A stretch of 63,628 bases of DNA, the filler included, from Nanobdellota archaeon (GTDB lineage: Archaea; Nanobdellota; Nanobdellia; B33-G15): NCBI GenBank assembly GCA_003660925.1. It is 8 parts of 8 records of this genome, joined end to end, with 100 filler letters (N's around TTAATTAATTAA, not from the genome) between each part and the next. Parts side by side here need not be neighbours in the genome. Positions count along the whole stretch, not along the records: positions 16,889 to 25,038 come from QMVD01000029.1; 7 more parts are not named here. The stretch is one strand, 5' to 3'. Below, piece after piece: positions 1 through 63,628 of this stretch. A program made the position numbers and the translations under genes. How positions within the stretch are numbered: the first letter of the stretch is position 1; every line of letters starts with the position of its first letter. A model generated the notes under the pieces. It was not told the origin of the DNA. It searched no databases and was given only the letters and a program-made list of their open reading frames with translations.

Positions 1-537
1 GAACATAAGTCAGGAGTGAAGATCATACCAGGTTCCCTCTCTCCTCACGACGTGGCGGGGATAGATGTGGCCCAGTTGAAGGACAACATCAAGAAGTTGG
101 TGGGTAAGGCGGATTACATCCTGTTGGACTCTGCCCCAGGTCTGGGAAGGGAAGCCATGGGTGCCATCATCTCCTCGGACGAGGTGTTGTTCATAACCAA
201 ACCCACCTTACCTTCTCTGATAGACATGCTGAGATTAAAGGAGATCGTGAAGTGGTTCAAGATAGACACCATAGGTTTAGTAGTTAACATGTACAAGAGG
301 GATTATAAGATGAAGATAGAAGACATCAAGAAGGCAGTAGACCTACCTATATTAACGGTCATACCCTATGATCCTCTGGTGATAAAGAGCTTCAAGCTCA
401 GCATCCCAGTGGTCCTGCTGAACCCAAAAGCTAAGTCTTCCAAGAGGTTCAGGGAGCTCGCTGCCTACCTGGAGCAAGAGGTCAAGGAAAAAGAAAACAT
501 AATTCAAAGGCTTCTGAACTTCTTCAGATTCAGGTGA
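1..537 (+). CDS. minD: MinD/ParA-family ATPase, 5'-truncated by window edge
   Basis: Frame open from base 1. Motifs DYILLDSAPGLG, GLVVN and IPYDPLV. C-terminal amphipathic helix NIIQRLLNFFRFR. Confidence 0.85.
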   Translation, partial: EHKSGVKIIPGSLSPHDVAGIDVAQLKDNIKKLVGKADYILLDSAPGLGREAMGAIISSDEVLFITKPTLPSLIDMLRLKEIVKWFKIDTIGLVVNMYKRDYKMKIEDIKKAVDLPILTVIPYDPLVIKSFKLSIPVVLLNPKAKSSKRFRELAAYLEQEVKEKENIIQRLLNFFRFR

Positions 538-577
538 AAAAATATAAAGAAGAACTACTTCTCCTAATTCGTAGGGA

Positions 578-3500
578 ATGAACGTGAAAAGGAGCTCACA
601 GTTATCCTTAAGTATAAACATAGTTCTCCTTTCCTTAGCCCTCACACTTTTCCTGAATCCCACCATAACCGGTTTCTTCGTCCTTAATAACACCGACATA
701 GAACTAGTTGAGTCTCTTCAAGAAGAGGTGGAGTTCTCGGCGAACCTCTCCTCCCTTAACCTCTCTTCTCAAGCCGTACAACTCGGTAAAAGTGTGGTCC
801 TCTCTTCCGAGATAGAGGCAAACCTCAACGTGACAAATGTGTCTTTCCTACTCATAAGCCCATTGGGGGAAACTATCGAGCTGTTTCCAGAGAAGGTTGG
901 GGAGAGGTATGAGGCTGTGCTCTATCCCGAAGAAGTGGGAGAATACAAGTGGCACAGGATATATGTCTATTCTGACGGACTCGGAAATGTGTTTTTCCCG
1001 AACATGACCTTTGGCGTCAGGAGGGAACCCGTGAACTTCTCGGTGGATTATTCCTATACCAATGAGGGCGGGAATTTCTCCCTCCTCGTGAACATCACAA
1101 GCCCGATAAATATATCTGACGTCATCGTTGGGCTCCTCGCCCCTTCGGACATCTGGATAGAAAATGCCTTCTTGAGAGCCAACTTCACCGCTAACCAGAG
1201 TCAGGGCTTCACGTGGAATTTCTCCTTGCCTTGCGGGTCATTTGAGTTCAAGTTGGTCCTGAAGGATGGGTTCGACCAGGAGGAGAAGATCTTAATAGAG
1301 AATCCTTGCCAAGAGGAGCTCTACCTGGAAAACATCTCAGAGATCCAGGGGAAGGCGGTGGTGGGGAGACCTGTTAAGTGGATAAAGAAAGTGGTGATCT
1401 ACAACAGAGGGAACGAGACCGAAAGGAACAAAAAAGTCCAGGTAAAGACGCCGGTGGGGATCAAGGAGGTCCTGATCCCAAAGATAGGGCCAGGAGAGAA
1501 GATAACCCTTAACATCACTTATGAGACGAGCCCACCTCAAAAGTACGAGGAAGTCATCATTCCTTTCTCCCCAGAGGGATTTATGAAGAGGTTGGTGGTC
1601 TACCATAATGACTCCATTCACTACACCAACGTCTTGGTGAACTCCTCCTATCCCGAGGAGCTCGATGGATGGATCCAGGTATGGTTGAAGGATGGGACTA
1701 AGATCTATGACCAACTTTGGGACATAAATGACCCGAGGTACAACATAACAGCGGTGGACACGGATGGAAACGGATTGAATGATACTTTAATCATCAACGT
1801 CCCTTACCTTTCCAGCGAGGAGTTCTACTTCGGCTCGAGCACTTGTAGGTACTCAGTGGACGATGTGGGCTTTTCCCTCTCCGGAGGAGCAGCGGGCACC
1901 ACGCAAACTTTTTACTGGGTCCCGGCTGAGACTTGTCCTGGAGGAACCTCTAACTGTAGGATGACCAACATCTCCGTCTACAGGAGATACGTGAACACAA
2001 AAACCCCTGTAGGAGACGCTGGGTATAAGATACAGAACCCACATAACACGACGTGGTACTACCCCACCTACAGAGAAACTGCCGTCCCATCCGCAGGGGA
2101 AATCTTGGGACCCGATTGGGTGTGCAACGAGACAGAGGGAACGTTACCTAGTGACTATGGGGGAGACACTTGCGCCATCGATGGATTGGGCTTCAACGTG
2201 ACGAACTACACAACTGTCATTATAGCGGGAAAGAACAACGTGGTGGACATCTTCAAGATAAACTACACTTGGTGTTATGTTTATCAAAAACCCAACCTAG
2301 CAGGAGGGAACGTCACCCCAACTACGGGAGGTTGGGGGGAGCTGTTCAACTTCTCAGTGAACGTGAGTGACCCACAAGGAGATGTGGTTAACGTCTCAGT
2401 CTTAATATTCAAGACCGGTTGGACGGAGTGGTATTACCTTAACTCCAGCGAGGTTAATACCTCCCAATACGGATGTACGGGCACGCCCAATTGTACAGTT
2501 TATATAATATATGGGGGATTTGAAAAGGGGAATATAAGCTCGTACGAGTACATGTTCAATGCCACGGATGATGATGGTTATGTCGAGAACCTCACGAGCA
2601 CTAGTTTTGTCTTTACGGTTGAGAAGGACGATGTCATAGTTTACAACGAGACCCCTGAACCTGATGCTGTCATAAATAGGAGCCAGACTACGGAGTTCGC
2701 GGCGAGGTATTACGATACAGATAGGGGCGCCTGGATAGACAACATCTTGGGAAGGATATGGATAACCACCACGGACGTCGCCACTTGGGACGATGGATAC
2801 CTGGGCACGACGAACTCTCTTGGCTACCTGAACAGGACCATGACGGGCAGCGATTGGTGTTCCGGGAACTACCCTCTTGGTGCCCACAAGTGGAAGGCGG
2901 GTGTAGATAGCTCGGAAGCTTATTACAAACTTTACAACACTAGTGCCCTCGATTTCACTTTAGTGGGAGACCTCGTGAACACTTATCTCTCACCAACAGG
3001 GGGAGCAAATTATGCCCAAGGGGACACAGTGGTCTTCCAAGGAAATGTGACGGACGACTGTGGGAATCCCGTTGAGGGAGCCAATGTCTACTTCGAGATA
3101 AATGGCACCGCAGGTGATTACAGGTGTCCTTCCTCTGGTTACGTGCAGAGTGGAACGGATGGAAGCGTGACCTGCAGTTGGGACTCGACAGGGGCGGCGG
3201 GTGGTTACTACAATGTGACCATGATAAGCTTGGGAACGAATTACAACGATGGATACGCCTTTGAGGAGAACGCCTTCAAGCTTACCGTCCCTCCTTCCCT
3301 CACGAATCCTAGGGTGAGCCCCTCCACAGGAGGGTGGTCCCTGAACCGAACGTTCGCCGTGAACGTCACCGACCCGGGAGACAACGTCACGGTGATGCTC
3401 TGGAAGAGCGACAGCGCTTCGGGGCCTTGGACTCAAGTGGGGCCCGCACTGTACTGTTATGATTGTAATGACCAGACCCTAGAGTGGAACGAATCCTACA

Positions 3501-6500
3501 CGTGTAGTGATAGGGGGACATGGTATTACAAGTTCAATGCCACGGACTTGGATGGGAACACTGACGAGACAGCAGTGAACTCCTTCATCATAGACAAGGA
3601 TAACATCCAGTTAATCTACGTCTCAGGGAATGGGACTGAAGCGACCAAAGAGACGCCAGCTCTTTTCGTCCTCTTAGCGAACGACACGGATGCGAATCAA
3701 GTTATCAGCGGGATCTCGGTTGAGTTCTACGTCACCACGGATCAGACGAACTATAGGTATGATGGGTATAACACTACAAACTCCTCTGGTTACGTCAGCT
3801 ACTACTTCTATGCTAGTTGTTACTATAACCCAGGACTGCAGTACTGGAAGGGAAAGGTCTCCTCCACCGAGCAATGTTATCAGAGCGGGTACAGCGATGA
3901 GTCCAACGTTACTTTAATAATTCAATGTCCTCAATTCAACGTCACCAGGGTTTACTCTCCAAAAGAAGTCTTCCAGTACGAACTCTTCGCTGTCAACGCC
4001 ACCATAAGGGTGGCAGATGGTAATGCCACGGGGACAAACGCGACCATTTTCACCGAAGGCTGGCAAGAACTTCCTTCTAAGGTGCTCTTCCTAGGAAATA
4101 TCACTTCTGATGTCGGCGAGGTCAATTACTCATACGCTGTTTGGGGCGTGAACGTGACCTCCCTCTTCCCATTCAACCACTTCTACTACATCAACGTGAG
4201 CGCCAACACGACCTCCCAAGGGGGACAGTTCTACGAGGACGAGAACAGGACCACAGTGACAGCCTATAGGCGTCACGATCTGGGATGTCCATATCAGGCG
4301 ACTTTAAGTAACGGGAGCGACGTGACCTCCCAAGTTTGTTCTCAAGATAACTCTCTTGCGGAAGTGAACGATTACATCGTATTGAAGTGGAAAGCTCCTG
4401 TCGGAGACGTGAGGTTGAGCGACCTCTCCTTCTGGGCCAACAGCACCGGAACGAGGGCCAAAGTGTCCTATTACAATGGCACTGATTGGGTTCCCTTCTT
4501 TAAATCCTACGAGATAACTACCTCTCTTAGTGAGAAGGAATGGAAACAATTGAGGGCGCTTAGCCCATCTGAAGGAGGCTACTTAGAGGTTAAGATAGAG
4601 AACGCTGGAAAGAGCCCCCTCCTCTTGGATTATGTAGAGATGCGTGTTTACTCCTTTGGGAAGGTCAGGATAAAGGACATCTTTACCGAGAAAAAGGGGC
4701 TAGAAGCGGACGAAAACTCCTTCAACCTCACGATCATCCTGTGGGAGGACGCTAACAAGACGCATTATGGAGTCCTCTGGGTCAACATAACGAACTCCTC
4801 TGGTTTCAACGTTTATTCCAACCACACGAACATCTCCATCCCTCCGAACTCCTCCGTGAACTATACCTTCTACGAGATAAACACCTCAGGTTGGGGAGCT
4901 GGCAGGTATTACATCCGAGCGGATTTGTTTGTGGATAAGATAGAGTATGGGGGGAAGAACACAACCGTGAGCCAGAACGATACGAGAACGGAACCGTTCA
5001 TCTTCGAGAACCCTTCCTACTTCATGCGATATGAGAAATACATGTGTCTCAATACTCAACAACAATTAAACTTCACTCTTTACCACCCATACTTAGATAG
5101 TATCACTTACAACGTCAGCTTAGAGTTACCTCCTGGATGGAGTGCCCAACCAGCCTACCAAGAAATAAGCGCACAGGAGACCGGCAATTACTCCGTCCTG
5201 TTCAACCTTACCTCTTCGGGGACGTCGGAGACCGTGACGATAAACGTGACGGTCAACTACACTTACACTACCTCAAACCTTGACAAGACAAACTTCACGG
5301 TGGAAAATGGTGTCTCCATCCCCATCTTGGAGGTGATGAGGGAGGCACCGAAGGCCATTGCTCCAGATACGCTCTTCCATTCGAGATTGATCCTGAAGAA
5401 CAAAGGGTGTGCTGACCTCTCAGGGTTGAATTTCATGGAAAGGCTCTCCTCGGGTTGGACCCCTAGCAACCCAAACCTCGGGGGGAGCGTTGACTTGATC
5501 TCGAACACCATAACCTGGGAGAACCTCAACGTAACCCAAGGAGGATACATCGTCCTGAAATACGACGTGAAATCCCACCCCTCCCTTGGACAAATAGGTT
5601 ATCTTCACTGGAATGCCACGTGGGGGAGCAGGAATGAAAGTGAGTACTCAGGATTCACCATGAGAACAGCGGATTATAGTTCTGAGAGCCACTTAGAGTT
5701 TGAGTTCGTGATCCCTTCCTCCTGGGAGGAGCGTTCCATCCAACCGAATCAGAGTTACGACGTGGACCTAAAGGTGACTAACATAGGGGACTCTTCAATT
5801 TCTCAAAACGAGTGGAACGTTAGTGTGATAGTCCCGTCGGTCTGTAACGTCACTTACACGGACGGGTCTTGGAACGAGTCCTCTCACACCATAACTTGGC
5901 AACTCCCCTCCGTGGCGGTCTACGAGGAAGTCATCTTGAACTTCACCCTCAACTGTACCGAAAATGGCTACTACACTTTTGATGTGTTCGGCGTGAGGAA
6001 CACCACGGGATACGTGAGTTACTCTGATGACGTCTCCTACGCCTGTTACGGAGAAGAATGTTCCCTTTCGACCCCTCACAGCTTCCAGAACCAAAACAAG
6101 CCCTATCAGAGATTATGTGACCTCAAAATTTTTGGAGTGGTCAATACCACGGGCCTCAACGTCTCCTTATCCGAATTCAACGTGAGCGTAAATGATGACG
6201 AAGGAAAAAGCTATCCTTTACTCGCTAATCATACCTTCAGCGCTTTCAACGACTTCTTCTCTAGCAAGTACTACTTTGGGGAGGAACAATGGGATTTCAT
6301 GAACACCCAGAGGAACATCTCCATCTACGCGCATGCTGATGCCACCTTGTATCCCAACATCACCTTGAACCTCACTCAGATTAATTACACCTGGATCTAT
6401 GGAAAGGTCTTCAACGAGAGCCAACCACAGCTCATAAGGGTCACCCCGCACCTCTTCCCTCCCAACCTGGCCAACGCGAACGTGACGCCCTCTGTTGGAG

Positions 6501-8509
6501 GCTGGGGAGAACTGTTCAACTTCACCGCCGAGGTCTGGGACCAAAACGGGAGAGAGGTGAACGTGAGCCTGTGGTACAAGCACACCATCGCGGACGATTG
6601 GGTCTTCCTGAATCAAACAAACGTGAGCGGGTGCACCCCATCCTCTCACTGTCTAGTGAGCCTGACTTACAAGAACTTCACCAAGAGCGATATAGACCCC
6701 GACGTCTTCTACATGTTCAATGCGAGCAATGAAGATGGAACCTCTGAGATATATGATTACAGCGTGAACTATTTTGAAATAGAAAAGGATGATGTAAGCG
6801 TCTTCGCCGAAAGTCCGGCTCCGGGAGACACAGTGAGGAGGAGTCAGACGACCAGGTTCATAGGAAGGGTTTATGACACCGACAAAGGAGAGTATCCGGA
6901 GAACGCTAAGGGAAGGTTCCTCTTTAGGTCTCCAACGGCAGCAGACTACAGTTATTACCCGGACACTTACTCCCTCTCTTCTAACTCCACGGGTCACTGG
7001 TGGGTGGACTTGGACGATACCTTCTGGACCTGTTCGGAGGATCAGTTGGGTCTGTGGTACTGGAAGGTGGGAACCTATGGTCCGGATGAACAATACTACA
7101 AGGAGAACGTGACCTCTCCTCAGTCCTTCTACTTGAAGGGAGACCTGATCAACAAAATCCTCCAACCCCTGAACCAGAACTTCACTAGGGGCTCCACCAT
7201 AACTTTCGTGGGAAACGTCAGCAACGATTGCGGGGTTGAGATAACTTCTGGAGCGACTGTGAAGTTCATCATGACTCACGGTCCTGAGTCCTACTCTTGT
7301 ACTGCCTCTTACTCTGGTGGCTGGACGTGCAGCCTGGACACGAACTCTTCCTTTTCCTTGGGATGGTGGAATGTCACCATGAACTCGTCTATGAACAACT
7401 ACGTGGATGGCACGAACCTGAGCGTGGATCACCTCTTCCTCGCGAGTACTCCTCAGCTGGAAGCCCCATCGGTGGTTCCGAACCCAGGAGGATGGGGGGA
7501 GAGCCCCTTCAACTTCACAGTCAACGTCACTAACGTGGACAACACCACGACCACCATTTACCTATGGCTCTACAATGGCTCTTGGTTCTTGTATGACACG
7601 GACAGTTGTACTTACTGCGATGACTACCAAGTCTTCATGCAGAAGAACTTCACCAAGGAAGAGATAGGCGTTTGGCAGTTCAAGTTCAACGCCACATCCA
7701 TTTCAGGAGCCATCAACGATTCCCTCACCCCTACTTCTTTCACTGTCGAGAGGGATGACATACAGATAGAGTATGGGAGTGGGAACAATTCAGAGGTAAA
7801 GAGGAACCAAGACTACACCATACTCTCTGTCAGAGTGTTTGACCTAGATGAGGGAGACTACATCAACACGAGCTACCTCGACAATGCCACCGAGGTGTTC
7901 ACCTATGTTTGGAACGGGAGCTTTTGGAGGGAAGAGCTTGAGTCTTACAACACCACTCACTACTACTTGAACTTCACCCCAAATTGTTCTTACGAGGCAG
8001 GGAAGCAGAAATGGAGGATGAACGTGACTTATGCTCAATACTTCAAGAACGCGACTAGCGAGGACTTCTACATCGTGATCAAGGGGGAGCTGAACAACAC
8101 CTACTTATCCCCAATAAACCAGAGCTTCGTGGTTGGGACCCTCATAGCACTCAAGGGAGAGGTATATGATGAGTGTGGCATGCCCATTTCCGGCGCCAGC
8201 GTCAGGTTCGAATTGAAGAGCGGTAGCTTCACGGATTACTGTCCATCCTCTGGCTGGGTCACCAACACTTCCGGCAACCTCTACGTCTGTCAATGGGACT
8301 CCTCCTCAGCCATTGGAGGGGTTTATAATGTTACCGTGTACTCCAACAAGACGTATTTCGACAACGGGACTACCACCTATCCCTACGCCTTCAACCTCAC
8401 TAAGGTCCCAGAACTGAAATACGCGGATGTCACCCCAGACTCAGGAGGCTGGTCCAGGACCTTCAACTTTACGGTGAAGGTCACGGATCCGGGAGACAAC
8501 GTCACTGTA
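578..8509 (+). CDS. Giant (>2640 aa) secreted/membrane-anchored surface glycoprotein with repeated beta-rich (Ig-like) modules; 3'-truncated
   Basis: N-terminal hydrophobic segment, very dense N-x-S/T sequons, paired Cys, and five copies of a PxLxxxxVxPxxGGW module. Runs into the linker. Confidence 0.85.
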
Positions 8510-8609
8510 NNNNNNNNNNNNNNNNNNNNNNNNNNNNNNNNNNNNNNNNNNNNTTAATTAATTAANNNNNNNNNNNNNNNNNNNNNNNNNNNNNNNNNNN
8601 NNNNNNNNN
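8510..8609. other. Artificial contig linker (also at 16789-16888, 25039-25138, 33287-33386, 41458-41557, 49613-49712, 57542-57641)
   Basis: Identical 100-nt N-padded TTAATTAATTAA six-frame stop. Genes are cut at each linker and the contigs fall in decreasing length order. Confidence 0.98.
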
Positions 8610-10391
8610 CTCTGGGTCCAGCCCAACCTGCCTTAAGTAATACCTCACGAGGGAGATGGCCCTCTTGGCATCGTCCACCTTCACCTTGTCCCTTAGTAGC
8701 AATCTCGCGCTCGCCTCACTCAGCCTTATAATAGCTTCTAACTGCCTCGGTGATATGGGGATGGGTCTTATTCCCTCCTCTTCCATTCCTCTCTTGTTCC
8801 TCAAGTTCACGTAAAACTCTTTGATCTCCTTCATGGCTTGTTGGGTCAACATGGGCTTACAATGCTTCTTAGCATACGCTATGTATTTCCTCATCAACTC
8901 CACATCTATCACTGGCTTCCTCTTTTCAGGGAACATGGTGGTCTCCAACACATAACTAGCTATCTTCTCATCCGTCTCTCTTGCTGGTAAGTCCCTTATG
9001 GTGAATATAAGGTCAAATCTGTTTATCAGGGTGGGGGGGAGGTCTATTTGTTCCGCGATGGTGGAATAAGGGTTGAACCTTCCCAGCTTGGGGTTGGCAG
9101 CAGCCAGGACGGAAGTCTCCGCCCTCAGGGTCGCTTGAATGTTCGCTTTACTTATGCTTATGGTCTGCTGCTCTAATGCTTCATGCATCGCCACCCTGTC
9201 GTCCTTGTTCATCTTGTCTATCTCGTCTATACAACATATCCCTCCACTAGAGAGAACAAGCGCACCTGCCTCCAGAGCCCATCCCCTCAAGAACTCGTCC
9301 TTGACCACAGTTGCGGTCAACCCCGCACCAGTAGCTCCCTTCCCGGAGACATACCTCGCTTTCGGGGCGGTGGCCGCCACGTACTTCAAGATCTGGGACT
9401 TAGCCACTCCAGGGTCTCCTACCAAGAGGATGTGGATGTCCCCCCTCACTACCGTCTTATCAGGCCTCTTCTTCTTGACCCCTGAGAACATCTGGTAAAC
9501 GATCGCTTCCTTTATCTTTTCATATCCCCAAATGGTGGGGGCAATGGAGTCCACAAACATCCTTATGAGCTTCCTCGGGTTCTTCTTCCCTATCTCAGCC
9601 AATTCCCTTATCTTCTTCACGTCCTCCTCATCTATCTCCAGTTCCTCGTACTCTTTTTCCAAGAACTCCACATTATTGGCTTCTACTATAAGGTCGAAGT
9701 GAGTGGACTTACTTCCCCCCCTTAAGTATATGGGGACTTCCTTCACGATGCCTACGACCCTCACCTTAGATCCAGGGGCTGTCTTTCTCACGATGGTGGG
9801 GTCCACCAAGTCCCCTTGAAGGAAGACGGAGATGCGCTTTGGCTGTTCTCCTCCCTCCAACAGTTCAGGGATCTCTTCTAACACTATCCTTTGGGTGTCC
9901 ACCATTCGCTTGTCCGCCACGTCAAACCTTCCAGTCCTCCCGCAGTTGGGACACCTGCTGGGCTTTTTTATTAACTTCCCAGTTTGCCTCACCTCAATCA
10001 TGTACCCGCAACTCGGACACTGATACACTATGATGGCTGCTACGGGCCTCACATCACTGGCCAATCTCACCACACCATCAAGATAAACTAATTTTCCTAT
10101 ATGTTTACTCCTTATGTCCTTGACCATGAGGAAGCGCGTTTCCGGGAGGTTAGTTACCCTAGGAACTATGTCATAATCGGGTTCAATTTCCTTCAGGACT
10201 TTCCTCAAAGCTTCTAGGACGGTTTCAGGATCGTCCAATAATTTGTCCCCGAGCTCTGGGTTGAATCTGTCAAGATCCTGGAAGTCTATGATCAAGGCTT
10301 TTTTTCCCCTTTCCACGACCTTCAAGAGTTCATCATAGTACTCCCTCTCCACGAACCTCTTCAACTCCTCGAACATCTCCTCCTCCATCAT
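8610..10391 (-). CDS. mcm: MCM replicative helicase, 3'-truncated
   Basis: Zn finger CPSC/CPNC, Walker A GDPGVAKS, IDEIDKM, AAANP, and arginine-finger region LINRFDL. Confidence 0.97.
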
Positions 10392-10933
10392 TTTTTCATG
10401 ATCTTCTTCAAGGTTTTAACCAAATCATCTATCGCCCTCTTGATCTCCCTCTTGTTCTTGGCTCCCGTACAGACTATTTTCCCGGTTCCGAACAACAGGA
10501 AAGTGATGTGGGAATCTGGCACCTTGTAGACCAATCCAGGGAATTGTTCTGGCTCGTACTCCGCTGTCTTGAGTTTGAAGGCCAAGTCCACCAAATTAAG
10601 CTTTTCGCCTATGTTTCCGCTAGCCACCACGTTTTGAACTTCTATGTCAGGCTTCCTGGTGAATTTTATGCCTACCTTCCTCAATTCCCTCATCACGAGC
10701 TTGACCGCTCTTTCCACGTCATCCTCGCTCTTCGTGCCCGTGCACACTATTTTCCCGGTGCTGAACACGAGGGCAGTTATCCCTTCTTTTTCCAACTTTA
10801 GGACCAACCCGGGGAATTGTTCCGGAGTATACTCCGTGTTTGGGAGCTTCCTGGAGACTTTTTCCAAGGGCACGTTCACGTGCAGGTCAGCACTCGCCAC
10901 CACGTTTTCTATCTTGTATTCTTTCTTGAACAT
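10388..10933 (-). CDS. tbp: TATA-box binding protein
   Basis: Two repeats of NVVAS...Y.PEQFPGLV...TGKIVCTG. Confidence 0.98.
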   Translation of the reverse strand: MFKKEYKIENVVASADLHVNVPLEKVSRKLPNTEYTPEQFPGLVLKLEKEGITALVFSTGKIVCTGTKSEDDVERAVKLVMRELRKVGIKFTRKPDIEVQNVVASGNIGEKLNLVDLAFKLKTAEYEPEQFPGLVYKVPDSHITFLLFGTGKIVCTGAKNKREIKRAIDDLVKTLKKIMKK

Positions 10934-10995
10934 GAGTCTCACCACTATTTATAAAGGAAGAAAAGTATTTAAGCTTTCAAAGGAAGCAGGCGAAA

Positions 10996-13900
10996 TCAAG
11001 GGGTTAAGAGGGTTATCTTCACCTTCTTATCTCCTATCACATACCCCCTCTCTCCCTCTCCGAACTCCAATCTGGAATTGGTCTTCTCTTCTATCTCCCC
11101 CCTATGTTTCTCTACCATCCTCTTCAATTCCAAGTCGCAAGATAATCTGACCACGCAGAAATCCCCTCTTTCCAACTTATGCTCCTTCCTGAGTTGTTGT
11201 ATCCTCCTCACGAGCTCTCTCACGTAGCCCTCTTCCTTTAACCTCTCATCCAGGGAGAAGTCCACGTACATGACCCTCTCCCCTACCTCAACCGCCACGA
11301 GCCTAGGAGGTGTCTTTATCTCGAACTCAAAATCCCTGTGAACGAGTTCGTACACCTCTCCGTCTATTTCAAGGGGGAACTTCCCGTCCTTGTCCAACTT
11401 ATTCCTTATGGATTTTCCATCCGCCCCTATGAGTTTTGAGATTATGGTGGGGACTACCTTGTCCCCAAACCTCTTCAGGCTCTCGTAGTTGAACTTGAAG
11501 TCTATTCCCACCTCCTCTGGATGCGAGAATATGACCTCTACGTCTTTCACGTTGGCCACTTCTTTCACTATCTCCTCATGGGGGACTCCCTTCCCCACCA
11601 GCATGACCCTCCTCAAGGGCCACCTTATCCCAACCCCCGCTTGGTCCCTTGCCCTCAAGATCGCTCCCACAACTTCTCTCACTTCCTCCATCTCCTCCTC
11701 CACTTTCTCGTCTATGAGCCTCCCGTCGGGCTTGGGCCAAGATTGGAGGTGGACGCTTTCCCCGAACATCTTCCTGTATATCTCGTCGGTCACGAAGGGG
11801 GTTATGGGAGCCATTAGCCTCAGCAGCACCTCATAGACATAGGCCAAGTTGCCCAAAACCACTTCCGCCTCTTTCCTTCCCTTATTGAACAACCTGTTCC
11901 TCACAAGTTTCACGTACCACTTACTCAAATCGGAAATGAACTCCGTCAAGAGCTTCCCTGGCTCGCTCAGGAGATAGGATTGGAACAACTTGGTCACTTC
12001 TTTCGTTAAGGAGTTGATCCTGGAGATCGCCCACTTGTCCTCAAACCTCTCAGTGTTAACCTTAGGCTTCACCTTTATCTTATGTAACTTGGCAGCATTC
12101 TTCATCAAGAACTGGAGGTTCCACAACATGTTTAAAGTCTTATATCCCTCCCTCAACGTCTTTTCATTATATCTCACGTCCACCCCTGGATTCGATGTGC
12201 TCATCATGGTTATCCTGAACACGTCCGCACCGAATTTCTTCAGGATCTCGGGAACAGGGACGTAGTTCCCCTTCCTCTTGCTCATGTCTTCCCCTTTCTC
12301 GTCAAGCATGTAGCCGTGCATGTAAACTGCCTTGTATGGGCACTTCCCGAAGAGCATGGTGTTCATGGCCATCAGGGAGTAGAACCATCCCCTTATCTGA
12401 TCGTGAGATTCTATGATCAGGTCAGCCGGATAAAGCCTCTTAAATGGTTCTTCTTTCTTCGGGTAGGAAAGGCTGGCGAAGGGGACGCAGGCGGAGTCTA
12501 TCCAAACATCCACCACGTCCGGGCTCCTCCTGAAGGTCCCCCCACACTCGCATTTCCAAGTGACTTGATCTATGTGGGGTTTGTGTAGGTCCTTTGGCTT
12601 TTTCTTCAATTCCTTTGCGCTCCCTATCACCACGAACTTACCGCACTTATCGCACGTCCAGACTGGGAAAGGAATCCCCCAATACCTCTGTCTGGTGATG
12701 CACCAATCCTTTATGCTCTCGAGCCAGTTGGCGAACCTCCTTTCCCCGGCCCACTCGGGGACCCACTTCACCTTCTTGTTCTCTTTTAACATTTTCTCCT
12801 TGAGTTTCGTCGCTCCTATGAACCATTGGTCCGTTGCCCTGAAGATGACAGGAGTCTTGCACCTCTCACACACGGGATAATCGTGTTCTATCTCCTCCTT
12901 CTTCACTAGCAGACCCTTCCTCTCCAAGAGCTCTACTATCCTCCAATCATCTTTCCTGGCCACGAAACCACTTAGAGGCCCCACATCCCTCAAGACCCCA
13001 AATTCATCCACAGTATTGAAGGGCGGGAGCCCATATCTCTGTCCCACTTCGAAGTCCTCTGGACCACATCCAGGAGCGGAATGAACGAGCCCTGAACCTG
13101 TCTTCACGTCCACGTATTCCTCGCTCAAGATCACCTTGAAAGCCCACTCCTCCTTCATCTCTTGGAGCTTTTGGATCTCGGTTATGAAGGGGTGCCAGTA
13201 AGCCAAACCCTCTATGTCCTTCCCCTTGAATTCCTCTAGGATCTCGTAGTTCTTCTCTGGTAGGAGGTGGTCCAACCCTTCTTTGGCTAAGATCCACACC
13301 TCCCCATTCGTCCTTACCCTGACGTAATCCTCCTTGGGGTGGGCCATCACAGCGAGGTTGTAGGGGATAGTCCAGGGGGTAGTAGTCCATATGATCAAGT
13401 ACTCATTGTCCTTTCCCTTGAGGGGGAACTTCACATAGATGGAGCTCTCCCTCAACTTTTTGTAGACGATCTCATAGTTCTGAGCTAGGGCCGTGGAACA
13501 CCTGGGGCACCAGTGCAGGACCCTTTTCCCCTTGTACAACAACTTCTTTTTCCAAGCCTCTTTTAGGGCCCACCAGACCGATTCTATGTAATCGTTATTT
13601 AAGGTCAGGTAGGGTTTCTCCCAAGTAGCCCACTCTCCCAACCTCTCAAATATCTTAGACATCACCTTCACGTTGTGTTCCGCCAATTTCCTACATTCCC
13701 TTATGAACCTCTCCTCCCCGAATCGCTTGATGTCCTCTTTATTCTTCAGCCCGAACTTCTTCTCCACAGTGGTCTCGATTGGCAAGCCGTGACAGTCAAA
13801 TCCAGGCTGATCCCACACGTCATAGCCGTTCATCCAGTAGAACCTCCTCACCATGTCCTTGTGAACTCTATTCCAGGCGGTCCCAGGGTGAGGATCCCCG

Positions 13901-14034
13901 TTGGCATAAGGTGGACCATCCATGTAAAAGAACTTCTTTCCCTTCCTGTTCTTCGCTTTCCTCTTTTTATGAGTCCCCTCCCTCTTCCAGACCCTCAAGA
14001 CTTTCTCCTCTATCTTCTGGGGCTCATAGTCCAT
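10996..14034 (-). CDS. ileS: Isoleucyl-tRNA synthetase (archaeal/eukaryal type)
   Basis: DGPPYANG, GFDCHGLPIE, WTTTPWT editing domain, WCITRQRYWG and DQIRGWF. HIGH and KMSKS appear as HPGT and DMSKR. Confidence 0.95.
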   Translation of the reverse strand: MDYEPQKIEEKVLRVWKREGTHKKRKAKNRKGKKFFYMDGPPYANGDPHPGTAWNRVHKDMVRRFYWMNGYDVWDQPGFDCHGLPIETTVEKKFGLKNKEDIKRFGEERFIRECRKLAEHNVKVMSKIFERLGEWATWEKPYLTLNNDYIESVWWALKEAWKKKLLYKGKRVLHWCPRCSTALAQNYEIVYKKLRESSIYVKFPLKGKDNEYLIIWTTTPWTIPYNLAVMAHPKEDYVRVRTNGEVWILAKEGLDHLLPEKNYEILEEFKGKDIEGLAYWHPFITEIQKLQEMKEEWAFKVILSEEYVDVKTGSGLVHSAPGCGPEDFEVGQRYGLPPFNTVDEFGVLRDVGPLSGFVARKDDWRIVELLERKGLLVKKEEIEHDYPVCERCKTPVIFRATDQWFIGATKLKEKMLKENKKVKWVPEWAGERRFANWLESIKDWCITRQRYWGIPFPVWTCDKCGKFVVIGSAKELKKKPKDLHKPHIDQVTWKCECGGTFRRSPDVVDVWIDSACVPFASLSYPKKEEPFKRLYPADLIIESHDQIRGWFYSLMAMNTMLFGKCPYKAVYMHGYMLDEKGEDMSKRKGNYVPVPEILKKFGADVFRITMMSTSNPGVDVRYNEKTLREGYKTLNMLWNLQFLMKNAAKLHKIKVKPKVNTERFEDKWAISRINSLTKEVTKLFQSYLLSEPGKLLTEFISDLSKWYVKLVRNRLFNKGRKEAEVVLGNLAYVYEVLLRLMAPITPFVTDEIYRKMFGESVHLQSWPKPDGRLIDEKVEEEMEEVREVVGAILRARDQAGVGIRWPLRRVMLVGKGVPHEEIVKEVANVKDVEVIFSHPEEVGIDFKFNYESLKRFGDKVVPTIISKLIGADGKSIRNKLDKDGKFPLEIDGEVYELVHRDFEFEIKTPPRLVAVEVGERVMYVDFSLDERLKEEGYVRELVRRIQQLRKEHKLERGDFCVVRLSCDLELKRMVEKHRGEIEEKTNSRLEFGEGERGYVIGDKKVKITLLTP

Positions 14035-14172
14035 GGACACCACCTAGAAATAGGCCGAATTTAAAGGTTTTCTCGGATCCGATGATCACCAGCCATGATC
14101 TCACTTACTTCTCAGCTTTTAAAAGCTTTTTGAGTTAAAAGATTTAAAAAACCAACTCACCATTTTTAGTCC

Positions 14173-14709
14173 ATGAGGGTCATCGTGGGCTCTGGGAACC
14201 CCGTGAAGATAAAGGCGGTGAAGGACGCTTTCTCCAAGGTCTTCGAGGATGTGGAGGTTGTTGGGAAGAAGGTCGAAAGCGGCGTTTCCCCACAACCCAT
14301 CGGAGAAGAGACCTTCGAGGGAGCAAGGAACAGGGCTTTGAGGTTGAAGGAAAAGGAGAAGGGAGACTTCTTCGTTGGAATCGAAGGAGGGATCATAAAT
14401 CTGTTTTCGAAGTGGTTCAACTTCGCAGCCGTATGCATAGTTGATAAGAGAGGCAGGATGGGCTACGGTGCTTCCCCCTTGTTTCCTCTTCCGGAATTGG
14501 TGATCAAGCAACTCTTGGAAGGAAAGGAGTTAGGGGACGTGATGGACGAGATCGAGGGGAAGAAAGGGGTGAAGTACGGTGAAGGAGCCATAGGTTTCTT
14601 CACCAGAGGGGCCATGAACAGGAAGGAACTCATGGAAAAAGGCGTCATTTGTGCCCTAATCCCCTTCCTACACGAAGAAATGTTTGAAATCAAAAAGAAG
14701 TTTTTATAA
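14173..14709 (+). CDS. yjjX: Inosine/xanthosine triphosphatase (YjjX/DUF84 family)
   Basis: GSGNPVKIKAV, SGVSPQP, GARNRA, VGIEGG and GAIGFFT. Confidence 0.9.
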   Translation: MRVIVGSGNPVKIKAVKDAFSKVFEDVEVVGKKVESGVSPQPIGEETFEGARNRALRLKEKEKGDFFVGIEGGIINLFSKWFNFAAVCIVDKRGRMGYGASPLFPLPELVIKQLLEGKELGDVMDEIEGKKGVKYGEGAIGFFTRGAMNRKELMEKGVICALIPFLHEEMFEIKKKFL

Positions 14710-14733
14710 AGCGAGGGGATTTCTCTCATTTCC

Positions 14734-15684
14734 ATGGAGATATGGACAGAGAAGTACAGGCCGAAGACGTTGGATGAGGTAGTGGGACAAGAAAAGGTGG
14801 TGGAAAAGCTCAAGGCCTTCGTCAAGGCTAAGAACCTGCCTCACCTCTTATTCGCAGGCCCTGCTGGGACAGGAAAAACGACTTGTGCCCTCGCCATCGC
14901 TCGAGAACTTTATGGTGAAGAATGGAGGGATAACTTGTTGGAATTGAACGCCTCGGATGAAAGGGGGATAGACACCATAAGGACGAAGGTGAAGGAATTC
15001 GCCAGGACCAGACCCATAGGCGACTTCCCTTTTAAGATCATACTTTTGGACGAAGCTGACGCCCTTACCAGGGACGCCCAACAAGCCCTGAGGAGGACCA
15101 TGGAGAACTTCTCCTCCACTTGTAGGTTCATCCTTGATTGTAACTTCTCCTCCAAGATAATAGAACCCATCCAATCGAGATGCGCCATCTTTAGGTTCAA
15201 GCCCTTGGAGAAGGAAGCCATCCAAAAGTATATCATGAGGATCGCGAAGGAGGAGAAGCTCAAGTTAGACAAAAAAGCCTTGGACGCCATTTACTTCGTC
15301 TGCCAGGGAGACGCGAGAAGGGCAGTCAACATCCTTCAGTCCTGTGCCTCTTTGGGAAAGGTGATAACTGAGAAGATGATCTATGAGATGGCAGGAGTAG
15401 CCCAGCCTAGGGAGTTGGAGGACGTCTTGAAGAAGGCGTTAGGAGGGAAGATAAGAGAAGCCATGGACCTGTTGATGGATATCATGATGAAGTACGGATT
15501 GAGCGGATTGGATGCCCTAAAGCAGATGCAGGCCATAATAGTGGATTCTGATATAGAAGACGAGGTGAAGGTCAGGATCATGGACAAGATAGGTGAGTAC
15601 GAGTTCAGGATGGTCCAAGGCTCTGACGAGTTCTTGCAATTAGAGGCTTTGTTGGCTCAGTTACAATTAGTGGGGAGAAAATGA
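14734..15684 (+). CDS. rfcS: Replication factor C small subunit (no intein)
   Basis: WTEKYRP, GPAGTGKT, ELNASDERG, DEAD and SRC motifs. Confidence 0.97.
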   Translation: MEIWTEKYRPKTLDEVVGQEKVVEKLKAFVKAKNLPHLLFAGPAGTGKTTCALAIARELYGEEWRDNLLELNASDERGIDTIRTKVKEFARTRPIGDFPFKIILLDEADALTRDAQQALRRTMENFSSTCRFILDCNFSSKIIEPIQSRCAIFRFKPLEKEAIQKYIMRIAKEEKLKLDKKALDAIYFVCQGDARRAVNILQSCASLGKVITEKMIYEMAGVAQPRELEDVLKKALGGKIREAMDLLMDIMMKYGLSGLDALKQMQAIIVDSDIEDEVKVRIMDKIGEYEFRMVQGSDEFLQLEALLAQLQLVGRK

Positions 15685-16788
15685 GATACGAACCTTCCCT
15701 CAAGGAAATAGTTGGGCAGGCCAAAGCCATTTCAACTATTCTCCAGTTCCTTCAACACTTTAAGCCCGGAAAGGCCTTGTTGTTGTATGGTCCCCCTGGA
15801 GTGGGGAAGACAGCCACGGTCCACGCCATCGCTAGGGAGTACGGGCTCGAGCTCGTGGAGTTGGACTCCAGTACTAGAAGGGATGCTAAATCCATAGAGT
15901 GGGTGGCTGGAAAGGCAGGAAAGCAGGCATCCCTGTTCTTGAGGAAGAAGCTCATCTCCATGGATGAAGTAGACGGGATAAGCGAGAGGGGAGGAATAGC
16001 TGCCCTCGTGAAGCTCGTTCAGACCTCTTCACACCCAGTTGTCCTCATCGCCAATGATCCTTGGTCCAAGAGGCTTAGGCCCTTGAGGCCTTACGTCAAA
16101 TTGGTGGAGTTCAGGAAGCTCACGGAGAGGGATATAAGGAAGATACTTCAGAACTACGCAAAAAAGATGGGGATAAGTTACGAAGAAAAAGTTTTAGAGG
16201 AATTGGCGAGGAGGGCGAGAGGGGATGCGAGGGCCGCGATAAACGACCTTTACATGTTAGCCCAGGGAAAGGAGAAAGTCACTGAGGAGGATCTCGAGCT
16301 GTTGGGTTTTAGGGAGAAGGAAAAGGTGGTGTTCGAGGCGCTGAAGTTGATCTTCAAGAGGAAGGGTTTCAACGCCATCTTCGCGACTTCCAACTTGGAC
16401 ATGGACTTGGACGAGTTCAAGTATTGGGTGATGGAGAACATAGCTAGGGATTATAAGAAGCCTGAGGAGATAGGGAGAGCCTATGACTGCTTGAGCAGGG
16501 CTGACATCTTCCTCTCGAGGGCGAAACTTATGAATTATTATCGCTTCCTGATATATGCCAACACCCTCCTGACCGCTGGGGTCTCCCTTTCGAAGGAAGA
16601 AGTTTACAAGACCTTCACTCCATTCAAGAGCCCCTCTAAAATAAGGAAGATGACTTTAACTAAACAATACAGGCAGACATTTCGAAGGATAGGGGACAAA
16701 GTGGCGGAACTGTGCCACACCTCTCAGGGAAAGGCCGTCAAGGAAATAGTGCCATACTTGGGGTTCTTCCTCAAGAGCGAGAAGTTCA
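15681..16788 (+). CDS. rfcL: Replication factor C large subunit, 3'-truncated
   Basis: GPPGVGKT, DEVDG, LIANDPW and GDARAAINDL. ATGA overlap with rfcS. Confidence 0.92.
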
Positions 16789-16888
16789 NNNNNNNNNNNN
16801 NNNNNNNNNNNNNNNNNNNNNNNNNNNNNNNNTTAATTAATTAANNNNNNNNNNNNNNNNNNNNNNNNNNNNNNNNNNNNNNNNNNNN

Positions 16889-17524
16889 AAGTATCACATA
16901 GTGGACATGTTGAACATAACAGGGGCTCCTTATGAGCCCATGAATGATTTGAAGGCCACGTTGATGTATTATTATCTGGAAGTGGGTCTTGCAGGGGTCA
17001 GTGCTTTCAAGGAGGATATAAGTAGGTTCAAAAAGAATGTTAACTGTATGTGTACCTGGAACCTATTAAACCCTGAGAAAGAATACCTTGTAAGAGCATG
17101 TATTGCTTCAGAGATCTCGGGGCTTTTGTCTTATCTTACAAGAAAGGTTGAAAAAAGGGACGATAAAATCGATGAGTTTGAAAAAAGGGGACTAAATAGT
17201 GAACTTGCATTTATACTCGGGTCTGATTGGTTGTTCAAGGAGACGAAGATCTTGAAGAGGACGAGGATTCCTCAGGATGCTAAGCCGTTAACTGAGAAGT
17301 TGAGCAGGGAGGAACTGAAGAGATTGAATGAGCCCTATTACAGGATGTTGGCGGAGAGGGTGGAGGAGGGGAATCTGGAGGATTTGTTGGAGGATTGGCA
17401 CCTAGTTCCAGAGAACTTGGTGGCAAGGGCTCTGACAAGGGGGTACAGGAGGGAACTTCAGAAGGACATTGAGGAACATCTAGCTAGGGCAGGTTACTTG
17501 CCGGTTGCTAGGAAGGTTGCGTGA
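16889..17524 (+). CDS. Hypothetical protein, 5'-truncated; probable distant paralog of 22504-23127
   Basis: Frame open from contig start. Shares three colinear motifs with the 22504 ORF. Confidence 0.65.
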   Translation, partial: KYHIVDMLNITGAPYEPMNDLKATLMYYYLEVGLAGVSAFKEDISRFKKNVNCMCTWNLLNPEKEYLVRACIASEISGLLSYLTRKVEKRDDKIDEFEKRGLNSELAFILGSDWLFKETKILKRTRIPQDAKPLTEKLSREELKRLNEPYYRMLAERVEEGNLEDLLEDWHLVPENLVARALTRGYRRELQKDIEEHLARAGYLPVARKVA

Positions 17525-17576
17525 AAAACTTTATAACCTTCCTTAGTTCTTTCTTCTTTCATAATGAGGGCGTCCA
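17524..17576 (+). repeat. 53-bp exact direct repeat, copy 1
   Basis: aaaaactttataaccttccttagttctttcttctttcataatgagggcgtcca, identical to 23127-23179. Confidence 0.95.
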
Positions 17577-17579
17577 AGT

Positions 17580-17816
17580 TTATCCGAGTTCTATCTTGAT
17601 CCCGCCGATCCTCTTCGCCACGAAGTTGTAGAGTATCGCTGAGAAGAGGTTCGCGATGAACATGATGGGAATCATCATTAGGTAAGCCAATGCGGAGGTC
17701 ATGTCGTAAGTAAGAGCGCTGACTCCAGCTAGGATGACGAAGAAGATCGCTTGCATCATGGTCAGGACCATGGCGAAGGAGACAGTGTCGATCTTTTTCA
17801 ATTCCTTCATGTTCAT
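17580..17816 (-). CDS. Small two-TM membrane protein
   Basis: Two hydrophobic helices; ends YNFVAKRIGGIKIELG (DUF3566-like pattern, from memory). Confidence 0.7.
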   Translation of the reverse strand: MNMKELKKIDTVSFAMVLTMMQAIFFVILAGVSALTYDMTSALAYLMMIPIMFIANLFSAILYNFVAKRIGGIKIELG

Positions 17817-17895
17817 TAAACATGTACGGTTATTATAAAGATTGTTTTCGACTTTTTTCGAAAATTTTATAAAAAATCTTTAAGAAAAATCGAAC

Positions 17896-18498
17896 ATGAA
17901 GATAGAAAGGGTTTACAGGGAGATCTTGTTTGAGGTCTTGGAGAGAGAGGTTAAAAAGCTCACTCAGAGGGGGCTAAGCCAGCGTTGCGAGGTTTCTCTC
18001 AGCACAGTTAACCACGCCATCAAACCCTTAGTGAGGATGAACGCGGTTGAGGTGAGCAAATTCGGCTTGAGGGTGACTCAACCCAAGAAGATCCTCTATT
18101 ACTGGGCGTGCATCAGGAGGTTAGAAGGAGACGTAGTTTACAAGACATTCTTGAGGGAGGATGTGGAAAGGATAGAAACCATGCTACCTCCTGGATCCAT
18201 TTTAACCGCTTATTCGGCCTTCAAGTTGAGGTTCAGGGAAGCCCCTTCAGAGTACGGGGAGGTGGTAGTTTATGGAAGAAGGGAGGATTTTCTCGAGAGG
18301 TTCGGGAAAGAGAACTTGAAGTTTGAACCCAACTTGATAGTGCTGAAACTCGATGAGCATCTCTTAAAGTTCAAGGAGATCCCAGTGGCTCAAATATTCG
18401 TTGACCTATGGAACTTGAAGAGCTGGTACGCGAATGACTTCCTAAAGAGACTTGAGGTGAGGATAGATGGAATTTTGGAGCGAATGGGTTATCGATAA
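17896..18498 (+). CDS. wHTH protein, AbiEi-like (type IV TA antitoxin candidate)
   Basis: N-terminal HTH (LTQRGLSQRCEVSLSTVNHAI) and C-terminal PVAQIFVDLW. Overlaps the downstream nucleotidyltransferase gene. Confidence 0.6.
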   Translation: MKIERVYREILFEVLEREVKKLTQRGLSQRCEVSLSTVNHAIKPLVRMNAVEVSKFGLRVTQPKKILYYWACIRRLEGDVVYKTFLREDVERIETMLPPGSILTAYSAFKLRFREAPSEYGEVVVYGRREDFLERFGKENLKFEPNLIVLKLDEHLLKFKEIPVAQIFVDLWNLKSWYANDFLKRLEVRIDGILERMGYR

Positions 18499-19093
18499 GA
18501 GCTTCAGTTTACTTAAAGAATTGAGGAGAAGGATAGACTTCATCCTGATAGGAGGTTGGGCTGTTTACTTTTTGACAGGAGCCCTGAAGTCAAAGGATAT
18601 CGATTTGATAGTTGATTTTGAGAACCTAGCTAGGCTAAGAGACCTCATGAGCTTGAGCAAAACGGACTTCTTGAGAAGATACCAAGCCAGAGTTGAGGGG
18701 GTTGATGTGGACATCTACGTCATTCATTACTCTAAATTCATCATCCCGACGGAAGAAATCGTCGAGAACACGATGAGAGTTAAAGGATTCGTGCTCCCTG
18801 CCCCTGAGATCCTCCTCATCTTGAAACAGGAAGCCGAGAAGAGCAGGAGGGACTCCGTGAAGGGCCAGAAGGATAGAACTGACATCTTGGCCTTGTTAGC
18901 GAGTGGGAAAGTGGATATGGGAAAGTACGAAAAGTTGTTGAAGAGATACGGCATAACCAGTTTCAAGAAGAGGTTGTTGGAGATCATTAGGAATTCGAGG
19001 AAAGAATATGAATACCTCGGAGCGAGGAACCCGAAAGAGGTGAAAAAGCTGAAGAGAAAGTTGTTGGAAATGGTAAGGAAAGGGGGAGGGTGA
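18467..19093 (+). CDS. Pol-beta-like nucleotidyltransferase, AbiEii-like (type IV TA toxin candidate)
   Basis: LIGGWAV...SKDIDL, VDVDIY, LILKQ and KDRTDI motifs. Confidence 0.65.
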   Translation: MEFWSEWVIDKSFSLLKELRRRIDFILIGGWAVYFLTGALKSKDIDLIVDFENLARLRDLMSLSKTDFLRRYQARVEGVDVDIYVIHYSKFIIPTEEIVENTMRVKGFVLPAPEILLILKQEAEKSRRDSVKGQKDRTDILALLASGKVDMGKYEKLLKRYGITSFKKRLLEIIRNSRKEYEYLGARNPKEVKKLKRKLLEMVRKGGG

Positions 19094-19212
19094 GCCACTA
19101 CTAACTCTTCCCTCTTTATATAAGTTTCGGCGATTTTTCCCGGGCTTTATAAAAAAATTAATAAACAAGAGGCAATCAATTATTATCGGAGGTCAAAAAG
19201 CGGTGAAACGAA

Positions 19213-19284
19213 ATGGCCAAGAAGAAGAAAAAGAAAAAGGCTACTAAGAAGAAAGCCACCAAGAAGAAAAAGAAGAGGAAGTGA
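19213..19284 (+). CDS. 23-aa poly-lysine peptide MAKKKKKKKATKKKATKKKKKRK (not in ORF track)
   Basis: GGTGA RBS before the ATG, TATA-like tttataaaa upstream, T-rich tract downstream, and mixed AAA/AAG codons. Confidence 0.65.
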   Translation: MAKKKKKKKATKKKATKKKKKRK

Positions 19285-19349
19285 GGTTTAAGGTCCTTGT
19301 TTTTCTTTTTCTATTTTTGGTCCCGTTTTGAGTCCTGCTCTTAAACGAA

Positions 19350-19739
19350 TCAGATAAGGATGATGATCTCTTCGTAAGGGGGCTCCCCCCTCTTATACTT
19401 TTCATACCTCTTCAAGAACATTTCTTTTTCCTCGTAAGTTAAGACATCAAGGATCTCCTCAGCTGAATATCTTCTCAGGAGCGTCTCGAACAATTTGTGT
19501 GCTTCTTTTGCGTATTCTATGCGTTCTTGTTCTGGAGTGATTGCGCTGACACATAATGAAAACAATTTGTTTAGTAATCTTATCACATACCTCCTTTTCT
19601 TCCTCTGCTTTGGGGTCAATTCTTTCAGAAATTCTGTTTTCGGTTCCCTCTTCTGTCTTCTCAATCGCCTCTTATATTCTGCTTCTGCCCAATGATACAA
19701 GGGCTTCCATTCCTGCTCACTTAAACCCCTTCTTAACAT
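19350..19739 (-). CDS. Charged helical protein, paralog of 19739-20215; candidate immunity protein
   Basis: Aligns with its neighbour: FLKELTPKQRKKRR/FLASLTPEQKRRRR and LLRRYSAEEILDVLT/LLKKYSVEEILEVLT. Confidence 0.75.
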   Translation of the reverse strand: MLRRGLSEQEWKPLYHWAEAEYKRRLRRQKREPKTEFLKELTPKQRKKRRYVIRLLNKLFSLCVSAITPEQERIEYAKEAHKLFETLLRRYSAEEILDVLTYEEKEMFLKRYEKYKRGEPPYEEIIILI

Positions 19740-20215
19740 TAGAACAGAGGAGGGAGGCCGTATGCGATGCCTTCTTCTTCATATCTCTCATACCTTTCCA
19801 TGAACTTCTTCTTCTCGTCTTCCGTTAGCACTTCGAGGATCTCTTCAACGGAATACTTTTTTAAGAGGCTCTCCATCAATTCTCCGGCCCGTCTCTTCGC
19901 TTTCTCGCGTTCTTCTGGTGGTTCGTTAGGGTGAACAAAGATGTAGAAGAGGGGCCTTAGTTTTTTCATTATGTCCCTCCTTCTCCTCTTCTGTTCGGGC
20001 GTTAAGCTTGCCAAGAAACGTTTATCTCTTTCCTCTCTCTCCTTCCTCTCCTTCTTCAATTCCCTCAATATTTCTTCATGCATCCTCTTCTCCTCAGGAT
20101 GTTTTCGCCAATATTCTTCGTCCTCTTTCCTCCATCTTTTCAGAGTTTCTCTAAGGTCTTTCAAGAATTTTTTTCTGAAGTCCTCGAGTTCCTTATTCTT
20201 TTTTTTCTCCTTCAC
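19739..20215 (-). CDS. Charged helical protein; candidate immunity protein
   Basis: Start overlaps the stop of the upstream toxin-like gene; paralog of the next ORF. Confidence 0.75.
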   Translation of the reverse strand: MKEKKKNKELEDFRKKFLKDLRETLKRWRKEDEEYWRKHPEEKRMHEEILRELKKERKEREERDKRFLASLTPEQKRRRRDIMKKLRPLFYIFVHPNEPPEEREKAKRRAGELMESLLKKYSVEEILEVLTEDEKKKFMERYERYEEEGIAYGLPPLF

Positions 20216-22380
20216 AAAACACCACCCATAACATCTTTGTAAACCTTTTTGAGTTTATCAATTAGATCTTTTTTCGTCGCGAGCGTCTCCAGCTCCTTTC
20301 TACTTAGCCCCTGGGCGGCCTTCTCCATAACTTTCCCAAAGATCCCCTCTGCCTCCTCGCCCTTGAGTGACAACCAAGCTGAAATTAATGGCAGGTTGTC
20401 GCGCTCGAATAATTTTGAAATCACTTCAGGGTCAATTCCCGCCCTACCTCGTGCAACATCTCCCATGTACTCAATTCCTCCCCAAGATTCTAACCATTCT
20501 AAGTATGCCTTCCTGTACCTCTTGAGAAGTTCCGAATCCGCTTCTTTGAGGAGTCCCAAGGTGAATAGGTCGTGTGCTATTTGATCGACATCTTCTGAAA
20601 GTTCTTTTAGGTCACCTAACTTCCTTGCAAGCTCCGTTCCATACTCAACTGTAAAGGAGTGCAAATACTCGTGATGGATAAGGAAAAATAGACCATCTTC
20701 TTCCATTTGCGCTAGTCTTTCTATATTTAAGTGTATAGTTTTGTCATACCTGTCATAGTAACCGAACACGTCGTAACCTCTTCTCCTCATAGTCCTTTCA
20801 AACACTATCTTGCTCACGTCATTACTCCTGAAACCCATTTTCTTCAGCTTCTCACAAACTTCCTCAGCACTTGAGGCTTCCCTCAACGCTCTCGTGAACA
20901 CGCTTAAGTCGTCAACTTTTGAGGGGAGTTCAACTCTTGCATTCAACTTCACAGCTTCCCTCATGAAATCCTCCCAGCCGTCCAGTCCTTTTACCTTCTT
21001 TATTAAACCACCCAAGTAAGCGAAGAAGTCATCCATCCTCTTCTCCAAGACGTCCGATACGTCGTCGAGTTTCTTTCCAAGCCTTCTCATGAGGTCGTTG
21101 AACTCTTCTCTCTTGAGCACCCTTCTCAGATCTTCTACATATTTGTACCACCACTTGCCTTTGCATCTCTTGAAAAAGTTCTTAGCAAAGGCAAGGTGGG
21201 GATCAAGCGTTTCCGATAAACCAGGGATTTCTGAAACCAAGCCTGCTATAGCTAAACCTCCAACAATGGCATCCTCTCTCCCAAGGACGAATCTGACGCT
21301 GTCCCTTGCATCGGGGTAAGCAGAAATTGCTACGGAGGCGCCACATAAGAACGCACCAACTGGCGTAAGCTCAAGTGTATTCGCGCAAATGGTGCCTGCG
21401 GGCAACATGTCCATACCCATGTCAACCACCATCTCTGCTGTCGTCATATCTTCCCCGGTTACGATGTGCCAAACGTTCACTTGGAGTCCCTCATTGAGAT
21501 CTAACCTGAACTTGTCGAAGTGTCTCATTATCAAGCCCTTTAATGGATGACCATAATATCTCCTACTGAGATAAAAAGCGACGCCTAAGACACCCCCGAA
21601 TGAGATCATGAAGGCGTTCAAGGTCTCCTGGGCAAGACCGTTGAATAGGAGATCAAGGTCAAACCCTACCCCCTCGTGACTCTCCCCAGACCTATAATCA
21701 AACACTCTTTCTCCTCCTTCACTTCTCCTTTGGGTCAACGGCATGAAGTAGGCGTCCCATTCTTCTCCGTCCACTAGGTCCTTAACGTGGACATAACCCC
21801 TCGGGACATTCAACTCCAAAGGTTCCTGATTCCCCTCATAAGTTCTCCCGTTCACCTCGACCTTGTAATAATCGGTTTCCCTGGTCACTAGTTTCCTCTT
21901 GATACAGGAGTAAGGTTCCTTCCTCTCCTCTTTGGAAACACACCTTTCTTCAGAACAATACTTGGGCCTTTCCTTCTGGACGTCCTCACATTTCAGGACC
22001 CACTCACAGCTCTTAACGTAGACACACTTGTAACTGTATTTCAAGGACCAGTGCAAACAAATGAAAAGGAACCACTTATCACACTTGACCCCGTCTATGA
22101 AATAACCGCACTTTGGTTCGTATTTACACTCCCATGACCATCCACAATTCCTCTCGGTGTAGGTCTCCGTCCCACACTCGTAGGTGATGGTCTCATATTT
22201 TGAGCAATGACTTATGGTCTGATAGCAAGTGTCGGTATAACTCACATAGTAACTGCTCGTCTTTTTATGTAAGATGTCGGTTATCTTCAAGTGTACCTCT
22301 TCCCCCAACTCGTAATCTACCCTTAATGCGAGGGAAGTGGATAGGAAAAGGAGGAAAAGAAAGGGAACTAACCTTCGCAT
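20212..22380 (-). CDS. Secreted polymorphic-toxin-like protein: signal peptide, 14-Cys hairpin, hydrophobic segments, C-terminal zincin (HEYLH) domain
   Basis: Signal MRRLVPFLFLLFLSTSLA, TM near aa 255-272, Gly/Ala-rich hydrophobic pre-toxin-like region, and GYYDRYDKTIHLN...LIHHEYLH. Confidence 0.7.
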   Translation of the reverse strand: MRRLVPFLFLLFLSTSLALRVDYELGEEVHLKITDILHKKTSSYYVSYTDTCYQTISHCSKYETITYECGTETYTERNCGWSWECKYEPKCGYFIDGVKCDKWFLFICLHWSLKYSYKCVYVKSCEWVLKCEDVQKERPKYCSEERCVSKEERKEPYSCIKRKLVTRETDYYKVEVNGRTYEGNQEPLELNVPRGYVHVKDLVDGEEWDAYFMPLTQRRSEGGERVFDYRSGESHEGVGFDLDLLFNGLAQETLNAFMISFGGVLGVAFYLSRRYYGHPLKGLIMRHFDKFRLDLNEGLQVNVWHIVTGEDMTTAEMVVDMGMDMLPAGTICANTLELTPVGAFLCGASVAISAYPDARDSVRFVLGREDAIVGGLAIAGLVSEIPGLSETLDPHLAFAKNFFKRCKGKWWYKYVEDLRRVLKREEFNDLMRRLGKKLDDVSDVLEKRMDDFFAYLGGLIKKVKGLDGWEDFMREAVKLNARVELPSKVDDLSVFTRALREASSAEEVCEKLKKMGFRSNDVSKIVFERTMRRRGYDVFGYYDRYDKTIHLNIERLAQMEEDGLFFLIHHEYLHSFTVEYGTELARKLGDLKELSEDVDQIAHDLFTLGLLKEADSELLKRYRKAYLEWLESWGGIEYMGDVARGRAGIDPEVISKLFERDNLPLISAWLSLKGEEAEGIFGKVMEKAAQGLSRKELETLATKKDLIDKLKKVYKDVMGGVL

Positions 22381-22503
22381 TTCCTAATGTTTATGGTCTT
22401 GCCCCGTTAATAAGTTTTTCGATTTTTACCCCTCCCAAATGATAGTAATGTTTTTAAATCCCTGTTTTCAAAAATTAACTAGGAAAGGGGGAGGGATGCA
22501 AAA

Positions 22504-23127
22504 ATGGGTCTATTCGGTAGGAAAGACAAGAAAGTTAAAGAAAGTAAGACTTGGAAGGCGAGGAAAGGGTTAGCGTGGATAATCGGCCACACGTTCTTGG
22601 GGGCTTCTATAGCTTCGGATCACATGGTCACTCTGGTGGATTTGGAGGAGGTATTGAAAGAAACCGGGCTTCCATATGACATACTAGATCCTTTGAAGGC
22701 GCAAGTAGCATATCGGTACATGGTGAAGGGGAAAATTGGTAAGTTTTTACCCAAAGTATATGAAAGATGGACTCTTGATGGCCAAGATGTGTTCGAAGGG
22801 TTAAAGGGAAATCTCGAAAGGCTCATTCAGAAATATGATAAAGGTGAGGTAGACCGAGACGCTGAATATGATGCAAGAAGTTTTGTAAATTATGCGCTTG
22901 CAATGCTCTTAGCTGCTGGCGATAACAGAGCTTACGAGGTATGGCAGAGGCATCACAAGAAGGGAGAAGGTCTAACAACAGCAATACTTCTACACGAGGA
23001 GATAAAAGCTAGTGTGTTAAAGCATTTAGCATACGAAAATGGGGAGGAGAGAAGGCCCATATATTTCAAGGTGAAAAACCTAGAGGAAGTATTGAAGAAG
23101 AGAATGTTAATGCCAATACCGAGGTAA
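22504..23127 (+). CDS. Hypothetical protein (starts MGLFG); probable distant paralog of 16889-17524
   Basis: 207-aa ORF with GGAGG RBS and TTTTTAAA promoter-like element upstream. Confidence 0.75.
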   Translation: MGLFGRKDKKVKESKTWKARKGLAWIIGHTFLGASIASDHMVTLVDLEEVLKETGLPYDILDPLKAQVAYRYMVKGKIGKFLPKVYERWTLDGQDVFEGLKGNLERLIQKYDKGEVDRDAEYDARSFVNYALAMLLAAGDNRAYEVWQRHHKKGEGLTTAILLHEEIKASVLKHLAYENGEERRPIYFKVKNLEEVLKKRMLMPIPR

Positions 23128-23179
23128 AAAACTTTATAACCTTCCTTAGTTCTTTCTTCTTTCATAATGAGGGCGTCCA
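23127..23179 (+). repeat. 53-bp exact direct repeat, copy 2; contains the BRE/TATA-like promoter and first four codons of the 23167 gene
   Basis: Identical to 17524-17576; contains aaaaac-TTTATAA and ATG AGG GCG TCC. Confidence 0.95.
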
Positions 23180-24972
23180 TGTTGGTTAGCATAGGGGTTC
23201 TTTTGTCTTCTGGTGCCTTCTTGTTATTATCGTTGAACTATGCCAATGCTGTAGGATTATTTCAGATAAAGTCTAGTTTACCTGCACAATTCTTCGCGAC
23301 CCAAGTGGAAGCATTGGTGGACGGAATCTATGCAGCTCCAGAAGAGATGACCATAAGATATTCTGGACCGAATACTTGTTACTGGGATGGAAATTTATCC
23401 GAATGGAGGTGTCAGGGAGACATAAGGATAAGGTCTGTTGGGGCTTCTGCCAGTTTTACTCATAATACGGTAGGTCTAGGTTTCCCCATCACAGGTTGTT
23501 TGTATTTTGATTTCTCTCCTGCTTTTTTGGGGTGGGTAGGAAAAAAAATTAAGTCAAGGTTCTTCAAGGTAGGGGAGGCATTTAGAAAGGAAGTTGCTGA
23601 AGAAACTTTAGAGGAAGTTGCTGAGAACACTTTTGAAGAACTGGCGAAGAAGGCTGGGAAAAATTTAGATGATGCGATGGACGAGTTCGCAGAAAGGAGG
23701 GCGAGGGAGTTAGCCGAATTGTATGGAACTTCTGCGGAAGCGGAGAAGGAAAGCGTAAAGAAGTCCTTGAGGAAGTCCATATCTGAAGGAGAAACTACCT
23801 ATGATACCCAGTTATTCCTCGAATACCTAAGTAGCTCTGCCAACAGAGAGATGGCTGAGGGGAGTATAAGAGCTTCATTAAAGAGCCTCGCAAGCGCTAC
23901 GAAAGATCAAGTCAAGAACTTCTTCAAAAAAGGATTCGCCACTGTCGCAGGGCTCTACTCCAAGCTGGGTGCCACTAAGACCATCCTCAAAGGGACGTTG
24001 AAGGGGCTCACCACTTATGCCTCTTGTAGGTCGGAAAACCCTCTGTTAGATATCGTGGACTTGCTGCTGAACGGTCAGATCATACTAGAGTGGGACAACA
24101 AGATAATTCACAACTTCTACGATTTCTACGTTGGGAAGACGGGAGCGGTGAGTTTGAGATACGTTCAGGCGGGGAGGGAGAGGGAGATAAACAAGTTGAT
24201 GGTATTAAATGGGGAGGACATGTGCTTCTTGAGGTATTATCTAGCTTACAACCTCACTGATTATGAATTCACTAACTTCCCAGTCAAGGATGGAGCTATA
24301 GAGTTGAGTAAGGAGAGGAAGTTGTTTGATACTCTATGCGATGAAAACAGCGAGTACTATCCCAAGGATTTATTTGACATCCTGGAGACTATAAAACAAG
24401 TTGAGAGGGATGGGCAGACGAGGACCTTGACTATCTTCGTGAACCCGGGGAAGATGATAAGCAAGGAGGGAACTAAATTATGTGAGAGGAGGGTGAAGAG
24501 GACGGAAGATGGGAGGTTCAACGGCTCCTTCGTGATCTTTTGCTATGAGGTCACGAACTTGGTGGGAGACGATTTCAACCTGACGATTAATTATGACAAC
24601 CCAGAAAGTGAGATAACTGCGTTGAGTTTGCCGGAGAAGTTGATAAAGGAAGAAGGGGGAAATGAGTACTGGTTCGCGGATGCGCCGGAAGTTCAGGGGA
24701 GGTTCAGGGTGGATAGCCCCATCCTCACATATGTAAAAGCCATAGAGTGGCTCTTCGAGAAGCTCAATCTGGAGTATGAGCTAGATACAGACCTCATATG
24801 GCCCGCAAATTATGTAGAAAGGAAGGATGCTTATTTCCAATCTAGATATGATAGATACGAATTGAGGATAAGCAAGACTGGAGGGGGAAACATAAGGTTG
24901 ACCCCTGAGTATAAGGGGATGGTGTTGGGGATGGATTATAATGGGATTTACACGGAGGCACAGCTGAAATGA
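23167..24972 (+). CDS. Large N-terminally anchored protein, pilin-like N-terminus with an internal amphipathic A/E/K-rich segment
   Basis: Short basic MRA followed by a hydrophobic stretch; ATGA-coupled to an MRGQ-type gene; scattered Cys pairs. Confidence 0.7.
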   Translation: MRASMLVSIGVLLSSGAFLLLSLNYANAVGLFQIKSSLPAQFFATQVEALVDGIYAAPEEMTIRYSGPNTCYWDGNLSEWRCQGDIRIRSVGASASFTHNTVGLGFPITGCLYFDFSPAFLGWVGKKIKSRFFKVGEAFRKEVAEETLEEVAENTFEELAKKAGKNLDDAMDEFAERRARELAELYGTSAEAEKESVKKSLRKSISEGETTYDTQLFLEYLSSSANREMAEGSIRASLKSLASATKDQVKNFFKKGFATVAGLYSKLGATKTILKGTLKGLTTYASCRSENPLLDIVDLLLNGQIILEWDNKIIHNFYDFYVGKTGAVSLRYVQAGREREINKLMVLNGEDMCFLRYYLAYNLTDYEFTNFPVKDGAIELSKERKLFDTLCDENSEYYPKDLFDILETIKQVERDGQTRTLTIFVNPGKMISKEGTKLCERRVKRTEDGRFNGSFVIFCYEVTNLVGDDFNLTINYDNPESEITALSLPEKLIKEEGGNEYWFADAPEVQGRFRVDSPILTYVKAIEWLFEKLNLEYELDTDLIWPANYVERKDAYFQSRYDRYELRISKTGGGNIRLTPEYKGMVLGMDYNGIYTEAQLK

Positions 24973-25038
24973 GGGGACAGATGGAGATAACCGCATTGGC
25001 GAACGCGGCCTTGTCAGTCATGATGTTCAGCTTGTTGG
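24969..25038 (+). CDS. Class III signal peptide (pilin-like) protein, only the first 23 codons present
   Basis: MRGQMEITALANAALSVMMFSLL: RG|Q cleavage pattern followed by a hydrophobic helix. Confidence 0.6.
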
Positions 25039-25138
25039 NNNNNNNNNNNNNNNNNNNNNNNNNNNNNNNNNNNNNNNNNNNNTTAATTAATTAANNNNNN
25101 NNNNNNNNNNNNNNNNNNNNNNNNNNNNNNNNNNNNNN

Positions 25139-26272
25139 AAGGAAGGTAAAAGGGAAGAAGTTCTCGGGACATATGTGAGGAAAAAGGGTGGCTTGAAAGA
25201 TGCTGCTGAAAGTTTAGGCTTATCTCCTAAGACCTTCTACAATTACTACAAAGGCTATAGGAAGACAGTCCCAAAGAGGATTTTAGAGAAAATTGTGGAG
25301 ACCACCGGCCACAGCTTGGAGGATGTCGTGGAAGAGGAGGTGAAGTTAGGAGAGTTCACTTCACAATCTCTGAGGAGGTGGGCAAAGGAAAATCCTGAAG
25401 AGGCTAGAGAGATCAGAGAGAGGAACTTGAGAAAGGGGAGGGAGAGGGCTAAGCAGTTGGGTAAAAATACCCCCGGCTTAGAGAAAGCTAGACAAGCTTT
25501 GAGGGAGAAGTATGGTGAGAATTGGGGGAAGGTCATCTGCCAACTCGCTAGGCAGAGCATAGACGAGGAAACGCGTAGAGAAAGGGGTAGGAAAGCGTGG
25601 AGGAAACTCGTGGAGGTGTTAGGGGAGGAAGGAGCCAGAGAGTATCGCAGGAAGATATTGGAGGAAAACCTCTTGGAACATTATGGCCATCTCGGAGATC
25701 TTAACGAGATACGTAAGCTCATAGGTCAGATGGGAGGATACACCAGGTGGCAAGAGCTCGTGATGGAACACGGGAAAGAAGGTGCAAGAGAGATCGTAAA
25801 AGAACGATTGCTAGGGCGTCTAGAAGAGATTTATGGAGAGAACTTCCACTCCATCGCTTCTCTGTATAAAGTCCTGAAGAGGCGAGGACTCCCCTTGGAT
25901 GGCGTGAAGGAGGAAATGAGGGAGAGTGGAAAGATGCTGTCCAGATCTGACATCACATCCCTCAGGTTCGCGGCCTTGGGGAAGATGACTTTAGAACAAC
26001 TTTTGGAGAAAGGAGAGTTGGAGAGGTTAGTGAGACTCGTGCCTAAAACCATCTCCCTCATCTTCGATGGTGGAAGCAGAGAGGATTACCTCTTACTTGC
26101 TAAAGTGTATTCCTACTTAAAAGGCAATCCTGAAAGCAGCGAGCAAGAGATGTCCAGGAAGTTAGGAGTAAGGGTGTACCAGCTTAGGAGGTTGCTCCAC
26201 AAGTTCCCAAAAGTATTCGAGGGCACACCTATTAACTCTACTTCTTCCAGGTGGAAACTGAGGAGAACTTGA
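25139..26272 (+). CDS. Basic helical protein with HTH-like ends and internal repeats, 5'-truncated
   Basis: LKDAAESLGLSPKTFYNY near the start, SEQEMSRKLGVRVYQLRRLL near the end, and repeated G.EGARE and L.E.YGEN. Confidence 0.65.
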   Translation, partial: KEGKREEVLGTYVRKKGGLKDAAESLGLSPKTFYNYYKGYRKTVPKRILEKIVETTGHSLEDVVEEEVKLGEFTSQSLRRWAKENPEEAREIRERNLRKGRERAKQLGKNTPGLEKARQALREKYGENWGKVICQLARQSIDEETRRERGRKAWRKLVEVLGEEGAREYRRKILEENLLEHYGHLGDLNEIRKLIGQMGGYTRWQELVMEHGKEGAREIVKERLLGRLEEIYGENFHSIASLYKVLKRRGLPLDGVKEEMRESGKMLSRSDITSLRFAALGKMTLEQLLEKGELERLVRLVPKTISLIFDGGSREDYLLLAKVYSYLKGNPESSEQEMSRKLGVRVYQLRRLLHKFPKVFEGTPINSTSSRWKLRRT

Positions 26273-26347
26273 TGCCCCCGCCGGGATTTGAACCCGGGTC
26301 TCAGGCTCGAAAGGCCTGCATCCTTGGCCGGACTAGACGACGGGGGC
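26273..26347 (-). tRNA. tRNA-Glu (TTC)
   Basis: GCCCCCG/CGGGGGC acceptor stem, CAGGC-CT TTC GA-GCCTG anticodon arm, TTCAAAT T loop; CCA not encoded. Confidence 0.95.
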
Positions 26348-26401
26348 TCTCTTATTCCTTAGTGGGGAAACAATATAAACGTAACCATCTTGGTTAAGAA
26401 C

Positions 26402-27464
26402 ATGAGGGTTGCCTTTCTCGCCCCAGAGTTTCCCCCTCACTGCTTTGGTGTGGGGATGTACTGTAAGAACCTGACAGAAGCCCTTGCCGATAAAGGCGTG
26501 AGGGTAGAGTTAATATCGAGCGCGAAGGGGTATAGACATGAGAACGTCAGGCTCCACTCCACCAAGATATCCGGTCCCATCCCAGCACAGTGGGCCGGCT
26601 TCTTTCTCCTTTCGAATCTCTATCTCATGAAACTCGGAGACGTTTCCCTGATCCACGACAACTCCTTTTCTCCCATCCTCTCCCGTAAGCCCATCGTCGT
26701 GACTTCCCATTATCTTTCCACGGTTTTTCACAAGAAGGTGAGGGCGAAGCGCCTCTTCACCTTCGGAAGGCTCGCCATGCTCACTTCTCATTTAGGATTC
26801 AGGCTGGAGAGGAGTAGTATGAAGAGGGCAAAGGCCATCATCTCCCTCTCACCTTCCATGACAGAGGAGATGATTAGAGAGTACGGCGTAAGGGGAGAGA
26901 AGATACATGAGATTCCCAATGGAATTAAGTATTCTGAGTTCAAAAGGGACGAGGAGAGAGGGGACTTCGTGCTTTATTCCGGGAGGTTGACAGAGCAGAA
27001 GGGCATCTTGGAACTGCTGGATGCCATAAAGCTTTGCAAGAGGGAGTTGAGGATGACGGGAGAAGACGTGTTCGGCGGGAAGTGGATAGAGAGAGTGATC
27101 AGGGAAAAAGGGGTCAAAAAATATGTGCATCTCCTCGGGTTCTTGGAAAGGGAGGAGTTCATCGAAGTCCTCGGGAGGGCCAAGGTCTTCGTCCTGCCCT
27201 CCTTGTACGAGTCCTTCGGGATAGTGGCTCTGGAGGCCATGGCAAGCGGGACCCCTCTGATCATATCCAACGGGTGTGGTTTTTCTGAATACTTGGAAGA
27301 TGGGAAGAACGCCCTCGTGGTGAGTCCCAAGGCTGGAGAAATAGCTCAGGCCATAGAGAGGCTCATGGAGGACCGTCAATTATGGAAAAAACTCAGGAGG
27401 AATGGAATGAGGTTTGCTAAGAAGCTCGATTGGTCCAGGATTGCTAAGAGGGTGATAGAGGTCT

Positions 27465-27481
<17 letters not shown>
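26402..27481 (+). CDS. Glycosyltransferase family 4 (GT-B)
   Basis: IPNGI, GRLTEQKG, and LPSLYESFGIVALEAMASGTP (Ex7E). Confidence 0.93.
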
Positions 27482-28058
<577 letters not shown>

Positions 28059-28095
28059 GCAATTTGAAAGATGAAAAAGCGGTTTTAAATCTTTT

Positions 28096-28491
28096 TCAAT
28101 ACCTGAACTTCAAGAGAATGAAGGAAGCTCCTAGGACGATCCCGCTGATGAGGACGGGCCTCAGGTAATCTATCCACATGAGGGTATAAGTCTGTTCCGA
28201 GTAACTCAAGCCCAACAAAGCGAGGAACGTGGGATTTGTGAAGGTGTAGTAGCAGAAGAAGCCCAAGAGGGCGACGGCCAACGAGGAGATGGGGCTGGCA
28301 CCGAAGATGAAGAGCACCACGAAGGTTATCATACCCACTATGAAGATGGGCTCCATGAATTCCATCACATAAGGCTTGAAGTTCACTCCCAACAACCCCA
28401 AGAACTGAGGGTTCATGAGCCTCTCGTAGAGGATGAAGAAGAAGATCAAGAGGAGAAGTCCGACGAGGACCCTTTGGGGTTCCAGTTCCAT
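28096..28491 (-). CDS. Small four-TM membrane protein with an internal duplication
   Basis: Hydrophobic helices; repeat NPQFLGLLGV / NPTFLALLGL. Confidence 0.7.
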   Translation of the reverse strand: MELEPQRVLVGLLLLIFFFILYERLMNPQFLGLLGVNFKPYVMEFMEPIFIVGMITFVVLFIFGASPISSLAVALLGFFCYYTFTNPTFLALLGLSYSEQTYTLMWIDYLRPVLISGIVLGASFILLKFRY

Positions 28492-28494
28492 GAT

Positions 28495-29727
28495 TTATTT
28501 CAAGAACTCCTTAATCTTAAATGTTACCTTCTCCTCCTCCACCTCTTCTTCCTTCCCGCTCTCCATGTCCTTTACCGTCACCCTTTCCCTCTTCCCAACG
28601 ATGACGACGCATCTTATCTCCCTCTTATCAGCGTACTCTAGTTGTTTCCCTAAACTCCTCTCCATCAAGTTCATTTCCGTGTTTATCCCCTCATCCCTCA
28701 ACTTCTCAGCTATCCTTAAGGCTCTCTCCTTTTGGTTCACCTCTGCCACGAAGACCTTGGCCTTCACTCCGGGGTCCTTGATCATCCCTTCCTTTTTCAT
28801 GATCTCTATGATCCTCTCGAGACCCAACGAGATCCCGGTAGCTGGAATGTCCCTTCCGGAGAACATCCCAATTAACCCATCATATCTCCCGCCTCCGGCG
28901 ATAGAACCGAACTCGCTGGATATCTCGAAGACGGGACCCGTATAATAATCCAAACCTCTTACTAGGGATATGTCAAAGACGTATTTCACCTCGCATTCAT
29001 CCAAGTAGTTGAATAACTCTCTCAGTTCCTTTGACCCTTCGCTCTCTCCAAATCTCCTCTCCACTTCCTTTAAGTCCCTGACCTCCAACAGTTCGATGAT
29101 CTCCCTCACTTTCTTTATCCCTCTCCTCTTCAACTCCTCCTCCACACCCTTCTCCCCGATCTTGTCCAGTTTGTCCATGGCCCTGAAGGCCTCCAAGGGC
29201 TTTTTCACCCCAATCTTCCCCATGATGTAGTTCATCAGCTTCCTGTTGTTTATCCTCACTACTGTATCAAACCCTAACTCCTTAAGCGCCCTGAAAGCAC
29301 AAGCCACTACTTCCGCATCCGCCATCATGCTCTTGCTCCCCACGATGTCCACGTCGCACTGATAGAACTCCCTATACCTCCCCCTCTGAGGATTGTCATA
29401 CCTCCACACCTTATCTATGGCATACCTCTTGAAGGGGAGGGGAAGCTGCGGGTTGCTGGCTATGACCCTCGCTAGGGGGGCGGTTAGGTCGTACCTCAAG
29501 GCGAGCCATCTCCCTCCCCTATCCTGAAACTTGTAAATCAGCTTTTCTTCTTCCCCATACTTTCCCTCCAAGAACTTCGCGTATTCCAGGGCTGGAGTTT
29601 CCGCGGGTTCGAACCCATAGAGCTCGAAGACCCTCTTTATCTTCCCGATCACTTCCTCCCTTATCCTCTTCTCCTTTGGGAGGAAATCCCTCATTCCCTT
29701 TGGAGGCCTCAACTCCATACTCTTCAT
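28495..29727 (-). CDS. hisS: Histidyl-tRNA synthetase
   Basis: PKGMRDF, LRYDLTAP, GRYREFYQCD, RGLDYYTG and GGGRYD; C-terminal anticodon-binding domain present. Confidence 0.97.
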   Translation of the reverse strand: MKSMELRPPKGMRDFLPKEKRIREEVIGKIKRVFELYGFEPAETPALEYAKFLEGKYGEEEKLIYKFQDRGGRWLALRYDLTAPLARVIASNPQLPLPFKRYAIDKVWRYDNPQRGRYREFYQCDVDIVGSKSMMADAEVVACAFRALKELGFDTVVRINNRKLMNYIMGKIGVKKPLEAFRAMDKLDKIGEKGVEEELKRRGIKKVREIIELLEVRDLKEVERRFGESEGSKELRELFNYLDECEVKYVFDISLVRGLDYYTGPVFEISSEFGSIAGGGRYDGLIGMFSGRDIPATGISLGLERIIEIMKKEGMIKDPGVKAKVFVAEVNQKERALRIAEKLRDEGINTEMNLMERSLGKQLEYADKREIRCVVIVGKRERVTVKDMESGKEEEVEEEKVTFKIKEFLK

Positions 29728-30362
29728 ACCTTTCCCCCCCTTTTTACTTTTGCTATGAACTCCCTATCCGGATAGTTCGGGTCAAATATCCCTGTCCTCT
29801 CGAATCCATTCTTCTCTAGGATCCTTATCATGACGGGGTTCTTGGTCCTGCCGAAACACCCTTCCACAACTTTCTCCACGTACTTCTGCCTCTCCCTCAC
29901 CAACATGGTCCCCAATCCCTTCCCTCTGTACTCGTATCGCACTGCTGTATCCATGGCATAGAACACCTCAGCCACCCCTCTCCTTCTGAAGTACTCTGCT
30001 ATCTCCTCCCCATACCTCTCCCTAACTTCCGGCAACTTCAAGAATACGCCCATGGTGAACCCAACTATCTTCTCTCCCTCGTAGAAAGCTAACCCAAAAC
30101 CCCTCTCCAACACTTCTCTCACTTCCTTTTCCACCTCCTCTGGGCTCCAAAATGGCTTCAACTCCCCTCCACATTCGCACTTTAGCCCCATCTCCCTCCA
30201 GTTCTTCCCGAACCTCTCCTCGAGCTCTGGCACTCCGTATTGCCTTCCGCATGAGGCGCACTTCATGGCCTCATTCCAAGGAGGATAGCCCCATGTCTCC
30301 GGTTCGCAGTAAAGCCTCACGACGTCTTTCCCCACCCTTTCATCCATCCTCACTAACCTCAT
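29724..30362 (-). CDS. GNAT acetyltransferase with an inserted Zn-ribbon
   Basis: Acetyl-CoA motif AVRYEYRGKGLG, EKNGF, and PPWNE followed by CASC...CECG. Confidence 0.85.
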   Translation of the reverse strand: MRLVRMDERVGKDVVRLYCEPETWGYPPWNEAMKCASCGRQYGVPELEERFGKNWREMGLKCECGGELKPFWSPEEVEKEVREVLERGFGLAFYEGEKIVGFTMGVFLKLPEVRERYGEEIAEYFRRRGVAEVFYAMDTAVRYEYRGKGLGTMLVRERQKYVEKVVEGCFGRTKNPVMIRILEKNGFERTGIFDPNYPDREFIAKVKRGGKV

Positions 30363-30376
30363 GAACATCACCACCC

Positions 30377-30724
30377 TCAAGCAAGTCTTCGAGTCCCACC
30401 TTCACCACCTCCCGCCGTTTTTGGGTCGGCGCTGGGATTCGAACCCAGGCCTGGGGCTCCACAGGCCCCTGTGCTACCACCTACACCACGCCGACCATCA
30501 AGGAGCCTGACGACGAGCTTTCCCAAATCCGTTAAAGAACCTCCTGAAACGAGTCCTAATTCCCTCAACCTGGTATAATTCCACCTCACAGTAGATTCGG
30601 GCAGAGAGAACTTCTCACACACGGAAGAGATGGCCCTAGTCTGGTTCTCAAAATCCCTTTCGCTCAGCTCTTTGAGGATGAGGATCTGTTTTCGATTGAG
30701 AGCCCTAACTAGAAGGAGCTTCAA
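30377..30724 (-). CDS. wHTH transcriptional regulator whose 3' part reads through tRNA-His
   Basis: LPESTVRWNYTRLRELGLV...LTDLGKLV in the first ~75 aa; no stop before the tRNA. Confidence 0.75.
   Translation of the reverse strand: MKLLLVRALNRKQILILKELSERDFENQTRAISSVCEKFSLPESTVRWNYTRLRELGLVSGGSLTDLGKLVVRLLDGRRGVGGSTGACGAPGLGSNPSADPKTAGGGEGGTRRLA
30424..30496 (-). tRNA. tRNA-His (GTG) with encoded G-1 and C73
   Basis: G-GTCGGCG/CGCCGAC-C acceptor, GGGGC-CT GTG GA-GCCCC anticodon arm, CTGGG-TTCGAAT-CCCAG T arm. Confidence 0.93.
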
Positions 30725-30773
30725 GCCCTCGATTTGTGTTGGAGTCGCATCACCGACACCTAATCTTCCACTT

Positions 30774-31145
30774 TTACTCAGGACTTAAATACTTTTTCCG
30801 CGAATTTTCTCGCACTCTTTCGGTGAGGATCATCTTCAGGGGCTTCAAACGATACGGAGCCCTCCCCCTTGTGAAGGTTATGACGTTTGCTCCCAATTTC
30901 TTCAAAGTTTCTGGCACTCTTTGGTAATAGGGACAGTTTTCCTCTCCGATTGGGATGAAGTAGATTTTCTTTCCCGTATTGTAAAATCCCGTAACGTATG
31001 CCGCGAACTCTAACCCGCTATTTGAGACGCGTCTTACTTCGTTTCCCTTCACTGCCACTGCCTCATCCCCTAGTTCCTTCAGTTCTCTTATCAATATCTC
31101 TTCTAGCCCCCGGGCGGAATGGACTAATCTCCCTTCATCGTCCAA
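30774..31145 (-). CDS. Hypothetical protein
   Basis: 123-aa ORF overlapping the stop of the upstream ORF. Confidence 0.55.
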   Translation of the reverse strand: MDDEGRLVHSARGLEEILIRELKELGDEAVAVKGNEVRRVSNSGLEFAAYVTGFYNTGKKIYFIPIGEENCPYYQRVPETLKKLGANVITFTRGRAPYRLKPLKMILTERVRENSRKKYLSPE

Positions 31146-31401
31146 AAGGTCCGTGATGTTCGGGGGTGAGACCTTTTCTCTTAAGAACCTCCATTAAGGA
31201 ATCGTAGATATCGGAGGCTGGCACCCTTAGCGTACCTCCCTTCCTCCTTATAGTCAGAGAAGGAATTTGGACGAGAGGCCTTTCCTCCTCTTCTATCTTT
31301 TCTATTTCAAACCCTTCTATGAGAAGGGCGTACTCTGTGAAGGAGATGGGGACTTCCAACTTCATCCTTCGTAAGAGAGTTCTCAGTTGTTTCATGTTCA
31401 T
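31135..31401 (-). CDS. Hypothetical protein
   Basis: ATG at 31401 with a TTATATAA element upstream. Confidence 0.55.
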   Translation of the reverse strand: MNMKQLRTLLRRMKLEVPISFTEYALLIEGFEIEKIEEEERPLVQIPSLTIRRKGGTLRVPASDIYDSLMEVLKRKGLTPEHHGPFGR

Positions 31402-31493
31402 GGAGACCAAAATCTCACTCCGCTTTATATAATTATCTGAGAGGAGTGACACCCAATCAAAAGGTTTTAAACCCCTCAGGCCCAAGTTAATTC

Positions 31494-31736
31494 ATGGAGG
31501 AAGTAGGAAGGGTGACCCATTTCTTCAACAAGATAAGCGTGGCCGTTGTGGAGCTAAACGGGACTTTGAGGGTAGGGGACAACATAAGGATAAAAGGGAA
31601 GAACACGGACTTCGAACAGACCGTGGAGTCCATGGAGATAGAACATAAACCGGTCGAGGAGGCGGGACCAGGAGACTCGATAGGATTGAAGGTGAAGGAA
31701 AGGGTTAGGGAAGGGGACATCGTTTACAAACTTTAA
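31494..31736 (+). CDS. Small translation-factor-like beta-barrel protein (EF-Tu domain II / U32 C-terminal-like)
   Basis: VGRVTHFFNKISVAVV...GDNIRIKG...GDSIGLKV. Confidence 0.8.
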   Translation: MEEVGRVTHFFNKISVAVVELNGTLRVGDNIRIKGKNTDFEQTVESMEIEHKPVEEAGPGDSIGLKVKERVREGDIVYKL

Positions 31737-31785
31737 CTTTCTTTTTCAAAACATTTTTATATGTTCCTCTCAAGTGATAACAAAT

Positions 31786-32235
31786 ATGGAGGAAGTCAAA
31801 AAGACCCTCGCCGAGATCCTGGAGGGTCTTAAGATAATTGGCATGGACATACCCCACTTGGAGAACATCGTGAAGGAAAGAGAGGACAGCGAACTCGAAG
31901 TGGTGAAGCCCCTCAAAGCAAGTTACACACCAGAAGTGATAAGAGAAGCTTATGAGAGATATGGGTCCTTCGCTCTGAGGAGCCGTTCATTCGATTTCTC
32001 GCTTGAAGTGGAGGAGGGCTATTTGGTCCTGAAGTTCGACTTTCCCCCGACACAGGAGGCCATAAATTCGTTGAACTCGTTGAGGGGGATGCTCCCCGAT
32101 TACGAAGTGAAACCCCAACACAAGCAGGTGATGATCCCGGATGTGAGTGTGATGGGGGAGGTCTTTTACCTCCCATCTTTCTTGTTCTGGGTAGAGATCC
32201 ATAAGTCTTTGAAGGAGGAGCAACAAAAGAGTTAG
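31786..32235 (+). CDS. Hypothetical protein
   Basis: ORF with TTTTATA promoter-like element upstream. Confidence 0.6.
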   Translation: MEEVKKTLAEILEGLKIIGMDIPHLENIVKEREDSELEVVKPLKASYTPEVIREAYERYGSFALRSRSFDFSLEVEEGYLVLKFDFPPTQEAINSLNSLRGMLPDYEVKPQHKQVMIPDVSVMGEVFYLPSFLFWVEIHKSLKEEQQKS

Positions 32236-32331
32236 TTTCCTGAAGAACTTGGAGAAGGTCTTGAAAAAAACTAGTAGGATTTATTTCACTAACCTAAAAA
32301 AATTAAACCCAGTATTATACTTTAGAGAACG

Positions 32332-33153
32332 ATGAGATTGCAAGAGACACTCAAGACGAGGAAGCTGATAATTGGGGCATTACACTTCAAACCCTTACTC
32401 GGTTATGAGGGTTTCACCAATCTTTCTGACATCCTCAAGACCGCTTTAAAGGATTTAAGGGCCTTCGAGAGAGGAGGAGTAGATGCTGTCATAGTGGAAA
32501 ACAACTACGACATACCTCATAAGATATTCGTTGGTCCTGAAACGGTTTCCGCGATGACGTTTCTGACATTAAATATCGTTCAAAAGTCGAGGATACCAAT
32601 TGGTGTCAATGTACTTTGGAACGATTACAGGGCGGCGTTAAGTATCGCTAAGGTTTGTGGGGCAGAATTTGTCAGAATACCTGTTTTCGTCGACAACGTG
32701 AGAACGGATTTTGGAGACATCTATGGAGAGGCCGAGGAAGTCATTGAGTTCAGGGAGAGAATCAAAGCGAAAGATGTGCTCCTTTTCACGGATATCCAGG
32801 TGAAACACGCGAGGATGCTCAAGGAAAAAGAAATAGAAGAGTCGGCGAGGCAGGCAATCGCCTCTGGCTCTGATGCCCTGATAGTGACAGGAAGGTGGAC
32901 GGGAGAAGTACCAGATTTGAAGAAGTTGAGGAGGGTGAGGGAGGCTGTAGGGGATTTCCCCATACTAGTTGGCAGTGGGGCTAACAAGGACAACATAAGG
33001 GAACTCCTCAGGTACGCTGATGGCTGTATAGTTAGCACCTCTCTGAAGGAGGGTTCTAGAAGGAGGGACGAGAGAAACGTTAAACCTTATGAGTGTAGGA
33101 TTGATGAGAGGAAGGTTAAGGAGTTCGTGGAGGTGGTTCGCCAAGTCAGTTAA
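32332..33153 (+). CDS. BtpA/SgcQ family TIM-barrel protein
   Basis: GVDAVIVENNYDIP, GVNVLWND, DIQVKHA, DALIVTG and VGSG. Confidence 0.9.
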   Translation: MRLQETLKTRKLIIGALHFKPLLGYEGFTNLSDILKTALKDLRAFERGGVDAVIVENNYDIPHKIFVGPETVSAMTFLTLNIVQKSRIPIGVNVLWNDYRAALSIAKVCGAEFVRIPVFVDNVRTDFGDIYGEAEEVIEFRERIKAKDVLLFTDIQVKHARMLKEKEIEESARQAIASGSDALIVTGRWTGEVPDLKKLRRVREAVGDFPILVGSGANKDNIRELLRYADGCIVSTSLKEGSRRRDERNVKPYECRIDERKVKEFVEVVRQVS

Positions 33154-33154
33154 A

Positions 33155-33226
33155 CGCCCCGGGCAGGATTCGAACCTGCGATCTTCCGGTTAACAGCCGG
33201 ACGCTCTACCACTGAGCTACCGGGGC
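33155..33226 (-). tRNA. tRNA-Asn (GTT)
   Basis: GCCCCGG/CCGGGGC-G acceptor and TCCGG-CT GTT AA-CCGGA anticodon arm. Confidence 0.96.
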
Positions 33227-33386
33227 CTACTCTCAAGACTTGTTGACCATTTAAAAAGTTTAAAGCGAGCGAAAGTTATTTAAACTNNNNNNNNNNNNNN
33301 NNNNNNNNNNNNNNNNNNNNNNNNNNNNNNTTAATTAATTAANNNNNNNNNNNNNNNNNNNNNNNNNNNNNNNNNNNNNNNNNNNN

Positions 33387-33508
33387 TCATGGGCGGCAAG
33401 CTTCTCCACCCAGACACCCATATCTAAGACGACCACATCGTCTCCCACCCTAACCGCGGTCATGTTCCTTCCGATCTCCGAATATCCTCCGATCGCCCAG
33501 ATATCCAT
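33387..33508 (-). CDS. rnj: RNase J-family beta-CASP ribonuclease, N-terminal fragment
   Basis: MDIWAIGGYSEIGRNMTAVRVGDDVVVLDMG. Confidence 0.8.
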
Positions 33509-33580
33509 GGCTTTTCTAATTTTGACCCCTTTATTTACGTTTTGATTAAGCTTAAAAGCCGATGTGTCTACGAGGATTTC

Positions 33581-34250
33581 ATGGACTTAGAATACATCCT
33601 CTCCGAGATAGAGGAGGCCAAGAGAGTCATGAACGAGTTGGGATTGGAAGTGAACGTCAGCGAGGAGGACTTCGTCTTATCCTATTCTCCTTACTTCGAA
33701 TTCTGCTCCTTGACGGGCATCATCCAGATCCCCATGGGCGCGTGGGATATTTCCCCAGATAGCTCATGAGCTCACCCACAGGTTCTATTATGCCGAGGTG
33801 AGAGACCTCGAAAAGTGGAAAAGGAAGGTGAGAGAGGCTAAAATTCCTGCGAGCAAAGTGTTGACCTTGAGAGGAGAAGAGATACCTTCCCCTCTCGACA
33901 TCGCTTCTTATCTAGTACAGCAGGAAGACATAGAAGAACCTTTCCTGATCCACGGGGTAGACCTCACCGAGGGGCCAGCCCATTTAGTAGAACTATGGGC
34001 CCAAGGGGGGCTGGGGAGGATCGATGAGGACTTGGAGATGATGCTCTTCGAGCGAATACTCAAGTCATCCCCAAGACCAGTCAGCGATCCGCAATTCGCA
34101 TTCCTTCTCTCCTCTTACGTGAGCAACAAGTATCTTAACTTGGTAAATGAGGGGCTCTCCCCAAAGGAAGCTGTGAGTGAGGTCATCACCAAGTTCGACT
34201 TCGAAGGGATTAGGAAGTTGTCAGAGGAACTGTACGTCCGAACGTTTTAA
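33581..34250 (+). pseudogene. HExxH (zincin-like) protein split by a +1 frameshift near 33730-33733 (pseudogene, recoding or assembly error)
   Basis: Removing one C from the C4 run joins ...GIIQIP to WARGIFPQIAHELTHRFYY..., continuing into ORF 33798-34250. Confidence 0.6.
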
Positions 34251-34274
34251 ATTTCCTCCTTCTCCTTTTCAAGC

Positions 34275-34703
34275 ATGAAGATATGTGTGGTGTGCAAGCA
34301 CGGCGTCTTCAGAAGTCCTGTCTTGGCATATGTCTTGAGGAAGTTCGGGGTCAACGCGTTCGCCAGAGGGCTGAGCGAGAAGTATGCGGGCATGTCTCCT
34401 CTGAAAGTAGATGTCATAAGAGAATCCGCGACCAAGTTTGGGGTAGACTTATCCGATTATAAGGTAGAGACCCTGAAGAAGGAAGACGTCGCGAGTTCGG
34501 ACTTGATCCTCTCTTTTGAAAGCTCCTTGAAGGGTGAAATCATCAAGAGGTTCCCCAAGGCAAAGGGAAAAACTTTCACGATTGGCGAGATCCTAGGTGA
34601 AAACATGGAGATACCCGACTTAAAGGGGAAAAGTCTAGAGGAATTTGAAGAGTTCATCCGGAATTGTTTTGAGATCGCGAAGCGCATCATGTCACGTATT
34701 TAA
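34275..34703 (+). CDS. Low-molecular-weight phosphatase / ArsC-like protein
   Basis: N-terminal CKHGVFRS (Cx5RS), SDLIL and EIPDL. Confidence 0.8.
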   Translation: MKICVVCKHGVFRSPVLAYVLRKFGVNAFARGLSEKYAGMSPLKVDVIRESATKFGVDLSDYKVETLKKEDVASSDLILSFESSLKGEIIKRFPKAKGKTFTIGEILGENMEIPDLKGKSLEEFEEFIRNCFEIAKRIMSRI

Positions 34704-34725
34704 ATCCGACACATTAAGTAAGAGC

Positions 34726-34917
34726 ATGAGGATGGACGATATCCTGAAGGAATGGTATGCTGGGGATGTGAAGAGGTTGGTCATAACAGTGAGGGACGGG
34801 AAAGGGGAGAGAAGAATAAAGGGGGAAGAGATAACCGCGGTGAGGAAGGACGGGTTTTACCTGAAGGACGCCTTCATACCAGCCCACAGGATCATCCGCA
34901 TAGAGAAAGTTTTTTAG
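34726..34917 (+). CDS. DUF504 / MJ1316-like small protein
   Basis: C-terminal FIPAHRIIRI. Confidence 0.7.
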   Translation: MRMDDILKEWYAGDVKRLVITVRDGKGERRIKGEEITAVRKDGFYLKDAFIPAHRIIRIEKVF

Positions 34918-34939
34918 CGCCCCCTTCTTCTTCGGCCTT

Positions 34940-36577
34940 ATGAGGTTTGAGGTGAAGGACAGGGACTTGTGCGCTAGGCTGGGGAAGGTCAAGATAGGGT
35001 CAAAGAGCATGGAGACCCCAGCCATATTCCCTGTCATCAAGAAGAGGGGGGAGGAACTGAAGAAGATGGGCTTTCAAGGCGTGATAATGAACGCCTACTT
35101 CCTCCTGAAGGAAGGTTTCAAAGGGGACGTTCACCGATTCTTCGATGGGATCGTCATGACGGATTCTGGAGCATATCAGCTCATGCTCTACGGAGGGCTG
35201 GAGGTGAGTAATCGAGAGATCATAGACTACCAGGTGAAGATAGAGAGCGACATAGGGATCATCTTGGACGTCCCTTCCTACGGGGAATATGAGGAGGTCA
35301 AGAAGGGGGTCGTGGAGACGTTCAGGAGGGCGAGGGAGTGGAAGGAGTTGAGCCCTCCGGGGAACTGGGCAGGTCCCATCCAAGGAGCAACTTATCCCGA
35401 CCTCTTGAGGAAATCCGCCAAGTTCATGAGATCTCTGGACTTTGACATGTATGCCGTGGGCTCCGTGGTCCCTTACCTGATCAATTACGACTTCCTCTCC
35501 GTGATTAAGCAAGGCATGACCGTCCTCCCCCTCCTCCCGAGGAACAAACCAGTCCATTGTTTTGGGGCTGGACTCCCCATGATCATGCCCTTCTTGGTGG
35601 CCATAGGGTATGACACCTTTGACTCCGCCAGCTATGCCCTCTACGCGAGGGAAGGAAGATACATGACGAGGTACGGGACGAGGAAGATAAGCGAACTGAA
35701 GGAACTCCCTTGCAATTGTCCCATCTGCTCTTCCCATGACGTGAGCGAGATGGATGAGGAGGCTATTGCGGAGCATAACCTGTGGGTTCTTTCCCAGACC
35801 ATGAAGGAGATCAGACAGGCGATAAGGGAGGGGAGATTGTTCGAGCTCATGTGCCAATACGCCATGTCCCACCCTAAACTTTTAGAGGCCTTTAAGTTCA
35901 TGGTGAGGAGGGGGAAGTATTTCTGGAAGGATGACCCTGTGAGGAAAAGGAAAGCCATCTTCTATTTAGGATTCAGGAGGCCTGAAGTCGAGAGGGCGAA
36001 GAGGAGGGCGAAGGAAAGGCTGGGGAGGATGAGCCCAGCACTTTCCATGGTCTACCCTTTCAACGCTGAGGGAACGAGGTTCGAATTCGAAGAGAAAGAG
36101 CTGAGCGATTACGAGCTGATAAGGGACATATCCCTCTATCAGTTCGGCGTGAACATCTTCCCCAAAAACGTCAAGATAGAGAAGGGGGGGACGGGGAGGA
36201 TAAGGAGGATTTATTTTAAAGGGGAATTACTGGCCACCCTGAGGAACGATGGGTTCTTCTCCCTGAAGATGGGAGGGGCAAGGTTGTTCCACGAGAAGGT
36301 TAAAGGATATAGGGTCGTGGTCGAGAGAGATGTGAAGGAAGTGATCAAGAAGGGAGGGAACGTGTTCGCGAAGTTCGTCCGAGATGTCAAGGGAGAAATC
36401 CTACCAAGGGAGGAAGTCTTGGTAGTGGACGAGAAGGACGAACTGCTCGCCGTTGGCACCTCTTTATTGAACTCGAGAGAGATGAAGGAGTTCGATTACG
36501 GCTTGGCGGTCAAGGTGAGGGATAGCTCCTCCCCTTCTTCTGCTTCTAGAAAACCCGGAGGGCATTCTAAGACGTAG
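34940..36577 (+). CDS. tgtA: Archaeosine tRNA-guanine(15) transglycosylase with PUA domain
   Basis: MTDSGAYQL, HCFGAG, DTFDSASY, CNCPIC...HN Zn site, and C-terminal PUA (NVFAKFV, GLAVKVR). Confidence 0.93.
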   Translation: MRFEVKDRDLCARLGKVKIGSKSMETPAIFPVIKKRGEELKKMGFQGVIMNAYFLLKEGFKGDVHRFFDGIVMTDSGAYQLMLYGGLEVSNREIIDYQVKIESDIGIILDVPSYGEYEEVKKGVVETFRRAREWKELSPPGNWAGPIQGATYPDLLRKSAKFMRSLDFDMYAVGSVVPYLINYDFLSVIKQGMTVLPLLPRNKPVHCFGAGLPMIMPFLVAIGYDTFDSASYALYAREGRYMTRYGTRKISELKELPCNCPICSSHDVSEMDEEAIAEHNLWVLSQTMKEIRQAIREGRLFELMCQYAMSHPKLLEAFKFMVRRGKYFWKDDPVRKRKAIFYLGFRRPEVERAKRRAKERLGRMSPALSMVYPFNAEGTRFEFEEKELSDYELIRDISLYQFGVNIFPKNVKIEKGGTGRIRRIYFKGELLATLRNDGFFSLKMGGARLFHEKVKGYRVVVERDVKEVIKKGGNVFAKFVRDVKGEILPREEVLVVDEKDELLAVGTSLLNSREMKEFDYGLAVKVRDSSSPSSASRKPGGHSKT

Positions 36578-36828
36578 TCCGCTTCCGTTCCCAAGTAAAG
36601 CCTAAAGGGTTTGGTCCTCACCCTCTTCACCACTTTGTTATCCTTCACCCAGAACACGTCTATCTCGTGAAAAACGAAGAAGGTGTGTATGTCCGTCCTG
36701 CCCTTGGAGACTAAGGCTATGGGTTTTGGTGATTTAAACATGAGCCCGAGATAGGTGAGCAAACCATCATATACTTCGAAAGCCTTCCCGTTCACCCTCA
36801 AAACCTTTTTATTCCCCACCTTCTTCAT
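36496..36828 (-). CDS. DUF192 family protein
   Basis: GLMF...IHTFFV..IDV...YVLE; start position uncertain. Confidence 0.7.
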   Translation of the reverse strand: MKKVGNKKVLRVNGKAFEVYDGLLTYLGLMFKSPKPIALVSKGRTDIHTFFVFHEIDVFWVKDNKVVKRVRTKPFRLYLGTEADYVLECPPGFLEAEEGEELSLTLTAKP

Positions 36829-36853
36829 ATCCCTTGTAACAAATAAAAAGGTG

Positions 36854-37282
36854 ATGGCCATGTTTTGGGACATATTCGAGGAAATGGAAAGGATGAGGAG
36901 GGAGATGGACAGGATCATGAGGGAGATGTGGAGGAGAGGCGTCGGCGAGATCAGGGAACCCCTCACGGACTTTGTGGACGCAGGGGACTCCATAATCATA
37001 AGGATGGAGATCCCAGGGGTGAGCAAGAAGGACATAAGCATAAACCTGACGGAGGACACTTTGGAAGTCAGGGCTGAGAAGAAGAAGAGGAAGGAGGTAG
37101 TGAAGGAAGGGTATTACAGGAGGGAGATGAGTCACAAGGGGTTCATGACCACCAGGATACTCCCGGTCAAGGTGATCCCAGAGACAGCAAAGGCGCACTA
37201 CGAGGACGGGATCTTGGAGATCCAAGTGAAGAAGGCGGAAGCAGAGAAGAAAAAGAAAGGGGTGAAGGTGAAGATAGACTAA
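36854..37282 (+). CDS. hsp20: Small heat shock protein (Hsp20)
   Basis: EIPGVSKKDI and AKAHYEDGILEI alpha-crystallin motifs. Confidence 0.93.
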   Translation: MAMFWDIFEEMERMRREMDRIMREMWRRGVGEIREPLTDFVDAGDSIIIRMEIPGVSKKDISINLTEDTLEVRAEKKKRKEVVKEGYYRREMSHKGFMTTRILPVKVIPETAKAHYEDGILEIQVKKAEAEKKKKGVKVKID

Positions 37283-37395
37283 CCGATATAATACTTTATT
37301 TTTTCTTCCACTTCTTCTTCTGACTCCTCGTCGAGGTCGTAGAAAACCTCTTCCTCCTCTTCGATCTCTGGCTCATCGAAGAAATATTCCGGCAC
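37279..37395 (-). CDS. 38-aa hyper-acidic peptide (not in ORF track)
   Basis: GTG start 15 nt after the MEMO1 gene; MPEYFFDEPEIEEEEEVFYDLDEESEEEVEEKIKYYIG fills the gap exactly. Confidence 0.5.
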   Translation of the reverse strand: MPEYFFDEPEIEEEEEVFYDLDEESEEEVEEKIKYYIG

Positions 37396-37409
37396 GTTGA
37401 ATTCCCTAT

Positions 37410-38186
37410 TCATACGAACACCACGCTCCCGTATCCCACGAAGTTTATGCTCCTGATGATATCAGCACTCGTGTAGTATTTTAAAACTTTCCCCCTGAGC
37501 CCTTCCTTCTTCACCATGTACAGCAGTGTGGCTATGGGGAGATATCCGCAGATGGTGGTCTGCTCCGCGACCTCCAAGAACTTCCTCACGTTCACCTCTT
37601 CGATTGCTTTCAGCGCCAGCTTGTCCAGGTCCTTGGGCCCGAAAAAACCGTAAGCTGGACCGTAGTGGGTGAAGTCAGAGCTCGCGATGACCGAGAAATC
37701 CCTTCCTTTCAACAATCTCATCAGCTCCTTAGCGAGCTCCCTTGGGTTAGCGTCTCTCACGCTTATGGGGAGGATCTTGAAGCCCTTAAAGTAATACTGC
37801 AAGAAGGGGAGCTGGACCTCTATGGAATGCTCATACCTATGGGCCTCCTCATCTATCCCTATCTTTTCCGCGAGCTCCTTGTCCGTTTTCACGATCCCCA
37901 AAGGGGTCTCCCAGTCCTCCCCACTCGCCCCATAGCCTCTTCCGTACCCTGTGTGATTCGTCCCCAGGATCACGTAGAGCTTGCTCTCCTTCAGGTTCTT
38001 GTAGGTGTGGGTGGCACAGGGTCCGGAATACATGTAACCCGCGTGGGGAACTATCCCATACTTAGCGTTCAATCCCCCCTTCTTCGCCCCAAGCTCGTGT
38101 TCCTCGCACCACTTTATCATCCTCTTTAACTCATCCTTCTCTCCAGGGTAAAAGGTCCCAGCGACGACGGGTTTTCTCATATTCAT
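37410..38186 (-). CDS. MEMO1 family protein (AmmeMemoRadiSam protein B)
   Basis: PHAGYMYSG, EHSIEVQLPFLQ, ASSDFTHYG and TICG. Confidence 0.93.
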   Translation of the reverse strand: MNMRKPVVAGTFYPGEKDELKRMIKWCEEHELGAKKGGLNAKYGIVPHAGYMYSGPCATHTYKNLKESKLYVILGTNHTGYGRGYGASGEDWETPLGIVKTDKELAEKIGIDEEAHRYEHSIEVQLPFLQYYFKGFKILPISVRDANPRELAKELMRLLKGRDFSVIASSDFTHYGPAYGFFGPKDLDKLALKAIEEVNVRKFLEVAEQTTICGYLPIATLLYMVKKEGLRGKVLKYYTSADIIRSINFVGYGSVVFV

Positions 38187-38214
38187 CCTTCTCTTTCCCA
38201 GAAGAAAAATCTTC

Positions 38215-38808
38215 CTATTCCCCCATGAACTCCTCGACCTTATAGGGGAACTCCTTATCAGACTTTATCTTCCCCTTTGCCTTCAAGAATTCCCTGGCTA
38301 TGATCCAGAGCATGGTAGCCAACGCCTTCCTCCCCTTGTTATTCCCAGGGATGACTAGGTCCACGTTGTTAGGGGTGTTGTTGGTGTCGCATATAGCCAC
38401 GACTGGGATGTTTACCTTCACAGCGTCCTCTATCGCGTTCCTGTCCACCCAAGGGTCACACGCGAAGAGGACCTTCGCCTCTTTGTAGAAGGTATAGGAG
38501 GTGTTGGTTAGGGTCCCTGGCAGGTATCTTCCAGGCACGGCGTTCATGCCCGTCACTTTTCCCAACATCCTGACCGCGTTTATCCCATTCTCCCTCCTGC
38601 AGACCACCATTATGTCCTCTGGCTCGTACCTTGAGAGGAACTTCACGGCTATCCTTAACCTCTCATCTATCTTATTGGCGTTGAAGAGTGCCAAACCATC
38701 TGGCCTTATCTTGTATATGAACTCCTCCATGTATTTGGTTTTGAACTTCGAGCCTATCCTTATCCCAGAGGAAAGGTACGTCTCCAGTGGTACCAACAGC
38801 TTGCCCAT
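38215..38808 (-). CDS. rps2: 30S ribosomal protein uS2
   Basis: GRYLPGTLTN, CDTNN and VIPGNNKG. Confidence 0.96.
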   Translation of the reverse strand: MGKLLVPLETYLSSGIRIGSKFKTKYMEEFIYKIRPDGLALFNANKIDERLRIAVKFLSRYEPEDIMVVCRRENGINAVRMLGKVTGMNAVPGRYLPGTLTNTSYTFYKEAKVLFACDPWVDRNAIEDAVKVNIPVVAICDTNNTPNNVDLVIPGNNKGRKALATMLWIIAREFLKAKGKIKSDKEFPYKVEEFMGE

Positions 38809-38832
38809 GTCCAAGAAAACAAGGAACCCCTT

Positions 38833-39258
38833 TTAAAAGTTTTGCAGCTCACTTAAGTACTTCCTCACCAACTCCTCTTTCATCCTAAAAGTTTTCCTTA
38901 TGATTTCTTTACCCTGTTCGAAATCGACCTTAATGCCGTAGTAATTGATGTTGTTCCTTACATAGCGTAGCCTGTCAAATGCCTTGTAATTGAAGTCCTC
39001 TAACAACTCGTTCAATAATTCACCAACACATGCGTGAGAGAGAACTTTGTACCCATTAAGTACACATATCGCCTCAAGTACCTGTCGCAAAGCGTCGTAG
39101 GCGAGCGAGATATAGGCCGAGATGTTCAACTCATCTAGTTGAGCGGTTTTGACGGTTCTTTCTTTGATGTTAGCCATCTCCAGCAGGGATCTAGCAAGCC
39201 CTCTGTTCCTCTTCGTTCTTTTGATCAAACCCTTTCTAAAACACTCATCTAAATCCAT
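38833..39258 (-). CDS. HEPN domain protein (toxin candidate)
   Basis: AY..LR..LEA...GY...SH and RNNINYY; directly downstream of an MNT gene. Confidence 0.75.
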   Translation of the reverse strand: MDLDECFRKGLIKRTKRNRGLARSLLEMANIKERTVKTAQLDELNISAYISLAYDALRQVLEAICVLNGYKVLSHACVGELLNELLEDFNYKAFDRLRYVRNNINYYGIKVDFEQGKEIIRKTFRMKEELVRKYLSELQNF

Positions 39259-39773
39259 TTCACTTCGCCTTGGAGCACGATACCATTGAGTACGCTATTC
39301 ATGAGGTATTCATTCCTTAGGTCCTTAACGTTCCTCACCACAAATAATTGTAATTTTCTGTTCAGTCTCTTCTCAAATTTTGACAATTCAGGGAAAGTTT
39401 CCCTTTTTTCGGAGATCACGAGCAAGTCGAAATCGCTGTCCTCAGTATCAAGTCCGTGAGCAGCGGATCCAAACAAGACGACAGTTGGTTTGAGATAAAA
39501 CTTGTTGAGGGCGGGGAGCAACCCAGAACTTTTAACCTTCCTCAGGTTGTAGAAGAGCTTTAGATCCCTGTAGAATTCGCTTTCTAAGTTTGCTCTGAAC
39601 AGCTTCAATGTCCTTTCCTTCCTCTCTTTTAGGATGCCTTCCTTCGCGAACACCTTGAGTTGCTTACTCGCAGTAGCTGGCGAGATTCTGAGGATCCTCG
39701 CCACTTCCCTCACGTTGAACTCTCTGGTAGGTTCTTCAAAGAAAATCCTTAGTGTGTTCAATTCTTTGAACAT
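39249..39773 (-). CDS. HTH + minimal nucleotidyltransferase (MNT antitoxin)
   Basis: VREVARILRISPATAS HTH and LFGSAAHG...SDFDLLVI. Confidence 0.85.
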   Translation of the reverse strand: MFKELNTLRIFFEEPTREFNVREVARILRISPATASKQLKVFAKEGILKERKERTLKLFRANLESEFYRDLKLFYNLRKVKSSGLLPALNKFYLKPTVVLFGSAAHGLDTEDSDFDLLVISEKRETFPELSKFEKRLNRKLQLFVVRNVKDLRNEYLMNSVLNGIVLQGEVKWI

Positions 39774-39774
39774 A

Positions 39775-39792
39775 TGTTTATTTTCTTAAACA
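39775..39792. promoter_or_regulatory. Inverted repeat TGTTTA-N6-TAAACA, candidate MNT autoregulatory operator
   Basis: Abuts the MNT start codon, between it and a TTTTAAA element. Confidence 0.5.
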
Positions 39793-39881
39793 ATATTTTT
39801 AAAACATTCGATTCCATTTCCAATGCCAAGGCAGAGGCTTGAAAGGAAAAAGATATATCCCCCCAATTTTAAGGAAAAAGC

Positions 39882-40952
39882 ATGCGCATCAAAGAGGTGA
39901 AGCTCAGGAAAGTCCTGAACTCCTTTGCCAAACCCACTTTGGAAGTGGAGGTCAATGGCGTCTTCTCATCCCTCCCCTCCGGCACGAGCAAGAGCAAGCA
40001 CGAGATTGGAGATGTGGACGTGGATTCCGTCCTGAGGAGATTTCCCGTGAGATCTCTGATCGGGAAGGAGGTCAACGATCTGAGAGACATACTCGAGGTG
40101 GAGAAAGAGTTCTTGAGGTATGGGAACGCTGCTTTGGCCCTATCCCTTTCCCTCGTGAAGGCCTTGGCTAGGGAGGAAGGGAAGAAACCCTATGAGTTAT
40201 TCGGGAAGAAAGGAAGGCCCATCCCCTTGGTCAAGATAGTCGGAGGGGGAAAACACGCGAGGGGACCGGACATCCAAGAGTTCCTCGTCTTCCCTAAGAG
40301 GAGAAACCCCAAAAGCATATTTCTCTGCTCCGAGTTCTTCCATCATGTTGGAAAAATCCTCAGGGAGAAGAAAACCCTTTTCGGGAGGGACCTTGAAGGG
40401 GGTTGGGTCACTTCCCTCAAGGACTTGGAGGTCTTGAAATTATTAAGGGAAGAGATAGATGAGGGAGGGTTCAAGTTGGAACTCGGGGTAGACATCGCAG
40501 CGAGCTCCCTCTTCGATGGAAAATATCACCTCATGGGGACCAAGGGAAGGGAAGAGATGATGAAGTTCGTCAGATCCCTGATGAAGGATTACGACTTGAA
40601 GTACGTTGAGGACCCCTTGGAAGAGGAGGACTATGATGGTTTTCGAGAACTCTCCAAAGAAGGATTCGTGTGCGGGGACGACATATTCGCCACGAACCCC
40701 GAGAGGTTGAGGCCCGTGGCTAGGGCAGCCATAGTCAAGCCCAATCAGGTGGGTTCTTTGGAAAAGACAATAGAGTTCGTTGAGAAGGTCAGGGAGCTTA
40801 ACATGATGCCCATCATGTCCCATCGCTCTCAAGATACGGAGGACCCTATTTTGACGCATCTCGCCATTGGCTTGGGCATTCCCATGATAAAGATAGGGAT
40901 CTCTGGAGGGGAAAGGACAGCCAAGTTGAACGAGCTCCTCAGGGTCTCTTGA
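39882..40952 (+). CDS. eno: Enolase (compact, divergent)
   Basis: PSGTS, GGKHA, IQEF, DIAAS, EDP, GDD, KPNQVG, SHRS and [10 protein letters not shown]. Confidence 0.88.
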
Positions 40953-41109
40953 CGGTTATGGGCAAGACACCCTTCTCGAACTCCATCTTCGCCAGCTCTA
41001 TGGTGTTATAAACGTCTTTAGGCCTCTTTATCAGTAAAGGGGCACCCATGCTTATCTGGAGCGCCCTCGCCCCTATAATCCGGGCGATCTCATATTTCGT
41101 GTACTTCAT
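40939..41109 (-). CDS. rpoK: RNA polymerase subunit Rpo6/K (not in ORF track)
   Basis: [24 protein letters not shown]...[10 protein letters not shown]. Confidence 0.95.
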
Positions 41110-41457
41110 GGCATCGCCTTCAACAGGCTTTTCCTGTGCTTAAAAGCCATGTCCACTATTTTTAAGATTTCCTCCTGACTTAGGACACCTTCCCCTCCCT
41201 TTTGCATCGCGTGTATCTCCTTATCGCTCACGCTCGCCGTCAACCTGGCATCCGCCACCTTCTCCTCGTCCCTACAGGGATCGGGGAGGAGGTAGTTCCC
41301 TATCTTGACCGCGGTCAAGGTTGTGGGGACACAGGTTATGGGGAGCTTCTTCTTGGTCTTCTCTCCATACACCACCTTCCCTTCCTCCAGCTTCGGGAAG
41401 CGGGCGTCCTTCAGGGCGGCGACAGCCCCCAAGGCAGCAGCATCTATGAGGTTGCCA
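41106..41457 (-). CDS. rrp42: Exosome subunit Rrp42, 5'-truncated
   Basis: [20 protein letters not shown] and AMQKGG. Confidence 0.88.
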
Positions 41458-41557
41458 NNNNNNNNNNNNNNNNNNNNNNNNNNNNNNNNNNNNNNNNNNN
41501 NTTAATTAATTAANNNNNNNNNNNNNNNNNNNNNNNNNNNNNNNNNNNNNNNNNNNN

Positions 41558-42679
41558 AATTACACGAACGCTCATGGAGCCCTATATAACTACACGAGCG
41601 AGAATTACACTTGGGTCTATTGCTGTGAGTGGCCTTATCTTAATCGAAGCTGTGACGAGTCAATTTTGTTTCACCTGAGCAATTACACCAACGCTCATGC
41701 TGAATTGAACAATGAGAGTTACTATGACTGGTACGTTTGTTTGTCCGCTTATGACCCGGAGAGCGATGTTTACTGCGAGTATAACACCTCTTGTTCAGAG
41801 GATTTTGACTGTTTGGGTTCTCTATCTACGGAAATCGGGAACGATACCAACTTACATCTGGGAAATTGCTCGGAATACGCCACCAAGATCTGTTGTCAGT
41901 TATCTAAATTGATAGCAGTCTTGGAGCAGGAATCCCTAGAAGCAGAGGATAATTACGTCTACAACAGTCCGAGGGTGATCTTGGATGTGGTCAACACGGG
42001 AAACAGGACAGCGGTGATAAAAGATGTGAGGGTGGACTGTGACAGGGACTACTACTTCATCCACATCCCCTCTTACATCCCCCCAGACTCCATCGGGAGG
42101 TTCGAGATAGGTTTTCAATCGGAAAAGTGCGCGGATTACGGTAGCCAGAGGGATTTCAACATCAGCATCCTTTATCAGAAGACGGAAGAGGAAGATGATT
42201 GGTACAATGTCTCTGGTTCTTACACAGTTGGGAAACCTTTTAGAGTTGATATGTCAGAGGAGATGAGGTCCTTGTACGTGGGTGATGTGGACTACGTCCC
42301 CATCGATATGGTGAATCTGGGGTCGGAATCCATAACTTACAATGTGAGCATCACAGTGACCTCTCTCTTCGTCCAGTTGCTGAGATATAATGAGATATAC
42401 TCCCTGAGCGACTTGGAGGGACAGGAATTCACAGTGGATTATATAGATAGGTTACATCTGAAGCTCGTCCCTCCTTCTCCTTTGGAGGAGGAGGTGAAGG
42501 TCAGGATAACCAACGTGGATTGCCCGAGCTTGTATGAGGAGAAGAAGTTCTTCGTGAAGACTTTGACGAAGACCACAGGGTTGTTTACGGTCTCGGTGAC
42601 CCCTGATTTGGGTTGGCCCCAAATCTTGCTCCTTTTGCTCATCTCGTCAATATTTTTAAAGGGCGCGAAAGTCTTCTAA
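41558..42679 (+). CDS. Cys-rich surface glycoprotein with C-terminal TM anchor, 5'-truncated
   Basis: Repeated NYTNAH motif with CC pairs, N-glycosylation sequons, and C-terminal TPDLGWPQILLLLLISSIFLK. Confidence 0.75.
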   Translation, partial: NYTNAHGALYNYTSENYTWVYCCEWPYLNRSCDESILFHLSNYTNAHAELNNESYYDWYVCLSAYDPESDVYCEYNTSCSEDFDCLGSLSTEIGNDTNLHLGNCSEYATKICCQLSKLIAVLEQESLEAEDNYVYNSPRVILDVVNTGNRTAVIKDVRVDCDRDYYFIHIPSYIPPDSIGRFEIGFQSEKCADYGSQRDFNISILYQKTEEEDDWYNVSGSYTVGKPFRVDMSEEMRSLYVGDVDYVPIDMVNLGSESITYNVSITVTSLFVQLLRYNEIYSLSDLEGQEFTVDYIDRLHLKLVPPSPLEEEVKVRITNVDCPSLYEEKKFFVKTLTKTTGLFTVSVTPDLGWPQILLLLLISSIFLKGAKVF

Positions 42680-42682
42680 ACT

Positions 42683-42955
42683 GGGTGGGCTAGGCCGGGC
42701 TGCTGGGCGTAGCCTGTAACCGCAAATCGTCCTCATGGCGGGGCCGAAGCCTTGAGGGCGGCCTCCTGGGGAGGGAGGACCCATCCCTGGAGCTGCGAAG
42801 CCTCGTCCCATGGGGCGTCATGGGGCGTGAACCCGTCAGGTCCGGAAGGAAGCAGCGGTAAGCGCTTCATGGCGTGCTCATGGGGGTGCGGGGTGGAGCG
42901 AAGGGGGTGGACAATCTTCCCTTTCCAGGAGTTCCACCTCGAGGCGCGCCCACCC
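42683..42955 (+). ncRNA. ffs: Archaeal SRP (7S) RNA
   Basis: Helix 8 TCAGGTCCGGAAGGAAGCAGC, Alu-domain TGTAAC, and terminal pairing GGGTGGGC/GCCCACCC. Confidence 0.93.
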
Positions 42956-42961
42956 ACCTTC

Positions 42962-43034
42962 GGGCCCGTGGTCTAGTGGCTATGACACCACCCTTACGAG
43001 GTGGGAGTCCCCGGTTCGAATCCGGGCGGGCCCA
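42962..43034 (+). tRNA. tRNA-Val (TAC)
   Basis: GGGCCCG/CGGGCCC-A acceptor and CCACC-CT TAC GA-GGTGG anticodon arm. Confidence 0.95.
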
Positions 43035-43035
43035 T

Positions 43036-43506
43036 ATGAGGAAGCTCACGTTCCTCTTACTCCTCCTCCTGATCGGCGTCAGCCACGCCTCTTTTTGGGA
43101 GATGTGTCAGGACATGATGGGGTGGAACCAAAGCTTGAACCTGAGTTATGAGGGAAATCCCCTGATAGAAACCCTCGTGGGTTTGAATAAGGACATCTTG
43201 ATCAATATAACTTACAATGGGACGAGATGCACCAGCATCTTCCTGGACGTGGAAAACAGGACCTTGAAGGAAGTGAGGTTCGAGGAGGGAAATTACTCCG
43301 TTTTCTTGAAATTGGACTTGTCCTTCGTGGACGAGCTCCTTCAGGAGTTCGAGAAGGTGAAGGATGAGAGGGGGCTCCCCCTGATTATGGGGTACGTTAA
43401 TCTCCTATCCATCTTCCTCAAGGCCCTGATGAGGGGGGACATAGTGGTGAGGCCCATCTGGTTCGTCTTCGACTTCTGGAACCTCCTCTTAGCCCTCACA
43501 ACTTAA
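43036..43506 (+). CDS. Hypothetical secreted protein
   Basis: Signal peptide MRKLTFLLLLLLIGVSHA at ATG 43036. Confidence 0.7.
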   Translation: MRKLTFLLLLLLIGVSHASFWEMCQDMMGWNQSLNLSYEGNPLIETLVGLNKDILINITYNGTRCTSIFLDVENRTLKEVRFEEGNYSVFLKLDLSFVDELLQEFEKVKDERGLPLIMGYVNLLSIFLKALMRGDIVVRPIWFVFDFWNLLLALTT

Positions 43507-46500
43507 TAGACACTATGTTGGAAATTCCTCTTTTGTTTATGGAGACACCATAAAGATAATCAGCCCTTGCCACGATCTCGTCGTTGTGGCTTATGATGAT
43601 GACCTGGGCTTTTTTCGCGTGCTCCTTCAGGATCTCCGCCAGCTTTTGTGAGTTCAACTTATCTAAGGCCGCATCTATCTCATCCAAGAGATAGAAGGGG
43701 GCGGGGCAGAACTCTTGAATGGCGAAGATAAAGGCGAGGCTCACGATGGTCTTCTCCCCTCCCGAGAGGGACCTCAAGGGCATGAACCTCCGTCCAGGAG
43801 GTTTTACTAGGAGGTCCATTCCCCCCTCTAGTGGCTTCTCTTCATCCAAGAAGACCTTCGCCTCCCCTCCTGAGAGCTTCTTGTAAATCTCGAGGAAACT
43901 CTTCTTGACCCTTTGGAAGGTGGACATGAAAGCCTTTTCCTTTTCCTTCTCCACTTCCTCTATGGTCCTCAAGATCTCCTCCTTCTCTTTTTCCAACCTC
44001 TCCACCTTTTCCGACAACTCCTCATATTCCTCCTTCACCTCATTATAAGTCTCCAGCGCCTTGAGGTTCACGGGCCCAAACCTTTCTAATTCCCTTTCTA
44101 ATTCCTTCTTCCTCCTCTCCAAGTAATGGAGGTCTTCCCTCACCAACTTCATCTCAAACCCATACTCTTCGAACTCCTTCTTGAGGCCCTCCAGCTTCGC
44201 CAAGATACCTGCTCTTTCTATCTGCCTTCTCTGCTTCTCTTTTTCCAGCTTCTCTATCCTCCATCCCAGTTCCTTCAACCTTCTCTCCATTCTCTCTATC
44301 CTTCCCTTTAGGGTCACTCTTCGCTCGTAGAGCCCCTTCAACCTCTTGTAGAACTTCTCCTGTTCTGTCTTGAGCTTCTTCAACTCCCTCTCCTTGATTT
44401 TGAGCTCCTCCCTTTTCTTTACACTCATCTTCTCGAAGTCTTTTTTCTCCTTGACCAAACCCCTCATGATGCTCTTGAGCCTCTCCGCTTCCCTTTCCAA
44501 CATCTCCTTCTCTCTGAGCAAGCTTTTCTCTTCCACCAAGAGAGAGCTCAGTTCGTTCTTCAACACTTCCAATTCCTTTTCTTCTCCCCTTAAAGCCTTC
44601 AATCTCTCCAACTCCCTTTCCCTCTCACTCAACCTCAACCTCATTCCCAAGATTTCCTTAGAGTCCACCTCCTTCTCCCTCAATGTGGCCTCCCTTTCCA
44701 CGATCCCTCTCTCCACCTCCCACAGGTCTCTCTTCAACCCTTCCAATTCTTCATCCACTTCCTTCTTCTTTGAGGATAACTTCCTCAGGAACTCCCCATA
44801 CCTCTCCCTCTCCCTTTCCAAGGACTCTATGCTCTTCCTCAGGCTCGCCTCGTCCCCGATGACCTCCCTCCTGTAACCTCCCCTGAACAACCCGCTAGGC
44901 TCCACCAAGTCTCCATCTAGAGTAGCCATCCTCAAACCATCATATTTCTTCGCCACCGAGAGATCCTTTATGATGACGGAATCGCCGAAGAGCCAGTTGA
45001 CGACCTTCTCATATTTATCTTCGCACTCCACCACATCCTTTGCCATGCTTATGATCCCCTCTCCCCTCACTTTCTTCATCTCCCTCTCTTTTATCCTTGA
45101 CAAGGGGAGAAAGGTGGCGAAGCCTAACTTGTTCTCCTTCAAATACTTGATGCACTCTATTGCCACGTCCTCATTTTCCACCACTATGATGTTCCTCCTT
45201 CCACCCACTAAGGCCCATATAGCCTTCTCGTAGGTCTTCGGGACAGAGAAGAGAGAAGTTATCTGACCTATGACACCTCTCTTTCCCATCTTAAGGATCT
45301 CCCTCGTCCCCTTTCCCATCTTTCCGAGGACTTCTCTCAGCTTCTTTCTCTCTTCCTCCAACCTCTTATCGAGATGACCCAAGTATTCTTCTATCTCCCT
45401 TTCCTTCCTCTCGAGCCTCAAGAGTTCCTTCTCTAACTTAGACCTTTTAGAATTAAGTTCCTCTTCTTTCTCCCTCAGTTCTCTGAGTTCTTTCTTGAGC
45501 ACTTCCACCTCTTTTTCCCTCTTCTCAGCTTCCCTTAGTCTCTCCTTTAAGAACTCTATGTCTTTTTCCAGCTCCACGAGCTTGAGGCCCACATCGACCT
45601 TCTCGACTTCCTTGAGGCTCTCCTTTAACCTCTTGATCCTGTTCCTGACCGTTTGGAGTTTCCTCTCGATCTCTTTTACATCTTTTTCGTTTTCCTCCAA
45701 CTCGCTCTCCAACTGTTTCTCCCTGTTTCCCATCCTCTTGATCTCCCTGTCACACCCTTCCACCTCTTCTTTGAGGGAGATTACCTCCCTGCTGAGCGAG
45801 TTCACCTTCTCCCTCAACTCCCTCTCCTTTTCCTCCCCTCTCTTCCCGAGTTCCTCTTCGAGTTCTTCAAACTCTTCTTCCAACCCCTTCTTCTTCCCCT
45901 CCAACTCTTTCATCCTTTTCCTGAGCCTTTCCTGTTCCTCATTTATCCTCTCGATGCCCTTCTCCACATCCTCCAATGCCTTCTTGGTTTCGGTGAGACG
46001 CTTGAGAGAAATCTTGGCCTTCGTCCTGGCCAACTCCTCTTTTAACTTGAGATATCTCTCCGCGTGCTTCTTGTCTTTGAGCAGAGCCTCCAAGTACTTC
46101 TCCTTCTCGGTTAGTATTATGCGTTTTCCCTTTATCTTTTCCTCTACCTCTGCCAGCTCCCTTAATGCCTTTTCCTTCTTCTCCTCATATTCCTCCACCC
46201 CAGATATCTTATCGATGATCCTCCTCCTCTGGACAGGGCTCATCTCCACGAACTTATTTATCTCCCCTTGGAGGATTATATTGAATCCTTCTGGATCTAT
46301 GTTCGCGGACTTCAAGAGCCCTATCACCTCTCCTAGGTTAGACCTCCTCCCATCTATCCTGAAAATGGAATTTCCATCCTTGTTCACCACCCTACTTATC
46401 CTCCTCTCCTTTCCATCTATGAGGAGAGTTATCACCACTTTAGCTAGGTCCATGGGTTTTCCGTTCTTCCCCCCATTGAATATGAGGTGGGAGAGCTTGG

Positions 46501-46672
46501 CAGTCCTCATCTCCTTCTTCCTAGTCTTCCCCAGCACGAAACAAATGGCATCGACTATGTTGGACTTCCCGGAACCATTTGGACCAACTATGACGTTCAA
46601 ACCTTCCTTGAATTGGACCACTGTCTTATTGGCGAAGGACTTGAACCCCTTGAGCTCCAAGGACCTTATCAT
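43496..46672 (-). CDS. smc: Chromosome segregation protein SMC
   Basis: GFKSF, GPNGSGKSN, hinge (ATFLPL, TLDGD...GG), LSGGEK and LDEIDAALD. Confidence 0.96.
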   Translation of the reverse strand: MIRSLELKGFKSFANKTVVQFKEGLNVIVGPNGSGKSNIVDAICFVLGKTRKKEMRTAKLSHLIFNGGKNGKPMDLAKVVITLLIDGKERRISRVVNKDGNSIFRIDGRRSNLGEVIGLLKSANIDPEGFNIILQGEINKFVEMSPVQRRRIIDKISGVEEYEEKKEKALRELAEVEEKIKGKRIILTEKEKYLEALLKDKKHAERYLKLKEELARTKAKISLKRLTETKKALEDVEKGIERINEEQERLRKRMKELEGKKKGLEEEFEELEEELGKRGEEKERELREKVNSLSREVISLKEEVEGCDREIKRMGNREKQLESELEENEKDVKEIERKLQTVRNRIKRLKESLKEVEKVDVGLKLVELEKDIEFLKERLREAEKREKEVEVLKKELRELREKEEELNSKRSKLEKELLRLERKEREIEEYLGHLDKRLEEERKKLREVLGKMGKGTREILKMGKRGVIGQITSLFSVPKTYEKAIWALVGGRRNIIVVENEDVAIECIKYLKENKLGFATFLPLSRIKEREMKKVRGEGIISMAKDVVECEDKYEKVVNWLFGDSVIIKDLSVAKKYDGLRMATLDGDLVEPSGLFRGGYRREVIGDEASLRKSIESLERERERYGEFLRKLSSKKKEVDEELEGLKRDLWEVERGIVEREATLREKEVDSKEILGMRLRLSERERELERLKALRGEEKELEVLKNELSSLLVEEKSLLREKEMLEREAERLKSIMRGLVKEKKDFEKMSVKKREELKIKERELKKLKTEQEKFYKRLKGLYERRVTLKGRIERMERRLKELGWRIEKLEKEKQRRQIERAGILAKLEGLKKEFEEYGFEMKLVREDLHYLERRKKELERELERFGPVNLKALETYNEVKEEYEELSEKVERLEKEKEEILRTIEEVEKEKEKAFMSTFQRVKKSFLEIYKKLSGGEAKVFLDEEKPLEGGMDLLVKPPGRRFMPLRSLSGGEKTIVSLAFIFAIQEFCPAPFYLLDEIDAALDKLNSQKLAEILKEHAKKAQVIIISHNDEIVARADYLYGVSINKRGISNIVSIKL

Positions 46673-46719
46673 CGGTTTTCAGAGGAAGATCTGGATTTTA
46701 AAACTTTGGAAATAAAATG

Positions 46720-46736
46720 TTGGTCTTAAAGACCAA
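46720..46736. promoter_or_regulatory. Perfect palindrome TTGGTCTT-A-AAGACCAA in the divergent smc / HTH-cdc48 promoter region
   Basis: 8-bp perfect arms next to a TTTTTAAA element. Confidence 0.6.
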
Positions 46737-46769
46737 AATATTTTTAAATGGACAAGAGCTCCTCAAGGC

Positions 46770-47030
46770 ATGGACGAGATCCTGTTCGACTTCGATGACC
46801 CTGAAGCCTTCAGGATATTCACCGAGAAACGGATACAACTACTCAGGGAAATCATGAGGAGGGAGGTGGAATCCATAAGGCAGTTGGCAGAGGAACTCGA
46901 CAGGGATGTGAAGAACGTGTGGGAGGACCTATGCTTGTTAAGGAGGTGTGGGCTCATAGACTTACAGAAGAGAGGGAGGAGGAAAGTGCCAATATTAAAA
47001 AAGCATAGGATAGTAATCATTTTCAGGTGA
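46770..47030 (+). CDS. Small HTH regulator, coupled to cdc48
   Basis: [29 protein letters not shown]. Confidence 0.8.
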
Positions 47031-47035
47031 GGGAC

Positions 47036-49612
47036 ATGAAGGAGAAGGTCATAAGGTTGAAAGTTGCCGAAGCGGTTCAGGACGATGTAGGGAAGGGGAT
47101 AGTTAGGATAGATACGAATTCCATGAAGGAGATAGGGGTGAGGCCCGGAGATGTGGTGAGCATAAAAGGGGAAAAGGAGACGGTCGCCATAGCTGACAGG
47201 GCGTATCCTGCGGATATAGGTCTGGGACTCATAAGGATGGATGGGCTGACCAGGTGGAACGCGAAGACGAGCGTTGGAGATTTAGTCGAGGTGAGGAAGG
47301 CTGAAGTGAAACCTGCTAAATACGTGGAGCTCGCCCCGGCCCGAAAAGGAGTCTACATCCAGATATCCCCGGAGATCGTGAAGAGTAACCTGCTCGGAAG
47401 GGCTGTGGTGAAAGGGGACGTCATCTCCCTAGGGGGGACCAGGAGGAGGAGGGCGACCTTGAGCACTTCCCCCTTCTTTTCCGACATATTCAGGCTCATA
47501 GAGGAGGACTTCGTCCCATTCGGGTTTTCCGAGATGAAGTTCATGGTGGTTTCCACTAACCCTAAGAAACCAGTTATCATCACTGAAGACACAGAAATTC
47601 GCGTGAGAAGCGAGGCTGTTGAGTTAAAGGAGGAGAAGATCCCGGAGGTCACCTACGAGGACATAGGCGGGTTGGACGATGCCATCAAGAAGATAAGGGA
47701 GATGGTGGAACTCCCCATGAAACACCCGGAGCTCTTCGATAGGTTGGGGATAGACCCCCCGAAAGGTGTGTTGCTCTATGGTCCCCCTGGGACTGGTAAG
47801 ACTTTACTGGCAAAAGCAGTGGCTAACGAGACCGATGCTCACTTCATATCCATAAACGGTCCTGAGATCATGTGCGTGGGGGGAGACACACCTCTCCTCT
47901 TGAACCCTAAGGGATACGTGTCTGCTGAACGAGTATTTGAGATGGCAAAGGAGAGGGGGAGGCTTCTGTTGAGGAATCCGGAGACCGTAGAGGTGGATGG
48001 GTTGTGGACGTATTCCTTGAACGAGAGAGGGGAACTCGTCCCTTCCAAGATAACGCACGTGACTAAGATAAAAGCCTTAGGATTTAGGATGAGATTTTCC
48101 GATGGTCAGGAGTTGATAGTGTCGGAGAATCAACCCTTCCTCACCATGAACGAGAGAGGAGAACTCGTGTGGAAGAGGACATCTGAACTGAGGATCGGAG
48201 AGTACGTGGCCAAGGCAGGGAAGCTGAGAGGAGATTTTAAGTCACAGGAACTCCCTGAGCCAAAACTCACTAAGAGCATTAAGCCCATCTCCTTCCCGAG
48301 GACGACCTCAGAACCATTAGCAGAGTTGTTGGGGCTAATGCTCTCAGAGGGGCACATCTCGAAGAGAATGGACGCCGTGGAATTCGCCAACGAAAACGTG
48401 AGGCTGAAGGAGAGGTTCAAGGAACTCGTGAAAAAGTTATTTTCCATCCCAGAGGAGAGGATCAAGGACAGAGGTAGTAAAGTAGCCATTTACTCCAAAC
48501 AACTGGCAGAATTCTTGAACCAATCTTGTGGACTGCCTGTCGGGAGGAAGAGAGATCCAGAAATTCCTAACTTCCTCTTCAAGTGCCCTGAGGGAGAGGT
48601 AGCAGCGTTCGTTAGGGGATATTTTGAGGGCGATGGCACTGTTAGCAGGGGGACTGGAGGATATCCCACCATAAGGATCTACAGCTCCTCGAGGAAATTG
48701 TTATCCCAACTCCAAGCCCTATTACAACTGAGGTTGGGTATACCCTCGAAGGTCGAGGAGTGGAGGACGAAGTACGCTGACATGCATGCCCTCACCATTC
48801 AAGGGTTTGATGGGAGGAAGAGGTTTTTGGAATTAGTGGGAGCCATCACGGGAGAGAAAAGGAGAGCTTTGATGTCCTTAGAAAAGACGAGATTGAAGAG
48901 GAGTTCTCGACTCCTACCAAATATCAGGTCCCTCTTGAGAGGGTTGAAAAAAGAAAAGGGCGTGAGATATGAGGATGTGAAGAGCTATCAAGGATACTTC
49001 TACGGTGATAAGAGATTGACCAAGAATACCCTGGAGAGAATAAACAAATTGTTGAGGAACGAGAAGTTGGAAAAGATACTTAAACTGCAGGTGGACTGGG
49101 TCAGAATCGTTTCAAAAGAAGAGGTAGGCGAATGCGCCCTTTACGACTTCTCCGTTGATGAGTACGGGAACTTCGTTGGGGGTCCTTTACTCATCCTTCA
49201 CAATTCCAAGTGGGTAGGCGAGGCTGAGAAGAGGTTGAGACAGGTCTTCGAGGAGGCTGAGAAGAACGCTCCAAGTATTATATTCATAGATGAAATAGAC
49301 GCTATAGCCCCGAAGAGGGAAGAGGTGGTAGGCGAGGTGGAGAGGAGGGTAGTCGCTCAACTTCTGGCTTTGATGGATGGCTTGAAGTCCAGAGGCAAGG
49401 TGGTGGTCATCGCCGCCACCAATAGGCCCAACGCCTTAGACCCAGCTCTCAGGAGGCCCGGGAGGTTCGACAGGGAGATTGAGATAGGAGTCCCTGATAG
49501 GAAGGGGAGGTTGGAGATCCTCAAGATACATACCAGGAACATGCCCCTGGCAAATGATGTGAACCTTGAAAAGCTGGCAGACATCACCCACGGGTTCGTG
49601 GGAGCTGATCTC
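47036..49612 (+). CDS. cdc48: Cdc48/VAT AAA+ ATPase with an intein, 3'-truncated
   Basis: N-domain, [22 protein letters not shown] and [12 protein letters not shown]. Confidence 0.96.
47873..49204 (+). mobile_element. 444-aa intein with LAGLIDADG homing endonuclease
   Basis: [11 protein letters not shown]...YDFSV...[19 protein letters not shown] and [10 protein letters not shown]. Confidence 0.93.
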
Positions 49613-49712
49613 NNNNNNNNNNNNNNNNNNNNNNNNNNNNNNNNNNNNNNNNNNNNTTAATTAATTAANNNNNNNNNNNNNNNNNNNNNNNNNNNNNNNN
49701 NNNNNNNNNNNN

Positions 49713-49837
49713 TCAAAAATCGCATTCCATGTGCTCACTGCCACCTTTTCTCCACTCTCCTCATACTCTGGGACATCGAAGAGGACCCCATCCACATCAA
49801 AGAAAACCATACCTATCCCCTTCTGACCTCTGCTCAT
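49713..49837 (-). CDS. HAD-family phosphatase, N-terminal fragment
   Basis: MVFFDVDGVL motif I. Confidence 0.7.
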
Positions 49838-49917
49838 CTTTTGTTCTTGAGATAGGTGAGTTAAAAAGGTTTTCTTCCGCCTAAAACCTTAAATAGGTAG
49901 GAGGGTTATCCATTGTC

Positions 49918-50103
49918 ATGAAGGTCACAGTGAATAAGGAAACTTGTATTGGATGCGGCTCTTGCGTGGCCATATGCCCAGCGATCTTTGAACTCAAAGA
50001 GGGAAAAAGCGTCGTGAAGAAGCAACCATCCAGTGAGAAGGAGGAAAGTTGCGTCAAGGACGCTGTAGAAGCCTGCCCAGTGGACGCCATTAAGATCTCT
50101 TGA
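49918..50103 (+). CDS. Single-cluster ferredoxin
   Basis: CIGCGSCVAICP...CPVDAI. Confidence 0.93.
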   Translation: MKVTVNKETCIGCGSCVAICPAIFELKEGKSVVKKQPSSEKEESCVKDAVEACPVDAIKIS

Positions 50104-51841
50104 TTCTTCCCTTTATTATTTCATAAACAACCTTCGGATTAGCTCTCACTCTCCTCAACACCAACCCGACCAACTTTTCTATTCTCCCCTGAGAGACCAA
50201 TTCTTGGTTCTCCCTCAGGACCTCTTCTATCACCTCTCCTAAGTCTTGGGAAAGCTCTTCTAAGAACTCCTCTTCCTTTCCCTTCGAGATCGCGTAGATG
50301 AATTCTGGCACTAAGTTCTTGGTTATCTTTCCCTCTTCTATCGCTTTGAGAGCCTTCTCTAACCACTCATCCTTTAACTCCAACTCGAACTTCTTGAGAA
50401 GATGTTCTAAGGAAAGGAGTAAGTCCGCTACTATGGTAGGTCTCACCTCATACTTCTCGACCAACTTCTCGAATCGCTTGAATTTCCCGGATAAAATGAG
50501 CTTTTCTCCGACCCCCCTGTGTATCCCCCACTCCTCATATCTCTTCAGGATCTTTTTTGGGTGTTCAGGAAGGTTTCTCTTCACTTCTTCTAAGAACTCC
50601 TTAGAAATGACCACGGGCTCCAGGTCGGTTTCGGGATACATCCTCGCCTCCCCTGGCATGGGTCTCAGATAACTGGTCGTGCCATCCGGGTTCGCTTTCC
50701 TCACGTCCCTCGGGACCCCCTTTATGTATTGATTTGCCCTTTTCACGATTTCCTTCAGGACTTTCCTCGCTCCCCTCTCATCAGCAGCAATGAGGGCAAA
50801 TCCATCCTTATCCTCACAGTTCAGCTCCTCCCTTATCCTCTTCACCTCTTCCTTTCCCAACCCATAGTTCGGGAGCTCGTCACAGTGAACCACCCCCTGA
50901 TATCCAAGGTTCTTAGCCATCGCAGAGAAGTCCTTTCCTATCCTGAACTCTCCTCCACCAATTAATCCCTTAAATCCCTCGAGCTTCACTCCAAAAGTCT
51001 CCCTTCCGAAGAGCTTGACGCTCACTTTCTTGACTTCTCCTCTCACGCGCTTGATGCCCCTCTTCCTCAATTCCCTTGAGATCTTCAGGATGTGCTCTTG
51101 TCTCCTCCCTTCTTTTTCCACCAAGAGGTGCAAGTGCCTCAAATCTTGAGCTCCCTTTATCTCCACCCTGTTTCCACCTGGGATGCTCACGTTCACGTCC
51201 TGTCTTATCGTCCCTATCCCTCTCTTGACCTTGCACACCCTCAGCACCATTCCTATGAGCTTCGCGGTCTCCTTCGCGTGTTCCGGATCTTTTATGTCGG
51301 GTTCCGTCCTTATTTCTAACAAGGGAATCCCTAACCTATCCACTCTGTAAACCACCTTTCCCTCGCTCTCGCTTATCTTCCTGGCAGCATCTTCCTCCAG
51401 ACACAGAGAACTTATCCTCACCTTTCCCTTGGATGTGTTTATGTATCCATTTCTCGCGATGAGGGCGGTCCTCTGGAATCCAGAAGGATTAGAACCATCT
51501 ATCACTGTCTTCCTCATGACGTGGATTTCTTCCACGGGCTCCATGTTTAACAGCAAGGCCACTTGTAATCCTATCTTGAGGGCTTCCTTGTTCAAGGGAT
51601 GGGGAGGTTCCTCATCCAACTCCACTAAGCAATTCGTGTCCTCATAGAACTCGTAAATGATGTCCTTTCCCTTCATCTGCTCGTATTGAGCGGCTATGTC
51701 AACGTCCCCCAACTCCCCAGCTATCGCTCTTAAGTTCCTCACGATCCTCCCATGGGGTTCATCGTTCCGTATCAAGGAAGGGCAAGAGCAGAATAACTTG
51801 TGAGTGTCCAGCTGTTGATGTATTTCCAGACCTACCTTCAT
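50090..51841 (-). CDS. gatE: Glu-tRNA(Gln) amidotransferase subunit E
   Basis: KVGLEIHQQL, IDGSNPSGFQRT, RGIGTIRQDVN and RMYPETD. Confidence 0.96.
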   Translation of the reverse strand: MKVGLEIHQQLDTHKLFCSCPSLIRNDEPHGRIVRNLRAIAGELGDVDIAAQYEQMKGKDIIYEFYEDTNCLVELDEEPPHPLNKEALKIGLQVALLLNMEPVEEIHVMRKTVIDGSNPSGFQRTALIARNGYINTSKGKVRISSLCLEEDAARKISESEGKVVYRVDRLGIPLLEIRTEPDIKDPEHAKETAKLIGMVLRVCKVKRGIGTIRQDVNVSIPGGNRVEIKGAQDLRHLHLLVEKEGRRQEHILKISRELRKRGIKRVRGEVKKVSVKLFGRETFGVKLEGFKGLIGGGEFRIGKDFSAMAKNLGYQGVVHCDELPNYGLGKEEVKRIREELNCEDKDGFALIAADERGARKVLKEIVKRANQYIKGVPRDVRKANPDGTTSYLRPMPGEARMYPETDLEPVVISKEFLEEVKRNLPEHPKKILKRYEEWGIHRGVGEKLILSGKFKRFEKLVEKYEVRPTIVADLLLSLEHLLKKFELELKDEWLEKALKAIEEGKITKNLVPEFIYAISKGKEEEFLEELSQDLGEVIEEVLRENQELVSQGRIEKLVGLVLRRVRANPKVVYEIIKGRIKRS

Positions 51842-53118
51842 ATCAAGTAACCCCCTATCTCGCTCTTCTCGCTCTTCTCGCCCGCGAAGTTCCTCAGCAT
51901 CATCTCCTTTGGGTCCCAATCTTTGTGGGCTAGGACCCAACCTAACTTCACGTAAGCCACTTCAGAGAGCATATCCTCTAGGTGAACTGCCCCTGCCTTG
52001 GAGAGAAGTCTCAAGTTCCTGTAAACCAAGGGATTCGTCCTCCCATAGATGGTTTGAGAGGTCACCCCCACGAATATCCCCTCCTTCGCCAATTTTCTCA
52101 CCTTCGGGATCCAAGAATCCTTCCTCCTCAAGGTCTGGGTGGGGACGTGTCCGAACCCCGTCCCCTCTATGATGATCCCCTTAAACCCCTTTTCCGCGTA
52201 GTAATCCAAGATCCCTGGGTCAGAACCAGGATAGACCTTAACCAATGCGACTTTCTCCTCGAACCTCGCGTCCACCTTCGGCTTCTCGTCCTTGAACTTC
52301 TCGTATTCGCTCAAGGGTTCCATCCTCCCGTCCTTGTAGATCCTGAGCAAAGGAGGAGTATTTATGGGCCTGAAGGCGTCCCTCCTCTCTGTATGCATCT
52401 TCCTCACTCTCGTCCCTCTCAAAGCGAAAAATTTGTCATCCCCTAACCCCTCGTGAAACACTACCACAACCTCCCCCAAATCAGAGTATCCAGCTACCCT
52501 CGCAGCGGCTAATAGGTTGGAAAAGGCGTCGGAGCTCCCCCTATCAGAGCTCCTCTGGGCCCCTGTCAGGACTACGGGCTTACTTGTCTGTACCATAAAG
52601 GACAAGGCAGCGGATGTGAAGTGCATGGTATCCGTCCCATGAGTCACTATCGCTCCCCTGACCTTCTTCAACTGTCTCCCCACCTCCCTTGCTATCTTAA
52701 CCCACTCCCTTGGGGTCATGTCCTCTGACGCGAGGTTGAAGAGGAGCCTCATCTCTTTAATGGAGACCATCTCTTGGAGCTCTGGGACTGCGAACAGGAT
52801 TTCCTCAGGGGAGAAGGCCATCTTGACCCCACCAGTTAGGTAGTCCAACCTCGATGCGATTGTCCCCCCTGTTGCCACCAAGCCTATTTCTGGAAGGCCT
52901 TCCCTCACCTTTATCCTCCTCCTTGGAAACTTCTCCAACTCCACCTTTTTCTTCAACCTCTTCATCTCGATTATCTCCCTCTTCCTTATCCCGATGTTAT
53001 AACCATCCTTGAGCTTGATGGATACGAAATCTTTCGAATAAAACTCGCTCCTTGGGAGGAGGATGCCCTCGAAGACGCCCTTTTTGGTCCTCACCCTCAC
53101 CCAATCCCCAGGCTCCAT
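51838..53118 (-). CDS. gatD: Glu-tRNA(Gln) amidotransferase subunit D
   Basis: TGGTIASRLDY, HGTDT and QRSSDRGSSD. Confidence 0.96.
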   Translation of the reverse strand: MEPGDWVRVRTKKGVFEGILLPRSEFYSKDFVSIKLKDGYNIGIRKREIIEMKRLKKKVELEKFPRRRIKVREGLPEIGLVATGGTIASRLDYLTGGVKMAFSPEEILFAVPELQEMVSIKEMRLLFNLASEDMTPREWVKIAREVGRQLKKVRGAIVTHGTDTMHFTSAALSFMVQTSKPVVLTGAQRSSDRGSSDAFSNLLAAARVAGYSDLGEVVVVFHEGLGDDKFFALRGTRVRKMHTERRDAFRPINTPPLLRIYKDGRMEPLSEYEKFKDEKPKVDARFEEKVALVKVYPGSDPGILDYYAEKGFKGIIIEGTGFGHVPTQTLRRKDSWIPKVRKLAKEGIFVGVTSQTIYGRTNPLVYRNLRLLSKAGAVHLEDMLSEVAYVKLGWVLAHKDWDPKEMMLRNFAGEKSEKSEIGGYLI

Positions 53119-53154
53119 CTCTTGAAAATTGAATGGAGAGGGTAATAAATGTTT

Positions 53155-54672
53155 TCATTCCCATTCCATGGTGGCTGGTGGTTTGTTGGAGATGTCGTAA
53201 AGGACCCTATTCACCTGACTTATCTCGTTTGTTATCCTCGTGGATATCCTCTCTAACACTTCATAAGGGACTCTAAAGAAGTTCGCGGTCATGGCATCTC
53301 TTGACTCCACTATGCGGACCACGATGGGATGCTTGTAACTCCTCTCATCTCCTTGGACTCCGACGCTCTTGATAGGTAATAAGACTGCAAAGGCCATCCA
53401 AACCCCATCATACAACCCTGCCTTCTTCAACTCTTCCTCCACTATGTAACTCGCTTTTCGGACGATCTCCACCTTCTCGGGCGTCACCTCTCCGACTACC
53501 CTTATTGCCAATCCAGGACCAGGGAAGACGTGCCTCTTGATTATCTCATCCGGCAGTCCTAGCTCCTTCGCTAATCTCCTCACTTCATCTTTGTACAAAT
53601 CTTTCAAGGGCTCGCACAACTCTAAGTTCAACTCTCTTGGGAGACCCGCGACGTTGTGATGGGACTTTATCCTGGAAGAGTATTTAGTAATGCCACTCTC
53701 TATCCTATCAGAGTAAATGGTCCCCTGCACTAACACCTCAGCTCCTTCCTCTCTTGCCATCTCTTCGAAGATCTCAACGAACAACTTTCCTATCGCCCTT
53801 CTCTTCTCCTCGGGATCCGTGACCCCCTTCAAGGCATTGAAGAATCTTTCCTTCGCGTCCACGATCCTCAACTTGAGGTCGAATTTGGAGAAGACCTTCT
53901 CCACGAATTCCCTATCCTCCTCCCTCATCAAGCCCGTGTCCACGTAAACCGCCACGAGGTCCTTGCCGATCGCCTTGCTAACGAGTATGGCGGCGGTAGA
54001 AGAGTCCACGCCACCTGAAAGGGCGATGATGGCTCTCTTTCCCTTCAACCTCTCCCTCAAATCGGAGATGGTCCTCTTAGCGAAATCCCTCATGCTCCAC
54101 GCCCTCCTCGCCTTACATATGGAGAGGAAGTTCTCCAAGATTTTCATGCCATTCGGGGTATGAGAGACTTCGGGGTGAAATTGGACGCCATACACGTTTT
54201 TCCCCTCGAAGGCAGCTATGGGTGAATGGTCCGTAGACCCAATGACTTCGAATCCCTCAGGCAATTCTCTTACCACATCCCTGTGATTCATCCACACCCT
54301 CTCCTTCCCCTTAAGGCCTTCGAACAATTTGCTCTTCTTGGTGACCTTGAATTCCGTAACGCCGTACTCTCCTGACTCCCCCCGAACGACTTTACCCCCC
54401 CTCAGGTGCGCTATCAGCTGGTGTCCGTAGCAGATCCCGAGTACGGGTATCCCTAACCCGAATATCCTCTCGTCGCACTTCGGAGAATCTTTTTCATAAA
54501 CGGAGGCGGCTCCCCCTGATAGGATCAAGCCCTTCAGGTCAGGAATCCTTCTCAACTCCTCAATTGGGGTATCGCAAGGTAAGACCTCACAATAGGTCCC
54601 CAGCTCCCTGATCCTCCTGGAAATGAGATGAGAATACTGTCCTCCGAAGTCTAAAACCACGATCCTATCCAT
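53155..54672 (-). CDS. guaA: GMP synthase, single-chain (glutaminase + ATPPase)
   Basis: GICYGHQ, QFHPEV, SGGVDS, IKSHHNV and KPPATMEWE. Confidence 0.96.
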   Translation of the reverse strand: MDRIVVLDFGGQYSHLISRRIRELGTYCEVLPCDTPIEELRRIPDLKGLILSGGAASVYEKDSPKCDERIFGLGIPVLGICYGHQLIAHLRGGKVVRGESGEYGVTEFKVTKKSKLFEGLKGKERVWMNHRDVVRELPEGFEVIGSTDHSPIAAFEGKNVYGVQFHPEVSHTPNGMKILENFLSICKARRAWSMRDFAKRTISDLRERLKGKRAIIALSGGVDSSTAAILVSKAIGKDLVAVYVDTGLMREEDREFVEKVFSKFDLKLRIVDAKERFFNALKGVTDPEEKRRAIGKLFVEIFEEMAREEGAEVLVQGTIYSDRIESGITKYSSRIKSHHNVAGLPRELNLELCEPLKDLYKDEVRRLAKELGLPDEIIKRHVFPGPGLAIRVVGEVTPEKVEIVRKASYIVEEELKKAGLYDGVWMAFAVLLPIKSVGVQGDERSYKHPIVVRIVESRDAMTANFFRVPYEVLERISTRITNEISQVNRVLYDISNKPPATMEWE

Positions 54673-54711
54673 TTTATACAAAGTGATTCTGATTTTATAT
54701 TTTTTGGATCC

Positions 54712-55548
54712 CTAACTCTTCACTTCCTTCTGGGCTTGGACGAGCCTGCAGAACGCGCATACCTTCGTGCTCGTTGGTTCGCCACATTTCTCGCACTCCC
54801 TCAGGGTTTGTGTCTCCTCTGGTAAGAGCTCCGCCAATTTAGCTATCCCGATCATCATCCTCCTCCTGAAATCCGGTTGCTTGCTCGCCATGTATTCCAC
54901 AATCTCGTACCACTTGCCCCTCTCCAGATGTGCATAGGGGCACGCGTCTTCAAGGTAGGGAAGGCCGATGGAGTCGCAGAATTCCTTGTTCTCCCTTCCT
55001 CCAACCCAAAACAGGGGCCTTATCCTGGCGATGCTCTTTCCCTTCCCAGGTAAAAGGGGTGTGAACTTGGCTATCCAGGAAAAATTCCCTCCGAGGATAT
55101 CTTTGAAGAAGAACACGATGAAATCGTCCGCGTGGTGGCCCGTGGCCACTTTAGTGGCACCCATCTCCCTAGGTATCTTATTCATTAAGTACCTCTTTAT
55201 CACCCCACAAGAGCTGCATATGGGCCTCGGGAGCTGAGCGATCTTAGCCATGTCCACCCCATAATCAGCCACGTTACAAGTGACCAAAGGGATGTTAAGT
55301 TTTTTTGCTTGTTCTTTCACAACCTCCTCGACTTCTTTCGAGGAGGGCAACCCGAGATTCATGTGAAAAGCTGTTAGCTCACAATCGATGCCCTTTTCCC
55401 TCACGTACTTAACGAGCACGTATCCAGCCGCCCCACTGTCCTTTCCCCCACTAAGGGCTATGAAAACTTTGTCCCCTTCCCTCAACAACTTAAACTTCTC
55501 TATGACCCTGAAGACCTTCCCCTCATATCTCTCAACGAAACTTTTCAT
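54712..55548 (-). CDS. TtuA/Ncs6/TtcA-family tRNA thiolase (PP-loop), lacking the N-terminal Zn finger
   Basis: SGGKDS, CSSCGVIKR, ATGHHADD, CPY and C-terminal CEKC..CAFC. Confidence 0.85.
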   Translation of the reverse strand: MKSFVERYEGKVFRVIEKFKLLREGDKVFIALSGGKDSGAAGYVLVKYVREKGIDCELTAFHMNLGLPSSKEVEEVVKEQAKKLNIPLVTCNVADYGVDMAKIAQLPRPICSSCGVIKRYLMNKIPREMGATKVATGHHADDFIVFFFKDILGGNFSWIAKFTPLLPGKGKSIARIRPLFWVGGRENKEFCDSIGLPYLEDACPYAHLERGKWYEIVEYMASKQPDFRRRMMIGIAKLAELLPEETQTLRECEKCGEPTSTKVCAFCRLVQAQKEVKS

Positions 55549-55624
55549 CCCTCTACATGACAAAGATCCGACTTTTTAACTTTATCTGCACGAAAAATTT
55601 AAACTCCGGGCGTTCCTTTCCTCC

Positions 55625-56098
55625 ATGGATTACTACAACCATATTTCTAAGGGTTACGAGGAACTCTACAGGGAAGAGCAGGAGGAGAAGTGGGAGGTCC
55701 TGAAGGACTACGTGGACGTGAGGGGAAAGAAGGTGTTAGAGGTCGGTTGCGGGACCGGGATAATAACGGAGAAGCTACAGGAGGCAAAGGAACTAACAGC
55801 AGTGGATAAGAGCAGGAAGATGATAGAGGTCGCGAGGGAGAAGGGGATAAACGCGAAGTTCTTGGTGGCCGACGCGACGAAGTTGCCCTTTAAAGATGAC
55901 GAGTTCGACCTAGTGATCTCTGTCACCATGCTTCAAGATTTAGAGGACCCCTTAAAAGCGATTGAGGAGATGAGGAGGGTCGGAAGAAAGGTGATCTTCA
56001 CGTGCCTGGCTAAGGGAGAGAGGGTGAAGTTGATAAGGGAGAAGTACGGGAAGGGAATTCCGTGTGGTAAGGACGAACTCTGGATAATATTTAAATAA
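55625..56098 (+). CDS. Class I SAM-dependent methyltransferase
   Basis: VLEVGCGTG and LPFKDDEFDLV. Confidence 0.9.
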   Translation: MDYYNHISKGYEELYREEQEEKWEVLKDYVDVRGKKVLEVGCGTGIITEKLQEAKELTAVDKSRKMIEVAREKGINAKFLVADATKLPFKDDEFDLVISVTMLQDLEDPLKAIEEMRRVGRKVIFTCLAKGERVKLIREKYGKGIPCGKDELWIIFK

Positions 56099-56118
56099 AG
56101 GACACTCCTCAGAAGAGC

Positions 56119-57057
56119 ATGAGGAAGGTCGTGGACATCAAACCAACCAAGGACGTGGACGAGTTAGTTAGAAGGATGGAGGAATCTGGGGGTTTCGTCG
56201 CGAAGAAAGTTGGGGTTGGAGTTGATATCTTAGAAAAGATGGTGAAGGATGAGGAGAGCCTGAACTTTTTCTCCTTCCCCGCTTGTATCATTGCGACTGG
56301 GACCAGAGGGATAATAAGGGAATTGGTGAGAAGGAAGTTGTTCGATGTGGTGATAACCACTTGCGGGATGCTGGACCACGACTTGGCGAGGATTTGGAGG
56401 GACTACTATCACGGTTCTTTCCTGATGGATGACGAGGAGTTAAGGAAGAGGGGAATAAATAGGTTGGGAAATGTCTTGGTCCCAGATGAAAGTTATGGTA
56501 TAGTCTTGGAGGACAAACTACAACCCATCTTGAAGGAGATCTGGGAAGGGGGGAAGAAAGAGCTCGCTACTCATGAATTGGTGTGGGAAATAGGGAGGAG
56601 ACTAAAGAAGGAGGAGAAGAAGGAAGAAAGTATAATTTACTGGGCTTACAAGAACGAGATCCCCGTAGTCATCCCCGGGCCCATGGACGGGGCGGTGGGG
56701 AGCCAGATATGGCTCTTCTCCCAGGATCACGATTTCAAGGTGGACGTGATCAAGGACGAGAAGTTCTTGTCATCCTTGGTCTTCGACGCGAAGAGGTCTG
56801 GAGCATTGATGATAGGGGGTGGGATAAGCAAGCACCACGTGATCTGGTGGAACCAGTTCAAGGGAGGATTGGATTACGCGGTTTACATAACGACCGCTCC
56901 AGAATGGGACGGCTCCTTAAGCGGGGCGAGGTTGAGGGAGGCAGTCTCATGGGGGAAGGTAAAGGGGAAGGCCAAGTACATCACCATTGAGGGGGACGCC
57001 ACGGTGTTGCTCCCCTTGATGATATCCTCGCTTCTCTCCAGATTAGGAGCGCTTTGA
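56119..57057 (+). CDS. dys: Deoxyhypusine synthase
   Basis: GINRLGN, GGGISKHH, DGSLSGA..EAVSWGK and DAT. Confidence 0.95.
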   Translation: MRKVVDIKPTKDVDELVRRMEESGGFVAKKVGVGVDILEKMVKDEESLNFFSFPACIIATGTRGIIRELVRRKLFDVVITTCGMLDHDLARIWRDYYHGSFLMDDEELRKRGINRLGNVLVPDESYGIVLEDKLQPILKEIWEGGKKELATHELVWEIGRRLKKEEKKEESIIYWAYKNEIPVVIPGPMDGAVGSQIWLFSQDHDFKVDVIKDEKFLSSLVFDAKRSGALMIGGGISKHHVIWWNQFKGGLDYAVYITTAPEWDGSLSGARLREAVSWGKVKGKAKYITIEGDATVLLPLMISSLLSRLGAL

Positions 57058-57080
57058 TCAATAATCTCGTGGTCATCTAA

Positions 57081-57541
57081 CTACTCCTGGGCCTTGATGT
57101 ATTCTTCTAAGGTGAGGATCTTCCTGCCTAAATATCTCTCGATGGAAAGTTTTTCTTTCCTATTTACTCTGCTAGGATAGGTTACTCCGATGACTAGCTC
57201 CGCTTCAGGCACTAACTTGCCCAAATATGCCGCTGTGGACAGCACGCACCCACCGTAGAACTTCTCAGAAAAGGATGGAGGATTCGTGAAGATGAAGAGC
57301 AAGAGGTACTCACCATGAAGCACTATCCTCTCCCTCCCCTGGATAGCTCTTTTCAGCTTCTCCACCTCCCTATCATCGCGTGGGGTAGCACACCCCTCCT
57401 GAGTCAAGATCACGCCTTCGGGGGCCTCCTTAGGGGGGCTCTCGTGCAGGAGAGCCTCTAAGCCTTTCTCAGGATCTGGCGAGCACCAGGGGAGGTTAAA
57501 AAGGTGGAAAAAAGGGAAGGTATGTCCTTCCAGCAAGACCA
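57081..57541 (-). CDS. Hypothetical protein, 5'-truncated
   Basis: Frame open to the contig end; no recognised motif. Confidence 0.5.
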
Positions 57542-57644
57542 NNNNNNNNNNNNNNNNNNNNNNNNNNNNNNNNNNNNNNNNNNNNTTAATTAATTAANNN
57601 NNNNNNNNNNNNNNNNNNNNNNNNNNNNNNNNNNNNNNNNNTCC

Positions 57645-58061
57645 TCACCATCTTTTGCCTCTGCCCCTTCCTCTTCCCCATCCTCTACCAAAACCAGGCG
57701 GGGTTGGCGTCCTTGTCTCCCTCAGTTCACCATTTAAGTATTTTTGAACAGCTTCTCTTACCGTGACTCCTCCAACGCCGGTCACTATCTTCAGCCCAGC
57801 GCCCGACAGCACGTCAAAGGCGTGGGGACCAACATTACCGGCAATCACGACCTCTGCGCCTTTGTTAGCTATCATCTGTGCAGCCTGAATTCCAGCACCA
57901 CGCATTGCAACGGTAGATGGGTTCTTTACCGCCTCATAACCCTTTATCTCATTTCCCTCTACTTCCACGATTACAAAGTACGCACACCTACCAAATCTCG
58001 CATCAACCATAGCATCCATATTCCCGGCAGTAGCGGACACTGCAATTTTCACTCCACTCAC
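57645..58061 (-). CDS. NifX/NifB-C (MTH1175-like) family protein with a Gly/Arg tail
   Basis: RFGRCAYF, GAGIQAA, GNVGPHA and GRGWGRGRGRG. Confidence 0.88.
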   Translation of the reverse strand: MSGVKIAVSATAGNMDAMVDARFGRCAYFVIVEVEGNEIKGYEAVKNPSTVAMRGAGIQAAQMIANKGAEVVIAGNVGPHAFDVLSGAGLKIVTGVGGVTVREAVQKYLNGELRETRTPTPPGFGRGWGRGRGRGKRW

Positions 58062-58162
58062 CCTATTTAAGTTCGCCCTCCCGACTTATATATTTTTCAA
58101 TCTCCCAGCCAGACTCCATCTAAAACTTTTTAAACCTTTACCACGAGGGGAAAAACAGGTGA

Positions 58163-60088
58163 TTTGAATTCAAGGTCCTGGTTACCGCTGCATTACCATA
58201 CGTGAATAACGTGCCTCACATAGGCCACATTGTAGGCTGTCACCTTCCGGCCGACATCTTCGCGAGATTCCAGAGGCTATTCGGAAATGAGTGCATCTTC
58301 ATAGGAGGAACGGATGAACACGGTACCCCTTCAGAGGTCCAGGCGCAGAAGTTAGGGATAACCCCGAAAGAGTTGTGTGACAAGCTCTATCAAGTTCACA
58401 AAAAGGTCTATGATTGGTTCAACCTGAGTTATGACAACTTCACGAGAACGAGCAAACCATTGCACCACGAGATCACTCGAAAGTTCTTCTTGAAGATTTA
58501 CGAGAACGGTTACGTCGAGGAAAGGGAAGTGGAACTGCCCTTCTGTCCCAAGTGCGAGAGGGTGTTGCCCGACAGGTACGTGACAGGGACTTGCCCCTAT
58601 TGTGGATATGAGGGAGCTAGAGGGGACCAATGCGAGCATTGCACCAAATTGTTATCACCAAATGAATTAGTGGATCCGAAATGTGTTATATGCAGTTCTT
58701 CTCCTGTTTTCAAGAAGTTCAAGCACCTCTTCCTCAGGCTGGATAAATTAGAGGGAAAGATAAGGGAGTGGATAGAATCTCAGGAACACTGGAGTTTGCC
58801 GGTGAAGAATGCTGCCTTGGGCTGGTTAAAGGAGGGGTTGAAGCCGAGGAGCATAACGAGGGATTTAAAATGGGGAGTTAAGGTCCCTTTGAAGGGATGG
58901 GAGGATAAGGTGTTCTATGTGTGGTTCGACGCCCCGATAGGTTACATAACCGGGGCGAAGGAGTTAGGGAAAGAGGGTTTTTGGAAGGGAGAGGCGAGGA
59001 TATATCACTTCATAGGGAAGGACAACATCCCCTTCCACACCGTCTGGTGGGGGGGGATGCTCATAGCGAATGGTGAGTACTCCTTACCCTATCAAGTGGT
59101 GGGGCTTCAGTACTTGAATTATGAAGGGAGGAAGATATCGAAGTCCAAGAAGTGGGGGGTGTTCTGCGAGAAGTTGCCGAAGACGGACATCCCTCCCGAT
59201 GTCTGGAGGTTTTACTTGGCGCATTTGATACCAGAAACCAGGGACAGCGAATGGAAGTGGGAGGAGTTCAAGGAGAAGGTGAACAAGGAGTTGGTCGGGA
59301 ACGTGGGGAACTTCATAAATAGGGTGGTGAGCTTCACCCACTCTAACTTTGGAGGTAGGTTGGAAAAGACGGAATTGGACGAAGGGGTCATCGAAAGATG
59401 TGATGAATTGGTGGACAGGATAAGGGAAGAAATTGAGAAGGTGCACATAAGGAAAGCGTTGAAACTATGCTTGGAGATCTCAGACTTAGGCAATAAGTAC
59501 TTTCAGGAAAAGAAGCCGTGGGAAACCAAGGATAAGAAAGTGATCTATACGTGCGCGAACATCGTGAAAAAGCTAGCCATATGCCTCTGGCCCTTCTTGC
59601 CAGAGAGTATGGAGAAAGTGGCTAATGCCTTTGGCTTCGAGCTCAAGTGGGAGGAAGTCAAGAGGGAGTTAGGAGGAAAAAGCATTAAAAAACTCCCTCC
59701 CTTATTCCCACAGCTCAAAGACATAGAGAGGTTGAAGGAAGTGGTGACCAAACCGACACCGCTGGAGGATTACTTTCAAATAAGCATAGATGAGTTCAGG
59801 AAGGCGGATTTAAGGGTGGGTGAAGTCTTAAAGGCAGAACACATCCCTGACACTAGGTTGTTGAAATTAGAAGTGGACCTTGGAGAATTGGGTAAGAGAC
59901 AAATCATCGCTGGGATAGGCGACAAGTACAAAGCAGAGGAAATGATTGGGAAAAAGATTATTGTAGTAGTCAACTTAAAGCCAAAAGTCATAAGGGGTTT
60001 CAAGAGCGAGGGGATGTTGTTGGCCACCGAAGAAAAGGTATTGCTGACACCGGAGGGTGAGGTGAGGAATGGCTCGAAGGTACTCTAA
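58163..60088 (+). CDS. metG: Methionyl-tRNA synthetase with C-terminal tRNA-binding domain; start codon unresolved
   Basis: VTAALPYVNNVPHIGH, Zn knuckles, YVWFDAPIGY, KISKS and SEGMLLA. Confidence 0.95.
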   Translation, partial: FEFKVLVTAALPYVNNVPHIGHIVGCHLPADIFARFQRLFGNECIFIGGTDEHGTPSEVQAQKLGITPKELCDKLYQVHKKVYDWFNLSYDNFTRTSKPLHHEITRKFFLKIYENGYVEEREVELPFCPKCERVLPDRYVTGTCPYCGYEGARGDQCEHCTKLLSPNELVDPKCVICSSSPVFKKFKHLFLRLDKLEGKIREWIESQEHWSLPVKNAALGWLKEGLKPRSITRDLKWGVKVPLKGWEDKVFYVWFDAPIGYITGAKELGKEGFWKGEARIYHFIGKDNIPFHTVWWGGMLIANGEYSLPYQVVGLQYLNYEGRKISKSKKWGVFCEKLPKTDIPPDVWRFYLAHLIPETRDSEWKWEEFKEKVNKELVGNVGNFINRVVSFTHSNFGGRLEKTELDEGVIERCDELVDRIREEIEKVHIRKALKLCLEISDLGNKYFQEKKPWETKDKKVIYTCANIVKKLAICLWPFLPESMEKVANAFGFELKWEEVKRELGGKSIKKLPPLFPQLKDIERLKEVVTKPTPLEDYFQISIDEFRKADLRVGEVLKAEHIPDTRLLKLEVDLGELGKRQIIAGIGDKYKAEEMIGKKIIVVVNLKPKVIRGFKSEGMLLATEEKVLLTPEGEVRNGSKVL

Positions 60089-60434
60089 GATCATAGAGGA
60101 ATACAACAGGAAGAGGGAACTCGTGTTCAGCGTCTTGAAGGAGAGGTTGCTGAGCATTGAGGGGAGGAAGATAAAACCATACAACTTCGGCGTGGCGAGG
60201 GATGGTGGGTTCTGCGTCTCCATGAGGGGGGACGGGGCTAGCGAGGAGGATTTGAGGAAGTTGCAGGAGATAAGCAAGAAGGAAAAGTTTCCCATCTATC
60301 TGGCGACCGAAGGCAGGTGTTACATAGTCAAGCCCGAAGAGATAAAGACTTATGAGGGGGAGAAGGCAGGGAGATTCAGGGAGCTCATAAGCGAGGAAAT
60401 ATCCAGGTTTCACTGGAAGCTTATTTCCCCCTGA
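60069..60434 (+). CDS. Hypothetical protein
   Basis: GAGGTGA RBS; overlaps the end of metG. Confidence 0.65.
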   Translation: MARRYSKIIEEYNRKRELVFSVLKERLLSIEGRKIKPYNFGVARDGGFCVSMRGDGASEEDLRKLQEISKKEKFPIYLATEGRCYIVKPEEIKTYEGEKAGRFRELISEEISRFHWKLISP

Positions 60435-60866
60435 TTATTTCTTTCCCAAGAAGTCTGGGAGGAACATCAAAGCTATGGATAGGATTGTGAAGACCGCGAA
60501 GATGGTGTAGGTGACCTCTGCCCAATAATTCCCCCAGGTGAGCAAGAGGCCCAACTCGTCTATTAAGATGCCTAATCCCAAGCCATAGAGGACGCAGGAT
60601 AACCTCACTAAGAGCAATCCCCTGTAAGTTATTGAAATGGCCCCAGCGAGGAGGATAAGCACCAGCCCGTAATAGAAGTGGTGGATGTGATAGCCGAAGA
60701 CGATCAGGTGGGTCTCGGGAAAGAGGATGACGAAGATCCTGGAGACGAGGAAGCCTATCAGGGCGGAGAACCACACCAAGAAAGTGGCCCACCTCCTTCT
60801 CAGGGACAGCTCCCTTAGGATCTCCTTTCTCACCTCCTCCAAATCTATGGGCCTTGGCTCCATCAT
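60435..60866 (-). CDS. Membrane protein with an HIHHFYYG motif
   Basis: Four hydrophobic helices, a His cluster and GLGILIDE. Confidence 0.75.
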   Translation of the reverse strand: MMEPRPIDLEEVRKEILRELSLRRRWATFLVWFSALIGFLVSRIFVILFPETHLIVFGYHIHHFYYGLVLILLAGAISITYRGLLLVRLSCVLYGLGLGILIDELGLLLTWGNYWAEVTYTIFAVFTILSIALMFLPDFLGKK

Positions 60867-60939
60867 TCTTCAAAACTTACTTCTCAGCTTATAAAGTTGC
60901 GTCCCAAGGTTTAATAAAAGGCATTCCCTATCAAGGGAC

Positions 60940-61512
60940 ATGAAGGAGACCTTGAAAAATCTCGTGAAGGCATTCATAGGGGAGAGTCAGGCAAGGAACC
61001 GCTACGCTTTTTACGCAAAGATAGCTAAAAAGGAGGGGTACGAGCAAATCGCTGAGATCTTCGAAGTGACGGCGGAGAATGAGAGGGAACATGCTAGTAC
61101 CTTGTTCAAGTTCATCCAAGAGTTGAAGGGAGAATTAAATGAAGTAGAAGTGGAAGCGAAGACTCCTTTGGTTCTCGGTGACACTGCAGAGAACCTAAAG
61201 GCCGCTATCGCTGGAGAGAACTATGAGCACACTAAGATGTATCCTGAGTTCGCGAATATCGCTGAAAAGGAAGGTTTTCCGAAAATCGCTGCAAGGTTGA
61301 GAGCGATAGCCAAAGCGGAGGAACATCATGAGGAGAGGTTCAGGAAATTATTGAAGGAGGTGGAAGGAGGGACTATTTTCAAGAAGGAGAAAGAGGTCTG
61401 GTGGGTATGTAGGGAGTGCGGTTACGTGCATTACGGGAGAGAACCTCCAAAGAGGTGTCCATCCTGTAACCACTCGAGGAGCTACTTCCAGCTCAAGTGC
61501 GAGGAGTATTAG
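60940..61512 (+). CDS. rbr: Rubrerythrin
   Basis: [12 protein letters not shown], two ExxH motifs and C-terminal CRECG...CPSC. Confidence 0.95.
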
Positions 61513-61543
61513 CAATTCACAGCTCTTTAAGATAAGGTATTGG

Positions 61544-62866
61544 TTATAGACGCCTCCTCAGATAAAGATAGGTCAAGATTAAACCTACTACAAGCGCGAG
61601 GCCAGTTAAGGTCCTAGGATTCGTGAGGAGGAAGTAACCTGTCAAAGTTGGAGACGATAGGAGAGAAGTTCCTTCTTCTGCAACTGTCTTGTTTTCCTCA
61701 ATGCATAAGTTTTCTGCTTCATCACAGATTTTTCCTCTTGGACACCCACAATCGATGCAACAGTTACTGGAATTCTCCTCAGCCTCACAGATTCCATTTC
61801 CGCACTCTGCACAAATGCCACAGTCTATCTCACATGTTTCACAGCTTTCATTTTCCTGACACACGTAATCCCCACAGTAAGGAGGTGGAGGAGAGTATGT
61901 ACATGTTCGAGTCTCTGCTGGTTTATTTTTGGTTGTGCCACACTCATTTAAATCCACACAGCTTCTGTACTGCGTGCCGTTGGGGTAACAAGGAGACCAC
62001 TCGGAACACGTCCAGTTCTCCTCACAAGAAGTGTGTGTTGGAAAAGTTCCCCCGCTTGTTGCCTTGGAAGGCGTATAAGGGCTCTCCTGGGCTTTTTCCT
62101 CCAAAGTCACTGTCAGATTCAAGTTGGTGTAACCTCCCGATGTGAATGTGTAGGTTTGATCCGCCCACTTATCACCAACTTTAAACCTTATCAAATCGCC
62201 GTTTTTCCCACCATCTACAACCATGTAAAAATCCCACTCCAAACTATGGTTGACAACAGCTGTCCCTTTAACTTCATTCTCAATGAGAGCATATATTATA
62301 GTCCCGTCCTCAACTTCTCCTTCTTCTCCTACAGAAATGATTTTTACGTTCCCATAAAAGAAATGAGGTAGGATAGGTTGAGAGAAGGATGGTGAAAGAA
62401 CTAGAAGTCCGAATATTAGTAGGGATAATTTTCTCAAGTTTCTAGATAAGAACCTAAATTTTCTGTATATAATGACCATCACGGTTATCAATGTGAGAAA
62501 CAAAACTATGAGGACCCAACTTGTAGTCCTGTCAACTTTGAGATCAAATCCCTCTCTCACCTCTCCAGGCTCAAAAACTAAGGTCTCTCTGGCTTGGAGG
62601 CCATCCACATAGAATCTTATCGGCTTACCTATGTCTTCTCCCGTTCCTTGAACAGTTAGGACGTAAACTCCTTCGTGGACAACTGTGAAGTTCGAGACCG
62701 TTCTGTCACCAATTTTAGCTGTTATCACAGTACCTACTGGGGCTGGTTCCCCGCTCACCGTCACGTTTCCCGAGACAATCATTGGCATTGAGGGAGGAAG
62801 CTGGGCGAGGCTTAGGAGAAGGAAAAATGGAATGGTTGTGAGGAAAAGACTCGTTCTAACCCTCAT
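61544..62866 (-). CDS. Membrane-anchored surface protein: two related beta domains, Cys-rich repeats and three to four hydrophobic segments
   Basis: P..P....GNV domain twice, CEENWTCSEWSPC, CG...C...E....C..DCG twice, and C-terminal TM + RRR. Confidence 0.75.
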   Translation of the reverse strand: MRVRTSLFLTTIPFFLLLSLAQLPPSMPMIVSGNVTVSGEPAPVGTVITAKIGDRTVSNFTVVHEGVYVLTVQGTGEDIGKPIRFYVDGLQARETLVFEPGEVREGFDLKVDRTTSWVLIVLFLTLITVMVIIYRKFRFLSRNLRKLSLLIFGLLVLSPSFSQPILPHFFYGNVKIISVGEEGEVEDGTIIYALIENEVKGTAVVNHSLEWDFYMVVDGGKNGDLIRFKVGDKWADQTYTFTSGGYTNLNLTVTLEEKAQESPYTPSKATSGGTFPTHTSCEENWTCSEWSPCYPNGTQYRSCVDLNECGTTKNKPAETRTCTYSPPPPYCGDYVCQENESCETCEIDCGICAECGNGICEAEENSSNCCIDCGCPRGKICDEAENLCIEENKTVAEEGTSLLSSPTLTGYFLLTNPRTLTGLALVVGLILTYLYLRRRL

Positions 62867-62879
62867 AACTATCACGAAG

Positions 62880-63628
62880 TTAGTTTTCCTCTATCCCCAA
62901 TAACGTCGCCGCCTCCTTCATATATATCCAATAACCTATCCCTGGATACATGAGAAGAGGCTCACTGTAACCGGGCGTATATATGTTGATGAATAGACCA
63001 TCCACATAACCTATCACATACGCGTAGGAGTAAGAATACATACATGAGTCAAGGAAGCAACTCACATCTGTCAAGGATATTAAGGCCTCGTCTGCATACA
63101 TGGGACTTGTTGCGGTGTGACCTATCAAGTTCCATCCAGGCTGTAACTCAAGACTTGGAAGTGGCGTTTTATTTCCGCTGATTCTCTCGTAATCCACTCC
63201 TATTTGCTCATAATCGTCTGTGTACACCCAATATCCCTTCAAGGGCTCGAGCTCATCGAACTCGCAAGCATCTCCGACCTTGCAGAACAGCCAACCCTGG
63301 GATGGGTCATAGTAGTATAAGAGATCGCCTCCTGAGAATAAGTCTCCTATCTCTGGGTTGGAAACTTCTCTGGGTATGGAGATTAAGTTCCATCCGGGGA
63401 CTAGGTTGATGACTAAATCGTAAACCCTTACGTAATAATCCTCACTTATCACGACATTTCCCACGTTATCAACAGCGGTTATGTTATACACAATGGTCGT
63501 GCTTTCGGATTGGGCTGGGATCTCTGCCTGGAAAACCTCATTCTCCGTCATAGGCACACAGGTTGTATCTCCTCCCAATTCAGCATAACATAGTTCGACT
63601 TCTCCTACTCCACTTATCCCATCCGTAA
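62880..63628 (-). CDS. C-terminus of a surface protein with two PGWNLI...GYW repeats, 5'-truncated by window edge
   Basis: LVPGWNLISIP...KGYWVY and LQPGWNLIG...IGYWIY. Confidence 0.75.
   Translation of the reverse strand, partial: TDGISGVGEVELCYAELGGDTTCVPMTENEVFQAEIPAQSESTTIVYNITAVDNVGNVVISEDYYVRVYDLVINLVPGWNLISIPREVSNPEIGDLFSGGDLLYYYDPSQGWLFCKVGDACEFDELEPLKGYWVYTDDYEQIGVDYERISGNKTPLPSLELQPGWNLIGHTATSPMYADEALISLTDVSCFLDSCMYSYSYAYVIGYVDGLFINIYTPGYSEPLLMYPGIGYWIYMKEAATLLGIEEN

Follow-up and report, generated by a model that had tools for sequence, protein, structure and literature searches.

A gene of a Nanobdellota archaeon (assembly GCA_003660925.1) encodes a run of 14 cysteines with nearly mirror-symmetric spacing, which raises the question of what kind of protein carries such a segment and what the segment is for. 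The window, meaning the whole 63,628-nucleotide stretch of DNA that was analysed, includes contig C29 at positions 16889–25038, and the gene sits wholly inside this contig of a 672-kb, 88.5% complete genome, ruling out a contig-junction artefact. A genome search found one copy in the assembly, and the same locus is present in a same-genus genome. Codon changes in residues 52–159 were synonymous and non-synonymous in ratios of 16:8 relative to one strain and 9:5 relative to another, indicating a real gene with purifying selection on the cysteine segment and ruling out an artefact or shadow ORF. We think it most likely that the locus encodes a polymorphic toxin-immunity system whose stalk, peptidase tip, and immunity family are all undescribed.

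All features described here lie on the minus strand. The carrier ORF (20212..22380) encodes 722 aa, which begin with a predicted Sec-type signal peptide at residues 1–19 (22324..22380), recognized from hydropathy (KD mean 1.58) and sequence. A predicted archaeal BRE/TATA-like box, read by eye against the consensus, lies ~27 nt 5′ of the start codon (22407..22420); a scan for sigma-70 promoters and terminators returned chance levels. The cysteine ladder (residues 52–159, 21904..22227, with codon 52 beginning at 22227 and codon 159 finishing at 21904) appears to be inserted in an FN3/Ig-like base and is followed by a probable membrane helix at residues 253–271 (21568..21624, KD mean 1.62), itself followed by the positive-inside motif SRRYY. 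Hydropathy then delimits a hydrophobic helical region at residues 300–390 (21211..21483, segments 336–354 and 364–382), which we take to resemble pre-toxin helices; it is not Pfam PT-TG, and that profile (PF14449) had no match in the archaeon's own genome at E ≤ 1. A helical linker leads to a variable C-terminal domain at approximately residues 526–722 (20212..20805).

Motif and allele alignments mark this C-terminal domain as a predicted zincin-type metallopeptidase, with both an HExxH motif and a later putative third ligand. The residues H570-E571-Y-L-H574 and A-H603-D604-L are invariant in all five aligned domains, which share 23–48% identity, and the C-terminal part of allele P0006 bears the same zincin motifs. 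A Pfam search of the domain gave only weak SprT-like matches (E 0.004–0.014), and no named Tox-MPTase, PT-TG, or immunity family rose above its cut-off for the 722-aa protein, for its allelic forms, or for the small proteins encoded downstream.

The domain is exchanged between strains, being 33–52% identical behind an N-terminal part that is >90% identical. Relative to the window, P0005/L004 keeps ~95% identity up to residue 520 (37–40 of 40 residues per block) and then falls to 8–15 of 40, while P0006 is near-identical to about residue 240, 20–50% identical in its mid-part, and identical at 32 of 40 residues in 681–720. L015 contributes a fourth C-terminal tip at 48% identity, so that four distinct tips (window, P0005/L004, P0006, and L015) occur on the shared N-terminal part; all those seen on the 722-aa carrier, among the few alleles sampled, are homologous zincins rather than unrelated toxin folds. 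The exchange leaves a junction that is visible in the DNA: similarity to the L004 allele ends after gene base 1575 and restarts at window position 19319, and one contig from run X3, out of four runs, departs at 20820 and rejoins at 19319. The block replaced in other strains (19320..20805) contains the peptidase domain and both downstream genes.

The first of these genes encodes a small helical protein of 158 aa and overlaps the carrier stop codon (19739..20215); the second encodes a 129-aa paralogue (19350..19739), 41% identical to it over 100 aa, and is probably an orphan immunity gene. An overlapping small gene of the same family follows the carrier in all three full alleles with available DNA (window, L004, and L015) and differs in each, with L004 and L015 each having one family member that overlaps the carrier stop codon. 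Identities of domain and partner run in parallel across six pairs (48/48, 33/34, 25/27, 34/29, 24/18, and 24/26%), a comparison that is descriptive only since the pairs come from four related loci. A family HMM search found no DNA-binding family over cut-off in the small downstream proteins, and a complex prediction for the peptidase domain and the first of them scored 0.00, which counts neither way. The 158-aa product is probably the cognate immunity protein.

Related parts occur elsewhere in other combinations. A genome from another family of the same class (G089) has a stand-alone 187-aa frame that matches the peptidase profile (E 1.2e-17), and the neighboring gene matches the partner profile (E 6.4e-4). 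Just upstream of this cassette lies a 920-aa carrier, P0007 (locus L008), with a signal peptide, a 28-cysteine ladder, the aromatic tip KTGWFGIPYPWW, a beta domain, a membrane helix, hydrophobic helices, and a HEIGH end, along with its own overlapping small gene. At locus L016, a cysteine-rich carrier of 2029 aa, unrelated to that of the window, ends in the same peptidase domain (27% identity) behind a nuclease-like stretch (weak YraN match, E 0.016); downstream of it lie three small genes, including a paralogous pair. Hallmarks of polymorphic toxins, namely an export signal with a presentation module, an exchanged tip, a co-replaced neighbor gene, and an orphan cassette or extra partner genes, are present, and from this sequence evidence we judge it quite likely that the locus is a polymorphic toxin-immunity system. 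The strain-variable HExxH domain and its downstream genes, which do not figure in the original prediction, stand on firmer ground than the hairpin. The accessible text of PMC3482391 lists these hallmarks together with HExxH tips, and describes such systems as scarce in archaea. Because the locus shows the genomic organization that this account gives for polymorphic toxins, the ladder may be read as the presentation stalk.

Among the genomes searched, carriers of this kind appear rare and patchily distributed. Across 401 genomes, matches to the N-terminal part came from two (its own and one off-frame match with stops), to the C-terminal profile from three (its own, G089, and one off-frame), to the partner profile from three (its own, G089, and G221 at E 9.6e-4 within a 471-aa frame), and to the ladder profile from five (three model members and two off-frame). 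A search within the order matched two of four genomes, and a same-family genome that is 93% complete gave no match. The P0007 N-terminal part was found in 2 of 60 genomes (itself and one off-frame), while a search around the L016 genome matched 3 of 301 (itself, the G089 place, and one weak match with stops). Viral contigs yielded 60 pattern matches, none of them confirmed, and a search of the archaeon's own genome, at its 88.5% completeness, revealed no orphan tip. A search of 1.84 billion sequence representatives with the ladder recovered, besides the query, a single truncated allele and a single spurious match of low complexity; word-index searches returned close alleles only for the window ladder and only itself for that of P0007. 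The ESM Atlas gave no usable feature match for either ladder, and the PDB gave no sequence match to the ladder. The original prediction did not recognize the segment as a named domain, and no Pfam, NCBIfam, PHROG, or PADLOC family exceeded its cut-off.

The ladder's arithmetic is as originally predicted. Cysteines occur in the 722-aa ORF at exactly the 14 positions listed (52, 59, 69, 79, 85, 91, 100, 108, 119, 125, 131, 142, 147, and 159), and the nested pairs sum as claimed to a near-constant value (52+159=211, 59+147=206, 69+142=211, 79+131=210, 85+125=210, 91+119=210, and 100+108=208), so that recomputation again places the axis on CDKWFLFIC. The strands were described as rich in T, Y, E, K, and V, and residues 41–170 indeed contain K15, E15, Y14, C14, S12, T11, and V8. 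The ladder has no CxxC, cysteine gaps of 5–12 residues, and a net charge of zero. The standard deviation of the seven nested sums (1.68) is small relative to random cysteine positions (p=0.0006) and borderline relative to shuffles of the observed gaps (p=0.056, 100,000 shuffles). With the same gap shuffle, the summed gap mismatch gave p=0.25, and three exact pairs on some axis were common by chance (p=0.89). The spacing of the cysteines is thus more regular than random placement would give, and the mirror symmetry beyond this evenness is only marginal on its own.

All 14 cysteines are fixed, with no indels, in seven alleles (window, P0003, P0005, P0006, P0009, P0011, and P0012), which are 87–97% identical and so do not constitute independent tests. 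None of the 20 variable sites among the 108 ladder positions falls on a cysteine (chance of none = 0.046), and five of six variable sites in the core lie on the even face, opposite the cysteines. In P0007 the nested sums span 273–288, and the 22 cysteines at 55–224 are mirror-spaced by the gap shuffle (p=0.013, for a range picked after the shared end motifs DTCY and PYxC had been seen); for all 28 cysteines p=0.068. Comparison of the two ladders gave a BLAST E of ~0.1 and an hhalign E of 0.1, with 3 of 300 cysteine-preserving shuffles reaching the score, which is no more than suggestive of homology. Gap-tolerant alignment of the FN3-like base with the corresponding part of P0007 was unconvincing.

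The original prediction drew the ladder as a single antiparallel hairpin with seven nested disulfides. Its out-and-back course with three core rungs, 79–131, 85–125, and 91–119, is likely on indirect evidence. These three pairs lie in register on one face, an arrangement that is absent for 59–147. In the register whose pairs sum to 210, C79, W81, W83, C85, Y87, P89, C91, Y93, and I95 face C131, L129, W127, C125, K123, Y121, C119, Y117, and Y115, with the outgoing core strand at 22108..22146 (residues 79–91, odd face C W W C Y P C) and the returning strand at 21988..22026 (residues 119–131, odd face C Y K C W L C). The even residues of both strands are mostly polar or valine. Non-cysteine complementarity in this register, scored by an ad hoc rule, ranks among the top three of 36 registers (p=0.09). 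At ~3.3 Å per residue of beta strand, the 54 residues of each strand would extend ~18 nm. That all seven rungs are nested as drawn is somewhat doubtful: the pair C59–C147 misses the register by five residues, and the gaps 91–100 and 108–119 are odd in length.

Structure prediction settled neither nested nor local pairs. AlphaFold2 models of residues 19–215 reached a pLDDT of 39.6 from the sequence alone and 38.7 with six near-identical rows, values unusable for the ladder, and Foldseek with the first model returned no match at E ≤ 0.001. The base was modeled somewhat better. Residues 166–215 (21736..21885, pLDDT ~60–75) resemble the C-terminal two-thirds of an FN3/Ig-like beta-sandwich in a weak structural match (Z 3.7–4.5 over 46–53 residues, below the tool's trust level and from a low-confidence model), and they align only to the C-terminal part of many such domains (e.g., 23–93 of 93 and 26–93 of 98). 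Residues 20–36 (22273..22323), with a strand at E10–14 in the low-confidence model, could supply the missing strands as probable strands 1–2. Since the matched part is only C-terminal and residues 20–36 could complete it, the ladder seems to be a loop insertion in an FN3/Ig-like domain, with its ends meeting at the base.

Gene content makes disulfide formation in the ladder plausible. The genome encodes a membrane-anchored thioredoxin-like protein with a CxxC and a DsbA-like protein, both under their family cut-offs, as well as many other cysteine-rich secreted proteins; VKOR was not found in this one genome. In P0006, P0007, and L016, every cysteine precedes the first membrane helix, as do 11 of 13 N-glycosylation sequons in L016, and these distributions point to an N-out, C-in topology.

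A stalk of another fold could serve the same locus function. Such a stalk would still run out and back, with local disulfides near the tip (91–100 and 108–119) forming a knob, or with shifted outer pairs (59–159 and 69–147, in which case 52 would bond to 142 either across or between chains), and would be a shorter knobbed or an oligomeric structure. Both AlphaFold2 models lean this way in placing a local hairpin at ~105–110/117–122 with C108 opposite C119, although pLDDT is below 30 in that very stretch. The sequence FIDGVK between C91 and C100 resembles a local turn, and the five-residue offset of 59+147 recurs in P0007 (61+214=275 against 279/280). Register 216 gives three cysteine pairs as well; however, it scores 3.5 for complementarity against 8.0 for register 210, in which the aromatic face is continuous from 79 to 95 against 115 to 131. 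Taken together, we regard this fold as unlikely. Metal-binding knuckles, which the original prediction had set against nested disulfides, are rejected: the 722-aa protein has no CxxC, the ladder has a minimum cysteine gap of 5 and spacings of 5–12 residues, DnaJ-type CxxCxGxG repeats are absent from it, and the segment follows a signal peptide, with three carriers having cysteines on the exported side only. The even number of cysteines and their nested symmetry would suit zinc sites nested in the manner of the DnaJ finger, and P0007 has one CxxC and several Cx3C, yet binding of metal in place of disulfides is highly improbable.

Two further readings alter the function of the locus. The protein might be a transmembrane sensor-protease in signaling or self/non-self recognition, for which BlaR1-BlaI and IrrE-DdrO are models: the stalk would sense contact, the cytoplasmic zincin would cleave the small downstream protein or trigger dormancy in the same cell, and alleles would mark kin groups instead of serving as weapons against other cells. 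A type I topology would put the peptidase in the producer's cytoplasm, a single peptidase family occurs across all variants on the 722-aa carrier, and enzyme-substrate pairs would also co-diverge. We nonetheless hold it improbable, because an orphan domain and partner form a cassette behind another carrier, extra paralogous downstream genes occur, the same domain ends the unrelated 2029-aa carrier after its nuclease-like stretch, the small proteins lack a DNA-binding family over cut-off, and it is the putative sensor that is constant and the output that varies. Even less probable is a host-directed adhesin-protease, whose stalk would bind the host and whose peptidase would digest the host S-layer or a host protein, with variation tracking host range and the small genes acting as chaperones. 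Placement of the peptidase after the membrane helix, its lack of cysteines, a conserved stalk where the host-facing part would be and a variable peptidase, and the patchy distribution, including the lack of a match in the 93% complete same-family genome, all speak against it. The signal peptide and aromatic tip would fit such an adhesin, and the accessible part of one study describes attachment of nanoarchaea to hosts and proposes host S-layer degradation (10.1101/2023.10.27.564410).

We return to the toxin-immunity reading. Taken as a whole, the explanation that we somewhat favor is that the ladder serves as a stalk for contact outside the cell and belongs to a polymorphic toxin anchored in the membrane of a Nanoarchaeota-type (DPANN) ectosymbiont. 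After Sec export, the ladder would fold into one antiparallel two-stranded ribbon of up to ~18 nm within a loop of the FN3/Ig-like base, pinned by cross-strand disulfides of which 79–131, 85–125, and 91–119 would be the firmest, followed by 100–108, 69–142, and 52–159. Its Trp/Phe tip would project through the cell's own S-layer and bind a lipid or glycan on the surface of a neighbor, while the zinc peptidase would lie beyond the anchor on the reducing side of the membrane and be neutralized there by the downstream protein. A toxin behind a membrane anchor requires a delivery step, for which the hydrophobic helices and direct membrane contact are candidates; upon contact, the C-terminal part may cross via helices 300–390 or through a nanoarchaeal membrane contact. 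The recipient would be a non-kin cell without the matching immunity protein, most likely one of a rival strain that competes for the surface of the same host.

The aromatic tip (C100–C108, 22057..22083) reads CDKWFLFIC in the window and CDRWFFFIC in three of seven alleles, and is thus conserved in character across alleles rather than diversified, which fits binding of something invariant such as a lipid or glycan. The original prediction likened this tip to a fusion loop reaching through a target S-layer to the membrane. Insertion of the tip in a target bilayer in that manner seems unlikely. Searches by family and by PDB sequence, together with fold searches run on low-confidence models, found no fusogen family or fold for the ladder. 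In the one pair of cells for which measurements are given in the accessible text of 10.1101/2023.10.27.564410, the S-layer of the nanoarchaeon is 15–20 nm thick and that of its host 25–35 nm, so an 18-nm stalk would more plausibly clear its own S-layer than reach the host membrane.

Parallels to the proposed stalk are found among small peptides and antibodies. Theta-defensins, protegrin, tachyplesin, and the stalk of bovine ultralong antibody CDR H3 share a two-stranded antiparallel ribbon with cross-strand disulfides or a long ribbon that presents a tip, the peptides having 2–3 disulfides in ~18 residues. The ladder, in contrast, would have up to seven disulfides in 108 residues (14 in P0007), carries no net charge, and belongs to a multidomain membrane protein. 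Class II fusion proteins and fusexins (HAP2 and Fsx1) end a long disulfide-held beta structure in aromatic residues, as the ladder would; in the protein described here, no three-domain class II architecture or Gly-rich loop was recognized, and its remainder is a peptidase carrier. As far as their accessible text goes, polymorphic toxin systems (Zhang et al. 2012, PMC3482391, with Tox-MPTase1-5 zincin tips) share with this locus a constant N-terminal part for trafficking and presentation, a recombined C-terminal domain, a co-replaced partner, extra partners and orphan cassettes, and an HExxH tip. The present locus differs from them in its occurrence in a Nanoarchaeota-type archaeon, in a presentation module that is a cysteine ladder within an FN3/Ig-like base and not RHS, haemagglutinin, or LXG, in a membrane helix before the toxin, in a tip and partner that match no listed Pfam toxin or immunity family, and in swaps on the carrier that stay within one peptidase family. 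Archaeal Ig-domain polymorphic toxins and the Thermococcales VARTIG, as presented in the accessible part of PMC8416519, also feature a secreted protein with Ig domains whose C-terminal region recombines, exchange between strains, and dedicated downstream genes; VARTIG varies the Ig domain without a recognized toxin, whereas here a variable peptidase lies behind a membrane helix and the junction is placed on the DNA.

The accessible text of PMC6393860, PMC8416519, PMC13483458, and 10.64898/2026.06.04.730037 contains no description of the ladder protein or its locus. Within the literature searched, we found neither a matching account of a cystine-ladder hairpin with palindromic cysteine spacing nor a description of toxin-immunity warfare in ultra-small host-dependent archaea; related loci may be listed in Makarova et al. 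2019 (mBio) and its supplements, which lay outside this scope.

Ultra-small archaea that depend on a host can spare few genes, and the locus offers a compact, testable case of probable toxin-immunity among them, with a 200-aa peptidase, four natural alleles, partner genes, and a DNA-mapped junction. The stalk, for which our searches found no matching solved structure, is also well suited to testing the idea of a long cystine-ladder ribbon. More speculatively, and in our view doubtfully, the locus might represent a rare, undescribed class of contact-dependent weapon in Nanoarchaeota: single-pass membrane toxins that extend a laddered ribbon of variable length (seven rungs, up to 14 in the relative) and an aromatic tip through the S-layer into a neighbor's membrane, and pass on a zinc peptidase from the cytoplasmic side with no injection apparatus of their own, such that strains of ectosymbionts could keep one another off a host they share, or manipulate that host. 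If the peptidase does start on the cytoplasmic side of the producer, the way it is delivered would have implications for what is transferred between nanoarchaea and the cells in contact with them.

The zincin tip of the window carrier recurs in a 2029-aa Cys-rich carrier from another genome (L016, 2544–8633), which has an aromatic stretch near its N-terminus (KKPYWWAWWY) and continues through a membrane helix and a nuclease-like stretch before the tip. A Pfam search of this 2029-aa protein returned no match. It has a putative tandem two-toxin architecture combining the nuclease-like stretch and the zincin tip. In L008 (9006–10924), a locus from another family of the class, the partner gene of the 920-aa carrier P0007 is followed by a truncated orphan peptidase cassette with its own partner; ~600 nt separate them. 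A single public carrier allele is stored as two pieces, P0012 and P0008 (227 and 467 aa), broken just ahead of the membrane helix; the split may stem from faulty assembly, or the copy may have been inactivated.

Elsewhere in the genome that the window comes from, very large Cys-rich surface proteins are encoded on contig C26 (1162–7860, minus strand; 2233 aa, with repeated Cys modules) and also on C61. The frame of a CDC48/VCP-type ATPase (window 47027–49660, plus strand) is broken by a long insertion bearing homing-endonuclease-like motifs, apparently an intein.

Adjoining the proposed toxin locus, a winged-helix gene and a nucleotidyltransferase-like gene (window 17896–19093, plus strand; HTH_24, E 1e-4; DUF6036, E 1.5e-4) form a putative toxin-antitoxin-like pair, which is missing from the paralogous stretch of contig C73.

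Another gene (window 23167–24972, plus strand) encodes a secreted or membrane protein of 601 aa whose middle part varies between strains. Compared with the 648-aa allele of L004, a locus from another strain where a pilin-like gene lies upstream, 30–40 of 40 residues per block are identical up to residue 120 and 33–37 at 281–480, but only 9–15 at 121–280. The gene 5′ of it varies along with it, its product being the MGLFGRK protein (207 aa) in the window and the MGIFRK protein (241 aa) in L004 and in L015, a further strain's locus. Together they may form a second variable pair of effector and partner. A 60-nt direct repeat (97%) lies at the 3′ ends of MGLF/MGIF-type genes (window 17521–17580 and 23124–23183; also C73). 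Because the positions and orientations of these genes differ among the window, C73, L004, and L015, the arrangement suggests that they are shuffled via this repeat.

Follow-up and report, generated by a model that had tools for sequence, protein, structure and literature searches.

Why should an archaeal gene for a winged-helix (wHTH) protein run without a stop codon through a complete tRNA-His, at the head of a unit that also carries a GNAT acetyltransferase and the cognate synthetase, and what would turn such a unit on? The question was raised by a locus in a stretch of 63,628 nucleotides (the window), in which eight contigs are joined by N runs. All parts of the locus lie on the minus strand, on contig G000:C30, where G000 denotes the window's archaeal genome (0.67 Mb, 88% complete). 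Three other genomes of the same family are labelled G001, G002 and G003 (the last 72% complete); L-numbers denote homolog loci and X-numbers denote runs with contigs. Comparison of the sequences suggests that the regulator appears to be made only when a ribosome stalls at a His codon and slips out of frame. The features of the locus are collected in Table 1.

Table 1. Features of the wHTH–tRNA-His–GNAT–hisS locus, from upstream to downstream; positions are those of the window.
Feature	Position	Strand	Basis or remark
Imperfect palindrome, candidate wHTH binding site	30799..30814	-	Just 5′ of BRE/TATA
BRE/TATA-like predicted promoter of the whole unit	30784..30798	-	Sequence; conserved in G001 and G003
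Leader: SD-like GGTGAT, ATG 30750, 9 codons, stop TGA 30723-30721	30721..30754	-	Out of wHTH frame
Proposed -1 shift site C-CAA-CAC	30736..30742	-	P-site Gln codon, A-site His codon
Tar/TK0271-like winged-helix domain, -1 frame	30497..30741	-	NF053753 32.1 bits, E 9.9e-8
wHTH run-on tail, ~40 codons to stop 30377	30377..30496	-	Post-tRNA part not conserved in G003
tRNA-His(GUG), G-1 at 30496, C73, nested in wHTH frame	30423..30496	-	ARAGORN, Rfam 63.6 bits
Second out-of-frame leader, strong SD, GTG 30399	30340..30413	-	Directly 3′ of tRNA
GTT-CAT, candidate His-dependent +1 entry into GNAT	30366-30361	-	In second leader
GNAT acetyltransferase	29724..30362	-	Pfam; family travels with His cassettes
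hisS	28495..29727	-	TIGR00442 412 bits; sole copy found in genome

The architecture proposed in the initial annotation was confirmed. In the sequence, the wHTH frame is free of stops through tRNA-His(GUG) at 30495-30423, a tRNA called by both ARAGORN and Rfam, and ends at TGA 30379-30377, and the tRNA combined the GUG anticodon, G-1 and C73 with an Rfam score above threshold. The sequence likewise bore out the GNAT ATG at 30362 and the ATGA overlap between GNAT and hisS at 29727-29724. The run-on from the wHTH into the tRNA was identical in G001, G003 and L208, and the whole tRNA inside the ORF, the arrangement of the selC-in-selB type, is conserved in G000 and these three. A contig of run X2 covered the stretch with 0 differences, and X2 is possibly the source of this DNA. 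The run-on is not an assembly artefact. HisG was absent from searches of the four family genomes (71-93% complete). Two other observations concern the surroundings. Two ORFs at 30774-31485 (31135-31485 and 30774-31145) correspond to one 229-codon ORF in G001, and contigs in X5 were one base short at 31162; the split probably reflects an indel between strains or a fault in the assembly. The tRNA at 27968-28058, whose call overlaps the 3′ end of an opposite-strand ORF, was read by ARAGORN as Ile(TAT) without intron search and as Ala(TGC) plus a 17-nt intron with it.

The 5′ end of the gene was found to differ from what had been assumed. The earlier start, TTG 30724, is probably not real, because G003 has CTG and L207 has TTA in its place and because an SD-led ATG at 30750, 26 nt upstream and in another frame, is conserved. 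In the alignment of G000, G001 and G003 this ATG was followed by two variable codons and then by CAA-CAC, and the leader GGTGAT was complementary to the 16S 3′ end of G000. The passage from start to product thus involves a conserved transition of frame together with a conserved internal SD-like stimulator, as in programmed frameshifting; no canonical X-XXY-YYZ slippery heptamer was found at the site, which reads C-CAA-CAC. The same site was present in 24 His loci, and the upstream G-A-T at -10 to -8 was retained in 23-24 of these 24, the site itself having served as the search key. The SD-like motif also serves as the start in most loci, and the ATG is missing in L221 and L223. Two other routes into the wHTH frame were rejected. 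The window would allow a hop of +5 from CAA onto the following CAA, but fewer than half of the 24 His loci possess this second CAA; entry by two +1 shifts would run into an early stop in G003. Upstream of the leader, the palindrome to which the wHTH would bind has 5 of 8 dyad pairs in the window, with a family mean of 5.0 versus 3.7 for shuffled sequences (n = 174). G003 has a perfect palindrome of different letters at the same place, and no other relevant occurrence was found when G000 was searched with the promoter palindrome.

Homologs were collected from 401 genomes of the class, 401 of the phylum, 80 named loci, 91 Thermococcaceae, 301 genomes of the phylum holding the Micrarchaeota locus L133, and 3 metagenome contigs. 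A single-protein database search returned 1 relative, and a profile search returned 407 proteins and 870 clusters at 50% identity, without genomic context. The C-terminus of one database homolog (P0011) resembles, by eye, a translated tRNA with a GCA anticodon. After 13 weak, 5′-truncated, mis-anchored or duplicate loci had been left out, 191 loci remained; C-CAA stood in the leader frame of 139, as against 25 and 48 for the two other frames. Close kin are numerous in this set, and the counts are descriptive. No in-frame ATG, GTG or TTG preceded the domain in 48 of the 139.

Two classes of cassette were distinguished. The -1 class, which includes the window, has the form GTGATG-N-N-C-CAA-codon. 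In the +1 class, an SD-like motif is usually separated by 3 nt from a P codon such as CCC, CTT or CGG, and the sensed codon follows. At CCC-TGG in 6 loci, the +1 shift falls within the conserved domain and splits it, and six loci (L040, L042, L066, L069, L070, L079) would need two +1 shifts in series, both at the cognate codon. Between the SD-like motif and the P codon, the distance is 7 nt in -1 loci and, by eye, 3 nt in many +1 loci. This trend has the direction known from prfB and dnaX, for which the accessible text of PMC5009743 gives 3 nt with +1 shifts and 9-14 nt with -1 shifts, and the 7 nt is shorter than the bacterial 9-14. At least four homologs are plainly in frame (L068, L084, L168, L239), the cassette reading is ambiguous in five (L037, L038, L057, L071, L072), and both His and Tyr codons are present in L063/L064. 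A weakly resolved tree implies a single change in shift direction and no fewer than 14 changes of the sensed amino acid.

Several observations on the collection stand by themselves. Eleven +1 loci without the usual SD-like motif (L044, L055, L056, L058, L059, L061, L063, L064, L067, L073, L080) share GCTGC and GCAGC motifs 5′ of the shift, possibly an RNA stem or a nascent-peptide stimulator. Three paralogs per genome occur in G596 (L133, L214 and L224; His/Pro/Thr), in G981 (L220, L230 and L236; His/Pro/Ser) and in G001 (L085, L078 and L084; His, Phe-or-Trp and none). About 40 Bathyarchaeia-type loci (L108-L164) share a highly uniform Tyr cassette, and no amino-acid gene was seen in their vicinity. 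Of 79 named loci, 39 lie beside none of six probes and 11 beside a PAS histidine kinase; these 11 belong to the Bathyarchaeia-type Tyr cassettes. Deacylases of the M20 or aspartoacylase type are repeatedly carried by His, Trp and Tyr cassettes, in many cases together with a GNAT (L210, L220, L221, L223, L227, L232, L237, L209, L219, L078, L162) and possibly serve amino-acid salvage.

Among the 56 loci flanked by a gene specific for one amino acid (a synthetase, a tRNA or a pathway gene), the codon at the frame change agreed with that neighbour in 55, across 9 amino acids; loci without an amino-acid-specific neighbour stand outside this count. When the loci were collapsed at 50% identity, 32 of 33 units matched (permutation mean 5.3, maximum 15 in 100,000), and the fixed C-CAA rule alone gave 24 matches in 25. 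The first set (n = 47) comprised 31 matches, 9 cassettes without a specific neighbour, 5 unclear loci and 2 in frame. Its pairs were His-hisS, Pro-proS, Phe-pheST or tRNA-Phe, Tyr-tyrS, Trp-trpS, Gly-glyS and Thr-thrS, with Tyr/Phe and DAHP synthase as a pathway pair. The labels of this set, +1 loci included, were assigned by eye with the adjacent tRNAs in view; hence, two blind sets were used, with predictions written beforehand. The 36 blind predictions gave 16 matches, 1 mismatch and 19 uninformative loci without a specific neighbour. Set 1 contributed 4 matches out of 6 (2 uninformative), and set 2 contributed 12 out of 30 (hisS 4, hisG 2, TrpB-like 2, proS 2, thrS 1, serS 1), the remainder being the mismatch and 17 uninformative loci. 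The mismatch, L220, has a His cassette with leuS 2 kb downstream, third in line. Extension of 20 unresolved loci by up to 9 kb revealed no matching synthetase among the probes, a set without CysRS; a GluRS-like gene lies ~7.5 kb from L240. The match between codon and neighbour, which is strong and held up in the blind sets, shows sensing, and not by itself a shift. As an ungated comparison, hisS of G002 (L271) has no wHTH directly upstream, and a tRNA-His lies ~5 kb away.

A frameshift switch operated by a hungry codon is the best explanation for these patterns, with a probability of roughly 0.8 on comparative grounds. Ribosomes would start at the out-of-frame ATG 30750. As long as charged tRNA-His is plentiful, CAC would be read, the stop would be reached six codons later, and no regulator would be made. 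When His-tRNA is scarce, the ribosome would pause with CAC in its A site and its 16S 3′ end paired to the upstream GGTGAT, shift by -1 and make the wHTH. The wHTH would then activate its own promoter and raise the supply of spare tRNA-His, GNAT and HisRS, and restored charging of His-tRNA would close the switch. The frameshift itself, beyond a mere stall, is very probable, because 48 loci have no in-frame start and the shift splits the domain in others. Re-pairing of the Gln-tRNA from CAA to CCA is a mildly favoured path, against which counts its middle mismatch. Activation rather than repression by the wHTH is likely by analogy with Tar. Against the switch stand the many cassettes without a matching neighbour (19 of 36 in the blind sets and the ~40 Bathyarchaeia-type Tyr cassettes), the mismatch at L220, the two codons of L063/L064, the in-frame and ambiguous homologs, the short 7-nt spacing and, for Tar, the in-frame ATG of TK0271 and the release by erythrose 4-phosphate.

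The leader could also stall at His and act through re-initiation at the TTG or through transcription-translation coupling, with no change of frame; this reading, which the codon-neighbour match would also suit in that it shows sensing and not the shift itself, is unlikely. Re-initiation is possible in the window, where the leader stop overlaps the TTG (TTGA), and the overlap is kept in G001 and L208. The TTG is replaced in G003 and L207, however, and the leader stop follows at distances of 6 to 28 codons, tied to no start. Moreover, the 48 of 139 loci without an in-frame start speak against this reading, and the mid-domain and double shifts require a joined product.

The initial annotation had placed the control step in the nested tRNA, whose excision would leave a non-stop message and detach GNAT-hisS, while ribosomes crossing it would block its folding. 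As the control step itself, this is very improbable, for it supplies no amino-acid-specific signal. Stop-less run-on into a cognate tRNA recurs, in 12 loci and with 4 tRNA types: His (G000, G001, G003, L208), Pro (L045, anticodon by eye; ARAGORN called Ser), Tyr (L066, L069, L070, L076, L081, L087, of which L066 and L087 by eye only, with no Rfam call) and Phe (L040, with a stop inside the tRNA). The run-on tRNA starts near the end of the last helix, except in the two racemase fusions. These facts favour excision control, as do the bacterial precedent (PMC8124441, in its accessible part) and the presence of pelota in G000 and of RNase P RNA in 3 of the 4 family genomes, the 88%-complete G000 being the one in which it was not found. 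The 12 loci also support the earlier view of an amino-acid-specific feedback unit whose homologs pair the regulator with its cognate tRNA and synthetase. Excision as the sensing step, however, was unsupported: most homologs have no nested tRNA, and the cognate codon stands at the 5′ frame change. The cognate tRNA is separate from the wHTH in L042, L120, L170 and L174, and an in-frame paralog on G000:C3 has a stop and a tRNA-Pro with its own TATA box.

Deletions in close relatives bear on the same point. GNAT is deleted in L208 and in a contig of X5; GNAT and the tRNA core are deleted in L207 and, with the same joint, in a contig of X4; the 5′ His cassette is retained in L207 and L208. Because the close relative L207 lost the tRNA core and kept the cassette, the nested tRNA looks like cargo rather than a sensor. 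In L207 (422-1940) the wHTH lies in frame with HisRS, and a frameshift would yield a fusion protein. The earlier observation that the nested tRNA lacks its own promoter held: its only TATA-like box is at -41, whereas the genome scan, with 3 long-intron calls set aside, lists 38 tRNA genes, of which 32 have one at -25 to -35. The second tRNA-His for which a check had been suggested was found at G000:C15:4056-4129, free-standing and with its own TATA box, and also in G001; this housekeeping copy speaks against excision control. G002 has one free-standing tRNA-His, and in the 72%-complete G003 the nested copy was the only one found. With no usual TATA box and a free-standing tRNA-His elsewhere, the nested gene would be an extra copy under the wHTH promoter, that is, regulated cargo. 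Outside the window, a second tRNA-Asn(GTT) at G000:C8:17890-17964 has no TATA box at -30, and the ORF directly 3′ of it resembles gatC.

Under the frameshift switch, the overlap of wHTH and tRNA would be cheap, since most ribosomes would stop in the leader and few would reach the tRNA. Excision of the tRNA is predicted, probably as a secondary effect, and may shorten the life of the message and limit the activator burst, as proposed for selB-selC; as a second layer of control it is a tentative proposal at somewhat below even odds. Completion of a stop by polyadenylation after excision was rejected, as an in-frame T is left only in L069 and L070 among the nested loci (by eye). In L081 and L087 the wHTH is fused to a domain of ~230 residues resembling Asp/Glu racemase (by eye), followed by tRNA-Tyr, and L110 has a free racemase gene in a Tyr unit. 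Gene decay, with an indel at the 5′ end and an overlap arisen by chance in a compact genome, for which the small genome and the neighbouring ORF split here and whole in G001 might speak, has a negligible chance and is already refuted by the comparative data, in which the out-of-frame cassette is retained across genera and phyla with its codon changing with the neighbour, unless all those loci are artefacts.

A second gate may lie at the GNAT. The His codon of the second leader is placed one base before the GNAT ATG, and its frame and codon are retained in G001 and G003. A separate out-of-frame His leader also precedes the GNAT in L155 and in L232, and the four inspected CCC-TGG loci have GNATs that are out of frame at the cognate Trp codon. 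In the window this gate is a weaker candidate, because the GNAT also has an in-frame ATG with its own SD. The window GNAT aligned with the first downstream gene of 8 of the 10 His loci tried; furthermore, among 7 His loci of set 2 without hisS or hisG nearby, 5 carry the GNAT family of the window. Its model (pLDDT 94) gave arylalkylamine N-acetyltransferases as the best Foldseek matches (TM ~0.6), a fold that appears nearest to small-amine acetyltransferases.

The wHTH scored 91 bits against family profile A2, of which it is itself a member. Its score against NF053753 lay below the 130-bit cut-off, which makes it a distant relative and not a member of the TK0271/Tar family. Its neighbours are tRNA-His, GNAT and hisS in place of an aro operon, and a different, imperfect palindrome occupies the position of the TGGACA-N8-TGTCCA box, the same place as the Tar box described in the accessible part of PMC6737238. 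Shared with Tar are the wider protein family, the place as first gene of an amino-acid operon and the palindrome 5′ of BRE/TATA; unlike Tar, the window protein scores under the family cut-off and stands first in a His unit. In the accessible text of PMC6737238, Tar starts at an internal ATG and a frameshift is nowhere described. Lack of any one aromatic amino acid is reported there to induce all three operons; Tar was not released from DNA by the amino acids, sensing being left open, and was released by erythrose 4-phosphate in vitro. Tar shares the -1 cassette geometry, which is visible in the primers of that paper: by eye, three of its TK0271 primers agree with the L088 cassettes for Trp and Tyr. 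The annotated in-frame ATG of TK0271 lies inside the Trp cassette and could yield ungated Tar.

Phe, Trp or Tyr cassettes were present in 30 of the 30 Thermococcaceae loci examined, 27 of which lead into a transketolase gene, as happens in the aro operon. Five leaders (L176, L177, L179, L181, L188) combine Phe, Trp and Tyr cassettes, each of which would lead into the wHTH frame. The aromatic cassettes could, on sequence grounds, answer the published question of how Tar senses. If so, the sensing of aromatic lack by Tar becomes directly testable in the genetically tractable T. kodakarensis. A wider reading, to which we give somewhat better than even odds, is that archaea possess a modular sensor in which hungry-codon frameshifts gate activators for at least nine amino acids and are retuned by one codon. 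Cassettes in parallel would form an OR gate (Phe/Trp/Tyr in Tar), those in series a sharper switch (double +1), the GNAT would be gated again, and the nested tRNA would act as a shut-off by cutting the activator message.

The literature search, which covered few subscription journals and PMC3711429 without its supplementary cluster tables, returned no published description of such a device. If true, it would be a natural and useful starvation-induced frameshift, of which the 2016 review PMC5009743, in its accessible part, lists no known example making a starvation-specific product, and it would join the few cellular frameshifts described for archaea (PMC8211752, accessible part). It would also give archaea a general means to tune tRNA synthetase and amino-acid genes, imply that the 5′ ends of these genes are mis-annotated and offer amino-acid reporters programmable by one codon. 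At synthetase and biosynthesis operons, tRNA charging is also sensed by means of a cognate codon in leader-peptide attenuation and in T-box riboswitches, which control termination in cis; the codon of the window, in contrast, would gate the synthesis of a trans-acting regulator. The proposed switch resembles the +1 shift of prfB and the -1 shift of dnaX, as far as described in the accessible parts of PMC5009743 and PMC3711429, in its internal SD-like stimulator, its slow A site and its spacing, short with +1 and longer with -1, and several +1 homologs share the CTT P codon with prfB. Unlike prfB and dnaX, it would have in the A site a sense codon chosen per operon, shortage of an aminoacyl-tRNA as the signal and a transcription factor as the product, and it has no X-XXY-YYZ heptamer. 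The hungry-codon frameshifting of starved E. coli, treated as error in the accessible text of PMC5009743, likewise arises from the lack of one aminoacyl-tRNA. The nesting itself is most like that of tRNA-Sec (selC) in selB, where, according to the accessible part of PMC8124441, a whole tRNA occupies the 3′ end of the ORF, remnants persist in some relatives, and processing is proposed, as a hypothesis, to leave a non-stop mRNA. Unlike the wHTH of the window, selB encodes a bacterial elongation factor and has no frameshift gate.
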